Source: Eledone cirrhosa
Taxonomy: Eukaryota
Assembly: GCA_964016885.1 (NCBI GenBank)
Contig: OZ024758.1
Coordinates: forward strand, 13,454,001 to 13,518,000
Direction: 5' to 3'
DNA length: 64,000 nucleotides
Part shown: in pieces, positions 1 through 64,000 of the stretch
Layout: each line of letters begins with the position of its first letter
Position numbering within the stretch: the first letter of the stretch is position 1
Notes under the pieces: model-generated
What the model saw: only the letters and a program-made list of their open reading frames with translations
Told to the model about the DNA's origin: nothing
Databases searched by the model: none
Program-made: the position numbers and the translations under genes

Positions 1-129
1 CAAGGCACCATGACAAATGGAGAGATGCTGTGCTGAATAGGACCTGTCCCACCCTTGCAAGCAGGGAAAAGCAGACGTAAAATGATGATGAGGATGTATA
101 TGTTGTCCAGGGAAAGGCTAACACCGATA

Positions 130-290
130 CAGTTTGGCACCAGTGACATCGCAATTCATTTTTAAGCTGAGTAAACTGGAGCAACATGAAATAAAGTGTC
201 TTGCTCAAGGACATAACACATCACCCGGTTCGAGAATCGAACTTACAACCTTTCAATTGCAAGCCCAATGCTTTAACCACTAAGCCATGC
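130..290 (-). mobile_element. tRNA-derived SINE family 1 (CORE-like), partial
   Basis: Minus strand has a tRNA-like head (tggcttagtggttaaagc...gttcgattc) then tccttgagcaagacacttt core. The same family occurs at 8440, 29790, 32310, 39720 and 57822. Confidence 0.75.
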
Positions 291-587
291 AGTATAATAA
301 TTAACAGTATAATAATTAATAATAACAGTTTAATAATTAAACATGTGAAATTATTTGTACTGAGAAAATGTGTTTCTTGTTGGCCTACTTTTCATATTGA
401 TAATAATATTATTGATAATAATAATTTTGCTAGCAATAATTATGGCAGCTTTATTAAAATGATATTTTCATGGCAATAAGACAATAATTATTTTCAATAA
501 GCAGCAATGTAGTGCAAAAGATAATAATTGTTGCCAAAGAATTGTTTAGAATTGTCTTAGAGATGTGTTAAAGGAAACAAATAACAA

Positions 588-590
<3 letters not shown>

Positions 591-656
<66 letters not shown>

Positions 657-737
657 TTTCTCTCTCTCTCTCCCTCCTTCTCTCTCTCTCTCTCCCTCCT
701 TCTCTCTCTCTCTCCCCCTTTCTCTCTCTCTCTCTGT
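591..737. repeat. (CT)n microsatellite
   Basis: Direct CT/TC run; it creates the spurious SLSL N-terminus of ORF 565-2649. Confidence 0.95.
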
Positions 738-759
738 ATCTTTATTATATACATATATA

Positions 760-2649
760 CAACGCGATGACCAAAAACGTGAGGTGTTCAGGATTGCTAG
801 GCAATGCGTCAAGGAAAACCGTGATATTGTCGGGGAGAAGTGTGTACTAAACGACGATGGCACACTTGCCATCACCGACGCTGATAAGAAGGTAGCTTGG
901 AAGTGTCACTATGAAAGGCTTCTAAATGAGGAGAATAATTGGGAGAAAGGCAGTCTCCCCCATATCGACCCAATAGAGGGACCAGCAGTGTTAGTCGAGG
1001 GGAGTATAATAAGTAAGGCAATCAAGGATATGAAGACTGGTAAGGCGGCTGGGCCTTCGGAAATAGTTGCTGAGATGCTGAAGGCATCTGGCACGGTGGG
1101 ACACACCATGGTCACCCGCATAGTTAACCAAGTCGTACAGAACGGGGTTGTTCCGAAGGACTGGCATAGCAGCATCATCGTTAACTGTTATAAGGGTAAA
1201 GGAGACGCCCTAGATAGGAGTAACTATAGAGGCATTAAATTAATCGACCAGGTCATGAAGGTCACGGAAAGAGTAATAGCGCAACTAATCAGAGAGAGAA
1301 TTGACCTAGATGAAATGCAGTTCGGGTTTGTGTCAGGCAAAAGTACCACAGACGCTCTTTTCATAGTACGACAACTACAGGAGAAGTACCTAGCTAAAGG
1401 TAAACCCCTCTACTTAGCTTTTGTCGACTTGGAGAAAGCCTTCGACAGAGTCCCCCGCTCCATTATCTGGTGGGCTCTTAGAAAACTAGGCGTTGACGAA
1501 TGGCTTGTGAGGGCTATACAAGCCATGTATAAAGAAACAGTCAGCAAGGTTAGAATTAACAACGAATATAGTGAAGAGTTTAGCGTAAAAGTCGGCGTCC
1601 ATCAGGGCTCTGTTCTCAGTCCACTACTATTTATTATTGCCCTTCAGGCTATAACAGAGGAGTTCAAGACAGGCTGCCCATGGGAACTCCTATACGCAGA
1701 CGACCTGACACTCATAGCGGAATCAATGGCCGAGCTAGAGAAGAAATTCCAAACATGGAAGCACGGCCTAGAGTCAAAAGGACTTAAAATTAACCTGGCT
1801 AAGACCAAAGTACTAGTTTGTAGGAAAGAAAACAAGGCGGCGGTCCCTTCTGGGAAATGGTCGTGCTCGGTGTGTAGGAAAGGCGTAGGTAGAAACTCCA
1901 TTTTATGTCCTAAATGCAAAGTATGGGTGCATAAAAGATGTAGTGGGATCACAGGTAAGCTAACTAAGAACATAGATTTTACATGTGGCCGGTGCTCTGG
2001 TGCAATAAGTAGCAGCAAGTGCCCACAAACTACTAGCTCTTTCAATTGCGCAGAGGGTTCTATAGAAATAGTGGACAGCTTCCGTTACCTGGGCGATAAA
2101 ATCAGCAGTGGGGGAGGGTGCTCTGAAAGTACTGTAGCTAGAGTCAGAACTGGTTGGAAAAAGTTCAGAGAGCTTATACCACTATTAGCTGCTAAAGGGT
2201 TCTCACTAAAAATGAAAGGCAGGTTGTACGATGCCTGCATACGAACAGCAATGCTGCATGGCAGTGAGACCTGGGCATTGTGTGCAGAGGATATACGCAG
2301 ACTAGAGAGGAACGAAGCTTGCATGCTCCGCTGGATGTGTAACAGTAATATACGTGAACGGCAAAGCATAAACGAACTAAGGAATAAATTAGAGATAAGA
2401 GGGATCAGATGTTGTTTACTCGAGAGAAGGCTACGTTGGTATGGACACGTGATGCGCATGAAAGTCGATAGCTGTATAACAAAGTGCAGGGCAATAAAGA
2501 TAGACGGTAGTCACGGAATAGGCAGACCTAGAAAAACCTGGGACGAGCTGATAAACTCCGACATCACACACTTACACCTCTCCAAGACAATGTCACTGGA
2601 CCGAGACCTTTGGCGGTACTCAGTAACAGAGAAGACCCGCCTTACCTAA
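760..2649 (+). CDS. RTE reverse transcriptase ORF remnant with an inserted PHD-like zinc finger
   Basis: About 630 stop-free codons with RT motifs; C4HC3 pattern at about 1860-1995. Confidence 0.85.
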   Translation, partial: QRDDQKREVFRIARQCVKENRDIVGEKCVLNDDGTLAITDADKKVAWKCHYERLLNEENNWEKGSLPHIDPIEGPAVLVEGSIISKAIKDMKTGKAAGPSEIVAEMLKASGTVGHTMVTRIVNQVVQNGVVPKDWHSSIIVNCYKGKGDALDRSNYRGIKLIDQVMKVTERVIAQLIRERIDLDEMQFGFVSGKSTTDALFIVRQLQEKYLAKGKPLYLAFVDLEKAFDRVPRSIIWWALRKLGVDEWLVRAIQAMYKETVSKVRINNEYSEEFSVKVGVHQGSVLSPLLFIIALQAITEEFKTGCPWELLYADDLTLIAESMAELEKKFQTWKHGLESKGLKINLAKTKVLVCRKENKAAVPSGKWSCSVCRKGVGRNSILCPKCKVWVHKRCSGITGKLTKNIDFTCGRCSGAISSSKCPQTTSSFNCAEGSIEIVDSFRYLGDKISSGGGCSESTVARVRTGWKKFRELIPLLAAKGFSLKMKGRLYDACIRTAMLHGSETWALCAEDIRRLERNEACMLRWMCNSNIRERQSINELRNKLEIRGIRCCLLERRLRWYGHVMRMKVDSCITKCRAIKIDGSHGIGRPRKTWDELINSDITHLHLSKTMSLDRDLWRYSVTEKTRLT

Positions 2650-3052
2650 ATATATAGTAAAACCTACTCCAGCCAGTAGGCATCTCTAACAAAATACACC
2701 CCGTCCCACCACCCCCACCCCCACCCGATCCACACCACCCCGTTCTATGTAAAGTTATGTTGGTGCCGCGCCATCGAGGCCGAAACAAATGAGATCGTGT
2801 AGGTGTCACGACAAAAAAACACACAGTCCACGCTGTAATGTGGCCGTGTAGGCAACACGGTAAAAACCTCCCAGACCCACACTGTAAATGTGGTTGGTGT
2901 TAGGAAGGGCATCCAACTGTAGAAAACCTGCCAGACAGTCCTATGCGAGCAAGACAATCACTCTTGCCTCAAGTGGGACTACCCCCGTCCAAACCCATGC
3001 AAGCGTGGAACACGGACGTTAAACGTTGATGATGATGATGATGATGATGATA
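760..3052 (+). mobile_element. RTE-clade LINE, 5'-truncated (RT ORF, 3' UTR, (GAT)n tail)
   Basis: Uninterrupted RT ORF with NYRGIKL, QFGF, FVDLEKAFD, GVHQGSVLSP, YADD, FRYLG and RLRWYGHV motifs. No APE domain. Ends in acgttaaacgtt(gat)n. Confidence 0.95.
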
Positions 3053-3317
3053 TACATATGCAAGTGTGGAAAAACGGACATAAAAACAATGATGATGATG
3101 ATGGTGATGGTGATGATGATGATGGTAGTGGTGTTGGTGTTGGTGTTGTTGTTGGGGTGATAAAAATATATATAATTACCAATCTTTCCTGAAGGGGATT
3201 GGGGGGAGAGGGGGGGACACACACAGTTAAATAAGGTATTCAAAATGTTAGTGAAAAATACAGAAATATTTATGTGTGTGTATGTATATGTATGTATATA
3301 TATATATGCATTATATT

Positions 3318-3349
<32 letters not shown>

Positions 3350-3384
3350 ATCGTTTAACGTCTATCTTCCATGCTACCATGGGT

Positions 3385-3416
<32 letters not shown>

Positions 3417-3461
3417 TATATATATCATCGTTTAACGTCTATCTTCTATGCTAGCATGGGT

Positions 3462-3496
<35 letters not shown>

Positions 3497-3622
3497 GTAG
3501 GAGGTGAGTTTTATTGTAGTACAATAAAGCAATGCAGATATCGGATAAGAAGCACTCTACAGTTTGTAGGACTGGAGTATACATAATATAAGATCAAAAG
3601 ATGGTTAAAGGAGTTCCATGTA

Positions 3623-3689
3623 TTTTATTATGCGCATTTCAAAAACAAACATCATCATGCAATAATATTTGTGTTTTCATCAGATAAAA
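3623..3689 (-). ncRNA. Type I hammerhead ribozyme (family A, opposite arm)
   Basis: Reverse complement of 3746-3812. Confidence 0.78.
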
Positions 3690-3745
3690 CAGGAGAACAT
3701 GATATGAAGGGAAGTGTTTTTTAGCCTTCATATCATGTTCTCCTG

Positions 3746-3812
3746 TTTTATCTGATGAAAACACAAATATTATTGCATGATGATGTTTGTTTTTGAAATG
3801 CGCATAATAAAA
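3746..3812 (+). ncRNA. Type I hammerhead ribozyme (family A)
   Basis: ttttat-CTGATGA-aaacacaaat...tttgttttt-GAAA-tgcgca-TA-ataaaa: stem I ttttat/ataaaa, intact core, palindromic minimal stem III. Confidence 0.8.
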
Positions 3813-3844
3813 TACATGGAACTCCTTTAACCATCTTTTGATCT

Positions 3845-3930
<86 letters not shown>

Positions 3931-4025
3931 TTATCATCATTTTAAAGTATTTAATAATATTTCAAAAATGTTTATGTTTTTCACTTTTTTAAATTTCAAA
4001 TCAATATTCAATATTTTACTTTCAG

Positions 4026-4543
4026 AACGATTTTGTGTTGCTGATATGATTAGCATTCTAAAGGATGAACCGAGTGGCATTAACATGAAGGGAGTGTTTC
4101 GTACAATGAGCTCACATGTGTCATTTATCCGTCCACCTGGTTCACCATTAGCCTCTTGTCATTGGTTAACTGGTACACCTGATCCAGTTTTCTCAATATT
4201 TAAACCGTTTGTTTTCACCGACGGGGCTAATATTGGTGCCAGTACAAAATCCCCGAATTTTGGTTCGGAAGATCCAGCTAAATGTATCCCAAGGTTCCGT
4301 CGAAGAGTTGATCGTAGCACACCATTGTTTGAAGAACACGAACGTGTTTATTTAAGTTGCGGCACAAAGGGTCGAGAGTCAGATAAGTGGCTTAAGGAGA
4401 TGAACACACTGCAAGCCGGAATTATCAGAGAGACAGAAGAATTTATTAATGATGCTGAGAAGCTTCAGTTAAACAAAGGTACCAAAAAGACACTTTTCAG
4501 GATGGCTGTTCACAAAGAAATGGTACTTTATAGCAAAAGGTAA
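4026..4543 (+). CDS. SCRN: Secernin (peptidase C69 family), C-terminal coding exon; upstream exons lie outside the window
   Basis: Acceptor ttttactttcag at 4025. Translation MISILKDEPSGINM..FRTMSSHVS..CHWLTGTPDPVFSIFKPFVF..PRFRRRVDR matches the secernin C-terminal region. Paralog not resolvable. Confidence 0.85.
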
Positions 4544-4727
4544 GACATTTATTTATAACATTAAGTGGTTCTCCTATATGTCTCCATCTTTGTTTTATCT
4601 GTTGCTTTAAAGCAAATATTTTGTCTGTATCTTGTGTGAGAAAATGTGGGTGGTTGAGTAGACAAAGTACTCTAAGGCCAAGAGAATGGGTCAATGATTC
4701 AGAGCTAATTACAGGTATAGGAAAGTG

Positions 4728-4975
4728 TCTTCTTCTTCTTCTTAGCCCACTTATTCCTGAGAGAGTCGTGGGAGTAGGGTCCTCAAACACTCTTTCCAGC
4801 GGGTCCTGTCAGAAGCAATCATTTCCAATTGATCCAGCTGGATACCCTCAAGTGAGACCAGCCAAGCTCATGGATGCTATCCAATCATCTTACTCAGGGT
4901 CTCCCCCTGGGTCTCTTGTTGGCTGGTTTTGCCTGTGAAATCTGTCCAGCGATTCTTTCCTGAGACATTCTAATA
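4728..4975 (-). mobile_element. RTE-like LINE 3' fragment with (GAA)n tail
   Basis: Minus strand gives a degenerate RPGG..IHELGWSHL..IASDRTRWKECL C-terminus followed by gaagaagaag. Confidence 0.7.
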
Positions 4976-4977
4976 AC

Positions 4978-5424
4978 ACTGGGTGTATTTTATTATGGCT
5001 CCAGTACTACCACTTTACAGAGTGTACTGGGTGTATTTTACTGTGACACCAGTACTCCCACTTTACAGAGTGGACTGGGTGTATTTTACTGTGACACCAG
5101 TACTCCCACTTTACAGAGTGTACTGGGTGTATTTTATTATGGCTCCAGTACTCCCACTTTACAGAGTGGACTGGGTGTATTTTACTGTGGCACCAGTACT
5201 ACCACTTTACAGAGTGTACTGGGTGTATTTTACTGTGACACCAGTACTCCCACTTTACAGAGTGTACTGGGTGTATTTTATTGTGGCTCCAGTACTCCCA
5301 CTTTACAGAGTGGACTGGGTGTATTTTACTGTGGCACCAGTACTACCACTTTACAGAGTGTACTGGGTGTATTTTATTGTGGCACCAGTACTACCACTTT
5401 ACAGAGTGTACTGGGTGTATTTTC
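4978..5424. repeat. 48-bp minisatellite, about 9 copies
   Basis: Unit actgggtgtattttactgtggcaccagtactaccactttacagagtgt, period 48. Confidence 0.95.
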
Positions 5425-5896
5425 CCATGATATTAGCACTAAAGTAGAAAACCCAATAATACTTTCTAGCTTGATTGTTAATTATCATGGAAAAAAATTG
5501 ATAGAAATGGCTAAGAGACTGAATTCCTGCAACCTCAGATCATCCCTGATTAAATTAAGCTTATCAAACCAAAGCGTAAATATATTTTGACAGATGACCG
5601 ATTCCTTATGGAATTACTTTATAGAAATGTAATAGAAATTAAAGAAAGGACCATTAATGTTTGTTGAAGTAGATTGGAAAGTGAGGAAGCTTCTTGTTGT
5701 TAAACTGATTACATACTTGTCCATGCAAGCAGTTTAAGAAGTTTTAAAAGGATCTTTTCATATTACATGTAGATATTTTCTATGCTAATGTATGTGTATG
5801 TGTTTATATGTCTTATTATATGTGTTTGTGTATGTGTATGTGTTTCTACGACTTTGTATATGTGTTTCTATGCTAGTGTATGTGAATCTATGTATA

Positions 5897-6295
5897 AATA
5901 ATAATAATAATAATGAAATTATTGTGTACAGTGCTCAGGTGCACTACAACTCGTCAAAGGTGCATGTATAGTACATAGAATAATATACAAATGTCAGGAG
6001 AGTGAATAGTGTGAGTCATGATATACATGTGTGTATGTGTATGGAGGGGGAATATTAGATGTAGTGTTGGCGAATCTCAGGAAACATGGAGGTTTTAAAG
6101 GATGCAGTGTCTCGACAGCTAACAACTGATGCAGGTAGTTTGTTCCATGCTTCAGCAACTCTGAGCGTGAAAAAATGTTTCCGAAAGTCATGGGAGCTGT
6201 GCTGTTTTCTGACTTTGTAGGCATGCCTACGTGTGTTAGACATATGGAAATCAAAAAGGTACCCAGGGCTGTTGTTGGCAAGATGGTCAACAATT
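5897..6295 (-). mobile_element. CR1-like LINE 3' end with (ATT)n tail
   Basis: TRRHAYKV..FRKHFFTLRVAEAWNKLPASVV..SFK C-terminal signature. The same 3' UTR occurs at 27232-27345 and 51870-52065. Confidence 0.85.
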
Positions 6296-6523
6296 ATGTA
6301 TGTATGTACATGTAGTCTTTCTGTGTCTATGTATGTATATGTAGTCATTCTGTGTATGTGTTTCTGTGAATCTATGTATGTGTGTGTAGTCTTTCTATGT
6401 ATGTAGTCTTTCTCTGTATGTGTATGTGTATATGTATGTGTGTGTTTTGTTTACATGAATACTTAATATCAGGCTGTATATGTATATTTCATGAAGAGAC
6501 ATTTAAAATGTCTTACCACAGTA

Positions 6524-6756
6524 TAGTGTACTGGATGCATTTTATCATGACACCAGCCCTAACACTTTACAGGGTGTACTGGGTATATTTTATCATGACA
6601 CCAGCCCTAACACTTTACAGGGTGTACTGGATGTATTTTATCATGACACTAGCCCTAACACTTTACAGGGTGTACTGGATGTATTTTATCATGACACCAG
6701 CCCTAACACTTTACAGGGTGTACTGGATGTATTTTATCATGACACCAGTACTACCA
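6524..6756. repeat. 48-bp minisatellite, about 5 copies, related to 4978-5424
   Basis: Unit gtgtactggatgtattttatcatgacaccagccctaacactttacagg. Confidence 0.9.
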
Positions 6757-6824
6757 ATGTGTGTGGATGTAGGATATGTAATATGTTATGTATGTATGTA
6801 TACATAATTTGCATCAATATATAG

Positions 6825-6855
<31 letters not shown>

Positions 6856-7549
6856 GCTATACATTTGAGTGTCTATAGAACATTGTGCAAATATACATAT
6901 TTGAATATAAATGTACATATGTCTATGTGTATCTATATATATATATGTGTGTGTCTGTCAATATGTATATATATATATATGTCTGTCAGTCAATATATAT
7001 ATATATATATGTGTGTGTGTGTCTGTGTCTATGTCTATGTATCAGTACGTATATATTAGCAGAGAATTTTTTTCAATCACTTTGAGAATTCATTACATAT
7101 GCCTCATTTTATACAAGAAGATTCGATATTAATGTATTTAATGTATTCATATGAAAATCTTAGAGATTTTAAATGTATTACATGAGAAGGTTTTTAAGTT
7201 ACATTTTTTTCTAAATATTAATATTTCTAAGTTGACCCTATCCCAACGCTCATGAAAAAATGAGGGTCCTGGTTGTGTAAATACAATGCTTCCATTTTAC
7301 AGAACAGGGACTCCTGTTTTTTTTGATTGAGACAAAGAAACTGAAGGTAAAACAATCATGTTTACATCATCATTCAATTAATTGCATCATTCATTTCTTT
7401 ATAATAATCTTTTAACAAATTTCAGCTCGTTAATCTGGAAAGTTCTTTTTAACAATTTTTTATTATTATTTTTTTTTTTTTACATGCATTACTAATGAGA
7501 ACGCACAGAAATATATTTTACATTTTTACTTTACTCAATATAAAAAGCA

Positions 7550-7972
7550 ATTACAGTGGAAGGGTCATTTTAACTATTATAGATTGGTAGGGTCATTTTA
7601 AGAACTACATATTGGAAGGGTCATTTTAAGAATTACATATTGGAAGGGCCATTTTAAGAATTGCAGATTTGAAGGGTCATTTTAACTATTATAGATTGGT
7701 AGGGTCATTTTAAGAACTACATATTGGAAGGGTCATTTTAAGAATTGCAGATTTGAAGAATCATTTTAACTATTATAGATTGGTAGGGTCATTTTAACAA
7801 TTACATATTGGAAGGGTTATTTTAAGAACTACATATTAGAAGGGTCATTTTAAGAATTACACATTTGAAGGGTCATTTTTAACAATTCTAGATTGGTAGG
7901 GTCATTTTAAGAATTACATATTAGAAGAGTCATTTTAAGAATTACATATTGGATGGGTCATTTTAACAATTC
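7550..7972. repeat. 28-bp minisatellite, about 15 copies
   Basis: Unit tggaagggtcattttaagaattacatat. Confidence 0.9.
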
Positions 7973-8234
7973 AAAAAACCCACAAAAACTGTTAACTTCA
8001 TTTTTACATTTACAGTTTATATTTTGATGCCAAATTTTCATCACACTGTTTACAACCTGGTCACTGACACAGCTCCTCACTGTAATTGCTTTAGTTTCAA
8101 CACGACATCTCAGATAAAGTCAATTGGCAGACAAATACAGCTCCAAAATCAATATAAATATATTTCTTGATGTAATTTTAAAGAAAAAAATTGTTTTCTG
8201 TTATCACTACTATTATTATTGTTGTTATTGTTGT

Positions 8235-8278
<44 letters not shown>

Positions 8279-8439
8279 GTATTATTATTATTAGTATTTA
8301 TTTATTTATGCTAAAATATTTATCTACTTATTCAAGCTTATAAAATTTATTTATTTATTCATGCTTATAAAATATATTATTTTATTTATGGAACTAATAC
8401 AAACCCATATATACACATACACATATGTACGCATATGTT

Positions 8440-8710
8440 AAGGCGCATAGCTTAGTGGTTAGAGGATTAGGCTTGCAATCGAAGGTTGTGAGTTCAATTC
8501 TCGGACCGGGTGATGTGTTGTTTCCTTGAGCAAGACACTTTATTTCACGTTGCTCCAGTTTACTCAGCTGAAAAGGAGTACCAGCAATAGATGGAGGTTT
8601 AACCCTGTGATGGACTAGCGTCCTGTCCAGGGGAAAGTTTTGTACTCTCAGTCGCTTCACGCCATGAAACCGGGATAAGCACCAGCCTTCTGGCTTAAGA
8701 CAGACTTTAG
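8440..8710 (+). mobile_element. tRNA-derived SINE family 1 (CORE-like), near full length
   Basis: A box tagcttagtggtt, B box gagttcaattc, ttgagcaagacactt core, 3' part ccgggataagc. Confidence 0.8.
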
Positions 8711-9112
8711 ATGTACGCATATGGCCTGCACACAGATACAATCACACACACACACACTTACATATATACTCAAGCTCACATATACACACATACATATATT
8801 TCCATTCATTCATTTATTTTTATACACCTTATGTAACCCACGTCATGGAGTGTTATTGCCCTCTTTGCAAAGGGGGTCAGAGCCCCGAAATATTATGTTG
8901 AAATATACTGGGTAAAACATTAGTTAGTTTTGTTTTATTTGTCATACTTTGCCCTTTATATATTTCTATGACATTGTCCTGGCTTTATGAAACTTGTCTA
9001 GGGTGGGTAAAATTCCCGAAATCCATGGACACAGTGGACTATTGTATGCGCCTTGCTCTGGAGAAACACCAGGACTCTGGCTTTACTGTAACACCAGCTC
9101 AGAGCAGGAGAG

Positions 9113-9337
9113 TTAACCCTTTAGCATTCACATTATTTTATATATACTATTATATTTTCATGGTAAAGGCTTTACCTCACAATATCTCACATAATATCAA
9201 ATCTATGAGATTTTGAAAGTATTTATTTTGAGATCAATACCTTAACATCAGTTTGAGTGACCAGTTACAGCCAGTTTCAACAGAAAGAGGTAGAGAATAC
9301 TGGCCAGTTTTGGCCGGTTTGAACATTAAAGGGTTAA
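9113..9337 (+). mobile_element. piggyBac-type MITE (TTAA-CCCTTTAG...TAAAGGG-TTAA)
   Basis: Terminal inverted repeats bounded by TTAA; about 9 copies in the window. Confidence 0.85.
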
Positions 9338-9339
9338 GG

Positions 9340-9485
9340 CAAAAAAGATATTGGATGCTGAATTTGCCGATGACATAGTTCTGGTGACAAACACAGTGAA
9401 GGAGGCAGAGGATTTGATGCAGGAGGTGGAGACTGTGTCAATGAGTGTGGGGCTGAGAATGAATGAGATTAAGACGAAGTATCTT
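9340..9485 (+). mobile_element. LINE RT fragment
   Basis: DAEFADDIVLVTNTVKEAEDLMQEVETVSMSVGLRMNEIKTKY: FADD motif to KTK motif. Confidence 0.75.
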
Positions 9486-9644
9486 TATTTGACATCTTTA
9501 TTTATATTTTTCAAACTAGTAACAAAAACAACACAACAACAATATCAACAACAACAACAATGTAAAACCAATGATGTAACAATAACAACAAAATAACAAC
9601 AATGGTATAATACAACTCCAGCTTTAGAAGCTGAGCGAAGATAC

Positions 9645-9686
<42 letters not shown>

Positions 9687-10077
9687 CATAATAATAATAG
9701 TATTAATTGTTATGAATTAGATTTAGTTTTGAGAGTAAAACTTATTCCTCATTCTCAAAACTACTCACCATTCCATTAACCATCCTAAAATTCTATTACA
9801 TATATTTATATTTGTTCCTTAACCTGACACATAAAACTTATTTACTTTTAAATAACAAGATAAAATATATCTACATATGAAACATATATATATATGTATA
9901 TATATATATGTGTATATATATATATATATAAAAATATATATATATATATATATATATGATTATTTAATATAGAAAGGGCTTGTAGAGAACTAGAACTGTT
10001 TTGTTCCTATTTAACTCGAGACCTACATTTATATATATATAAATATAGTTATATATGTGTATGTGTATATGTATATA

Positions 10078-10141
<64 letters not shown>

Positions 10142-10474
10142 CTCATGAATGAAAAAACACAATTCATATTTCTCTGCATTGCATTACAAATTTTTTTCTT
10201 GTTCTCAGTAGATAGAAATTTTGAAATAAAAAAAATAACTGCAATTTCTTATTTTTGTTTTCATATATCAAATAATTTTTTCTCTTTTTACTAATAAAAC
10301 ATTTGATCGCAATGGAATGCCAATAAGAACAAAATATAAAATAGATATAAAATAATATTTCACTAATCTTAATACCCATTAATTTCAGATTTGGGGATCA
10401 TTTTTTTTTAATTTATTGAAATTTTATTTATTTATTTATTCATTTATTTATTTTATATATATATATTTTGTTTA

Positions 10475-11430
10475 TTGGCGCTTACAGCCCTCGACCAGTC
10501 GGGCAATGCAATCAGTGGAAACTCTACCTTGGAGTTCAATAGAGGGTTAATGGAGAGAAAGAGCGATGATGTCCTTGGGGAGACTCTGGACGTCGACGAA
10601 AATCAACTAGCCAATCTCTTCGGGAGAACTTTTGGTCCCATGGACAACTTCCAGAAATCCTTGGCCTGGCAGTGCTACCGAGGAGTTTTGCCAGTTCGGG
10701 ATAAACTCTACAAGCATGGAAGTGCCGTCAGCCAGGCCTGTCCAAGATACGCGCAGGCCAACGAAACCATCCTGCATGCACTCGTCCAGTGTCTGAGCAT
10801 TGCTAACTTGTGGGTTTATGTTGAACACCTGCTGTTGCATGTAGGACGGATCTGGCTATCAGCTGAATCCACCATGAGGATTGCCCTGCCGTCTTCCTTT
10901 AGCCAGGAAGGGCAGGCAGTTTTTATCTGCCTGGTGGCCATGACGAAAGAGATTGTGTGGTGGACGCGTTTGAAAGGGCTGAAGACGAGCACTTACCTCT
11001 TCGGTGATGCCCTGATTAACTTTATCAAATTTCATTTGAAAAAGAAAATCAGGGTGGAGGGGGAAGTGCTCTCTTCCCATCAATTTGTTGAAAGGTGGGT
11101 GAGAGAGGCAATTATGGCGTGAGTGAATGGGTCTGCTCTAAGTGTGCACCTGTAAATTGAAGATGGAAAACTGGGAGAGGGCACTTGCCTTGGTGGTCAG
11201 GGTCACCGTGGCTTTTTTAATGGGCTTTCTCCACGAGTGTTCCTCAGAAGTCTCCCCCCTATTGGGGAATGTTCCTTTGTTTCCTTTTTTTGTAATTTCC
11301 TTTTTTTTTTCTTTACACAGAGAAATGCCCATTTGTATCATCCTGTATTGTCCTGTGTTGTCCTTAATGTTATACTTTATGTCAACCCTTGCGGTTAATA
11401 AAGAAAACATTATTATTATTATTATTATGA
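10475..11430 (+). mobile_element. L1/Tx1-clade LINE 3' fragment (zf-RVT region, 3' UTR, AATAAA, (ATT)n)
   Basis: LAWQCYRGVLPVRDKL..CPRY..ETILHALVQC..W is a degenerate C-terminal CCHC zinc knuckle. Confidence 0.8.
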
Positions 11431-11502
11431 TATGACCTCGTTTCCTAACCTCTTCCAGAGAAAGATAGAGAAAATTAATATGATTCGTGTTTGTTTTTCT
11501 AT

Positions 11503-11710
11503 TATTTTTATTTTTATTTTTATTTTTATTTTTATTTTTATTTTTATTTTTATTTTTATTTTTATTTTTATTTTTATTTTTATTTTTATTTTTATTTTTA
11601 TTTTTATTTTTATTTTTATTTTTATTTTTATTTTTATTTTTATTTTTATTTTTATTTTTATTTTTATTTTTATTTTTATTTTTATTTTTATTTTTATTTT
11701 TATTTTTATT
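11503..11710. repeat. (TTTTTA)n microsatellite
   Basis: Direct hexamer run. Confidence 0.95.
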
Positions 11711-12583
11711 CATTCTTGGAAGAAAAGGGAAAGATATACAGCAAAACAAAGAAGTTATTGTTTCTTGGGGGTTTTTTTCTGTCTTCTTAATTGGTATTAA
11801 ATTATTCTTTATAGACTCAAATTACTTAAATTAAAATAACTTTTTTGCCAATTATTTTCTCTCTTTCATGTTACCTTATCTTGTTTATTAGTCTTTTTTA
11901 TTTATATATTTATATATCTATATATATATTTATATATTTAATTATTTATATATATTTATTTATTTATATATTTATTTGTTTATTTATTTATTTATTTATT
12001 ATTTTATTCTTATTAGTCAAATTAATATAGACTTTTCATAGTTTCTGCCAGCAATTTGATAGCTGTAGAGAAACGGTTAATAACTGCCCTTATTGCATTA
12101 GACACTCATATGATGGGAAGTCAAGGGGCTTTTTTTTCTTATTTTTCTTCAGTTATTATTATTGTTTTTTTTTGTCTTGGCAATAGGTAATGTGTTAAAT
12201 ATCAAACATAACATATATTTTCTTTTTATCATTTCTTTCTTCTCCCAACCAAGACACAGACCAAATTTTGCTGAAAATTTATCTCACCATTAGAATTAGC
12301 TAATTAACTACAATTATTCTAAAGGATAGAAACTATACATTTCCTTTTTTTTTTTTACAAACAAAAAAAAAATCTCATTGTGGGTTTTTAGCCATAAGAA
12401 ATCAATAGAAATCCCTTGCTCTGATCGATCGACAAAATCCTAGACCTCATTCACTTGCTGAGTGGAGTGGACCTCATCAAATCAGACCAAGGAAACAATG
12501 TTTCCATTGTTAATATCATCTACTGGTTGCAACTCCTGACAGAAGGCCACACAGTCAGATATACACACACACACACACAGATA

Positions 12584-13225
12584 TTATACTCTATATTTAC
12601 TATTGTATTTTCGTGATAAAGGCTTTATCTCACGTATTAATCTCACATAATATCGAATATACAAGATCATCATCATCATCATCATCACCGTTTTACGTCC
12701 GTTCTTCCACGCTAGCATGGGTTAAACGGGTTGTCCTGTTGTGGGCAGTGTCTGGTCGGCTGACCATGCCTTGCTCATACAGGAACTGATTTGGCTTGGT
12801 TTCTACAACTGGATGTCCTTCCTAACACCAACCTCATTTACAGTGAGTGCTGGGTACTTTTTTCGTGGCGCCTACACGTCCACTTTACAGTGTGGGCTGG
12901 GTGCTTTTTTTCCATGGCACCTCCACGACCACCTTGCGGTGGGGGGTGTGGGGGCATATTGTCCATATGCTTCAGCTTGTACCCATGGGAGGTCGGGGAC
13001 TCTGTATTACTGCGTGACGCCAGAAGTCACAGTCGTGTGTCATTGTCTTTGAGAGGTGTAATTGGGTAAGGTCGGCTTTTATCACCTCATCCCAAGATAT
13101 TGATATTATTTATTTTGAGAACAATACCTTAACACCAGTATGAGTGGCTGGTTACAGCTGGTTTGAACAAAAAGAGGTGAGAAAATTCTGGCTGGATATG
13201 GCCGGTTTAAATGCTAAAGGGTTAA
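12584..13225 (+). mobile_element. piggyBac-type MITE interrupted by an RTE insertion
   Basis: MITE left part 12584-12667 and right part 13099-13225, which ends in TAAAGGGTTAA. Confidence 0.8.
12668..13098 (-). mobile_element. RTE LINE 3' fragment nested in the MITE
   Basis: Antisense match to 59540-59955, (CAT)n tail at left, caagat on both flanks. Confidence 0.85.
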
Positions 13226-13453
13226 ATATCCAATCCATACTTTCATTTCAACAACATTACAATATAGTAATGTAGTAATATGGCTGATTTTTCAACATTA
13301 GAGTGTTAACAACTATTTAAAAGGAATGGTATATCAAGATATCAAGATGGAAATATAATATCTTGTATATTACCATAGGATGGAATTATTTTAAAATGAG
13401 ATAATACCAAATGCCAAGATATGTGTGTATGTGTGTGTTTATGTATGTGTGTG

Positions 13454-13491
<38 letters not shown>

Positions 13492-13517
13492 GATGCGTGT
13501 ATATATATTTATATATG

Positions 13518-13573
<56 letters not shown>

Positions 13574-13676
13574 CATGTATGTGTATATATATATAACGAG
13601 GGGGCAGCCATCATATGTATATATGTATGTGTACATATATATATATGTTGATACATATATATATATATATATATAA

Positions 13677-13751
<75 letters not shown>

Positions 13752-13761
13752 CATGTATGTG

Positions 13762-13798
<37 letters not shown>

Positions 13799-14124
13799 GT
13801 ATATATATATGTTGATACATATATATATATATAATATGTATATATAAATATATATATATATGTATGAATATGTACATATATGTGTATATATATATGTATA
13901 TGTGTGTGTATATAGATTTATATATATGTATATATACATATATAAAGTATAATTGGCATGTTGCTATGTTATGCTACACCCCCCCCCCCCCACCCCGCTT
14001 ACACCAGATAGCTGGCTAGAAATACCAAATCTTTGCTTATCAGAAATATAACAAAAATTTATGAAAAATTTATGAAAAATACTTCTCCTTCTCCTCCTTG
14101 TTATTATTATTATTATTGGAAAAT

Positions 14125-14885
14125 GGAGGATTGGCAGAATCGGTAGAGGGTCGGACGCCATGCTTTCCACCATAGTTACGTCCCTTACGATCTGAGTTCA
14201 AATCCCGCCGAGGTTGACTTTACCTTTCATCTTTACGGGGTCGATAAAATAAAGTACCAGTAATGCACTGGGTAATTGCTGGCCTTGTGCCTAAAGTAGA
14301 AACAATTATTATTGGAAAATGGAGGATTGGCAGAATCGGTAGAGCATCAGACACCGTGCTTTGTGACATATAGTTGTAGCTCTTTACGTTCTGAGTTCAA
14401 ATCCCGCTGAGGTTAACTTTACCTTTCATCCTTACGGGGTTGATAAAATAAAGTACCAGTAATGTACTGGGGTAGATTTAATCAACTTTTTCCTTCCCCC
14501 AAATTGTTGACCTTGTGCTAAATCAGAAACTAGGATTGGCAGTATCGCTAGAGCGTCAAAAAACCATGCTTTCCAGCATAGAGTTACGGCCCTTTATGTT
14601 CAGAGGTTCAAATCCCACCGAGGTTAACTTTACCTTTCATGTTTATGGGGTCAATAAAATAAGTACCAGTAATGCGCTGAGGTTATTGTTGGCCTTGTGC
14701 CAAAAGTAGAAACAATTATTATCACCACCAAATGGCGGTGGATTGGCAGCATAGAGTTATGGCCCTTTATGATCTGAGTTCAAACCCGCCGAGATTAGCT
14801 TTACCTTTCATCCTTAGGAGGTCAATAAAATAAAGTACCAGTAATGCGCTGGGGTAATTGCTGGCCTTGTGCCAAAATTAGAAAC
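14125..14885 (+). mobile_element. Tandem cluster of four SINE family 2 copies (tRNA head plus Meta-like domain)
   Basis: Repeated ggattggcagaatcggtagag..gagttcaaatcccgccgagg..ctttcatccttacggggtcgataaaataaagtaccagt. Confidence 0.85.
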
Positions 14886-15396
14886 GTTTTACGTCCGTTC
14901 TTCCACGCTAGCATGGGTTAGACGGGTTGTCTTGTTGTGGGCAGTGTCTGGTCGGCTGACCATGCCTTGCTCATACAGGAACTGATTTGGCTTGATTTCT
15001 ACAGCTGGATGCCCTTCCTAACACCAACCTCATTTACAGTGAGTGCTGGGTGCTTTTTCGTGGCGCCTACATGTCCACTTTACAGTGTGGGCTGGGGGCT
15101 TTTTTGCCGTGGCACCTCCACGACCACCTTGCAGTGGGAGGGTGTGGGGGCATATTGTCCATATGCTTCAGCCTGTACCCATGGGAGGTTGGGTACTCTG
15201 TATTACTGCGTGACACCAGAGGTCACGGTCGTGTGTCATTGCCTTTGAGAGGTAATTGGGTGAGGTCGGCTTTTATCACCTCATCCCAGGTTATCTTGGG
15301 TCTCCCCACTCCGCGGTTTCCATCAACTTCTAGTGCTCTGCACCTTTTTATGCAGCTGTCATCCTTCATACGCATCACATGTCCATACCAGCGCAA
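14886..15396 (-). mobile_element. RTE LINE 3' fragment
   Basis: Antisense LRWYGHVMRMKDDSC.. plus 3' UTR, near-identical to 59430-59945. Confidence 0.9.
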
Positions 15397-15724
15397 CAAA
15401 TAAAAATCTACAAATAAAAATCTGTTTCGAATCTTTTGTTTATAAATTGTGATTGAATTTTACAGAACGGGATCCACATATGTTTGAGTCACAATTACTA
15501 AAGGTAAAACTATTTCAAATGACTGCGTTTCTTCCTTTCCTGTCCCATAATCAATATTTCTTCTCTTCTTCCTTTTCCATGTGTGATTGATTCAGTTACT
15601 AACTAACTTTCTGCTGTAAAAAAAAATGATTATATACTAATACTGTTTATACATTACTCAATAAATAATCAGAATATATATATTTAGTGCACCTGAGCAC
15701 TGTACACAATCATTTTCATTATTA

Positions 15725-15905
15725 TTGGCAGTATCGATAGAGAGTCGGACACAATGCTTTGAAGCATAGAGTTACGTCCCTTTATCATCTGAGTTCAAAT
15801 CCCGCCGAGGTTTACTTTGCCTTTCATCCTTACGGGGTCGCTAAAATAAAGTACCAGTAATGTACTGGGTAATTGCTGGCCTTGTGCCAAAAGTAGAAAC
15901 AATTA
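15725..15905 (+). mobile_element. SINE family 2
   Basis: Same head and domain as the 14125 cluster. Confidence 0.8.
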
Positions 15906-15945
15906 TTATATATATATAATATAAGAAACAATTATATATATATAT

Positions 15946-15995
<50 letters not shown>

Positions 15996-16230
15996 ATGCT
16001 AAAATCCAATATTTGCTCTAGGGTTCTTATATATTTGATATATATTTATCCTTATCGAGCCCTCTTTGGATTTTAGTATATATATATTTTCAAACATGTG
16101 GAAAAAATACTCAAAACCAAAAAGTCTGGCATCCAAAACGTTAAGCCCCTCTTCCTGCTATATCAAGCATTAACCTAATATATCCCTTCCATATATTGTA
16201 CCGATTGTGTTGTTATTTCTATTTACCTTT

Positions 16231-16274
<44 letters not shown>

Positions 16275-16293
16275 GATATATCTGAAGCACACA

Positions 16294-16435
<142 letters not shown>

Positions 16436-16476
16436 TACATATATATAGATGCACACACACATATATATATATATAC

Positions 16477-16824
<348 letters not shown>

Positions 16825-16851
16825 ATATATATACATATATATATATACATT

Positions 16852-16940
<89 letters not shown>

Positions 16941-16941
16941 G

Positions 16942-17024
<83 letters not shown>

Positions 17025-17436
17025 TGATAAAATTCCAAACCTCATTCGTTTACTGAGTGGGGTAGAACTCATCAAACCGGACCAAGGAAACAATGTTTCT
17101 ATTGGTCTTTCCAATTACCGATACTATCTACCAGTTGCAACTAATGACAGAATTAGTACTAGATGAAACAGCAGTACCTAGCATTCCAAGAGTGTACTGC
17201 TTGTTCATTCTTTCAGCATTAGGCATATGAGTAGGCAAATAAGTAGAATACTTTTGTGAACAAGGCAGTTGTTGGAGAATAGATGAGGTGGTGGTGGAGT
17301 CTGAAGGAAGTTGCCATCATTTACTAATGGATGGTGGTTAGTTTAATGCCAAAAAGGATGGTCGAATTCCTGTATCTTAATCATCATAATAGTTATTATC
17401 ATTATCATTATCACTAGCATCATCATTATTATTCTT

Positions 17437-17815
17437 GGATTGGCTGTATCAGTAGAGGGTCGGACGCCATGCTTTCCAGCATAGTTACGTCCCTTTACGA
17501 TCTGAGTTCAAATCCCGCCGAGGTTGACTTTGCCTTTCATCCTTACGGGGTCGATAAAATAAAGTACCAGTAATGCACTGGGTAATTGCTGGCCTTGTGC
17601 CTAAAGTAGAAACAATTATTATTCTTGAAATCATTATTATCATTACTATAGGGGGTGATGGATTGGCAGTAATTGGTAGAGCGTTGGATAAAATGCTTTG
17701 TGGCATAGAGTTACAGCCCTTTAGGTTCTGAGTTCAAATCCCGCCATTGTTAGCTTTGCTTTTTGTTCTTACGGTGGTCGATAAAATAAAGTACCAGTAA
17801 CGCACTGAGGTTGAT
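17437..17815 (+). mobile_element. Two SINE family 2 copies
   Basis: Same motifs as the 14125 cluster. Confidence 0.8.
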
Positions 17816-17854
17816 TTAATTGACTTTATCCTCCCCTGTTAGATTTACAATTAT

Positions 17855-18410
17855 AGAATTATCTAAATTATCATTATTAGATTTAGAATTATCTAAATTA
17901 TCTTTATTAGATTTAGAATTATCTAAATTATCATTATTAGATTTAGAATTATCTAAATTATCATTATTAGATTTAGAATTATCTAAATTATCATTATCAG
18001 ATTTAGAATTATCTAAATTATCTTTATTAGATTTAGTATTATCTAAATTATCATTATCAGATTTAGAATTATCTAAATTATCATTATTAGATTTAGAATT
18101 ATCTAAATTATCATTATTAGATTTAGAATTATCTAAATTATCTTTATTAGATTTAGAATTATCTAAATTATCATTATTAGATTTAGAATTATCTAAATTA
18201 TCATTATTAGATTTAGAATTATCTAAATTATCTTTATTAGATTTAGAATTATCTAAATTATCATTATTAGATTTAGAATTATCTAAATTATCATTATTAG
18301 ATTTAGAATTATCTAAATTATCATTATCAGATTTAGAATTATCTAAATTATCATTATTAGATTTAGTATTATCTAAATTATCATTACTAGATTTAGAATT
18401 ATCTAAATTA
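17855..18410. repeat. 30-bp AT-rich minisatellite, about 18 copies
   Basis: Unit atttagaattatctaaattatcattattag. Confidence 0.95.
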
Positions 18411-18928
18411 CATTGTAATATTTTGTTATAAAACACAATTTAAAATGATTTCAAAGCATGTTTCCTGACTTTCAGTTATTTATTTTTCACTTCTAAATGC
18501 ATGTACCTAATAATAATAATAATAATAATAATTGTTCTCCTTGTTATTGTTGTTGTTATTGTCATTATATTGGTGCTATATGACATTGAGTTCAAATCCC
18601 GCCGAGGTTTACTTTGCCTTTCATCCTTACGGGGTCGCTAAAATAAAGTACCAGTAATGCACTGGGTAATTGCTGGCCTTGTGCCTAAAGTAGAAACAAT
18701 TATTAACCTGTTAATTATTTTTTTTTATTATTCTGAAATGTTTTGATAATATTTGTTTTTGCTTTTGTTTTGTTATTTGAAGGGTTGCTTCAAACGAAGA
18801 TTTATTGGAAAGAAAAATGACTAAAATTTTTTAATATTCTTTGGCCAACTTATAAACAGCAAACAGTTTTGTTTACCATAAAAGTATAACCATTTCCAGT
18901 TATAACTTTCTATAATTCTGTCCATAAA

Positions 18929-19189
18929 CTGTATATACTTGAATATAATTTGATACAAATATAAGCCAACCCCACTATTTCTATCATATGTAGTGGATAT
19001 AATTTTTTTTTTTTTTTTTTTTTTTACTTCAATATCAAGTCTGAGAAACGGGTAAAAATCCCAACCTTCTTAATGTAGAATTTGAAGTTGGTGAAAATTG
19101 CCAAAATATTGAACCTAAATATATGTTGACTCATTTGTAACATCGATGTTTTGGTCACATATTCCTCAGTTTTATTCAAGTATATACGG
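18929..19189. mobile_element. Tc1/mariner (Tc2/pogo-type) MITE
   Basis: TIRs ctgtatatacttgaata / tattcaagtatatacgg; related ends at about 51585 and 52814. Confidence 0.65.
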
Positions 19190-19387
19190 TAGTAGTTACC
19201 GATGACCATTTTAAAGCAAGCTAGAAGTCTAACATTTTAGATTTAGAGTAAAATAAGAACTGTGTTCTTTCTGCCTTTTCAAGGAGCCTTAATGAAATTA
19301 AAAATAGCTAAAAAATAAAATATAAAACTAAGACTCAAAAGAGGGTTGTAGAGAGATTTCCCTGAAAACCTATCTACTAGTCCATAC

Positions 19388-19610
19388 TACTTCTTCTTCT
19401 TGTCGTGTCCACAAGAGTGTCAGTTACAGAGCTTGGCTAGATGTTGTTCCTCTACAGCAGAACACATTGCTGTCCTTTCTCATTAAACTCTGCCAAGTCC
19501 AATACTGTGCAGAGGTGTTCCAGCAGGGAGCATATCAGGAGGTGCTGCATAGTATGTGGTTCGATGCCACAGTCACATATAACGTCCCATCCTCTAAATA
19601 TCCTCCCTTG
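19388..19610 (-). mobile_element. Ingi/Vingi-like LINE 3' end
   Basis: Minus frame ICDCGIEPHTMQHLLICSLL..DLAEFN (CxCG..H..C zinc knuckle), ending ggacacgacaagaagaagaag. Confidence 0.65.
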
Positions 19611-20417
19611 ATATTACTTATTACTGTTGAAATAGTTATTATTTTTATTGTTCAAAAACTGTTTACTGTTTGATATAAAAATGTTAACAGCTTTGCATTT
19701 AAATGTTTCTTTTTTCTCTCACAAATTATTCCTTATTGAAATGACATTCACGGGAACTCAATAATGAAGACTAAACCATTTTATTTACAAAGCATGATTA
19801 CTAACTAATCACTGTTTCTTTTTTTGTTTTTGTAATTTTTTTCTTCTAAACTTCAATATTTTAATTGTTTAGTTGTAAAAAAATATATTTTCATGTAATC
19901 CTGTTTTATTTTAATTTTTTAGCAAATAGAATGAAATGTCATAATTGTTGTCTATTTGCTGTTATGTTGTGTCCTTGAACAAGACACTTTATTTTTTACA
20001 TTGCTCCAGTTTACTTAGCTGTAGAAATGAATTGTGATGTCACTGGTGCCAAGCTGTATTGGCCATTGCCTTTCCCTTGGACAACATCATATATAATGTA
20101 TATAGAGAGTATATACAGTGTATTTATAGTGTATATATAATGTATATAGTGTATATATGAATTGCAATATCACTGGTACCAATCTGTATCAGCCATTGCC
20201 TTTCCCTTGGACAACATCAGAGGCATGGAGAGGGAAGACTGGTATGTGGGATAACTGCTGGTCATAAACACAACTTACCTGGACTTGTGTTTCTGAGAGG
20301 AACTTTCCTTTCTTGGTGCAAATCCTGTGGTCATTCCTCTTTATCTTCACTTTATTACAGTGATAGTTTGGTATCATTTGTTGGTGCTTTCTAACTAGTA
20401 TATATATATATATGTAC

Positions 20418-20491
<74 letters not shown>

Positions 20492-20860
20492 AATAGGAGA
20501 CACACAGGACAAAGCCAATCGAAAAAAAAACAACTTTAAGATAGACAGTCCCATCTCATCAGTCAACTTCTGGATATCCTCATGGTTTCGGCCCATTTAG
20601 GTTGATACTATTCATTCCAGTGTACAGTGGGACATAAAAAAAACATATATATATAATTTATCAAATAATTGTTAAATATTAATTTCAGATGGAAGGGGGA
20701 AAAGAAGGATACCAATAATAACAGACATGACTGTAAAATATTTTCAAATTTAATCTTTATTTTCTGTTTTCAAATACAAAACAAAATCGAATCAATTTGA
20801 TTTTTATTTACAATATAAATATAAATTTTCATCTTTCAGATCTACACTACAATCTGAAAT

Positions 20861-20979
20861 CTACTTCCATGATGATGCTAGCCCACGTCCTATGAGTTTT
20901 TCATGTGGAAACTCCTGCAGTTCCCCTGTTTCGTGTGGCGCAGGCTGTTTTCCACTTTCATTGAATTTAAATTCCTCAA
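20861..20979 (-). CDS. Possible orphan terminal coding exon (EEFKFNESGKQPAPHETGELQEFPHEKLIGRGLASSWK*)
   Basis: Pyrimidine-rich acceptor ttttttcttcttag, open frame, AATAAA about 55 nt after the stop. No family recognised. Confidence 0.3.
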
Positions 20980-21114
20980 CTAAGAAGAAAAAACAATAAC
21001 AGGAATTATTTTTCTTTAGTTAAAAAAAAACTTTCATATACTTTCTTACATTTATCTTCTATACCATTGTGTATATATAATATATATAATATAATATAAT
21101 ATAATATAATATAT

Positions 21115-21155
<41 letters not shown>

Positions 21156-21163
<8 letters not shown>

Positions 21164-21336
21164 AAGGCTGCTACAGGACTAGAATTGTTTCATTCGGGAG
21201 AAATTATCAGGAAGCCTGATGATTTCTCCTGAATGAAACAGTTCTAGTCCTGTAGAAGCCTTTCTATATTAAATATTTATACTCTGCTTTGTATTGAGTA
21301 CCTTACTTACTGTGGTTACCCCAGATTGAACCCGGG

Positions 21337-21337
<1 letters not shown>
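21156..21337 (+). mobile_element. Hammerhead element family B, fold-back copy in (TA)n
   Basis: Inverted arms around 21212. Plus-strand core CTGATGA(21216)..GAAA(21235)cag..ctgTA gaagcc. The minus copy has ggcttc stem I but a CTGATAA mutation. Confidence 0.75.
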
Positions 21338-21371
<34 letters not shown>

Positions 21372-21413
21372 AATATAAATACATGTCTAAATACTACCAC
21401 ACATACACACACT

Positions 21414-21534
<121 letters not shown>

Positions 21535-21737
21535 ATAATAGACGTGAAGGCTAAAATCCAAAGAGTACTTGATAAGGATTATATATATATATATATATAA
21601 ACCCATACAAAAAATATTTATTATAAGTAGAGAGTAAAGTTTAAGCAAAGAATCGCTGCTTTCACCCTTCTGAGGTTTAGAAGATCCCGTTATGAGTAAA
21701 TGCAGCGATTCTTTGCTTAAACTTTAATCTTTGTAAA

Positions 21738-22990
<1,253 letters not shown>

Positions 22991-23444
22991 TACACATATA
23001 CATACATATACATACCAACACACCTACACACAAACTAATATATACACACATATGTTGTGAATAAATCATAAGAAACTGTTATTCCTCTCTGATGTCAAGC
23101 CTATGAGCAGACAAATTTGGGTGATGAGTGATATAATCACACAAAACTAAACCGTTTTTAATTTTGATGGATATTAAAATGTGAGATATAATAACATGTT
23201 TGAAGAATTTTCTGTGCTGCCCTAAAAACGTACTTTGTACCTTTTCATACATTCGTATATATATATATATATATCATATATGACATATATATTATATATT
23301 ACATATATATTATATATTACATATATATTATATATTACATATATATCATATATTACATATATATCATATATTACATATATATCATATATTACATATATAT
23401 CATATATTACATATATATAATACTATATATACATATATATATAT

Positions 23445-23479
<35 letters not shown>

Positions 23480-23643
23480 TATATATATATATCATATATA
23501 TATATATTTCTAACATTGTTTATCTTATACCAGAAGTATTAAATTTCTAACATCTAACCTTGTTGAGTGAAAACAATAATACTAATAATATAAAATGAAA
23601 TAGACAGCTATGTTATATCTAGACAGTTATATTTAGGCACATC

Positions 23644-23686
<43 letters not shown>

Positions 23687-24550
23687 TTACATGTGGTTAA
23701 TAACTGTCTTTAATAAGACCATCTTAAAGAGTGAAGTGAAATAAAGGAAATAAAGTTTACCATCCAATTATTTTAGAGAAACTTATTCACTGCTGAATGT
23801 ACAATAAATTCTTTTAACTTCATTCAAATCAGTCACGTTTTTTACTTTCGTCATTTCCTGTAAATTTGGTGGGAGAGTGGAGTCCTTAAATATTCCTTTT
23901 TCTTAAAGTGCCAAGCATTTTTCTATATATATATATAACAAACAGACGGAGCTCAGCCGTCAGGGTCCTGACTCTTTTCCTATATATATGTATATATATA
24001 TATACTATAGTATATTATATATATATATATATTATATTATATTATATAATAGTATATAATATATATATATTATATTCTATAAATGGAAATTGTACTTTTT
24101 ATGTGGAGGAATTCGTAAAAATGTATTTTTCTGATAGAAACGTGTTCTACTATGAATGAAATTAATTTATAAGAAGGTTAACTGAATATGAAGTTTCACA
24201 TTTGAAACCAAATACAATATTTAGAATTTTAAAACAACCATCTAAATTAACTATTTGAATTTTTCAAATTTCTTATAGAAATTTAGCTACATTTGGTAGC
24301 ATAAACATATCCAGTGGTGATCCGGAAATGTGTTTTATCGTATGGGTATAGAATATACAGAGAATTTCAGGTTTTAAAAAATACAACAACGAACACTAGT
24401 ATAAAGTATATATATATATAATCTATCTATCTATCTATCTATATATTCTTTTCCTACTATATCAAGTGTTAAACTAATATATTTCTTCATTGTACTGTTT
24501 TGTTTGCTTTGTTATTTCCGTTTACTTTTTGCATATATATATATATATAC

Positions 24551-24766
24551 CCGAGGGGGTGCTGAAAATTTCCTGGCCTGATCACTGCTACAGAGGCCTG
24601 GTTGGAGACCCAACTTTCCAACGTCTTTTTATAGGGCCTAGAAAAACTGAAGGGCCTCTGCAATAAGTGTGCGAATCTGAGAGAGGAATATATTGAATAA
24701 AATCATAATTAACTGATCCTCCTGTATTTTCCTTTACCCAAAGCCAGGAACTCGTAAAGCACCCGT
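24551..24766 (+). mobile_element. mariner-derived MITE
   Basis: TIR-like cgagggggtgctgaaaatttcctggc / gccaggaactcgtaaagcaccc. Remnant GLEKLKGLCNKCANLREEYIE* resembles a mariner transposase C-terminus. Confidence 0.7.
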
Positions 24767-25209
24767 TAAGCTGTTAGGAAGAAACGGAAGAGAGTAGTAA
24801 TTGTCAGGAACATTAAGCAAGAAAAACGGAGAGTGATAACGACAGAGGGCGCTGTTGTTTACACTTAATCTAACATGGAAAATGGCTGGATTAAGTTTAA
24901 CCAACATTTTTCTTTGTTCTTCAAACCTGTTTTTGATATTACATTTAACGTCTAATTACTATGACTGACATAGTTATCTCTCTTACATATCACGTTTTTA
25001 TCTTTATTGCTTAATCTTTAACAGTTATTTCCCTTGAGTTTATATTCTAATTTAGAGTTATCTTCCTTATTTCTTATACATTTTTTTTTTTATTTCTGCG
25101 AATAGTTTCGAATCGTTTTACAAATTTTCGTGTATTTGAAATATAAAAAAAAATACAAAATTAGAATATGAGAAACACTCGTTGAATGAGGATGATGACA
25201 ATGACTTCA

Positions 25210-25300
<91 letters not shown>

Positions 25301-27817
25301 CGTATATATATAATGTATATATATATATATATCATTTTTAAATATTAACTTAGTTTAAATAAAACTGAAATTCAATTTTCAATAAGATGTATTTTTTCTA
25401 CAACAATAATTTATATTCAAAGAAAATGTTAGAATTTTTACAGAACATTAAATAAAATATAAACATTGAATTTATCTTTTTTTTTTCTTCTCTCGATTAA
25501 AAAACAACAACAAAGCATTACCTTAGTATACAAATTATTATTAATATAACAATATCAAACACATATAATTCTAGCAGATGTTCTTTTTTGTTGTTGTTTT
25601 ATGTGTGTGTGTTGTTTGATATTTTGAATTGTTCTTCCGTTCCCAACTTACCGTCAAACAAACAAAAAAAAAAAAATGGTTACCCGTATTTTTTACCTGT
25701 AAATATTTTATCCTCACAAATCCAACATTTTTTTACCCTCCGATCCCCCAATCATAACATTTAATAATAAAACAAATAAAAAAAATATTGTAAAAAAAAA
25801 TTAAATAACAACATACTTTTTTAAATAAAAAAATTGTTTTTCTTTGAGTTCTGTAAGTTTGTAGTTGTTTTTGTTAACCAAATATTCTAATTTAAAACGA
25901 AATATGAATAACACTAATAATAATAATAATATAATGATGATAATTTTCAAATTCTCTGATCCTTCTTCTAATTCAGAGTTTCCCAAACTTTTTCAAATGC
26001 GGAATCCCTTTTCTTTAGTTCGGATACGTCTTTTTTTTGGGGGGGGGGGGGGGGGGAATACCCCAAAAATCTAATACTGTTTATATGGTCGTAATATAAA
26101 TATACTCCTCTACCTTTTATTTTTTATTTTTCACGGAACCCCAAATGACGCTCCTTTGCAGAATCCTTAGGTTCTGTGGGGACCCAATTTGGTAACCACT
26201 GTTCTTATTCATTTAATTTTGAAAGTCTACAACAAACTAGACCTTGATAACAACTTATGGGTTTAAATAGTACTTATTATATCCTATCAATTGTAAGTTT
26301 TATTGCATTACCTTCGAGGTTGCACACGATTCATCATTTATTTTCTCCAAATTATAAATAAACTATAAACTAAAGCAACCAGAATGTATTTTTGTTTATT
26401 TTTATTTTTATTTTGTTTCCAACCATGTTATGTTATTCTCATCCATATCCATATACGCACCTATATACACTCATTCAATATACAGTCATTCTATGATATA
26501 TAATAATAGATCCTTCATCAATCATTTATCAAATAATATGTTCTTATTGAGCAAATGCTTTCAATTTTTCAATAATGCTGATAGTGATAAATATATATAT
26601 ATATATATATTTATATATATTGTCTATCATTTACTTTGTTTTTTACACGTATGGATGTGCATGTGTGTGTATATATATATATATTTATACATATAGCCCT
26701 ACCCATGGTAGTGAGGAAAATGGACATTAAATGATGATGATATATATATATATATATACATACATCATCATTGTAAAAATGATGATGATGACATATATAT
26801 ACATATGTATACATACATACGCGTGTGTGTATATATGTATATATATACATACATATAATTCCATTCATATAATCCACCATTTTCTATAAATATTTCTTAT
26901 TTCTTTTTCATAAACAATGACAAGTATTTGTGACTTTTTTTCCTCTTTCTTTACTCGCAGCTTAAAATATCTTTTCAATCGTCTTTTGGATCCTTCGAAA
27001 TATCTAAGTTGACTGGCAGATGTCACTGATTGCCCCTTTAATTTTAATAAAAGTTTTTCTTTTCTTTTAGAAGGTTGGGTGGGGTTGCCTTTGTGTAAAC
27101 CTCTGACTAAGATTGGACCCCAGACTAGCATCTTTACTGTCTCTAATACCTAGCGCTAGGCCACCGAAATGGCTACTTTTTGAAGATGACAAGTTATTAT
27201 AGATTCAATGTTTAAGTTGAACCAGGTAATATAATAATAATAATAAAGAAAATTATTGTGTACAGTACTCAGGTGCACTACAACTCATCAAAGGTGCATG
27301 TATAGTACATAGAATAATGTACAAATGCCAGGAAAGTGTAGTGTATATCACTAGTGTCTATTTTAATAATTGAGAGTGAAAAGACAAGGTTGGTTTTAGT
27401 GATAAAACCAATCAAAATGAGTCATCAAACTATATTTAAAAAAAAAAAAAATTCAAGTTTGGCTTGGCTTCTTATTTCTTTCTTCCCTTTTCTATCAAAA
27501 TTCCTCGTTGCTCTATCACAGGATACAACATCTATATCTTTCAAGTGTTGTGTTGAAATTTAAATTTGGTTTCTATAACTCAAAATTCAGAAATCAACTC
27601 TACAAATTTTTAATTAAACAATAAAAAATAACATTATGACAATGATTGCTGTAAATTGCTTATAAATTTTTAAATAATTAACAGAATTTTTTTTTTTTTT
27701 CCTAAATTTTCTACCTATTTGATATGCAAACAATGTAAATTTATTCTAATTAATATCTAGCTCAATTTAAACAACTGTTAAATTTATTACTGTAACTGTT
27801 GAAGAAAAAAGCAAACC

Positions 27818-28125
27818 CTTCTTCTTCGGCCGAGTTTACACTCGCAAAGATTCAGCACGCTTTCTCCAATCGTCCCGGTCGAGCATGACATTTCTCAGTT
27901 CATCGATATTATCAATGTCAGCATCTCTCAGCAGGGTATCCACGAGACGGCTTGTCTTCCCATGCTACTTCATCTGACCACCGGTTTCCAGAGCACAAGT
28001 TGTGATGCTATCTCTTCTCAATGACGGATGCAGTGCCCAGCCAGTTTCATTCATTGGCAGGCAACTCTTTTTTAGACTGGTGGTAGTGATCTGTATAGTT
28101 CTTTATTTGTCAGCCAATGCTCCTA
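27818..28125 (-). mobile_element. RTE-like LINE 3' end (second family) with (GAA)n tail
   Basis: Degenerate LAGHCIRH..IASQLVLWKP..VDTLLRDADIDNIDELRNVMLDRDDWRKRA. Confidence 0.8.
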
Positions 28126-28465
28126 GGGGCAGCCCTAGCTCTTCTTGTCCTCACCACACTGCAAAGTCTACAGTTTCATGAATGTGCTTTGCCAAAGCAA
28201 ACCCTGAAGTATTTTAAAATACAATAAGATTATTAAATCTTACTGTACCATTTAAAATATGTAAAAAAAAAAAATGTGGACATCTTTGTTTTGTTTTATT
28301 TTATTTCATTGCTTCAAACTTTTTAAATCTTGTTTTTTTTTTTTTGCTTTTTTTTCTTTCGAATAAATCAATTGACAGTTGCAAGAAATACTGTTTTTAT
28401 TATTATTATTATTCTCATTTTATTTTTTTAAATAAAAGCATTATCTCTTAAGAGCAACCGCATCG

Positions 28466-28501
<36 letters not shown>

Positions 28502-28705
28502 ACATTCTAATGAAGAACGGTGAGATGAAATAAGTTCAACTTGATATGGCTCATATATTTACCTGTCATTTTCTGAGAAAAAGATAATAACTAAAATAAG
28601 AAGAAAAAAAACAAACATAAATGAATAAATGATCTTTAAAGGAAGTTTTGTAACAAAAGAAGAGCAAAGGCAAATATTTTGCCAACTTCTATTTAAATAA
28701 CATTT

Positions 28706-28991
28706 TTAACCCTTTAAAATTTACATTACTCTATATATACTATTGTATTTTCATGGTAAAGGTTTTATCTCACATAATATCGAATCTATGAGATTTTTGT
28801 ATTATTTATGTTGAGAACAATACCTTAACATCAGTATGAGCAGCTGGTTACAGCTGGCTTGAACAGAAAGAGGTGAGAGAATTCTGGCTGGTTTGAACAG
28901 ACGTGAGATAAGTCTAGTTGGCTATGGCTGGTTTGAACAGAAGTGAGATAATTCTGGCTGGTTATGGCCAGTTTAAATGCTAAAGGGTTAA
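28706..28991 (+). mobile_element. piggyBac-type MITE with internal duplication
   Basis: TTAACCCTTTA...TAAAGGGTTAA. Confidence 0.85.
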
Positions 28992-29789
28992 ATAACATTT
29001 GTAAATGTTTCTTTGTTATCTGGTTTCAGATTAAAATGGAATTTGGAACTTAATCTAATTCTTAATTAATTAGAAGTTTTTTTGTTTTCTTGTTACTTGT
29101 TTGGTTTTTTATCACCTAATATTCTCCTTAAGAAATTATATGGACTATATAACTTACAATACTAACTATATATATATATATATATGTTTGAATATAACAT
29201 ATTATTAACACACATATATATATGTTTGAATATAACTTACATTAATATTATATATATAATATATATGTTTGAATATAACTTACATTAACATTATATATAC
29301 ATAATGTATATGTTTGAATATAACTTACATTAACATTATATATATAATGTATGTTTGAATATAAGTTACAATTTTCTTTTTTTTAATGAAAATTCTCCCT
29401 CAAATTTCATGTTTTATAGGTAATATGTAATTTAATGATATACATATTGATGAAATAACATTTTGTAAATGAATTTTTATCAGCAAAATGCGAGTCATAT
29501 CTTATATTTGAATGTATGCAGTAAATACATTTACACATACACACATGTATGCAGTAAATACATTTACACATACACACATTGTTCTTTGAATAAACCACTA
29601 CTAAAATATATTTGTTGAGATTTTTGGGGGGTTTATTTATTAAGTTAATTTCTTTTAGAGTAAAATATTAAACATTTAAATGTCTGATGAGTGTTTTTCT
29701 TTTAGCTGCTATCATTACTAAGAAAAAATTGAATCAATCTGAATTAATAATTTAATAAGGTCTGAGTTTGTATTTCACTATTAAGTGTT

Positions 29790-30225
29790 TATGAGGCCTA
29801 ATGGTAAGAGTGTTGGTGTTATGATCATAATAACATGGTTTCGATTCCTGGACTGGGTTGTGTTGTGTTCTTGAACAAAACACTTCATTTCACATTGCCC
29901 CAGTATACTCAGCTGAAAATGAGTAGCAGCAAAAGCTGGGGGGTTTAACCCTGCAATGGACTGGCTTCCTATCCAGGGAAGTCTTGTATTCTCCGTCACT
30001 TCACGCCACAAAGCCGGGATAAGCACTGGCCTAACAAGCCTTAAACAGATTAAGACAGACTTAGCTTCTCAGGCAGCAAATTGGCAGAGCTGTTAGAACA
30101 TCAGAAAGAATGTTCTGCAGTATTGGTTCCGGCTTTCTGCTCTCTCAGCTCAAATCTAGCCGAGGTCAACTTTGTCTTTCACTCCTTTCGAGATCAATAA
30201 AAGAAATACCAGTTAAGTACTGGCG
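29790..30225 (+). mobile_element. SINE family 1 followed by a diverged SINE family 2
   Basis: A/B boxes, ttgaacaaaacactt core, then ttggcagagctgttagaac..gaggtcaactttg. Confidence 0.7.
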
Positions 30226-32309
30226 TCCATTCTTCCTCTCTACCACTCTTTCTCCTTCCCTGAAAGAAATCTGCTGTGTTCACACCTGGAGAGAGATGGG
30301 CTATACTATGTATAAAATGCCCCAGAACCACCATATATCACAACAGTGCCCCTACAACTCCATTAGGAATTACATATGAGCCAAAAAAGAAAAAAGAAAA
30401 GAAATGCAACATTCCACCTAGTAGGAAACAAATACCCTGATATATACAGTTATTGCAGCATTGAATTAAATTCTTCCTGTGGGTAGTTTGCAGAAGGATA
30501 TGTTCTACAAGGTTGCATTGCCCTTCATAAATTACATGTGTTTTTATAACAGAATACATAAAATACACACCCACATTATACAGATATATTTTTGATGTGC
30601 TTAATGTTGAAGGTAATAAGTGGTTGAAAGTCACTTCAAACTTAGGAAGGATGCCAGGTTTAGAGATGTCAGATATAAAACGATTTAACCCTTTTATTAT
30701 ATTTCTAATAAAAATAAAAATAAAAAAACACTGATTATGATTTTCAAATCAAGAATATTTAGGGATTTAGTAATATAAATATCTCACGATTCTTCTAATG
30801 TTTGGAACATAACTCAACAAAGGTTCTTATGTAAAATTATAATAGGTTTTGAAATACATATCTTAGTTTTGTAGAGGCTGAGGTAGTTTCTTATGGTTTG
30901 ATATTAAAATGTTAAACACAACATTGATTGCTGATCACTGTTAAACACAGCAGTGATTGCTGACCAGTTAAACATAGCTTGCACAGACTTGTGCCTCTGC
31001 AAACAACCTTGCCCGGACTTGTGCCTCAGAGGGCAACTTTCTAGGTGCAAATCCAATGGTCATTTGTGACAGAAGGGGGTCTTTACTCTTTACTCGATAA
31101 CTGTTAAACAGCAGTGATCAGTGTTAAACATAGGACTGACCACTGTTTGGCTGCTTACAATGAACTGCAACTTCCTATGATATTTATTTACTATGTAGAA
31201 CGACCGTTTTCTGAGAGTTTCATATTGTACCAACATCACAAGTTCCACCACACTTGGTTAGCAAATGAGGTCTGGGATCTCAACCAATCAATATTTTAAA
31301 ATATTCAAAGTCTGACCATGTCATCATTTTCCCTCTAGTTATATTGGATATCATAGTCTGAGATACAATATGTGCTTCCTTTATGATGATAAGGCCTGTA
31401 TGTTATTTGAAGGAGTTTGACTGCTACATTTAAGCAACTACAAAGAGGTTCCTAATATTCATACAAGGTTATGTTACAATATATGGTAGATTTCTCATGA
31501 GACAAGTTCTTAATTGGGTGTGTGTATGTATGTATATAAATAGACACATCTTAACTGTGTGTGTATGAGTATATATAGACACATAATATCAAATATACAT
31601 TTGTAAACAATATGAGATGGAAAAAGAAAATAATATATACATACATATAAATATATACACACACACAAAGAACCTACTGAAAGCGACTGAATCATGCATC
31701 TCTTTCTAAAGATGATATGGAAGAGAAATTATTCTAGGGATTCTATTTGTCATTTAACCAAAATCCAATCTTCCAATGAGCCTGAAGACAGTAAGAACCT
31801 CTTAGAACTCCCACTGTTGAGTAACTTTTGAGAAAAATATTTTGGAAGAGAAATTAAAGTCGAGATTAAAAATATGAGAAAATATAGATTAAGTTTTCTG
31901 AGGAATCACCATAATCAAATGGGTTACAAGACATTTTTTCTTTAATACCATAGTATTAAAAGATGAATAAATCTAAATAATGTTATCGAGACTTAGAATA
32001 AGCATTTTATAGCTGGTTCCCCTTATAAATGGCCAAACAGAGCCTAAATTTGAATAAGTGTCACATTTTCAACTAGTGTTAGACAATAAAAAAAAAAGAG
32101 CTGAACTTCAGTTTGTGAATGGTTGTGGACGGAATTAGAATTTTTAAACTACCTACCACTGTGTTTATGTTGAATATATTTTCGTATTTATGATATTTAA
32201 GTAAAAACCATTATTGGTCAACCATTTCATAAATTGTGTATCTTGCAAGAACTTACTTCTATACTTACCTCAATTTAAAAATAGTCTAGTTCTGTCTCGA
32301 GCCTGAACG

Positions 32310-32560
32310 CTCATCAGGTTTATCCTGGTTCCTGTGGTGTTAAGCAACTGAGAGTACAAGACTCCCCCCTAGACAGGATGCTAGTCCATTGCAGGATTAA
32401 ACCTCCCAGCTATTGATGGTACCCATTTTCAGCTGAGTATACTGGAACAACATGAAATAAAGTGTTTTGTTCAAGAACACAACACACAACCCAGTTCAGG
32501 AATCGAACCCAAGACATTATGATTGTAAGTCCAACACACTTACCACTAAGCCATATGGCA
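32310..32560 (-). mobile_element. SINE family 1
   Basis: Antisense match to 8440-8710. Confidence 0.75.
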
Positions 32561-33986
32561 CCATTTATTCAGCTTGAGAATAAACTCTAAGCATTTCTAA
32601 GAAAACTACTTTGAGGTACTAACATTCTATACCAGGTAAGATTTATTTCAGCATCTGATTCAATTAATGTTTTAGAATATTGATCTAAGTTTATGGATAG
32701 ATTAAATAACATAAAAATACTTATAAAATTTAATCCTAGTGATTGTTAGAGCAAGGAATATTAAGGTGTGAATATACCATTTTTTCCCCTTCCCTGTAAT
32801 GAAATATCTGCTAAAATTAGTACATGACAGGAGGACAGATTTACAAAAATATTTAGGAGAAAATTTCATGCAAAAGAAAAATATTTGTTAATAAAAATAA
32901 AATAAAATAAAAGATCAAGACAAAATTTCTCAAAAGACAGATTTTTGCTTTTTTTTTTTTTTTAAAATTCCATTTCAAATTCAGTTTTGAAGTTGATAGT
33001 AATTAATTAAATAATTAATTAAAAACAACAAAGTGGTCTGCTCAGGATTTCTTGTAACAAATTGAAATATTTGATCAGGTTTTCTTTTTTCTTTAGTTTT
33101 TTTTTTTTATATAATTTTATAAAAACAAAAAACAATTTAATTCTATTAAGACCAGAAGGTTGTAGGTAATATTTTTATATAAAATCATGCACTAGTATTT
33201 ATTATGCTACAACCTACTCAGTCCTTGCAATTTTAAACATAAGCAGGAATTAAATGTACAATTTTACAGAATAATAGTTCAATGCCATTTACCATAGTTG
33301 TAGAATTAATATTCCCCCTGCGCACCCCCACAAAAAAAAATAATTGAAAAAAATAAACAAAACAAATTGTTTGATTGTTTTTCAATCAACAAAATGTATT
33401 AAAAAAAAAACTAAACTGAAGTAGAATATATTCAATAAAATAATGTTTTATTTAAGCCTGTACAAAAAGTCAATGATGATATTGAAAAGCTAGTTATAAA
33501 AAAAAATCTACAAAAATAGTTCAGGAGTTTTAAATAAGGAAATAAGGCATATTTCACTCCATAACCTGCAATGGTATTTGTCATGATGCTTTTCAGTTCT
33601 TGAGCATTGATTTACTTAGATGGTTTATTATATTTTTTTTTTTTAAATCAATGAAATATTCTATTTAGAGCACTAACTTTCAATATTGTGTAATGTCAGT
33701 TTTGGTGGAGGAAGAAGTGTGCATGAACAAACTAGATTCTATTTCACACAATTAAATAGTCTAGAAGCATAGTTTTTTTTTAAGTTTTTTTTATTAAAAA
33801 TCACTTAACATGATTTGATTACTAATTAGACATATTTACATGCCTGCATATAATCATTAACACCAAACACTTTAAATATATAAAAAATATTTATGTAAAT
33901 TTTAAGTTGGTATTTTATTAAAGTCCTTTCAGTATGTTTGTATTCTCTAACCCATTTCACATTCACACGGCAATCTAATGTATTTT

Positions 33987-35370
33987 TTATGATTCATGTA
34001 TGTTGAATAACTTTGCTACTTCATGTAAATCTTCACTTTCTACTCCATCTTTTAGAACTTTCCTAGCAATAGGCATCTTATTGAAAACATTCCACAAAAG
34101 AATCCCAACAACTATTTTGTCCCGCAAATAAAAAATTACCCCTTTGCCAAAATTTTCACCAGCTTCAGGCACAGCTAGCTGAGTAGCTGGTATCATGGAC
34201 GGCTTAGCAGTTTCTTCAGTTTCTGATCGAAGACCTTCACCTGTTGCTTCCACAACAGCTTGTGGTGTATCTTTTTCGGTAGCTTTAGCAAAAACTCCAA
34301 CAGTTGATAAATTGGAATCTACAATACCGATTGCTTCATAGCCCACATTTGGTCCAAGATCTGACCAGAACATAGATTGATGCCAATAAGCTTTTCCAGC
34401 ACCAACCATATTTTGCCCAGCCAAACGTCCACTAACAACTGCATGATCATGATGTTCCACTCGACGCCGGCCAAGTTTAATATCATAAAAGCAAGCAGCA
34501 TCACCAGCAGCCCAAACATTAGATCTGGCTTCTAACTCAGAATTTACTCGGAAACCTCCAAATTTATCATCAACTTCAAGCCCAGAAGTTTTAGCTAACT
34601 CAGTATTGGGATCAAGACCAACAGCAACAACAACATGATCAACATCAAGTGATGTCCCATTGTCCAATTCTAGAGATACTTTATTATCCTTCATTACAGC
34701 GTTCTGGACTGTGACATTGGAGCGGACATCAACTCCTTCACTCTCAACCTTGGAAGTGGTCCATAAACTAAGATACTCTGGGAGAACTTTACCCATGTTT
34801 CCATTTTCAGGGAAAACTTGATAAACTTTTAGGTCAGTTAATGTTGACCTCTTCCCTAGGGCACAAGCTAACTCACTACCAAGAAACCCCCCACCAATAA
34901 TAGCTACAGATTTGGCTCCTTCTAAATGTTTATCCAAACTTTGGAAATCATTAATATTTCTAAATAATGTGGTCTTTTCAGATATCTCTGGACCAGCTTG
35001 TGTTAATATCGGTAAATTCTTGGGTTTTCCGCCTGTAGCTATCAAACATTTATCATATTTTATTACAGCGCCATTGTCAAGATATGCTTGGCGTTTGCTA
35101 GCATCAAGCTTCACCACTTTCCGTCCAGACAAAACAGAAACACCTCCATTTTCTTGATACAGTAATTTCTTAGGCTCTACATAAAATGCTTCAGGCTCAA
35201 AGAAAATACTTCTCTCTTTACCATTCCACTGCTTGAATTTCAAGTTCTTAACAGCTGACTTATCCTCACTGAACCAAAGTTCTTTAGAAAGGGGAGGTCG
35301 CATGTAAGGAATATAATTTTCATCTCCGACAACAAGCACCTGAGCCTTAGGGTCAGCAGACCTGATTGAC
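33987..35370 (-). CDS. AIFM1: Apoptosis-inducing factor 1, mitochondrial: exon 2 (FAD/NADH oxidoreductase and AIF_C domains)
   Basis: [77 protein letters not shown]. Acceptor ttgtag at 35371; the phase-2 join gives [19 protein letters not shown]. Confidence 0.97.
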
Positions 35371-36856
35371 CTACAATTAAAGTGGAATATATAATGTAGG
35401 CAGGTTTAGGTGTAGTTTTAAACAATTTAACTTGTTTACATCATAATTCTCATTCCATCCTAACTTTTTACTTAAATTCTAAAATATCCTTTTTTGCTCT
35501 TATTTCATTTTAAAATGTAATTAATCAAAATTATTATACAATACATCCAGGTTCATTAGTCACACAGGTATTCATACAGGTAAGACTGGCAGGATTTCTT
35601 TTTACTCCAAGGATCAAATAAATTAACCTAGATTAGATAATAGTTTAGACATTTTTACGATATAAACTCAAGCTAAGCTTATTGTAAATATTAAATATAT
35701 ATTAATAAATTAATTTTTTAAATGTTCATCACAAAATGAACATTGTAGATTTACACTCAAACATATTCATCTACTTTTTTTTTTTTTTTTTTTTTTAATT
35801 CAATTTTATAGAAAATTGTTATGTAAATATAACAAATACTGTTTTGTACATATATATAATTCTGCAATATTATAAATAAATACATGAAACCTCCAGCAGT
35901 TTTTTCCACATAGCATTAGAATTTTGAGAGAAAAAAAAAAAAGCAAAATTCATATAAAATATGACCAGTTGCAATCAAGCTTTGTTAATTAAGCATGCCA
36001 AGAAATTAGAATGTCTCTCAAAGAAAATTAATACTGATTTATTACAAAGGTAATGACATTTTTGATACATTATTGAAGATAAATAGAAAATTGTGACATT
36101 CAGGCTTGACCCCCTGTGCCACCCTGCCAAAGCTATTATTGTAGTGATCTGAGAGTATATAGTTTTAACTAAGTAAACCCATGTTACAGTTTCAATTCAG
36201 AAGCTTACTACTGATCATGCTTATAGCTATACCACAATACCAACCAACCAACCAAACTTATACACCAAGGTATTATTGTAGTGATCTGAGTAAATAGTTT
36301 TAACCAAGAAAACCTTGGTTACAGTTTCAATATACCACAATTCCAACCAACCAAATAAATACACTAAGCTTCAAATGAGAACTAGAGTGAAAACATATCC
36401 CTTAAATATGATAATTTAAAAAAATCATTGTTAATTAAGCATTTTAATTTGTAGCCAAGAAATGCATAGATATTTTAGGAAATGTGGTTATTTCAAGCTA
36501 TAAATTGCGTTGTAAATGTGGCATTAAATCTGTGCTGAATGGAGTTAGTATTGTGTAGTAGGACGTTTGGTGTTTGGGTAGGAAGGAATGGGTTATATGT
36601 ACACCGCAGAGGTTATGGTATAGAGATCCTGGTTGCCAGAGTTGTAACATAAACTAGGGAATGACAACAGCTGTGGCCTGATGAAGTCCGACACCTCTCT
36701 ACCAAAATGTTTAATTTTATTTCTAATTCTTAATTTTATTGGTAAAATATGAGTTGATGTAATAGATAAGATTATAGCAGCCATTGGCTTTCTATGTGGG
36801 TGATATATCTTTTGTAATTTGTTGTTTTGAAAGATATAAGGTGTGTCACTGGTAGT

Positions 36857-37071
36857 TTAACCCTTTAATGTTCAAACCGGCCAGAATTCTCTACCTCTTT
36901 CTGTTGAAACTGGCTGTAACTGGGTGCTCAAACTGATGTTAAGGTATTGTTCTCAAAATAAATAACATCAAAATCTCATAGATTCGATATTATGTGACAA
37001 AATTATGCAAGGTAAAGCCTTTACCATGAACATATAGTATATATAGAGTAATTTGAATGCTAAAGGGTTAA
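36857..37071 (-). mobile_element. piggyBac-type MITE (AIFM1 intron)
   Basis: TTAACCCTTTA..TAAAGGGTTAA, antisense body. Confidence 0.85.
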
Positions 37072-37134
37072 TGTTTAATTTTATTTGGGTGTTGGTTTGA
37101 GGAATATATAGAGACCCGTATATATATATATATA

Positions 37135-37258
37135 TGATGATTTCTCCTGAATGAAACAGTTCTAGTCCTGTAGAAGCCTTTTCTATATTAAATATTTATA
37201 CTCTGCTTTTAATTGAGTACCTTACTTACTGTGGTTACCCCCGATTGAACCTGGGATA
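37135..37258 (+). mobile_element. Hammerhead element family B, 5'-truncated within the core
   Basis: Begins TGATGA directly after (TA)n; near-identical to 21217-21337. Confidence 0.75.
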
Positions 37259-38059
37259 AACATATATTTATAGTCAGTAAGGTTCAAGTGTGTCAACACA
37301 AATAAAATCAATACACACACACAACCTTCCACTGTTACAAGCTTGGAAAACATTGGTTTTTACCTAATAAAACCCTGCATACTCTCTCATCACAGCATAC
37401 TAACATACCTAATTTGTTTATGAATATGTATATATAAGAGTGTTGGGCTAGAGAATGGTGTATATATATATATTCTGATGCTAGGTCTGCTGTATAAAAA
37501 AAAATCAATGCTGTTATCTCACTCAAGCCTGCATTACCTCAGCTGTGATGCTAAACATTCTCAAGGCTATTTGATTCAAACTAATTTTTCACCTCAGTTT
37601 GAATGACCTTGAGAATGATGAACCCACCAAATACTGAGTATGTATGTAGATAACTTGTTCCCTGCTTCTAAGTAGGTTGATATTATATTATTCAATATGT
37701 GAGACTATGTGTGACCCCCTTATGTGACATGAAGAAAACTATGAGGGTAATTGCTGGGGGTCCATTTGATCATGTGTTACTTTAATTAGGGCAAACTAAA
37801 CATAGGGCTAAAGAACTGCATTAACAACAGTGTATATATTTCATATGATTTATTGATTTATTGATATTTTATCTGAGTGACCCGAATCTTCCGGATCGTA
37901 ATTTTTCGGTCGTATGGTTGATTTTAGACATAATCTATGTGTTGGTATTTTAACGATAGTTATAGCTCTGATTTATCTGAATTATTGAGCCCTCTGCCAC
38001 TCATGTCGAATTTTGTTTATCGTGAACTCGTGCGCCGATTTTTCAATACTCGATTATTC

Positions 38060-38114
<55 letters not shown>

Positions 38115-38888
38115 TCTGTGTGTGTTCAATCATAGGGGACCAAAAACCCACCAGAGTGATGAACATATTAACTACAGAAGGAATGATGTATACAAATCAA
38201 TTAAAAGAATATATTAAAGTGTACTAACCATCCAATTATAACTATAGTTTTGACCCCCTATGATTGAACACATATCTCTATGTGTACTTCTCTCTCTATG
38301 TTGATTTATAAAGAGCCCGGAAGCTATTCCTTGAGCTCATTAAATTATAGGAGATGAATTTAACTCCATTTTTTAATTTGATATAGTAATATAGTTAAGT
38401 TTCTTATTATTTGGAACATGCAATATATTGACTTAATGTTGTCAATAATTTTAGTTACAATCAATAACATTGGAAATTAAATATTTATATAAAATCCATA
38501 TCATTTCAATGTCAATATTTATAAGTATTTAACAGTTGTTAAAGTAGTTCTGACTGAACACAGATTTTAATGTTGATAGAGAAGTCAATAAAAACACTTT
38601 AATCTACTCTAAACCAGTTTCTGACCTCAAGTACTAATCTACCTAGACCAGTTTCTAACTCCAATTATTAATTCATTAGATATCTTTAGTAAACATAATC
38701 AACTTTAGCAACAATTCACTTTACTAGTTAACTTTAAAGATATTAATTGCTGGCCAAGATAGTCCTGCTTTGATAAATCTATTAAAACAAACACACATAT
38801 ATATATATTTAAATATAAGCATTAAACTAATATATTTCTTCCATGTACTGTGTTGTCTGTTTTGTTATTACTTTTACATGTATAAATA

Positions 38889-38919
<31 letters not shown>

Positions 38920-40314
38920 GGAACCTGTTTATTTCAATGGTGGTGCCCCAGCATGACCTCAGCCAGATGGCTGTAACAAGTAAAAGAGTATATATATATT
39001 TGTATATGTATGTAAAAAGTAAACAGAAATAACAACACAATCGGTACAGTATATGGAAGGTATATGGAAGGTTAACGCTTGATATAGCAGGAAGAGGGTC
39101 TTAACGTTTCGGACATAAAGATATATGCACACCAATGACCCCATCAAGAGTTACTGGACCAAAGAAACCCCTAAAACCCCATCAGGAGTTATGGGACCCC
39201 TAAAACTCCATCAGGCATTATGGCACTCCTACAACTTCATTAGTTACACGACCATACCATAATTAAATATACTAACATTACACATTACACAATAGTTTCA
39301 CATATGACAGTTATTCTTTGTGACAACTTTTGTTATTTGATTGTCATTTAATGACAGTTTGTTTTGTTTTGTTTTAATTATTTCTCAACAGATGTTTCTA
39401 TGAATGAAATAAATCTATTTAGTTCAGCAACTGTGACCATAGCAACACTTGATGGGTGTTATCACACAATATGAACAAAAGCATATCTAGGGTATTGAGT
39501 TTTTAGGGTGGTACCTCAGTATGGCTACACTCCACTGGTTAGAACCAGTAAAATCATATAAGAGAGGTCACAAAAGTATGTCGAGAGTATTGAGTTTTCT
39601 GGAGTGGTACCCTGGCATCCAGTGTGGAACTTGTCAATTCGGACCAAGGAAGCAATGTTTCCATTGGCCTTACTCTTGTTGATACTATCTACTGGTCACA
39701 ACACCTGCTAGAAAGAGCAGCATGAAATATCTTGCTTAAGGACATAATGCATCACCTGGTCCAGGAATCAAACTCTCAACCTCACGATTGTGAATCCAAT
39801 TCTCTAACCACTAAGCCATGCACCTTCATTGTAATATAAGACAATGTAAATCAGTGTTATCAGCCATCTTAAATTACCAGTTAAGCCGCTATCCCTACAA
39901 CTATTTTATAATACAAGAGTAAAGTTACTTAGGCAATGTTTCAATAACATAGACACATAAGAGAAAATATTTCTGTTTTATCAAAACTATTCTTTTAGTT
40001 TATCTCATTTCTTTGTTATGAGATAAATTGGGATTCAAATTACTGTGAACTGACCCAAATATTTATTTTAAGATTTTAGATATAACATTAGGTTGCTCTA
40101 TTTAATAAATTTACTAATTTCGGTACAAGGAAGAAACTAGTCCTTAATATTCCGGTTACCCATTTGGCCAGATCTGCCCTAAATATGCAATGATTGGAAG
40201 AAGCAGTCGTTCAGGTATAATCTTTAACCTTTTTTATATACTAACCCACCATTTTAAAGGGTTCCTGTTTAAATTAAAACTTTCCTTTTGTTAAGTTACA
40301 TTGCAAATACCATC

Positions 40315-40531
40315 TTAACCCTTTAGCATTTAAACTGGCCATATCCGGCCAGAATTCTTTTACCCCCTGTCTGTTCAAACCAGCTGTAACTGGCCACTCA
40401 TACTGAGGTTAAGGTATTGTTCTCAAAATAGATAATATCAAAATCTCATAGATTCAATATTATGTGAGGTAAAACCTTCACTGTAAAAATATAATAGTAA
40501 ATATAGAGTAATGTAAATGTTAAAGGGTTAA
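40315..40531 (-). mobile_element. piggyBac-type MITE (AIFM1 intron)
   Basis: TTAACCCTTTAGCATT..TAAAGGGTTAA. Confidence 0.85.
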
Positions 40532-41744
40532 TGAAACAATTTGAATAAATCCCTCCCAATTCTTCATCAATTAATTCAAACACTCATCATCATAAATCCC
40601 TAAATAGGGGTTGGTCCTGTCTGACAGCACTCTTTTGCGTCCCTCTCCATGTGTTTTTGTGCACCAGTCTTACTGTATGTTAATGAAAGGGTTAAACCTA
40701 ACAGTCTTGATATCATAAACTATATATAGGCTAAGAGAGTACTAATTTCTAGTTGGTATCTGACGTAAAGTAGTTTAAGACACCACACTATGTAATAACC
40801 TGTTATGACCTTTAGTAGTTGAACTCCTTTGTATTTTTAAAGTACCAGAATGTACTATAGAGCAGCAGTTAAATATTAAATAAACATTTATGAACAGGAA
40901 GAAAAAGTAGAAAAAAAAACAAAAAAACAACTAAACTACAGAATAATAGGTAAAAATGTTGGTAAATTTTTTTCTTAAATATTTATCAAAATCTTGATAA
41001 TTTTCCATTTGACAGTGAAAAAATATTCCATACCATTAATGATGTGTTAGAAACATTCACTTATATATTATAATCATCATCATTGTCATTATCGTTTTTA
41101 CATCAGCTTTCCCATGTTATGGGTTTGAAATTGGAATCTAAAGACAGGCAACATAAAATATTGAACTTTCCCAAATGCGAGGTTTTTTTAAGGTTTTTTT
41201 TTTTCACCCCCTACATATATTAATTACTTTACTACATTTACCAACCATTTTATTTCTATGTCTTCAATGTTATATATCTTAGTCTATTTCTTCAAATATA
41301 TTTTTGGTGGGGGTGAAGTGGGGGGTGATATTTATTATTTCATTAAGGTTTCTAGTTCCTCAAGAATTAATGCCACAAATATGACAGACAATTGCTACAA
41401 CACAGATTGTGGTGACACTGCTTATGTCCAACAGCATTTCTACTCCATCGTTATAAAATATGATTCAAAATTACTTATAAATTGGAAGAGTATTTCAAAG
41501 GTAAGTTTTATAGATATAAAATACATACAGAATATATTAAAATATCAAAAGTATTGAAAATTGTTAAAATATTCAAAAAAGAAATGGACCTAGTTATATA
41601 AGAAGCCCATAAGTTAAATATTCTTTCTAATATAGGACCCAATTAAAATATTCTTTCTGATATAGGACCCAGTTAAAATATTCAAAAAGGAAATGGACCC
41701 AGTTTTATAAGGTGTCCACAAGTTAAATATTCTTTCTAATATAA

Positions 41745-42560
41745 GCACAAGTCCAGCGATTTCAAGGAAAAGGGGAAGGTCAATTATATGGACCTCAGTA
41801 CATAACAGGTATTTTATTTTATCGACCCTGGAAGAATGGAAGGTAAAGTTGACCTTGGTGGGATTTAAACCCAGAATGTAAAAGACCCAGGAAGAATTGT
41901 ACCCGGCACTCTACCGATTTTGTCAATCCACCTCCTTCAACTTAAAATAATTCCTCACATTGCTACAATGTTATGGTAACCTTGGGAGAAGGTAGAGATG
42001 GGTGATTTACTCGACGACTTCTTCGGTAACTGACAGTCTCTGTAGAACCCAGAGAGAGAGATGGTGGAGGAAGGGTTGAAGATGAAGTCGTCTCGAGTAG
42101 AATGTCAGTATGTATGTGTAACGTAAAAAAAAAAAAAAAAGACTAAGACTTTGTATAGAATTATAAAAATATAGAATCTTAAAACTTAGAATCCAATGAA
42201 CTTCGACAAATATTTGAGAGAAATAATCTTAGTTTCCTCCTAATTCTGATCTCGAGTAATAATTGTTTCTACTTTTGGCACAAGGCCAGCAATTTGGAGG
42301 GGAGGAGAGGGGAAAGTCGATTAAATCGACCCCAGTGCGTTACTGGTACTTTATTTTATCGACCCCTGAAAGGTTAAAAGGCAAAGTCGACCTCATCAAT
42401 AATAATAATAATTTATAATCTAGACACAAGACCAGCAATTTGTGGCGGGGTGGGGGTAAAATCGATAATATCGATTCAAATACATGACAGGTTCTTTCAT
42501 TTTAACGACCTCGGATGGATGAAAAACAAAGTTAACCTCGACGGGATTTGAACTCAGAAC
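41745..42560 (-). mobile_element. Cluster of diverged SINE family 2 copies
   Basis: Antisense ggtactttattttatcgacccc..aaggcaaagtcgacctc motifs at about 41800, 42345 and 42500. Confidence 0.65.
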
Positions 42561-42903
42561 AACTGGGAGAATTGTTGATTTATTTGAGATCAAGTACCAG
42601 TTATGTACGTGGTGGCAGTGATAGTAAACTCCCAGCGAGCAAATGCTTCGACAATAACTTTGCATATATATATATATATATATGGGTTCTGGTGAAGAAT
42701 GGATCGATAATATTGTACTTAATCGATACATGATTTTTCAGCAGTATTCAGTGATCAACTAACCCACCCGATGATTCTTTAATGGCAAAGAAATATTTTG
42801 AATATTGTCAGTTTTAACACACAACATATATATACAAATGGTATATATATATATATATATATACATATATATACACACAACATATATATACAAATGGTAT
42901 ATG

Positions 42904-42945
<42 letters not shown>

Positions 42946-43043
42946 ACATATATATACAAATGGTATATACACACAACATATATATACAAATGGTATATGC
43001 ATGTATATATATATACACACAACATATATATATATATACAAAT

Positions 43044-43082
<39 letters not shown>

Positions 43083-43152
43083 CACACATACATATATAAG
43101 AGCCGTATGATCGTTATATTATACATTGATCTATATATATATATGTATATAC

Positions 43153-43249
43153 ACAGGGTGTCCCAAAAAATGTATACACACTTGGATTGCCAGTACAGGC
43201 AATATTAGAATGCTGTTGAAGTGTGTATACATTTTTTAGGACACCCTGT
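43153..43249. mobile_element. About 100-bp Tc1/mariner MITE
   Basis: TIRs acagggtgtccc / ggacaccctgt. Further copies at 46346-46447, 47689-47789 and 63720-63822. Confidence 0.8.
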
Positions 43250-43529
43250 GTGTATATATGTATATATAAATATAAAGAGCCGCATGATCGTTATATCATA
43301 TATCGATCTCTATATATGTATGTATATATATATATATATATGAATGTGTGTGTGTAATGTACTTTTGTAGATATCTGAGTAACAGGCATCGATTATTGAT
43401 CACAATCTCAACATTTAGCCCAATCAATCATGGGTTTAAAGAAAAAAAAATTATGTGTAGTTCTAAGAAAACGATCTAACCATATATATATATATATATA
43501 TATAAATGAAAGGTATAGAAAACACTGCA

Positions 43530-43567
<38 letters not shown>

Positions 43568-43960
43568 CTGCTTGTCACAGTTTACGAGTGTTTCGCATTA
43601 AACAACGTTAACTATCGAACGAAATCGAAGAGACACAATCGAAACATTTAAACTTACACAAAACAATGTTCTATGAATTTATATATGAAAATCGAAAAAA
43701 GAACATTTATAAATCGTTGAATTTCCACGAGTCCCGCTAGTAGATATATAATAATAATTATTATTGTAAAATTGGGTTAATAAACTATTTCGTTGAAAAA
43801 AAAAACACAAACGTATTCTTCACGGTTCCCCGAAGTTAGGAGAGATTAATGTCTTCTAAATCTAGAGAAGGATATACCTTGTGTGTGTTTGGAGCTTAAT
43901 GAGTGTGTGCGTGTATTAGTAAATAAAAATTCTAAGAAAATTGAATTCAAACTAAAGTGT

Positions 43961-43993
<33 letters not shown>

Positions 43994-44034
43994 AGACCAC
44001 AACAATGTATAAGCGAAGTTAGGCAAAACCATAC

Positions 44035-45332
44035 CTAAATGCTGCAAACGAAGCAGTACCGGCCCCAACTAATAAGTATGGGACGTGCGCAGGGATCTCT
44101 GGGACTTTAGACCAATCAATTGATGCTGCTTTTGGTGTTGGTGCAACAACTTCGGCTGTTGTTGCGGTTACCTCAGGTTTGGGAGTTTCTGGTTCAGCAG
44201 CTACAGGTGAAGGTGGTGGTGGTGGTGCTGTGTCTTCAGCAGGTGCTGCTGGTGTTTCTTCTGCAGGTGGGGGTGGTGGAGGTGTTGTGTCTTCTGGAGG
44301 TGGTGGAGGTGTTGTGTCTTCTGGAGGTGGTGGAGTCTCTTCTACAGGTGGGGGTGGTGTCTCTTCAACAGGTGGAGGTGCTGGTGTGTCTTCTACAGGT
44401 GGTGCAGCCGGCTCTTCTACAGCGGGTGCAGCCGGTTCTTCGGCAACGGGTGCAGCCGGTTCTTCGGCAACGGGTGCAGCCGGTTCTTCGGCAACGGGTG
44501 CAGCCGGTTCTTCGGCAACGGGTGCAGCCGGTTCTTCGGCAGCGGGTGCAGCCGGTTCCTCTACAGCGGGTGCAGCAGCAGCTGGTTCTTCTGCAACGGG
44601 GGCAGCAGCAGCTGGTTCTTCTGCGGCGGGGGCAGCGGGAGCTGGTTCTTCTGCAGCGGGGGCAGCTGGTTCTTCTGGGGCAGGTGGGGCTGCTTCTTCT
44701 GCAGCGGGTGCAGCTGGTTCTTCTGCAGCGGGGGTAGGTGCAGCCGGCTCTTCAACAGCGGCTGGTTCTTCTACTGGAACGACATCCAAATCAGGACTAA
44801 CGGAACTCTCTTCTTCAACAACAGCTTCAGTAGCGGCGGCGGCACTACGTGTTCCACTTAAACCCACTGCTTCTGGCCGTATTGGGATAGATTTTATGAC
44901 AGGTCCTGTATTCCACGAGAAACAATTCGTTTTATACATTACAAAGACGGTAACTGCCAAAACGGCGGAACTAGTGGCTAAGAGGATATTGTTTTTGTTG
45001 TCAGCAGCTTTGAATGCCTCTTTCCAAGAACCTTGGGGTACGGGTAAATCATCCATCCTACTTTTTTGTTGCAAGTCGATTTCTTTATCAGTTTTGTCTG
45101 ATCCATAACCAGACATATATCGAATAATTGTCATATTGGCGGCAGCAGCAGAAGATGAAGAAGATGAAGCAGTTTCATGTCTAGAAATACCAAGTAGTTC
45201 ATTATTTTTCAAATACGTTGAAAGGGTAGAGGACGGTTGCTTAGATGACGAAGGTCGAAAACGACAACCCGTATTGTAAAACCTCCGTAGCGTATTCCTG
45301 CTTTGACATGGACTGACAGCACAACGATACAT
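44035..45332 (-). CDS. AIFM1: AIFM1 exon 1 (mitochondrial presequence, Deltameth_res-like TM segment, Pro/Ala/Glu spacer, start of FAD fold)
   Basis: Arg/Ser-rich N-terminus. Ends HVPYLLVGAGTASFAAF-AG|GTATGG, in frame with exon 2. Spliced CDS is 2682 nt, 893 aa. Confidence 0.92.
44400..44775 (-). repeat. Coding 24-bp tandem repeat (EEPAAPVA) in AIFM1 exon 1
   Basis: gggtgcagccggttcttcggcaac repeated perfectly about four times, with variants on both sides. Confidence 0.9.
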
Positions 45333-45439
45333 ATTTGTTTCCTTCTTATATCTAATTAATATATATGTGTGTGTATATACAGATGTATATAGATGTATAT
45401 TCTGCGATTATTAATTAGTGGTAATAACCGAGAAGGAGC

Positions 45440-45868
45440 TGTGCCGAGTTATACATGAACTACACGTGTACGAAAGAAAGACATTATTAAACTCCGGCAC
45501 ATCTATGAAGAACAAGCCTCGTTCTGAATGTTATGAAGGTCAGTGCGTGTTTCTGTGTATAGATAGAGATAGATAGAGAGAGAAGGGTGGTAGATAGATA
45601 GACAGAAAGATATGTGTATATAGAACAGTATATAGGTATGTAAATAGTGGAGAGGACGAGAAAGAGAGAGAGGTGAAGCACCGGTAGAGAGAAAGAAAGA
45701 AAGAAAGATAGGGAGAGAAACTATATGAAACAGTATACTGTGTAAATATGTATATGGTGGAGGGGGAGAGAGAGAGTTTGGAACAGTATAAGATATGTAA
45801 GCGATGGCGGGGGCGATAGATAGAGATAGAGAGATTAATATAGGGAACTGTATATAAGCGCTGGCGGA

Positions 45869-45916
<48 letters not shown>

Positions 45917-45975
45917 TATATAAGTATGTAAGCCGATGGCGGAGGAAGAAGATTACGGGCGGCGGGGGAGGGTTA
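45440..45975. promoter_or_regulatory. Putative AIFM1 promoter region
   Basis: Relatively CpG-rich. Contains E-box palindrome tacacgtgta (45461), TGAAGGTCA (45534) and repeated (A/C)TGGCGG YY1-like motifs (45803-45943). Confidence 0.4.
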
Positions 45976-46089
45976 AAGCAACACGTTGAATTCTATGCCA
46001 CTACACTTACAGCTAAATATATTTTTAGGCCTCATTGTTTTTTTTAATATATATATATATACTATATATATTTTGAATAATATACTATA

Positions 46090-46126
<37 letters not shown>

Positions 46127-46309
46127 GAGTCCTAGATTCAATCGGGGGTAACCGAACCACAGTTAGTAAGGTACTCAATACATTAGTAGAGTGTAAACAT
46201 CAACTTTAATATAGAAATGGTTTCTACAAGACTAGAACTGTTTCATTCCAAATAAATAATCAAGTTCTGTAGAAGCCACACACACACATACATACGCAGA
46301 CACACACAC

Positions 46310-46349
<40 letters not shown>

Positions 46350-47099
46350 GGTGTTCCAAAAATATATATGCACACTCTGATTACCTGTACAGGCAATATT
46401 TATTAGAATGCAGGCTTTGTGTATACATTTTTGAGGGACACCCTGTATATATAAATGTGTGTGTGTATCTTTTAATGTCATTATTTTAAATTGCATATAT
46501 ATGTTGTTTTGTTTGTTATGCTCCAATAATTCTTTATTTTTATTTTATTTTTATATTATTTCATATATTGATATTATCAACGAAACGTTCAGTTAATGTG
46601 TACTACGTCATCACTTTTTGTGTTGCTGCATATATTTATCTAGAAGTACACTTGAACTTTTAAGATATTCCACTTGTACTTTTAATGCTGCCATTTCCAT
46701 AGTTATCTCATGCATATATTGTCTGGTGAGTTAAATTCCTGCTGCACACCTATCCCAACATTACATAGAACACTTTTAGAGAAGAGAGAGTGAAAAATAT
46801 GACCCGTTGTCATTAAATTATATATAATTTACTATAATTTGCTAAATATATCAGCTTTTATTCACAGTTGTATAAATAATATTACAAATTGCTTAGAATT
46901 CTTACCGAGTGAAAATACACACACACACATATATATATATAATTAATTATATTAGATAATAATAATTAAATTAGTTAGAATTAGATAAATATACCCGCCT
47001 GTCTTAGCTTAAATTATTCATTGTTAATATATCTAAAGGTATGCAAATTATGTATTAACATGGTAATTTATTTTTCTTCGCTACCATACAATTTTGAAG

Positions 47100-47133
<34 letters not shown>

Positions 47134-47243
47134 TATAGTGTGTGTATTGGTGTGAAACGTTTACTTACTAATAGTTCACCAGTCTGAGCACTCAATGCTT
47201 TATATATATATATATATATATCAAGTTTAATATAGAAATGGCT

Positions 47244-47295
47244 GGCTTCTACAGAACTAAAACTGTTTCATTCAACAGAAATCATCAGGAAAGCC
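47244..47295 (-). ncRNA. Type I hammerhead ribozyme (family B)
   Basis: ggctttc-CTGATGA-tttctgttgaat-GAAA-cag(ttttagtt)ctg-TA-gaagcc. Confidence 0.75.
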
Positions 47296-47332
47296 TTACT
47301 AACTGGTTACCCCCGATTGAACCCAGAACTCT

Positions 47333-47365
<33 letters not shown>

Positions 47366-47458
47366 GCAGAGGTTATTTAATTTGTTGGGGTTCAACAAGC
47401 TTAAAAATGTTATAACTGATTTCCGGGTATGTCAATATTTATTTATAAAACAAATCTG

Positions 47459-47524
47459 TATTTTATCTGATGAAAGCGCACCATAATTTGCCTTGGTTGC
47501 CCTTGAAATATATATAATAAAATA
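47459..47524 (+). ncRNA. Type I hammerhead ribozyme (family C)
   Basis: tattttat-CTGATGA-aagcgcacca..tggttgccctt-GAAA-tatata-TA-ataaaata, with a perfect 8-bp stem I. Confidence 0.8.
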
Positions 47525-48305
47525 ATGATGGTTTTATAAATATAGTTTCCATTTATTAATATATATATATGTATATATATATATTTACATATATAATATT
47601 TCGACTTTTAACACAATTAGGTCTGTGGCGAGATTAAAATTAACTTGATTTCTGCTCATATTTTCATTGTTGGCAGCCTATATATATATAGGGTGTCCCC
47701 AAAAAATGTATACATACTTCAACAGAATTCTAATAAATATTGCCTATACAGGTAACCAGTGTGTATACATATTTTGGGGGACACCCTGTATGTATATACA
47801 TACATATATGTGTGTATGTGTTCGGCATATCATCTTATAAATCCATATTTATCACCCCCACCCTCCTACTTATGTGTTCTATTTCCTTACATGGTAGAAC
47901 AAACGAGATATAGAACAGTTTTTATATTCTCAGAAGTCCATTATTATTATGTTTGGTCAGAATTACTTTGGCGGGAAAATATCTAAACCCGAAAAATAAA
48001 GTTTTCTTTTTAGCCATTTTTTTTCTTTTTCGTTTAAGGGTCTCCATTTCTGTTTTATGGACTTTAAACGTTAATAAATTAAAACAAACACACTCGTGCG
48101 TCAACATAAACTTGTTTAGTAATAAAAATTGGTTTAAAACATCGAGTTTTTCTATAGAATATATTAATTCTACCCCCGAATAACGACCCCAAAGACTTAG
48201 CTTTGAATATATTGGTATGGCATGGCTCCATAACTCTTGAAGGACTGGTAGGGGCTGTTGTATTGACATGTGGTGTTTCAGGGGTATTTTAAAACCTGTC
48301 AGAAC

Positions 48306-48471
48306 CCATTACTCTATATATACTATTGTATTTTTGTGGCAAAAGCTTTATCTCACATAATATTGAATCTACGAGGTTTTGCGAACAATACCTCAACATC
48401 AGTATGAGTGACCAGTTACGGCCGGTTTGAATACAAAGAGGATATGGTTGGTTTAAATACTAAAGGGTTAA
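48306..48471 (+). mobile_element. piggyBac-type MITE, partial
   Basis: Body match and right TIR TAAAGGGTTAA. Confidence 0.75.
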
Positions 48472-48790
48472 GCTGTGATCATTAATCACATAAAGAGACA
48501 TGTTTATTATTCATAAACATATATATATATATATACATATATATATTTATTTATTATAAATCATGTTATGTTAGTGCTACTGCTAATATAGTTCCATATG
48601 TATATTTCAGATATAAAGTACATAGGACCATACATTCCAATGTGTCCTTCCTCATTTAATATTCTAAAGGCAATTTGGCTGCTATTTCTAGCAGGTTGAA
48701 CCACAATGTAGATGCTACATCAACATGGTATTTTAGAAGTCTTTCTTATCTTTCATTACAACTAATTTTTAACAGTGTTTCGTTTAACTT

Positions 48791-49254
48791 TTAACCCTTT
48801 AGCATTTACATTACTCTATATATACTATTGTATTTTCATGGTAAAGGCTTTACCTCACATAGCATTTACATTACTCTATATATACTATTGTATTTTCATG
48901 GTAAAGGCTTTACTTCACATAGCATTTACATTACTCTATATATACTATTGTATTTTCATGGTAAAGGCTTTACCTCACATAATACCTCACATAGCATTTA
49001 CATTACTCTATATATACTATTATATTTTCATGGTAAAGGCTTTACCTCACATAGCATTTTCATTACTCTATATATACTATTATATTTTCATGGTAAAGGC
49101 TTTACCTCACATAATATCGAATCTGAGATTTTGATATCATTTATTTTGAGAACAATACTTTAACATAAGTATAAGCAGCCAGTTATAGCCGGTTTGAAAT
49201 GAAAGGTGAGGGAATTCTGGCTGGATACAGCTGGTTTAAATGCTAAAGGGTTAA
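48791..49254 (+). mobile_element. piggyBac-type MITE with its left 60 bp tandemly amplified five times
   Basis: Both TIRs present; unit tagcatttacattactc..tacctcaca repeated. Confidence 0.9.
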
Positions 49255-49495
49255 GCACTAACCCCTTCTTTATCTGTTACTCTGAAACTCTCTTCTCTTC
49301 TTCAATCTCCCACTAACACCACCTTGGCTGCATTTCCTACTACTTTCATTTATTCAACTCATGCACTATATAATGAGGTGCCGTGTTGTGCAATATCAGA
49401 TCTACACTGAAATTAATGCAGTTAAACTTTCAGGATCCTTAGCCCTGAAGAGGCTCCCTAAAAGCAACTGCTGCCAGTATGCCAGATTTAGGACA

Positions 49496-49671
49496 AATGA
49501 GGCCCTGTACTGGTTAAGTTATGAGGACCTGTGTTAGTTAAGTTATGAGGCCCTGTACTAGTTAAGTTATGAGGCTCTGTACTAGTTAAGTTATGAGGCC
49601 CTGTGTTAGTTAAGTTATGAGGCCCTGTACTAGTTAAGTTATGAGGCCCTGTGTTAGTTAACTTATGAGGC
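49496..49671. repeat. 24-bp minisatellite, about 7 copies
   Basis: Unit tatgaggccctgtactagttaagt. Confidence 0.9.
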
Positions 49672-49881
49672 ATCTTACTTGGGCCCTGAAAGAGATAAAA
49701 ATATTTTTTTGGCAGGAAGATGCCCCCCACCGGCCAACAGCCCTGTACACTAAGGACACTGAAGCACAATGGTAAATCTGGCACTGGCAGTTGCTCTAAT
49801 GTTGTTGATTGTAAAGGGTTCCCTGTAAGTAGTTTCAGCTTCAGAGCCTTAAAAATATAGGTCCACTGCTGATTCTATGTG

Positions 49882-50064
49882 CGAGGGTCAGCTGAAAGGA
49901 TACACTCATGCAATGACCAAATGAGGTTTATTTTTCAACATAGTCCCTAGAAAGAAACAATGCAGTTATTAATAAAAAGAGTTGAAATTAATTCATGGAA
50001 GATTTTACAGCTCTAGCATCACTCCTTCATAGCCAGCCTCTGAACTTTTCAGTCGACCCTTGTA
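49882..50064. mobile_element. mariner-derived MITE
   Basis: cgagggtcagctgaaag / cttttcagtcgaccctt ends; internal tttttcaacatagtccc resembles an antisense mariner 3' end. Confidence 0.55.
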
Positions 50065-50280
50065 GAGATTACAAATATAAAAATTTGAAAAAAGTAAAAA
50101 TATAAAGAGAATTCCAAATGTTTTTTGTGTTTTTTTAATATAAATATTAAATATTGAACATTTGTTTAAAATCAACATAGACATTTTTGTTTTATGGGTT
50201 AATGTTTTTACATAGAAAATGTGTTTTTAATTTTGAAAAAACATTCTGTAATAAATAAATAAAAACACATACATATATGG

Positions 50281-50326
<46 letters not shown>

Positions 50327-50494
50327 TTAGGACCCCGATGGCTGAGCTCTGATCGTTTCAACAGCTAGATCTGAACTGATGCACTGGTATTCATGTGGCA
50401 GGAATCTAGTTGGTCTCCTCATAAGGTATAGTCCACCAAGTATTGAGTACTCTGGTAAGTAATGGTCTAAGTGGTTTTTACCGCCTCCAATCTG

Positions 50495-50542
<48 letters not shown>

Positions 50543-50548
50543 TCGCAT

Positions 50549-50642
50549 AACCAGTCTGAGGAGCAGATCGATACTGGAGTCAGGTCCATAACTCCTATGG
50601 GTCACCTTGAGCCAATCCTCTGTGAAACACGCGTAACAGGTT
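50549..50642 (+). ncRNA. Type I hammerhead ribozyme (family D, long stem II loop)
   Basis: aaccagt-CTGAGGA-gcaga..(~50 nt)..tctgt-GAAA-cacgcg-TA-acaggtt, flanked by (TA)n. Confidence 0.65.
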
Positions 50643-50690
50643 GATATGAAATAAATATTTTTCATATGTAAACGGAACTTCGTTTTTTCC

Positions 50691-50735
<45 letters not shown>

Positions 50736-50851
50736 GTTATTCCGGGTTGAGTTGGAGGTAACCACAGTAAGTAAGGTACTCAATACATTGCAGAGTATAA
50801 AAGTTTTAATATAGATGAGATTCTACAGGACTAGAACTGTTTCATTCTTTC

Positions 50852-50902
50852 AGATTCCTGATGATTTCTAAAGAATGAAACAGTTCTAGTCCTGTAGAAT
50901 CT
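50852..50902 (+). ncRNA. Type I hammerhead ribozyme (family B variant) in fold-back element 50735-50918
   Basis: agattc-CTGATGA-tttctaaagaat-GAAA-cag(ttctagtc)ctg-TA-gaatct. Confidence 0.82.
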
Positions 50903-51869
50903 CATCTATATTAAAACTATATATATAAAATTACAAGAAACGAAGCAGGCTGTGTGGTTACTGTAAACAAAGTTTAAGATGGTAATATGGACAAAACAAG
51001 AGAAGAAACCCTTCATCAGCTGTTAACTGCAGATCATAGATGTTGCGGCACTTAAAACAGGACATCGAAATTGATCAGTAGCACGCCCAAGGCTTTTTAT
51101 CGATCAAAAGGCCCTGAGGGGAAGAAAAGAAAAAATAGTGAAGAGAGGAAAAAATGAAGTAAACAAACCAAATGGAGTGGGGACATAGGACAATGGAACA
51201 TATAAAATATGGATGAGAAGAGGGCTGTGTGGTTACTGATAACAGGTGTTAGAAGGTAAGGGGGACACAAGAGGTTATATATATATATATTTGTGTGTGT
51301 GTGTAACAATATTTGTAGATGTGAAAAGGAAAACTGCTCAATGAGGAAGACAGCAGAAATATTATATTATTTATTTATGTTTATACCCAGAACAAAGGTA
51401 GTACCCAAGGTTCCATGGCCCAATTTTGACCATATCGCTAATGTATGATCATAAATAAAATATATATATATTTATTAAAATAAGAGATTAAAGTTTAAGC
51501 AAAGAATCGCTGCTTTCACCCTTAACGGGATCTTCTGAAACTTTGGATTTTAGTCTTCAAATTTATTATTATTACTATATATATATATATACTTAAATGT
51601 AAGCCAGGGAATATATGTCCAAAAAATCGATGGTAAAATGGAGGGGTTGTCGGCTTATATTTGGAATCAATATTTTAATGATCTTCACCAACTTCAAGAT
51701 CTATGTAAATAGGGTGCTAAAATATCTGGAATGATTATTTCCAATGAACCACTGTTTTTCTACATTTACTATATGGTCATGAGTTTTATTTATGGATTTC
51801 TTTGAGAACATTCCTCACAAAGTTTTATTAGTTGAACTTAATAAAACATAACTAACTGAATTAGTTGGG

Positions 51870-52065
51870 AACTGCGTCCTTTAAAACCTCCATGCTTCCT
51901 GAAATTTGGCAACACAACCTGATATTTCCACTCCATATACACACACACATGTATGACTCAAACACTGTTCACTTTCCTGACATTTGGACATTATTCTATA
52001 TACTATACATGCACCTTTGATGAGTTGTAGTGCACCTGAGTACTGTATACAATAATTTCATTATT
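51870..52065 (+). mobile_element. CR1-like LINE 3' fragment
   Basis: Sense match to 5900-6120. Confidence 0.75.
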
Positions 52066-52425
52066 CTTTATAAATATCCCCTACACATATATGCATATAC
52101 ACACATGCGCCAACTGTTTTTCTCTGTAACTTACATAATTATACTTTTTCTTTCAGTCTTGTTTTGTTTCACTCTCTCCTCTCACTCTTGTCCTCTCTTT
52201 TTTTCACTCTGTTACTCACCCTTCTACAGTGTTCTCTTAGTTAATCTCTTTTAATTTTCCCCTAGTCTTTTTAATGATCGCCATAACAGTTAAAGAAAAT
52301 CTTTTTTTTAAATAATACCTTAAACTAAAATTATATTTTCATTTCTTTATATTATATTAATTTTGAATTTTCTCATGCTTTTTTTTAATTTTCTAATTTT
52401 AGAAATAAAATTTACTAAAAGCATT

Positions 52426-52631
52426 TTAACCCTTTAGCATTTACATTACTCTATATTTGCTATTGTATTTTCACAGTATCTTACATAATTATCTCACATA
52501 ATATCAAATCTATGAGATTTTAATATTTATTTCGAGAACAATACCATATGTCAGTATGAGTGGCCAGTTTGAACAGAAAGAGATAAGCGAATTCTGGCCG
52601 GACACGGCCAGTTCAAATGCTAAAGGGTTAA
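52426..52631 (+). mobile_element. piggyBac-type MITE
   Basis: TTAACCCTTTAGCATT..TGCTAAAGGGTTAA. Confidence 0.85.
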
Positions 52632-52974
52632 ATATCAAAATATTAAAACTTCGTAAATATTTTCTCCACTGACGAGAATTTCAAGACTTGCCATAATGTC
52701 TTGATTAGCTGCCTCGACTAATAAATAGGGTTTGGAGTTTTGCCCATTTCTCAGACATAAAACAGGGCAGGGGTCGGCTTATATTCGGATCAGCTTACAT
52801 TTGAGTATATATGGTGTGTGTGTGTATATATATATATCAAAGGGGGGACATTATTATCAATTCTCAAAAACAAGTCGAGAGAAATAGACTTATAATGTGT
52901 AATAGTCAGCTTCACAGAGAAAGGATAAAAAATAATTATTTGATGAAAGAAAATTGAGTTTCCTTTGATACTTT

Positions 52975-53051
<77 letters not shown>

Positions 53052-53389
53052 ATATATATATATATAATCCATTATAAATTTGAATGTCTGAGAAATAGAG
53101 ATTTCAAAAGAAGTTATTCGTAACATGAAAACAACAAAATATGTTTCAGATCATTGAATTCTCCAGCAATGATAAACTTTGGTTATACTCTAGAGTTTCA
53201 TTAAACTTTACACCACAGCTTACGATGGAATCCATTATGGTATGGTATGTTCTGGTCCCCCATAACTCCTGAGGGAGCGCTAGGGATGCTGTAGTAGCAT
53301 ACAGCGTTTCTTGAAAATTTTAAGTTTTGCTGAACCCATCTCTCCAGGTCTGAACACAGATTTCTTCAAAGAAAGTGATACAGAGGAAG

Positions 53390-55770
53390 AATCGACCCCA
53401 GTATTAAGCTGGTATGTTTTTATCGACCTCGAATGGATGAAAGGCAAAGTTGACCTCGGTGGGATTTGAACTCAGAGAACAGAGAGTCAAATCCGCTGTT
53501 CTAACGATTCTGCCAATTTGCTGCCTTGATCCATTATGTGTATATACATATAATTAAGTCTCGTTATGAACAGAAAAGTGTGTTTTGTTATAAATCAAGC
53601 TAATGGGAGCATGGTAAGTGTGGTCAGTCAAAAACTGGATTACTGTGGGACCAAATTAATCTTTAGGAGGCTGAAATATTTTTATGAATTATTTCCCTTG
53701 ACACTGTTTTAAGGGGAGATTACTCTTTCCTAGTTGTGTGGAAAGTAATAAAATTTCTACTTTTGGCACAAGGCCAGCAAATTCACCCTCAGTGCATCAC
53801 TGGTACTTTATTTTATCAACCTCGTAAGGATGAAAGGTTACTTAACCTCAGCGAATTTGAACTCAGAATGCAGAAGACCATAAGTATGTTGCAAAGCATG
53901 GTGTCTTGACGCTCTACCGATTCTGCCAAACCACCAAAGTAATAGAGAAGCCATTCAGTGATTCAAGGAAATGTATAATGTTGATTGGAAAACTATTGAA
54001 ATGATGCTGGTGTGGACAAATTTAGATACAAATATTTTTTAATAATACAAGCTGCCAAAATGGGGTTTCTCTGAATTGTCTTTAGAATAATTGTTTCTAT
54101 TTTTGGCACAAGGCCAGCAATTACCCCAGTGCATTACTGGTACTTTATTTTATCGACCCCGGTAAGGATGAAAGGCAAAGTTAACCTTGGCGAGATTTAA
54201 ACTCAGTCTGTAAAGGGGAGAGGGGGTAAACTATGCTGCAAAGTATGGCGTCTGACTCTCTTCCGATACTGCCAATCCACCGCTCTAATAGAATGATGTT
54301 ACTCAATAAGGTGCGTAGCTCAGAGATCAAGTGTGTGTGTGGGGGGGGGGGGGGGGCAGTGCTCCAGAGAAGAGAGAGCTGCTACTTCTCTGTATCGAGA
54401 GATCACAGCTCTGATATTATGGATATGTGGTTAGAAGGTTAGAATGTTTAAGGAAAGAATTACCGGGCAGATTTTACAGGCAAATTGAACCAGAGAGACT
54501 CAGAGGTAGACCATGAGTAAGATGGTTGGATAACAACTATGAGCTCCGCTGGTATCGCTTGGGGTTGCATCTGGAAGGCATGTGTGAGAACTCTGCCCCC
54601 ACAACCCTCTCAGAAATAAGTGTTGGAAGAAGATTTAATCTTTTAGCATTTATATTTTACTATTGTATTTTTGAGATAAAGGTCTTACCTCACATAATAT
54701 CGAATCTACGAGATTTTGATATTATTTATTTTGGGAACAAAACCTTAATGATGGTATGAGCGGTTGGTTACAGCTGGTTTGAGCAGAAAGAAGTGAAAAA
54801 ATTCTGGCCGGATATGGCCAGTTTAAATGCTAAAGGGTTAAAAATAGAAATATATGGATATTTCAAATTCCAAAACATAATAGACACACTATCTGTGAGA
54901 TTAAGCTGCTGATCTACAAACTATATGGTCTTCAATCTAGACATTACTAAGGCACATTAAGCATTACACCAAACAGCACATATATATATATATATTTAAG
55001 ATGAAATGTGTATATGCACTCATTAATTAGGTCTTTATATATAACAATAATTGTTTCTACTTTTTGGCACAAGGCCAGCAATTAACCAGTACATTACTGG
55101 TACTTTATTTTATCGACCTCGTAAGGATGAAAGGCAAAGTTAACCTCGGCGGGATTTGAACTCAGAATAGCAAGGGCCGTAACTCTATGCGTCAAAGCAT
55201 GGTGTCCGACCCTCTACCGATACTGCCAATCCACCGCCTTTATATATAATAATTATAATAATTGTTTCTACTTTTTGGCACAAGGCCAGCAATTATCCCA
55301 GTGTATTACTGGTACTTTATTTTATCGGCAGGATTTAAAGCCAGAACGCAAAGGGCCATAACTCTATGCTGCAAAGCATGGTGCCTGACGTTCTACCGAT
55401 ACTGCCAATCCACTGCCCTGTATATAATAATAATGATGATTTCTAATTTAGGCATGAGGCTAACAATTTTGGGGGAAGGGGAAAATCAATTAAATCGACC
55501 CCAGTGTATTACTGGTACTTTATTTTATCGACCCCTGGGAGATGGTCATAATTGGACCTTGAAACCTTAGGAAGTGCTTTTATTCCGTGTACGAACATAA
55601 ATAATATATATAATTGAAATAGAAGCTTCGGCAGCACAAGGTCAGCAATTACCCAGTGCATTACTGGTACTTTATTTTATCGACCCCGTAAGGATGAAAG
55701 GCAAAGTTAACCTCAACGGGATTTGAACTCAGACCGTAAAGGGACGTAACTATGCTGAAAAGCATAATAT
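53390..55770 (-). mobile_element. Cluster of about 7 antisense SINE family 2 copies, with a piggyBac-type MITE at 54635-54841
   Basis: Repeated ttggcacaaggccagcaatt..ggtactttattttatcgacc..ctctaccgatactgccaatcc. Confidence 0.8.
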
Positions 55771-56504
55771 AATCTAATAATGGGGCATTTAAACCCACTG
55801 AACAAAGAAAGATGGGTATCAGTATACTGTTAGTAAACTGTATTATTTAGTCAATATTACAGTGGAGCTCAGCGTCGGGGTCCTGACTCTTTTCATATTA
55901 CCCACTCTACTACCCTAAGTATCGAGTACTCTGGTGCATTATGGTCCACCTGGTATTTTATCACACCTTCTTTGTTGTATATATATATATATATATATCA
56001 GTGAACATAGGAAAATGAAGGAATACAGACAGTAGTCCCGTCTCATCAGTTGTCCGCAAGAGATATATTGTTTTGGTATTCTTAAAGCATTTTGTATTTG
56101 TACATTTTCCAGTCATTGCCCATATTTTTTATTCATTTGTATGTTTTTAGCCTCTCAGGATTCTCTTTTTTCAAATATTTATATATATAATAATGATAGT
56201 GAGTAAAATCGAAGTTGCAGCATCTCTCCAAAGAACAATCTTCAGAAGCTTGCACAGGCACTCGATAAGTGGATATCGATAAATCGATAAATTAAATCTT
56301 AGAGTAATAAACATACGTTAAAGGTGTGACAAATTGAAAACTGTGGTTATGTAAAGAATGCCACAACAGCCACTACAACCACGAAAATATAAACCTGGAC
56401 CTAGTCAATAGATATTATAAAAGTGTTCTTCACTGATGTCCGTAATAGATTAACGTCTATTCCAGTTATTGTAAGTGTTGCATTTCATTATTTTATCTTC
56501 ATAA

Positions 56505-56675
56505 GGCCGGTGGATTGAAAGTATCGGTAGAGAGTCGGACACTATGCTTTGAGGCATTCTGAGTTCAAATCGCGCTGAGGTTAACTTTGCCTTTCATCCT
56601 TACGGGGTCGATAAAATAAAGTACCAGTAATGTACTGGGTAATTGCTGGCCTTGTGCCAAAAGTAGAAACAATTA
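56505..56675 (+). mobile_element. SINE family 2
   Basis: Same motifs as the 14125 cluster. Confidence 0.8.
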
Positions 56676-56722
56676 TAAAATATATATATATAGCATGGAA
56701 AGTGGACGTTAAACGATGATAA

Positions 56723-56756
<34 letters not shown>

Positions 56757-57016
56757 TTAACCCAACACAATCTTAATGAGGCTTAATTATGTTTCCATAC
56801 ACATAATAGATTAATTAGTAAGGTACATAACTCTGTGTGTCATTGCTTACAGGACACTGCCACTATTTCAAGAGGAGTGCTTAGTGATAAGAAAAGGCAT
56901 TCAACCGTAAAGATTTCTCAGTTGTCTTAAAACTGTGTGCAAACTTCCGAATTTACAATCAAATATTTCACTCATACTAGTATGGACAAAGGTGAGTAGA
57001 ACTGTAGAGAAATATA

Positions 57017-57256
57017 TCATCATCATCATCATCATCCCCACCATTACCATTTTATGTCCATTTTTCCACGCTAGCATGGGTTAGACGGGTTGTCCTGTTG
57101 TGGGCAATGCCAGGTCAGGGGATCACGTCTTGCTCAGCCAGAATCAGTTCTGTATGAGCAAGACATGGTCACCTGATCTGGAATTGCCCACAACAGGACA
57201 ACTCGCCTAACCCAAGCTAGCATGGAAAAAATGGACATAAAATGGTGATGATGATG
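57017..57256. repeat. Inverted pair of RTE 3' ends
   Basis: Arms about 57045-57136 and 57155-57250 are imperfect reverse complements, with (CAT)n/(GAT)n tails pointing outward. Confidence 0.85.
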
Positions 57257-57345
57257 AGAAGAAAAACAACAAACAAACAAAGATGTCCATAAAAGGTATT
57301 TCGAAATGACTAGTTAAAGTAAAAGCTAGTTAACAACTCTATTTT

Positions 57346-57576
57346 CTAAGGATCTGTTGGCATTGGTACACCGATTCCAATACTTCGCTGAAGTAACCGA
57401 TAGAGTTCCCAATAGATTTTTCCTTTGTAGTACTTTACAAGTGAGTTATTATTGTAAGTTACAGGGTAGGCACATCGTCTGAGGATATTGTTAAGTTGAA
57501 CTTTCATTCTCATTGGTGGTTTCTTTAGAAGTCCAATGAAAAAATATTTGCCCATGAATACTTGTTCACAAACAAC
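57346..57576 (-). CDS. DIPK1: DIPK1/FAM69 last coding exon
   Basis: Acceptor tttttggccag; VVCEQVF..GLLKKPP..L..C continues NTNLQ in phase 0; ends at TAG. Confidence 0.85.
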
Positions 57577-57662
57577 CTGGCCAAAAAAACAAAGAAAAAA
57601 TAATTAATAAATATGTATATATGCAAGCAGGGAAAAGCAGAAGTAAAATGTTGATGATGATG

Positions 57663-57694
<32 letters not shown>

Positions 57695-57747
57695 ATATAT
57701 ATATATAATGTTGATGATGATGATATATATATATATATGTGTGTGTG

Positions 57748-57821
<74 letters not shown>

Positions 57822-57822
<1 letters not shown>

Positions 57823-58158
57823 AGGCACATGGCTTAGTGGTTAGAGCATTGGCCTTGCAATCGAAAGGTTGTGAGTTCAATTCTCAGACCGAGTGATGTG
57901 TTGTTTCCTTGAGCAAGACACTTTATTTCACATTGCTCCAGTTTACTCAGCTGTAGAAATGAGATGATAGGGACTGGGGTCCCTATCATTCCACTGCAAA
58001 GTGGTCGTGGAGGTGCCACGGCAAAAAAGCACCCAGCGCTCACTGTAAATGAGGTTGGTGTTAGGAAGGGCATCCAGCTGTAGAAATCAAGCCAGAATCA
58101 GTTCCCGTCCCACCCTTGCAAGCAGGGAAAAGTGGACGTTAAATGATGATGATGATGA
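57822..58158 (+). mobile_element. SINE family 1 head followed by an RTE 3' UTR fragment
   Basis: tggcttagtggtt..gagttcaattc head, then gttggtgttaggaagggcatcc..(gat)n. Confidence 0.75.
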
Positions 58159-58185
58159 TATATATGTATATATATATATATATAT

Positions 58186-58433
58186 GTAGGAGGTGAGTTT
58201 TATTGTAGTACAATAAAGCAATGCAGATATCGGATAAGAAGCACTCTACAGTTTGTGGGACTGGAGTATGCATAATATAAGATCAAAAGATAGTTAAAGG
58301 AGTTCCATATATTTTATTATGCGCATTTCAAAAACAAACATCATCAAGCAATAATATTTGTGTTTTCATCAGATAAAACAGGAGAACATGATATGAAGGC
58401 TAAAAAACACTTGTTGATAGTGCAGTTTTAAAT

Positions 58434-58440
<7 letters not shown>
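58186..58440 (-). mobile_element. Hammerhead element family A, linear copy in (TA)n (hammerhead at 58312-58378, minus)
   Basis: Near-identical to 3496-3710; core intact; lies in a DIPK1 intron in the sense orientation. Confidence 0.85.
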
Positions 58441-58493
<53 letters not shown>

Positions 58494-58504
58494 ATATATA
58501 TATG

Positions 58505-58535
<31 letters not shown>

Positions 58536-58562
58536 GTATATATATATGTGTATATATATATG

Positions 58563-58617
<55 letters not shown>

Positions 58618-58660
58618 GTATATATATATGTATATATATATATATATGTATATATATATG

Positions 58661-58711
<51 letters not shown>

Positions 58712-58734
58712 GTATATATATATATGTATGTATG

Positions 58735-58796
<62 letters not shown>

Positions 58797-59240
58797 GTTT
58801 TTCTCATTTAATTTTAATATGTATATAGTAATAATAATAAATTTGAACACTAAAATCGAAAGAGTGCTCGATAAGGATAAATATATATCAAATATATAAG
58901 AACCCTAGAGCAAATATTTATTAATCTGTTATTTTAATAAATATATATATATATGATGTGTTGTTTCCTTGAGCAAGACATTTTATTTCATGTTGCTCCA
59001 GTGAAGGCTTAGTGGTTAGAGCATTGGGCTTGCAATCGAAAGGTTGTGAGTTCAATTCTCGGACCGGGTGATGTGTTGTTTCCTTGAGCAAGACACTTTA
59101 TTTCACATTGCTCCAGTTTACTCCAGTTTACATTTTTTTAATCTAACTTCGCTTATATATAGATCTCACTATTATGGTTTCATATTCGATATGTGAGACT
59201 AATTAATCTTTAATTAATATATATATATATATATATATAT

Positions 59241-59957
59241 CCGAACAGCAATGTTACATGGTAGTGAGACCTGGGTGCTGAAGGTGGAAGACTTACGTAG
59301 ATTAGAGAGAAACGAAGCCTGCATGCTCCGATGGATGTGTAATAGTAATATACGCGAACGACAAAGCATAAATGAATTGAGAGAGAGACTGAGCATAAGA
59401 GGAATCAAATGCTGTGTGCAGGAGAGGCGGTTGCGTTGGTATGGACATGTGATGCGTATGAAGGATGACAGCTGCATAAAAAGGTGCAGAGCACTAGAAG
59501 TCGATGGACACCGCGGAGTGGGGAGACCTAAGATGACCTGGGATGAGGTGATAAAAGCCGACCTTACCCAATTACACCTCTCAAAGGCGATGACACACGA
59601 CCGTGACCTCTGGCGTCACGCAGTAATACAGAGTACCCGACCTCCCATGGGTACAAGCTGAAGCATATAGACAATATGCCCCCACACCCTCCCACTGCAA
59701 GGTGATCGTAGAGGTGCCACGGCAAAAAAGCACCCAGCCCACACTGTAAAGTGGACGTGTAGGCGCCACGAAAAAGCACCCAGCACTCACTGTAAATAAA
59801 GGTTGGTGTTAGGTAGGGGATCCAGCTGTAGAAATCAAGCCAGAATCAGTTCCTATATGAGCAAGGCATGGTCAGCCAACCAGACACTGCCCACAACAGG
59901 ACAACCCGTCTAACCCATGCTAGCATGGAAGAACGGACGTAAAACGGTGATGATGAT
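59241..59957 (+). mobile_element. RTE LINE 3' fragment
   Basis: MLHGSETW..RLRWYGHVMRM..DRDLWR ORF end, 3' UTR and (GAT)n tail. Confidence 0.92.
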
Positions 59958-60129
59958 ATATCTTTATATATATATATATATAGTGCTGGTGGCACAAATA
60001 ATGCACCCAGTCCACTCTGTAAAGTGGTTGGTGATAGGAAGAGCATCCAATCAGAAAAAAAAAAACCCTACCAAAATTATGGAAATTATGTTAATTAAGT
60101 TACAATAATTGATTAATTAATTTAATTAC

Positions 60130-60978
60130 CTGTAGATTTGTGTTGATACGTTCATTTGCACATTTGTTTACCTTTATTCTACACCATCCTTTACAATCAA
60201 AAAATGAACAATCTTCATCTTTGTTGCAGGATCTGTTATGAAACATCTGTCTGACTGTAGTATCCCTTAAGATGCAGTCCGTATCGATTAGTTTCACTTG
60301 GTTGTTAGCGTCACTTATTCCAAAGTTCTCTGGTTTCACATCACACAAATGAAGCGGCTCGTGATAGTCCGAGTCCAGAGCACGAACGACATCAAGGATG
60401 GCAAGAGCAAGCTTTACACGGCCCGGCCATCCACCTTCAACTACAGAAGAGTAGAAAATCTTGGGAGGTGGAGCACTCTCCACTGCATACATATAGCCAC
60501 AGGTTCCATGGAGGTGAGGAATGTACGGTAGATGTTGACTCATTCGCAACATCAAGTACTCTTCTTGTTGTATCAAAGACCACACACTATCCATTAAGAT
60601 ATGGGGGGCCTCGTCGTATCCTTTCATTGTCTGCATAAATGCTTGCGGGTTCATTGACCACACCTGTTCAATTACATCTATCCCTTTTGTTAAGTTTATT
60701 CCAAGGTTCATGGAAACCGAATCCTGAATTAATCTACGAAATAATCCCAATTCTGGATATTCCACTTGACCATCTAATTTGAATGATATTGTGTTGAAAT
60801 TCTTAAATTTGTGTTGGGAAGACTTCAGAATCAGTGGATGCTCATGTCTCTCTGACCTGGCTATTATCACCACTTTACCTTCACGGTAGTTCGTGCAATG
60901 ATCATATTCTATTGCTTTCGTCTCACATATGGAAGAACAGAGGTTGCCACCAATTATTCTCTGTTGGTATAAATCACA
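60130..60978 (-). CDS. DIPK1: DIPK1/FAM69 middle exon (divergent kinase domain)
   Basis: CDLYQQRIIGGNLCSSIC, WSLIQQEEYL, GTCGYMYAVE, HLCDVKPENFG, KLIDTD, CNKDEDCSFFDC. Bounded by ttttcag and CAG|GTAATT. Confidence 0.92.
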
Positions 60979-61199
60979 CTGAAATAAATAAGAAAGAAAA
61001 ATTATGTAGAGAATGGATAGTTTAAACGAGAAACCAGGCTATAAAGATATATATGTAAAAGTAATAACAAAAATAATAAAACAAACAGCACAGTACATGG
61101 AAGAAATATATTAGTTTAACGCTTGAAATAGCAGGAAGAGGGTCTTAACTTTTCATGAAGAAGACTACACAAAACAATCGTTTGGTAAATTTATACCTT

Positions 61200-61760
61200 C
61201 GACCATTCCGTTGTGCTTGCAGTCTCGCCTAAGGGAGATTGATTAGAAGAAAGTTCAGATACCAAGATACCATAGCAAGGAACGCTAGAATTGATGAGGA
61301 AGATCTACAAACCTTGATGGGGAACAGAGGATGTTGGTGTGAAGCTGTGTCTCACCCACCGGACACTGGAATTGACGAGGAAGACCTACAGACCTTGATG
61401 GGAAACAGAGACTGTTGGTGTGAAGCTGTGTCTCACCCACGGGACACTGGAATTGACAAGGAAGATCTACAGACCTTGATGGGAAACAGAGACTGTTGGT
61501 GTGAAGCTGTGTCTCACCCACGGGACACTGGAATTGACAAGGAAGATCTACAGACCTTGATAGGAAACAGAGACTGTTGGTGTGAAGCTGTGTCTCACCC
61601 ACGGGACACTGGAATTGACAAGGAAGACCTACAGACCTTGATGGGAAACAGAGACTGTTGGTGTGAAGCTGTGTCTCACCCACGGGACACTGGAATTGAC
61701 AAGGAAGATCTACAGACCTTGATGGGAAACAGAGACTGTTGGTTTGCTGTCTCACCTAAG
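61200..61760 (+). repeat. 81-bp minisatellite (about 6 copies) derived from a LINE ORF C-terminus
   Basis: The unit encodes GIDKEDLQTLMGNRDCWCEAVSHPRDT and is preceded by RRKFRYQDTIAR. Confidence 0.85.
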
Positions 61761-61800
61761 GGTGTTAAGGATAAGGATTATTAAACATTCCTTTACTTAC

Positions 61801-61953
61801 CAAGTCATGGAGAAATTCTTTACCAAGTTTGTCAGGACAGGTATTTTGCTTCCAAGCAGAATAGATTTTAACACCAAAATAACAGAAAAATGCAGATAAA
61901 ATGAAGGCCAAGAGAATTAAAGCACGTCCTTTCTTCAATTGTATTACAGCCAT
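61801..61953 (-). CDS. DIPK1: DIPK1/FAM69 first coding exon (type II membrane anchor)
   Basis: MAVIQLKKGRALILLAFILSAFFCYFGV..CPD..LHDL|GTAAGT, phase 0. Confidence 0.85.
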
Positions 61954-62065
61954 CTTGTTTTTCTTCTGAATGAGAAATAAACCAAAAATAATAATAAACC
62001 AACAGATACATTTAATTATTTCTATTTCACACACACACACAGATTGTATATATTTATATATATAT

Positions 62066-62333
62066 CATCATCATCATTTTACATCCGCTTTTCCCTGCTT
62101 GCAAGGGTGGGTCAAGTCCTATTCAGCACAGCATCTCTCCATTCGTCACGGTCCTCCACCATCTCCTCTGTGAGCTTTAGTGATCTGAGGCCAGCTATCA
62201 CCACCTCCGCATATGATTTTCGTGGTCTTCCTCTGCTGCGTCCCCCTTCTACTGGGATTTCTTGGCACTTCTTTACCCAGTAGTCATCCTCCATGCGCAT
62301 CACATGTCCAAACCAACGCAGTCTTCTCTCCCG
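62066..62333 (-). mobile_element. RTE LINE 3' fragment (different subfamily)
   Basis: RERRLRWFGHVMRM..GRPRKSY..DRDEWRDAV plus tail; same 3' end as window positions 1-95. Confidence 0.85.
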
Positions 62334-62381
62334 CACACACACATACATATATACATATATATATACATATATATATATATA

Positions 62382-62736
62382 TATGATATTAAATAAATGG
62401 AAACTATATTTATAAAACCATATTTATTTCGTTATATATATTTCAGGGATATCATATTAACAATATGTTATGCCTTCTTCAGACAAAATACAATATAAAC
62501 AGTCTTATAAATAAATAGATACAACATACCTTTCAATCACCTTGCATTTGGTGATTGAAAGGTATGTCGTATGCAAGGTGATTGAAAGGTATGTCGTATC
62601 TATTTATTTATAAGACTGTTTATATTGTATTTTGTCTGAAGAAGGCATAACATATTGTTAATATGATATCCCTGAAATATATATAACGAAATAAATATGG
62701 TTTTATAAATATAGTTTCCATTTATTTAATATCATA
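62382..62736. mobile_element. Hammerhead element family C, fold-back copy
   Basis: Arms 62382-62547 and 62571-62736 are near-perfect reverse complements. Shares its downstream sequence with 47425-47560. Confidence 0.85.
62628..62693 (+). ncRNA. Type I hammerhead ribozyme (family C variant; mirror copy at 62425-62490, minus)
   Basis: tattttgt-CTGAAGA-agg..cct-GAAA-tatata-TA-acgaaata. Confidence 0.78.
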
Positions 62737-62934
62737 AATATACTCCAAATACTTGTTGAGTGCTTTTATATCAGTTATAAATATTTACTCGTTGTTAACC
62801 CAACAATTTAAATATAACTTTCCATATATATATATATATATATATATGAAAGGAAAAGAAATCGAAAATGCAACTGGAGTCTTTTTAAGAATATTTATTT
62901 ATTTCCTTTACCAGTTTCACAGTTCTTATGCTTT

Positions 62935-63290
62935 TCATCATCATCATCATCACCGTTTTACGTCCGGTCTTCCACGCTAGCATGGGTTAGACGGGTTGTC
63001 CTGTTGTGGGCAGTGCCCAGTCGGCTGACCTTGTCTTGCTCATACGGCTTGATTTCTACAGCTGGATGCCATTCCTAACACCAACCTCATTTACAGTGAA
63101 TGCTAGGTGCTTTTTTTCTGTGGCGCCTACACGCCATATATATATAAAATTACAAAGTGAAGTTATAGATCCACAATCATCCCCCATGAGCTCAAGGAAC
63201 AGATTCCGGGCTCTCTATATGTTAAAGATCCACAGTTTTAAATCCCCTATGATTGAACACATATCTCTGTGTAATTCTCTCTATATGCTG

Positions 63291-63350
<60 letters not shown>

Positions 63351-63555
63351 AGAGAGAGAGAGAGAGAGAGAGCCAGAGTGTAAATGTGGTTGGTGTTTTG
63401 GAAGGGCATCCAACTGTAAAATCCCTGGCCAAATTTACAATGTCATCGGAGCAAGGTACGGTGTGGCCAATTCTGGCCAGATTTGTCTTCCGACGTGGAC
63501 GACCTGTCTAACCCATGCAAGCATGGAAAATGGACGCTAAACAGTGATGATGATA
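62935..63555. mobile_element. RTE 3' UTR fragments (minus 62935-63135; plus 63375-63555)
   Basis: acccatgc(t/a)agc(g/a)tggaa..ggacg..(gat)n ends. Confidence 0.7.
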
Positions 63556-64000
63556 GAGAGAGAGGGAGGTAAAACCCAACTATCATGGGTCCACAGAGAT
63601 AGATATATATGGCCATCTGATGAGGTTAATATAGGCAGGAAATTTCTCATTGGAAATTATTAATGGTTTCGATACTGAAGTAGTTGCCATCATGAAGAAT
63701 ATGTCCCACAGATATATATATAGAATGTTCTAAAAAAATGTATACACACTTTGATTACCTGTACAGGCAATATTTATTAGAATGCCATTGAAGTCTGTAT
63801 ATATTTTGGGGGAACACCCTGTGGTTTAGTCTTGCATATGTGAATGGAGTATATACTCAAATGAAAGCCTAAACTTACACAACAGAAACATGAAAACCCA
63901 TTTCAGTTTGTCAAATGGATGGGAATTGATTCTAAAAAAAAAAAAAATTGTGGACAGTTTGAATTTTAAAGTAAATTAGTAAAAACCGATGTACATATAT

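What the first reader, a model, noticed from the sequence alone, without database searches (positions are those of the whole stretch)
44901..45056. AIF membrane anchor resembles a Deltameth_res/COX7B-like subunit: possible complex IV-AIF fusion
Seen: residues 93-144 read MDDLPVPQGSWKEAFKAADNKNNILLATSSAVLAVTVFVMYKTNCFSWNTGP. From memory, the M.DLPVP.GSW...N..L-TM pattern is the Deltameth_res (prag01) domain of small invertebrate mitochondrial proteins, which has been proposed as the insect COX7B homologue. Mammalian AIF has been reported to associate physically with cytochrome c oxidase. Inference: this AIF could be covalently tethered to complex IV through a COX7B-like module, a Rosetta-stone fusion.
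Basis: partly seen in the sequence, partly recalled or inferred. Interest (0 to 1): 0.75.

Follow-up and report, generated by a model that had tools for sequence, protein, structure and literature searches.

The report
AIF anchored by COX7B-like module
In this octopus relative the mitochondrial protein AIF carries a copy of a small complex IV subunit (COX7B-like) as its predicted membrane anchor, which likely tethers it to complex IV; the fusion was reported in 2022, but it is widespread in invertebrates and probably reaches sea urchins and starfish.

Summary
Observation confirmed. Window 45053-44901 (-) encodes Pfam Deltameth_res (E 5e-12, above cut-off) within exon 1 of a two-exon, 893-aa AIFM1 gene. 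Docking of the fused module is untested (about 0.6).

Not found in my searches of the literature:
(1) the fusion looks like the rule: 14 of 16 named protostome AIFs, the other two being N-truncated models;
(2) this genome also keeps a stand-alone three-exon COX7B-like gene, and in gastropods the two genes are linked;
(3) fused and free modules keep the same conserved columns (rho 0.75) and interleave in a tree (AU p 0.004 against one fused clade);
(4) echinoderm AIF anchors also resemble COX7B (hhalign 92%; 0 of 150 shuffles), hinting at a bilaterian-age fusion;
(5) one sample splices exon 1 to a distal exon, giving a module-plus-linker isoform without the FAD core.
No earlier scan note covers this.

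The parts
44035..45332 (-). AIFM1 coding exon 1 (aa 1-432): presequence, COX7B-like module, linker and first strand/helix of the FAD domain in one open frame
   Evidence: donor GT at 44034
45117..45332 (-). Predicted mitochondrial presequence, aa 1-72 (10 R/K, 2 D/E, 21 S/T); cleavage likely just before Met73
   Evidence: composition; Arg two residues before the Met in most homologues; cleavage inferred
44895..45116 (-). COX7B-like module, aa 73-146, homologous to the mature stand-alone COX7B-like protein
44901..45053 (-). Pfam Deltameth_res match, aa 94-144
   Evidence: (E 5.1e-12)
44934..44990 (-). Predicted single transmembrane segment, about aa 115-133
   Evidence: highest Kyte-Doolittle window of the protein, 1.84; inside the long helix of the AlphaFold model, pLDDT 90-96 there
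44121..44894 (-). Pro/Ala/Glu-rich repetitive linker, about aa 147-404; longest of 23 fused AIFs measured
   Evidence: 272 residues by the script's measure; 31-69 in 17 of 22 others, 138-240 in 5
35371..44034 (-). Single coding-region intron (8,664 nt, GT-AG, phase 2)
   Evidence: spliced contig in run X1
33987..35370 (-). AIFM1 coding exon 2: the rest of the FAD/NADH domains and AIF_C, without introns
20950..20979 (-). Start of a distal alternative exon (AG acceptor at 20980); joined to exon 1 it gives a stop after residue 433. Only these 30 bases of a 1,770-base contig were seen
   Evidence: one run, one sample

Best explanation
This gene encodes an AIFM1 flavoprotein whose N-terminal part is a duplicated COX7B-like (Deltameth_res) subunit that likely serves as its inner-membrane anchor and likely plugs into the COX7B site of a share of complex IV. 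Steps: (1) shown: one open frame joins presequence, module, linker and AIF core across one intron; (2) predicted: import, cleavage near Met73, matrix-side P-x-P-x-G-S-W segment, one transmembrane helix, AIF core in the intermembrane space, the same topology as COX7B-like subunits; (3) inferred: the module competes with the stand-alone COX7B-like protein (gene on C12) for the same site, so there would be AIF-tethered and AIF-free complex IV; (4) inferred: the long flexible linker lets the NADH-sensing AIF dimer sit beside complex IV as a scaffold rather than as an electron donor, and cleavage in the linker would release AIF and leave the subunit in place.
For: Pfam match above cut-off over the full model. 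All 7 invariant or near-invariant columns of a 56-sequence alignment are kept in the window's module. Column conservation of 23 fused against 52 stand-alone modules correlates, Spearman 0.75 over 56 columns, including the matrix-side motif that a plain anchor would not need. The module is 55% identical (40 of 73) to the cuttlefish orthologue against 37% (25 of 67) for the presequence. 14 of 16 named protostome AIFs carry it, in four phyla. Fused modules group with stand-alone subunits of their own lineage in Daphnia (97/88) and arthropods (97/90), as co-evolution with a shared partner would give. The fly member co-purifies with COX4 (PMC9346487, passage); the Anopheles member clusters with complex IV (bioRxiv 2023.04.10.536322, passage); about 10% of bovine complex IV carries AIF dimers (PMC8488679, passages).
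Against: No experiment shows a fused module in complex IV. The genome has a complete stand-alone gene that can fill the site. The octopod fused module has drifted: only 26 of 58 residues match its own paralogue, it lacks the P-x-H-W stretch and the Tyr/Trp before the conserved Asn, and its end branch is 0.62 against a median of 0.32. In the bovine model AIF's own helix packs on COX2, NDUFA4 and COX6B1, and COX7B touches only the second protomer's C-terminus, so the mammalian complex is not built the same way. Lineage-wise grouping can also come from repeated duplication or gene conversion between neighbouring genes. The trees rest on 56-76 columns with unsettled bootstraps.
Confidence: 0.6

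Rival explanations
1. The module is only a borrowed targeting and stop-transfer cassette. A COX7B-like gene copy next to AIF donated its presequence and helix; the fused module no longer docks in complex IV, and its likeness to the free subunit is kept by gene conversion or repeated duplication.
For: Stand-alone and fused genes share a contig in 6 of 6 gastropod species where both were found, judged by equal contig lengths, with near-consecutive accessions in Haliotis rufescens. A free subunit exists here. The octopod module is divergent.
Against: In this genome the two genes lie on different contigs (C19, C12) and are 45% identical, so ongoing conversion is unlikely, yet the matrix-side motif is intact. 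Vertebrate AIF works with a plain anchor lacking that motif, so targeting alone does not need it.
Confidence: 0.25
2. The gene works as a polyprotein or two-product gene: linker cleavage, or the distal splice, supplies a COX7B-like subunit, while AIF acts detached from complex IV.
For: Run X1 joins exon 1 to a distal exon that stops the frame after residue 433. Two cuttlefish-like records end in a 16-residue tail after the same junction that is neither exon 2 nor the intron read-through (P0131 on 7 contigs, P0160). The linker is long and low in complexity.
Against: One sample only here; the tails in octopod and cuttlefish are unrelated (no match in the window). The short form still carries a 270-residue linker and a stub of the FAD fold, unlike any known subunit. 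Full-length fused products are on record in the cuttlefish cluster.
Confidence: 0.12
3. The fusion is an assembly or gene-model artefact.
For: The linker is repetitive, and no laid contig spans the whole of exon 1.
Against: Same architecture on 21 of 120 listed homologues from many independent sources; spliced exon 1-exon 2 contig; 797-aa single-contig orthologues in the cuttlefish cluster; published UniProt examples.
Confidence: 0.02

Closest known systems
CG7630(COX7BL)-AIF fusion proteins named by Brischigliaro et al. 2022 (PMC9346487): Octopus A0A7E6EJ31, Daphnia A0A0P5E3W8, barnacle A0A6A4VL42
   Same: Same architecture, same animal group and same proposed meaning (AIF-complex IV partnership).
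   Different: The paper reports 'a number of instances' and tests none. Here the fusion appears in 14 of 16 named protostome AIFs, coexists with a free copy, and may extend to echinoderms, whereas the paper treats deuterostome AIF and COX7B as separate.
Drosophila CG7630 / COX7BL (Pfam PF16020 Deltameth_res)
   Same: Full-length Pfam match; conserved motif and helix; predicted topology.
   Different: CG7630 is a free small subunit. The window's copy is the N-terminus of an 893-aa flavoprotein; the direct counterpart of CG7630 here is the C12 gene.
Mammalian AIFM1 and the COX-AIFM1(2) complex (Hevler et al. 2021, PMC8488679)
   Same: FAD/NADH and AIF_C core, E 5e-202; presequence plus single helix.
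   Different: The vertebrate anchor is PF14962 AIF-MLS and does not match the module; binding is non-covalent, on the COX2/NDUFA4/COX6B1 side, in about 10% of complex IV.
Vertebrate COX7B (Pfam PF05392)
   Same: Weak, in-register similarity over the helix and the following aromatic-x-x-x-P motif.
   Different: Below the Pfam cut-off; lacks the roughly 20-residue matrix extension of the protostome family.

Membership tests
AIFM1 (mitochondrial AIF) | Pyr_redox_2 plus AIF_C domains with high similarity to human AIFM1 | tested here: met
AIFM1 (mitochondrial AIF) | N-terminal presequence followed by one transmembrane helix | tested here: met
   composition and hydropathy, model; prediction only
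AIFM1 (mitochondrial AIF) | NADH-induced dimer that binds CHCHD4/MIA40 | not testable with these tools
   recalled property; papers seen as search listing only
Deltameth_res / COX7BL (PF16020) | Score above the curated cut-off over the whole model | tested here: met
   45.8 bits against 27; positions 1-51 of 52
Deltameth_res / COX7BL (PF16020) | Conserved P-x-P-x-G-S-W, Asn and Leu columns before and in the helix | tested here: met
   7 of 7 columns at 90% or more kept
COX7BL as a complex IV subunit | Small free-standing protein of about 100 residues | tested here: not met
   the window's copy is fused; the C12 paralogue (101 aa) meets it
COX7BL as a complex IV subunit | Co-migrates and co-purifies with complex IV | not testable with these tools
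Vertebrate-type COX7B (PF05392) | Score above the curated cut-off | tested here: not met
   11.7 bits against 27, E 0.22; nothing over the cut-off in the genome
Vertebrate-type COX7B (PF05392) | Same fold as solved COX7B | tested here: inconclusive
   a single long helix; Foldseek 0 matches, VIA-align best Z 4.2 on unrelated helices

The most novel reading that the evidence does not exclude
The AIF-COX7B fusion is ancestral to Bilateria: it survives in most protostomes and in echinoderms, and was lost or eroded in chordates, hemichordates and flies. Free COX7B/COX7BL subunits were split off from AIF's membrane anchor, perhaps more than once, which would explain where this bilaterian complex IV subunit came from and make the loose mammalian AIF-complex IV complex a relic of a covalent tether.
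Probability: 0.3. Interest if true: 0.72.

Novelty: already known. Interest (0 to 1): 0.42.

Why it matters
The AIF-complex IV association is real in mammals but its purpose is open (PMC8488679, section 8). A natural covalent version with a free paralogue beside it makes the question testable: swap or mutate the module, and ask what AIF gains by sitting on complex IV. If echinoderm anchors are COX7B homologues too, the origin of COX7B and the history of AIF's anchor become one problem. The core observation itself is not news.

Tried and rejected
Fold searches with the 81-residue model were uninformative: Foldseek gave 0 matches and VIA-align only generic helices, best Z 4.2. A five-sequence mollusc profile found nothing in the PDB. 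Complex prediction of the module with COX4 was not available, so binding has no structural test. The look-up of sequencing runs listed no RNA holder; run X1 is taken as RNA-derived only because its contigs join at GT-AG junctions. Reads were laid on exon 1 only, and 44540-45340, which holds the module, had no cover in any of the 4 runs; this proves nothing. Contig depths were not used to rank the isoforms. Alternative splicing of one locus as the source of both free and fused forms was rejected: same-species pairs are only 42-56% identical in 8 of 8 comparisons. A second AIFM1 gene was not found: of 2 AIF_C matches the other lies on a simple repeat. Vertebrate and hemichordate AIF anchors do not match the module (3.7%; no COX7B or Deltameth_res hit in 6 of 6). 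Results against the echinoderm lead: in the PDB COX7B ranks only 6th of 10 (E 0.87), behind COX4 and unrelated proteins; 4 of 6 anchors miss each Pfam family; the Atlas gave no usable hit. The cuttlefish short-isoform tail has no counterpart in the window. Paper searches: Deltameth_res 0 papers; COX7BL 1; AIF+COX7B+fusion+protostome 1; COX7B+sea urchin+AIF 0; COX7B+AIF+echinoderm 2 off-topic listings; one search listed nothing further on the point. Scan notes: none relevant.

Full report
Observation. The 52 residues quoted are exactly what window 45056-44901 encodes on the minus strand. They are residues 93-144 of a frame from ATG 45332. Pfam Deltameth_res matches aa 94-144 at E 5.1e-12, 45.8 bits against a cut-off of 27; Pfam COX7B matches only at E 0.22.

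Gene. Exon 1 (45332-44035) holds a basic presequence, the module, a Pro/Ala/Glu-rich linker and the start of the FAD fold. One GT-AG intron leads to exon 2 (35370-33987), giving 893 aa. Exon 2 is AIFM1. Run X1 holds a contig joining the two exons; its overlaps are 32 and 25 letters, short of the tool's 31-on-both-sides rule but what a fork in an assembly graph gives. It is the only credible AIF_C locus of 2 matches. By similarity the animal is an octopod cephalopod. A cuttlefish orthologue has the same intron and a continuous 797-aa product.

Prior art. PMC9346487 (seen: find passages, sections 9 and 10, and a term search of 5 supplementary files) shows that Drosophila CG7630, a Deltameth_res protein, is the COX7B homologue. 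It names CG7630-AIF fusions in barnacles, Octopus and Daphnia and proposes that they mirror the mammalian AIF-complex IV complex. PMC8488679 (seen: passages and section 8) found about 10% of bovine complex IV bound to AIF dimers, modelled AIF's helix against COX2, NDUFA4 and COX6B1, and judged direct electron transfer unlikely. A bioRxiv preprint (passages) places the Anopheles orthologue in the complex IV cluster.

Distribution. Of the 120 best homologues listed (of 3,313), 21 carry PF16020: 14 of 16 named protostome proteins (molluscs, a nemertean, an annelid, a horseshoe crab, Daphnia), 0 of 90 named deuterostome rows and 7 of 14 unnamed. The two protostome misses are N-truncated models. 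A profile of 42 short, presumed stand-alone proteins scores those 21 at 40-112 bits and the other 91 of 112 N-termini tested at 10.2 or less. Insects, nematodes and non-bilaterians were not sampled; the paper says the fly proteins are separate.

Free paralogue. The genome has a second Deltameth_res locus on C12: three exons, 101 aa, ending in a stop with no AIF sequence in the 52.7 kb examined. Its second exon is 45% identical (26 of 58) to the fused module. In 6 of 6 gastropod species where both genes were found they share a contig, judged by equal contig length, and Haliotis rufescens accessions are two apart; Nucella has a further stand-alone gene on another scaffold. Three genomic read-through records closest to chiton, nemertean and gastropod AIFs break at the position of the free gene's second intron, which the cephalopod fused gene lacks. 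Inference: tandem duplication beside AIF, then relocation with intron loss in cephalopods.

Constraint. The window's module keeps all 7 columns conserved at 90% or more. Conservation in 23 fused and 52 free modules correlates (rho 0.75, 56 columns). In trees (41 rows by 76 columns; 39 rows by 56 columns after dropping two long unnamed rows; P0018 left out as truncated) fused and free modules interleave. Daphnia fused plus free group at 97/88, arthropods at 97/90, Haliotis at 91/88 (98/87). One fused clade is rejected, p-AU 0.004. Few columns and unsettled bootstraps limit this. Co-evolution with complex IV, gene conversion and repeated duplication all fit.

Echinoderm lead. The best residual scores were echinoderm anchors, in register with the human COX7B hit. 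For six such anchors (five named, one unnamed; chosen after seeing the scores, ends cut by eye) the Pfam hits were COX7B (2 of 6, best E 0.018), Deltameth_res (2 of 6, E 0.056) and one DUF. Profile comparison with the free-subunit alignment gave 92%, E 5.5e-7, against 3.7% for six vertebrate and hemichordate anchors. None of 150 within-segment and 150 full column shuffles reached the score (33.9 against at most 19.2), and the reversed profile gave 17%. Against: PDB rank 6 of 10 and no Atlas hit. I put homology at about 0.75. Echinoderm and vertebrate-hemichordate anchors match each other at 56%, which leaves open that all AIF anchors and COX7B share one origin. Non-bilaterian AIFs would set the direction and could not be fetched.

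Core-less isoform. A 1,770-base contig of X1 joins exon 1 to an AG acceptor at 20979, which ends the frame at residue 433. Only 30 of its distal bases were seen, in one sample. Two cuttlefish-like records end in a different short tail at the same junction. Function is unknown; it may be noise.

Mechanism. Shown: the fusion, the free paralogue and the conserved motif. Predicted: import, cleavage near Met73, one helix at about aa 115-133, core in the intermembrane space. Inferred (0.6): the module takes the COX7B site in a share of complex IV and holds AIF there on a long leash as a scaffold or NADH sensor. Main rival (0.25): a borrowed anchor that no longer docks.

Verdict. Real, and already known at its core. 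The breadth, the paired genes, the coupled evolution and the echinoderm match were not found in the paper searches, which cover only open-access text. Interest 0.42.

Noticed in passing
window 20979 downwards (-): Distal alternative exon joined to AIF exon 1 in run X1. Another frame of it is open for about 39 codons to a stop at 20862, followed by AATAAA signals; no upstream exon using that frame was found.
   Followed up: partly
window 60103-61038 (-): Large exon of a FAM69/DIPK kinase gene (PIP49_C E 5.5e-39) upstream of AIF; a candidate further exon begins at 53363.
   Followed up: no
window 44019-44034 (-): Read-through into the AIF intron gives the same four residues and stop as a decapodiform record (P0155), so the first 15 intron bases may be conserved or a retained-intron form may exist.
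   Followed up: no
window 45352-45360 (-): An AG 19 bases before the ATG, after an AT-rich tract, may be the acceptor of an upstream non-coding exon.
   Followed up: no
window 44121-44894 (-): The linker is built of short tandem A-E-E-P-A-A-P-type repeats; long Pro/Ala/Glu linkers also occur in cuttlefish, Daphnia and Lineus AIFs, apparently independently.
   Followed up: partly
proteins P0301, P0302, P0166, P0015 (Nucella lapillus): Two scaffolds each carry a pair of Deltameth_res genes; one pair includes the AIF fusion, the other two short genes three locus tags apart.
   Followed up: no
L012-L014 (G000:C1:340392293-340397230): The genome's COX4 gene, three exons matched by Pfam.
   Followed up: partly
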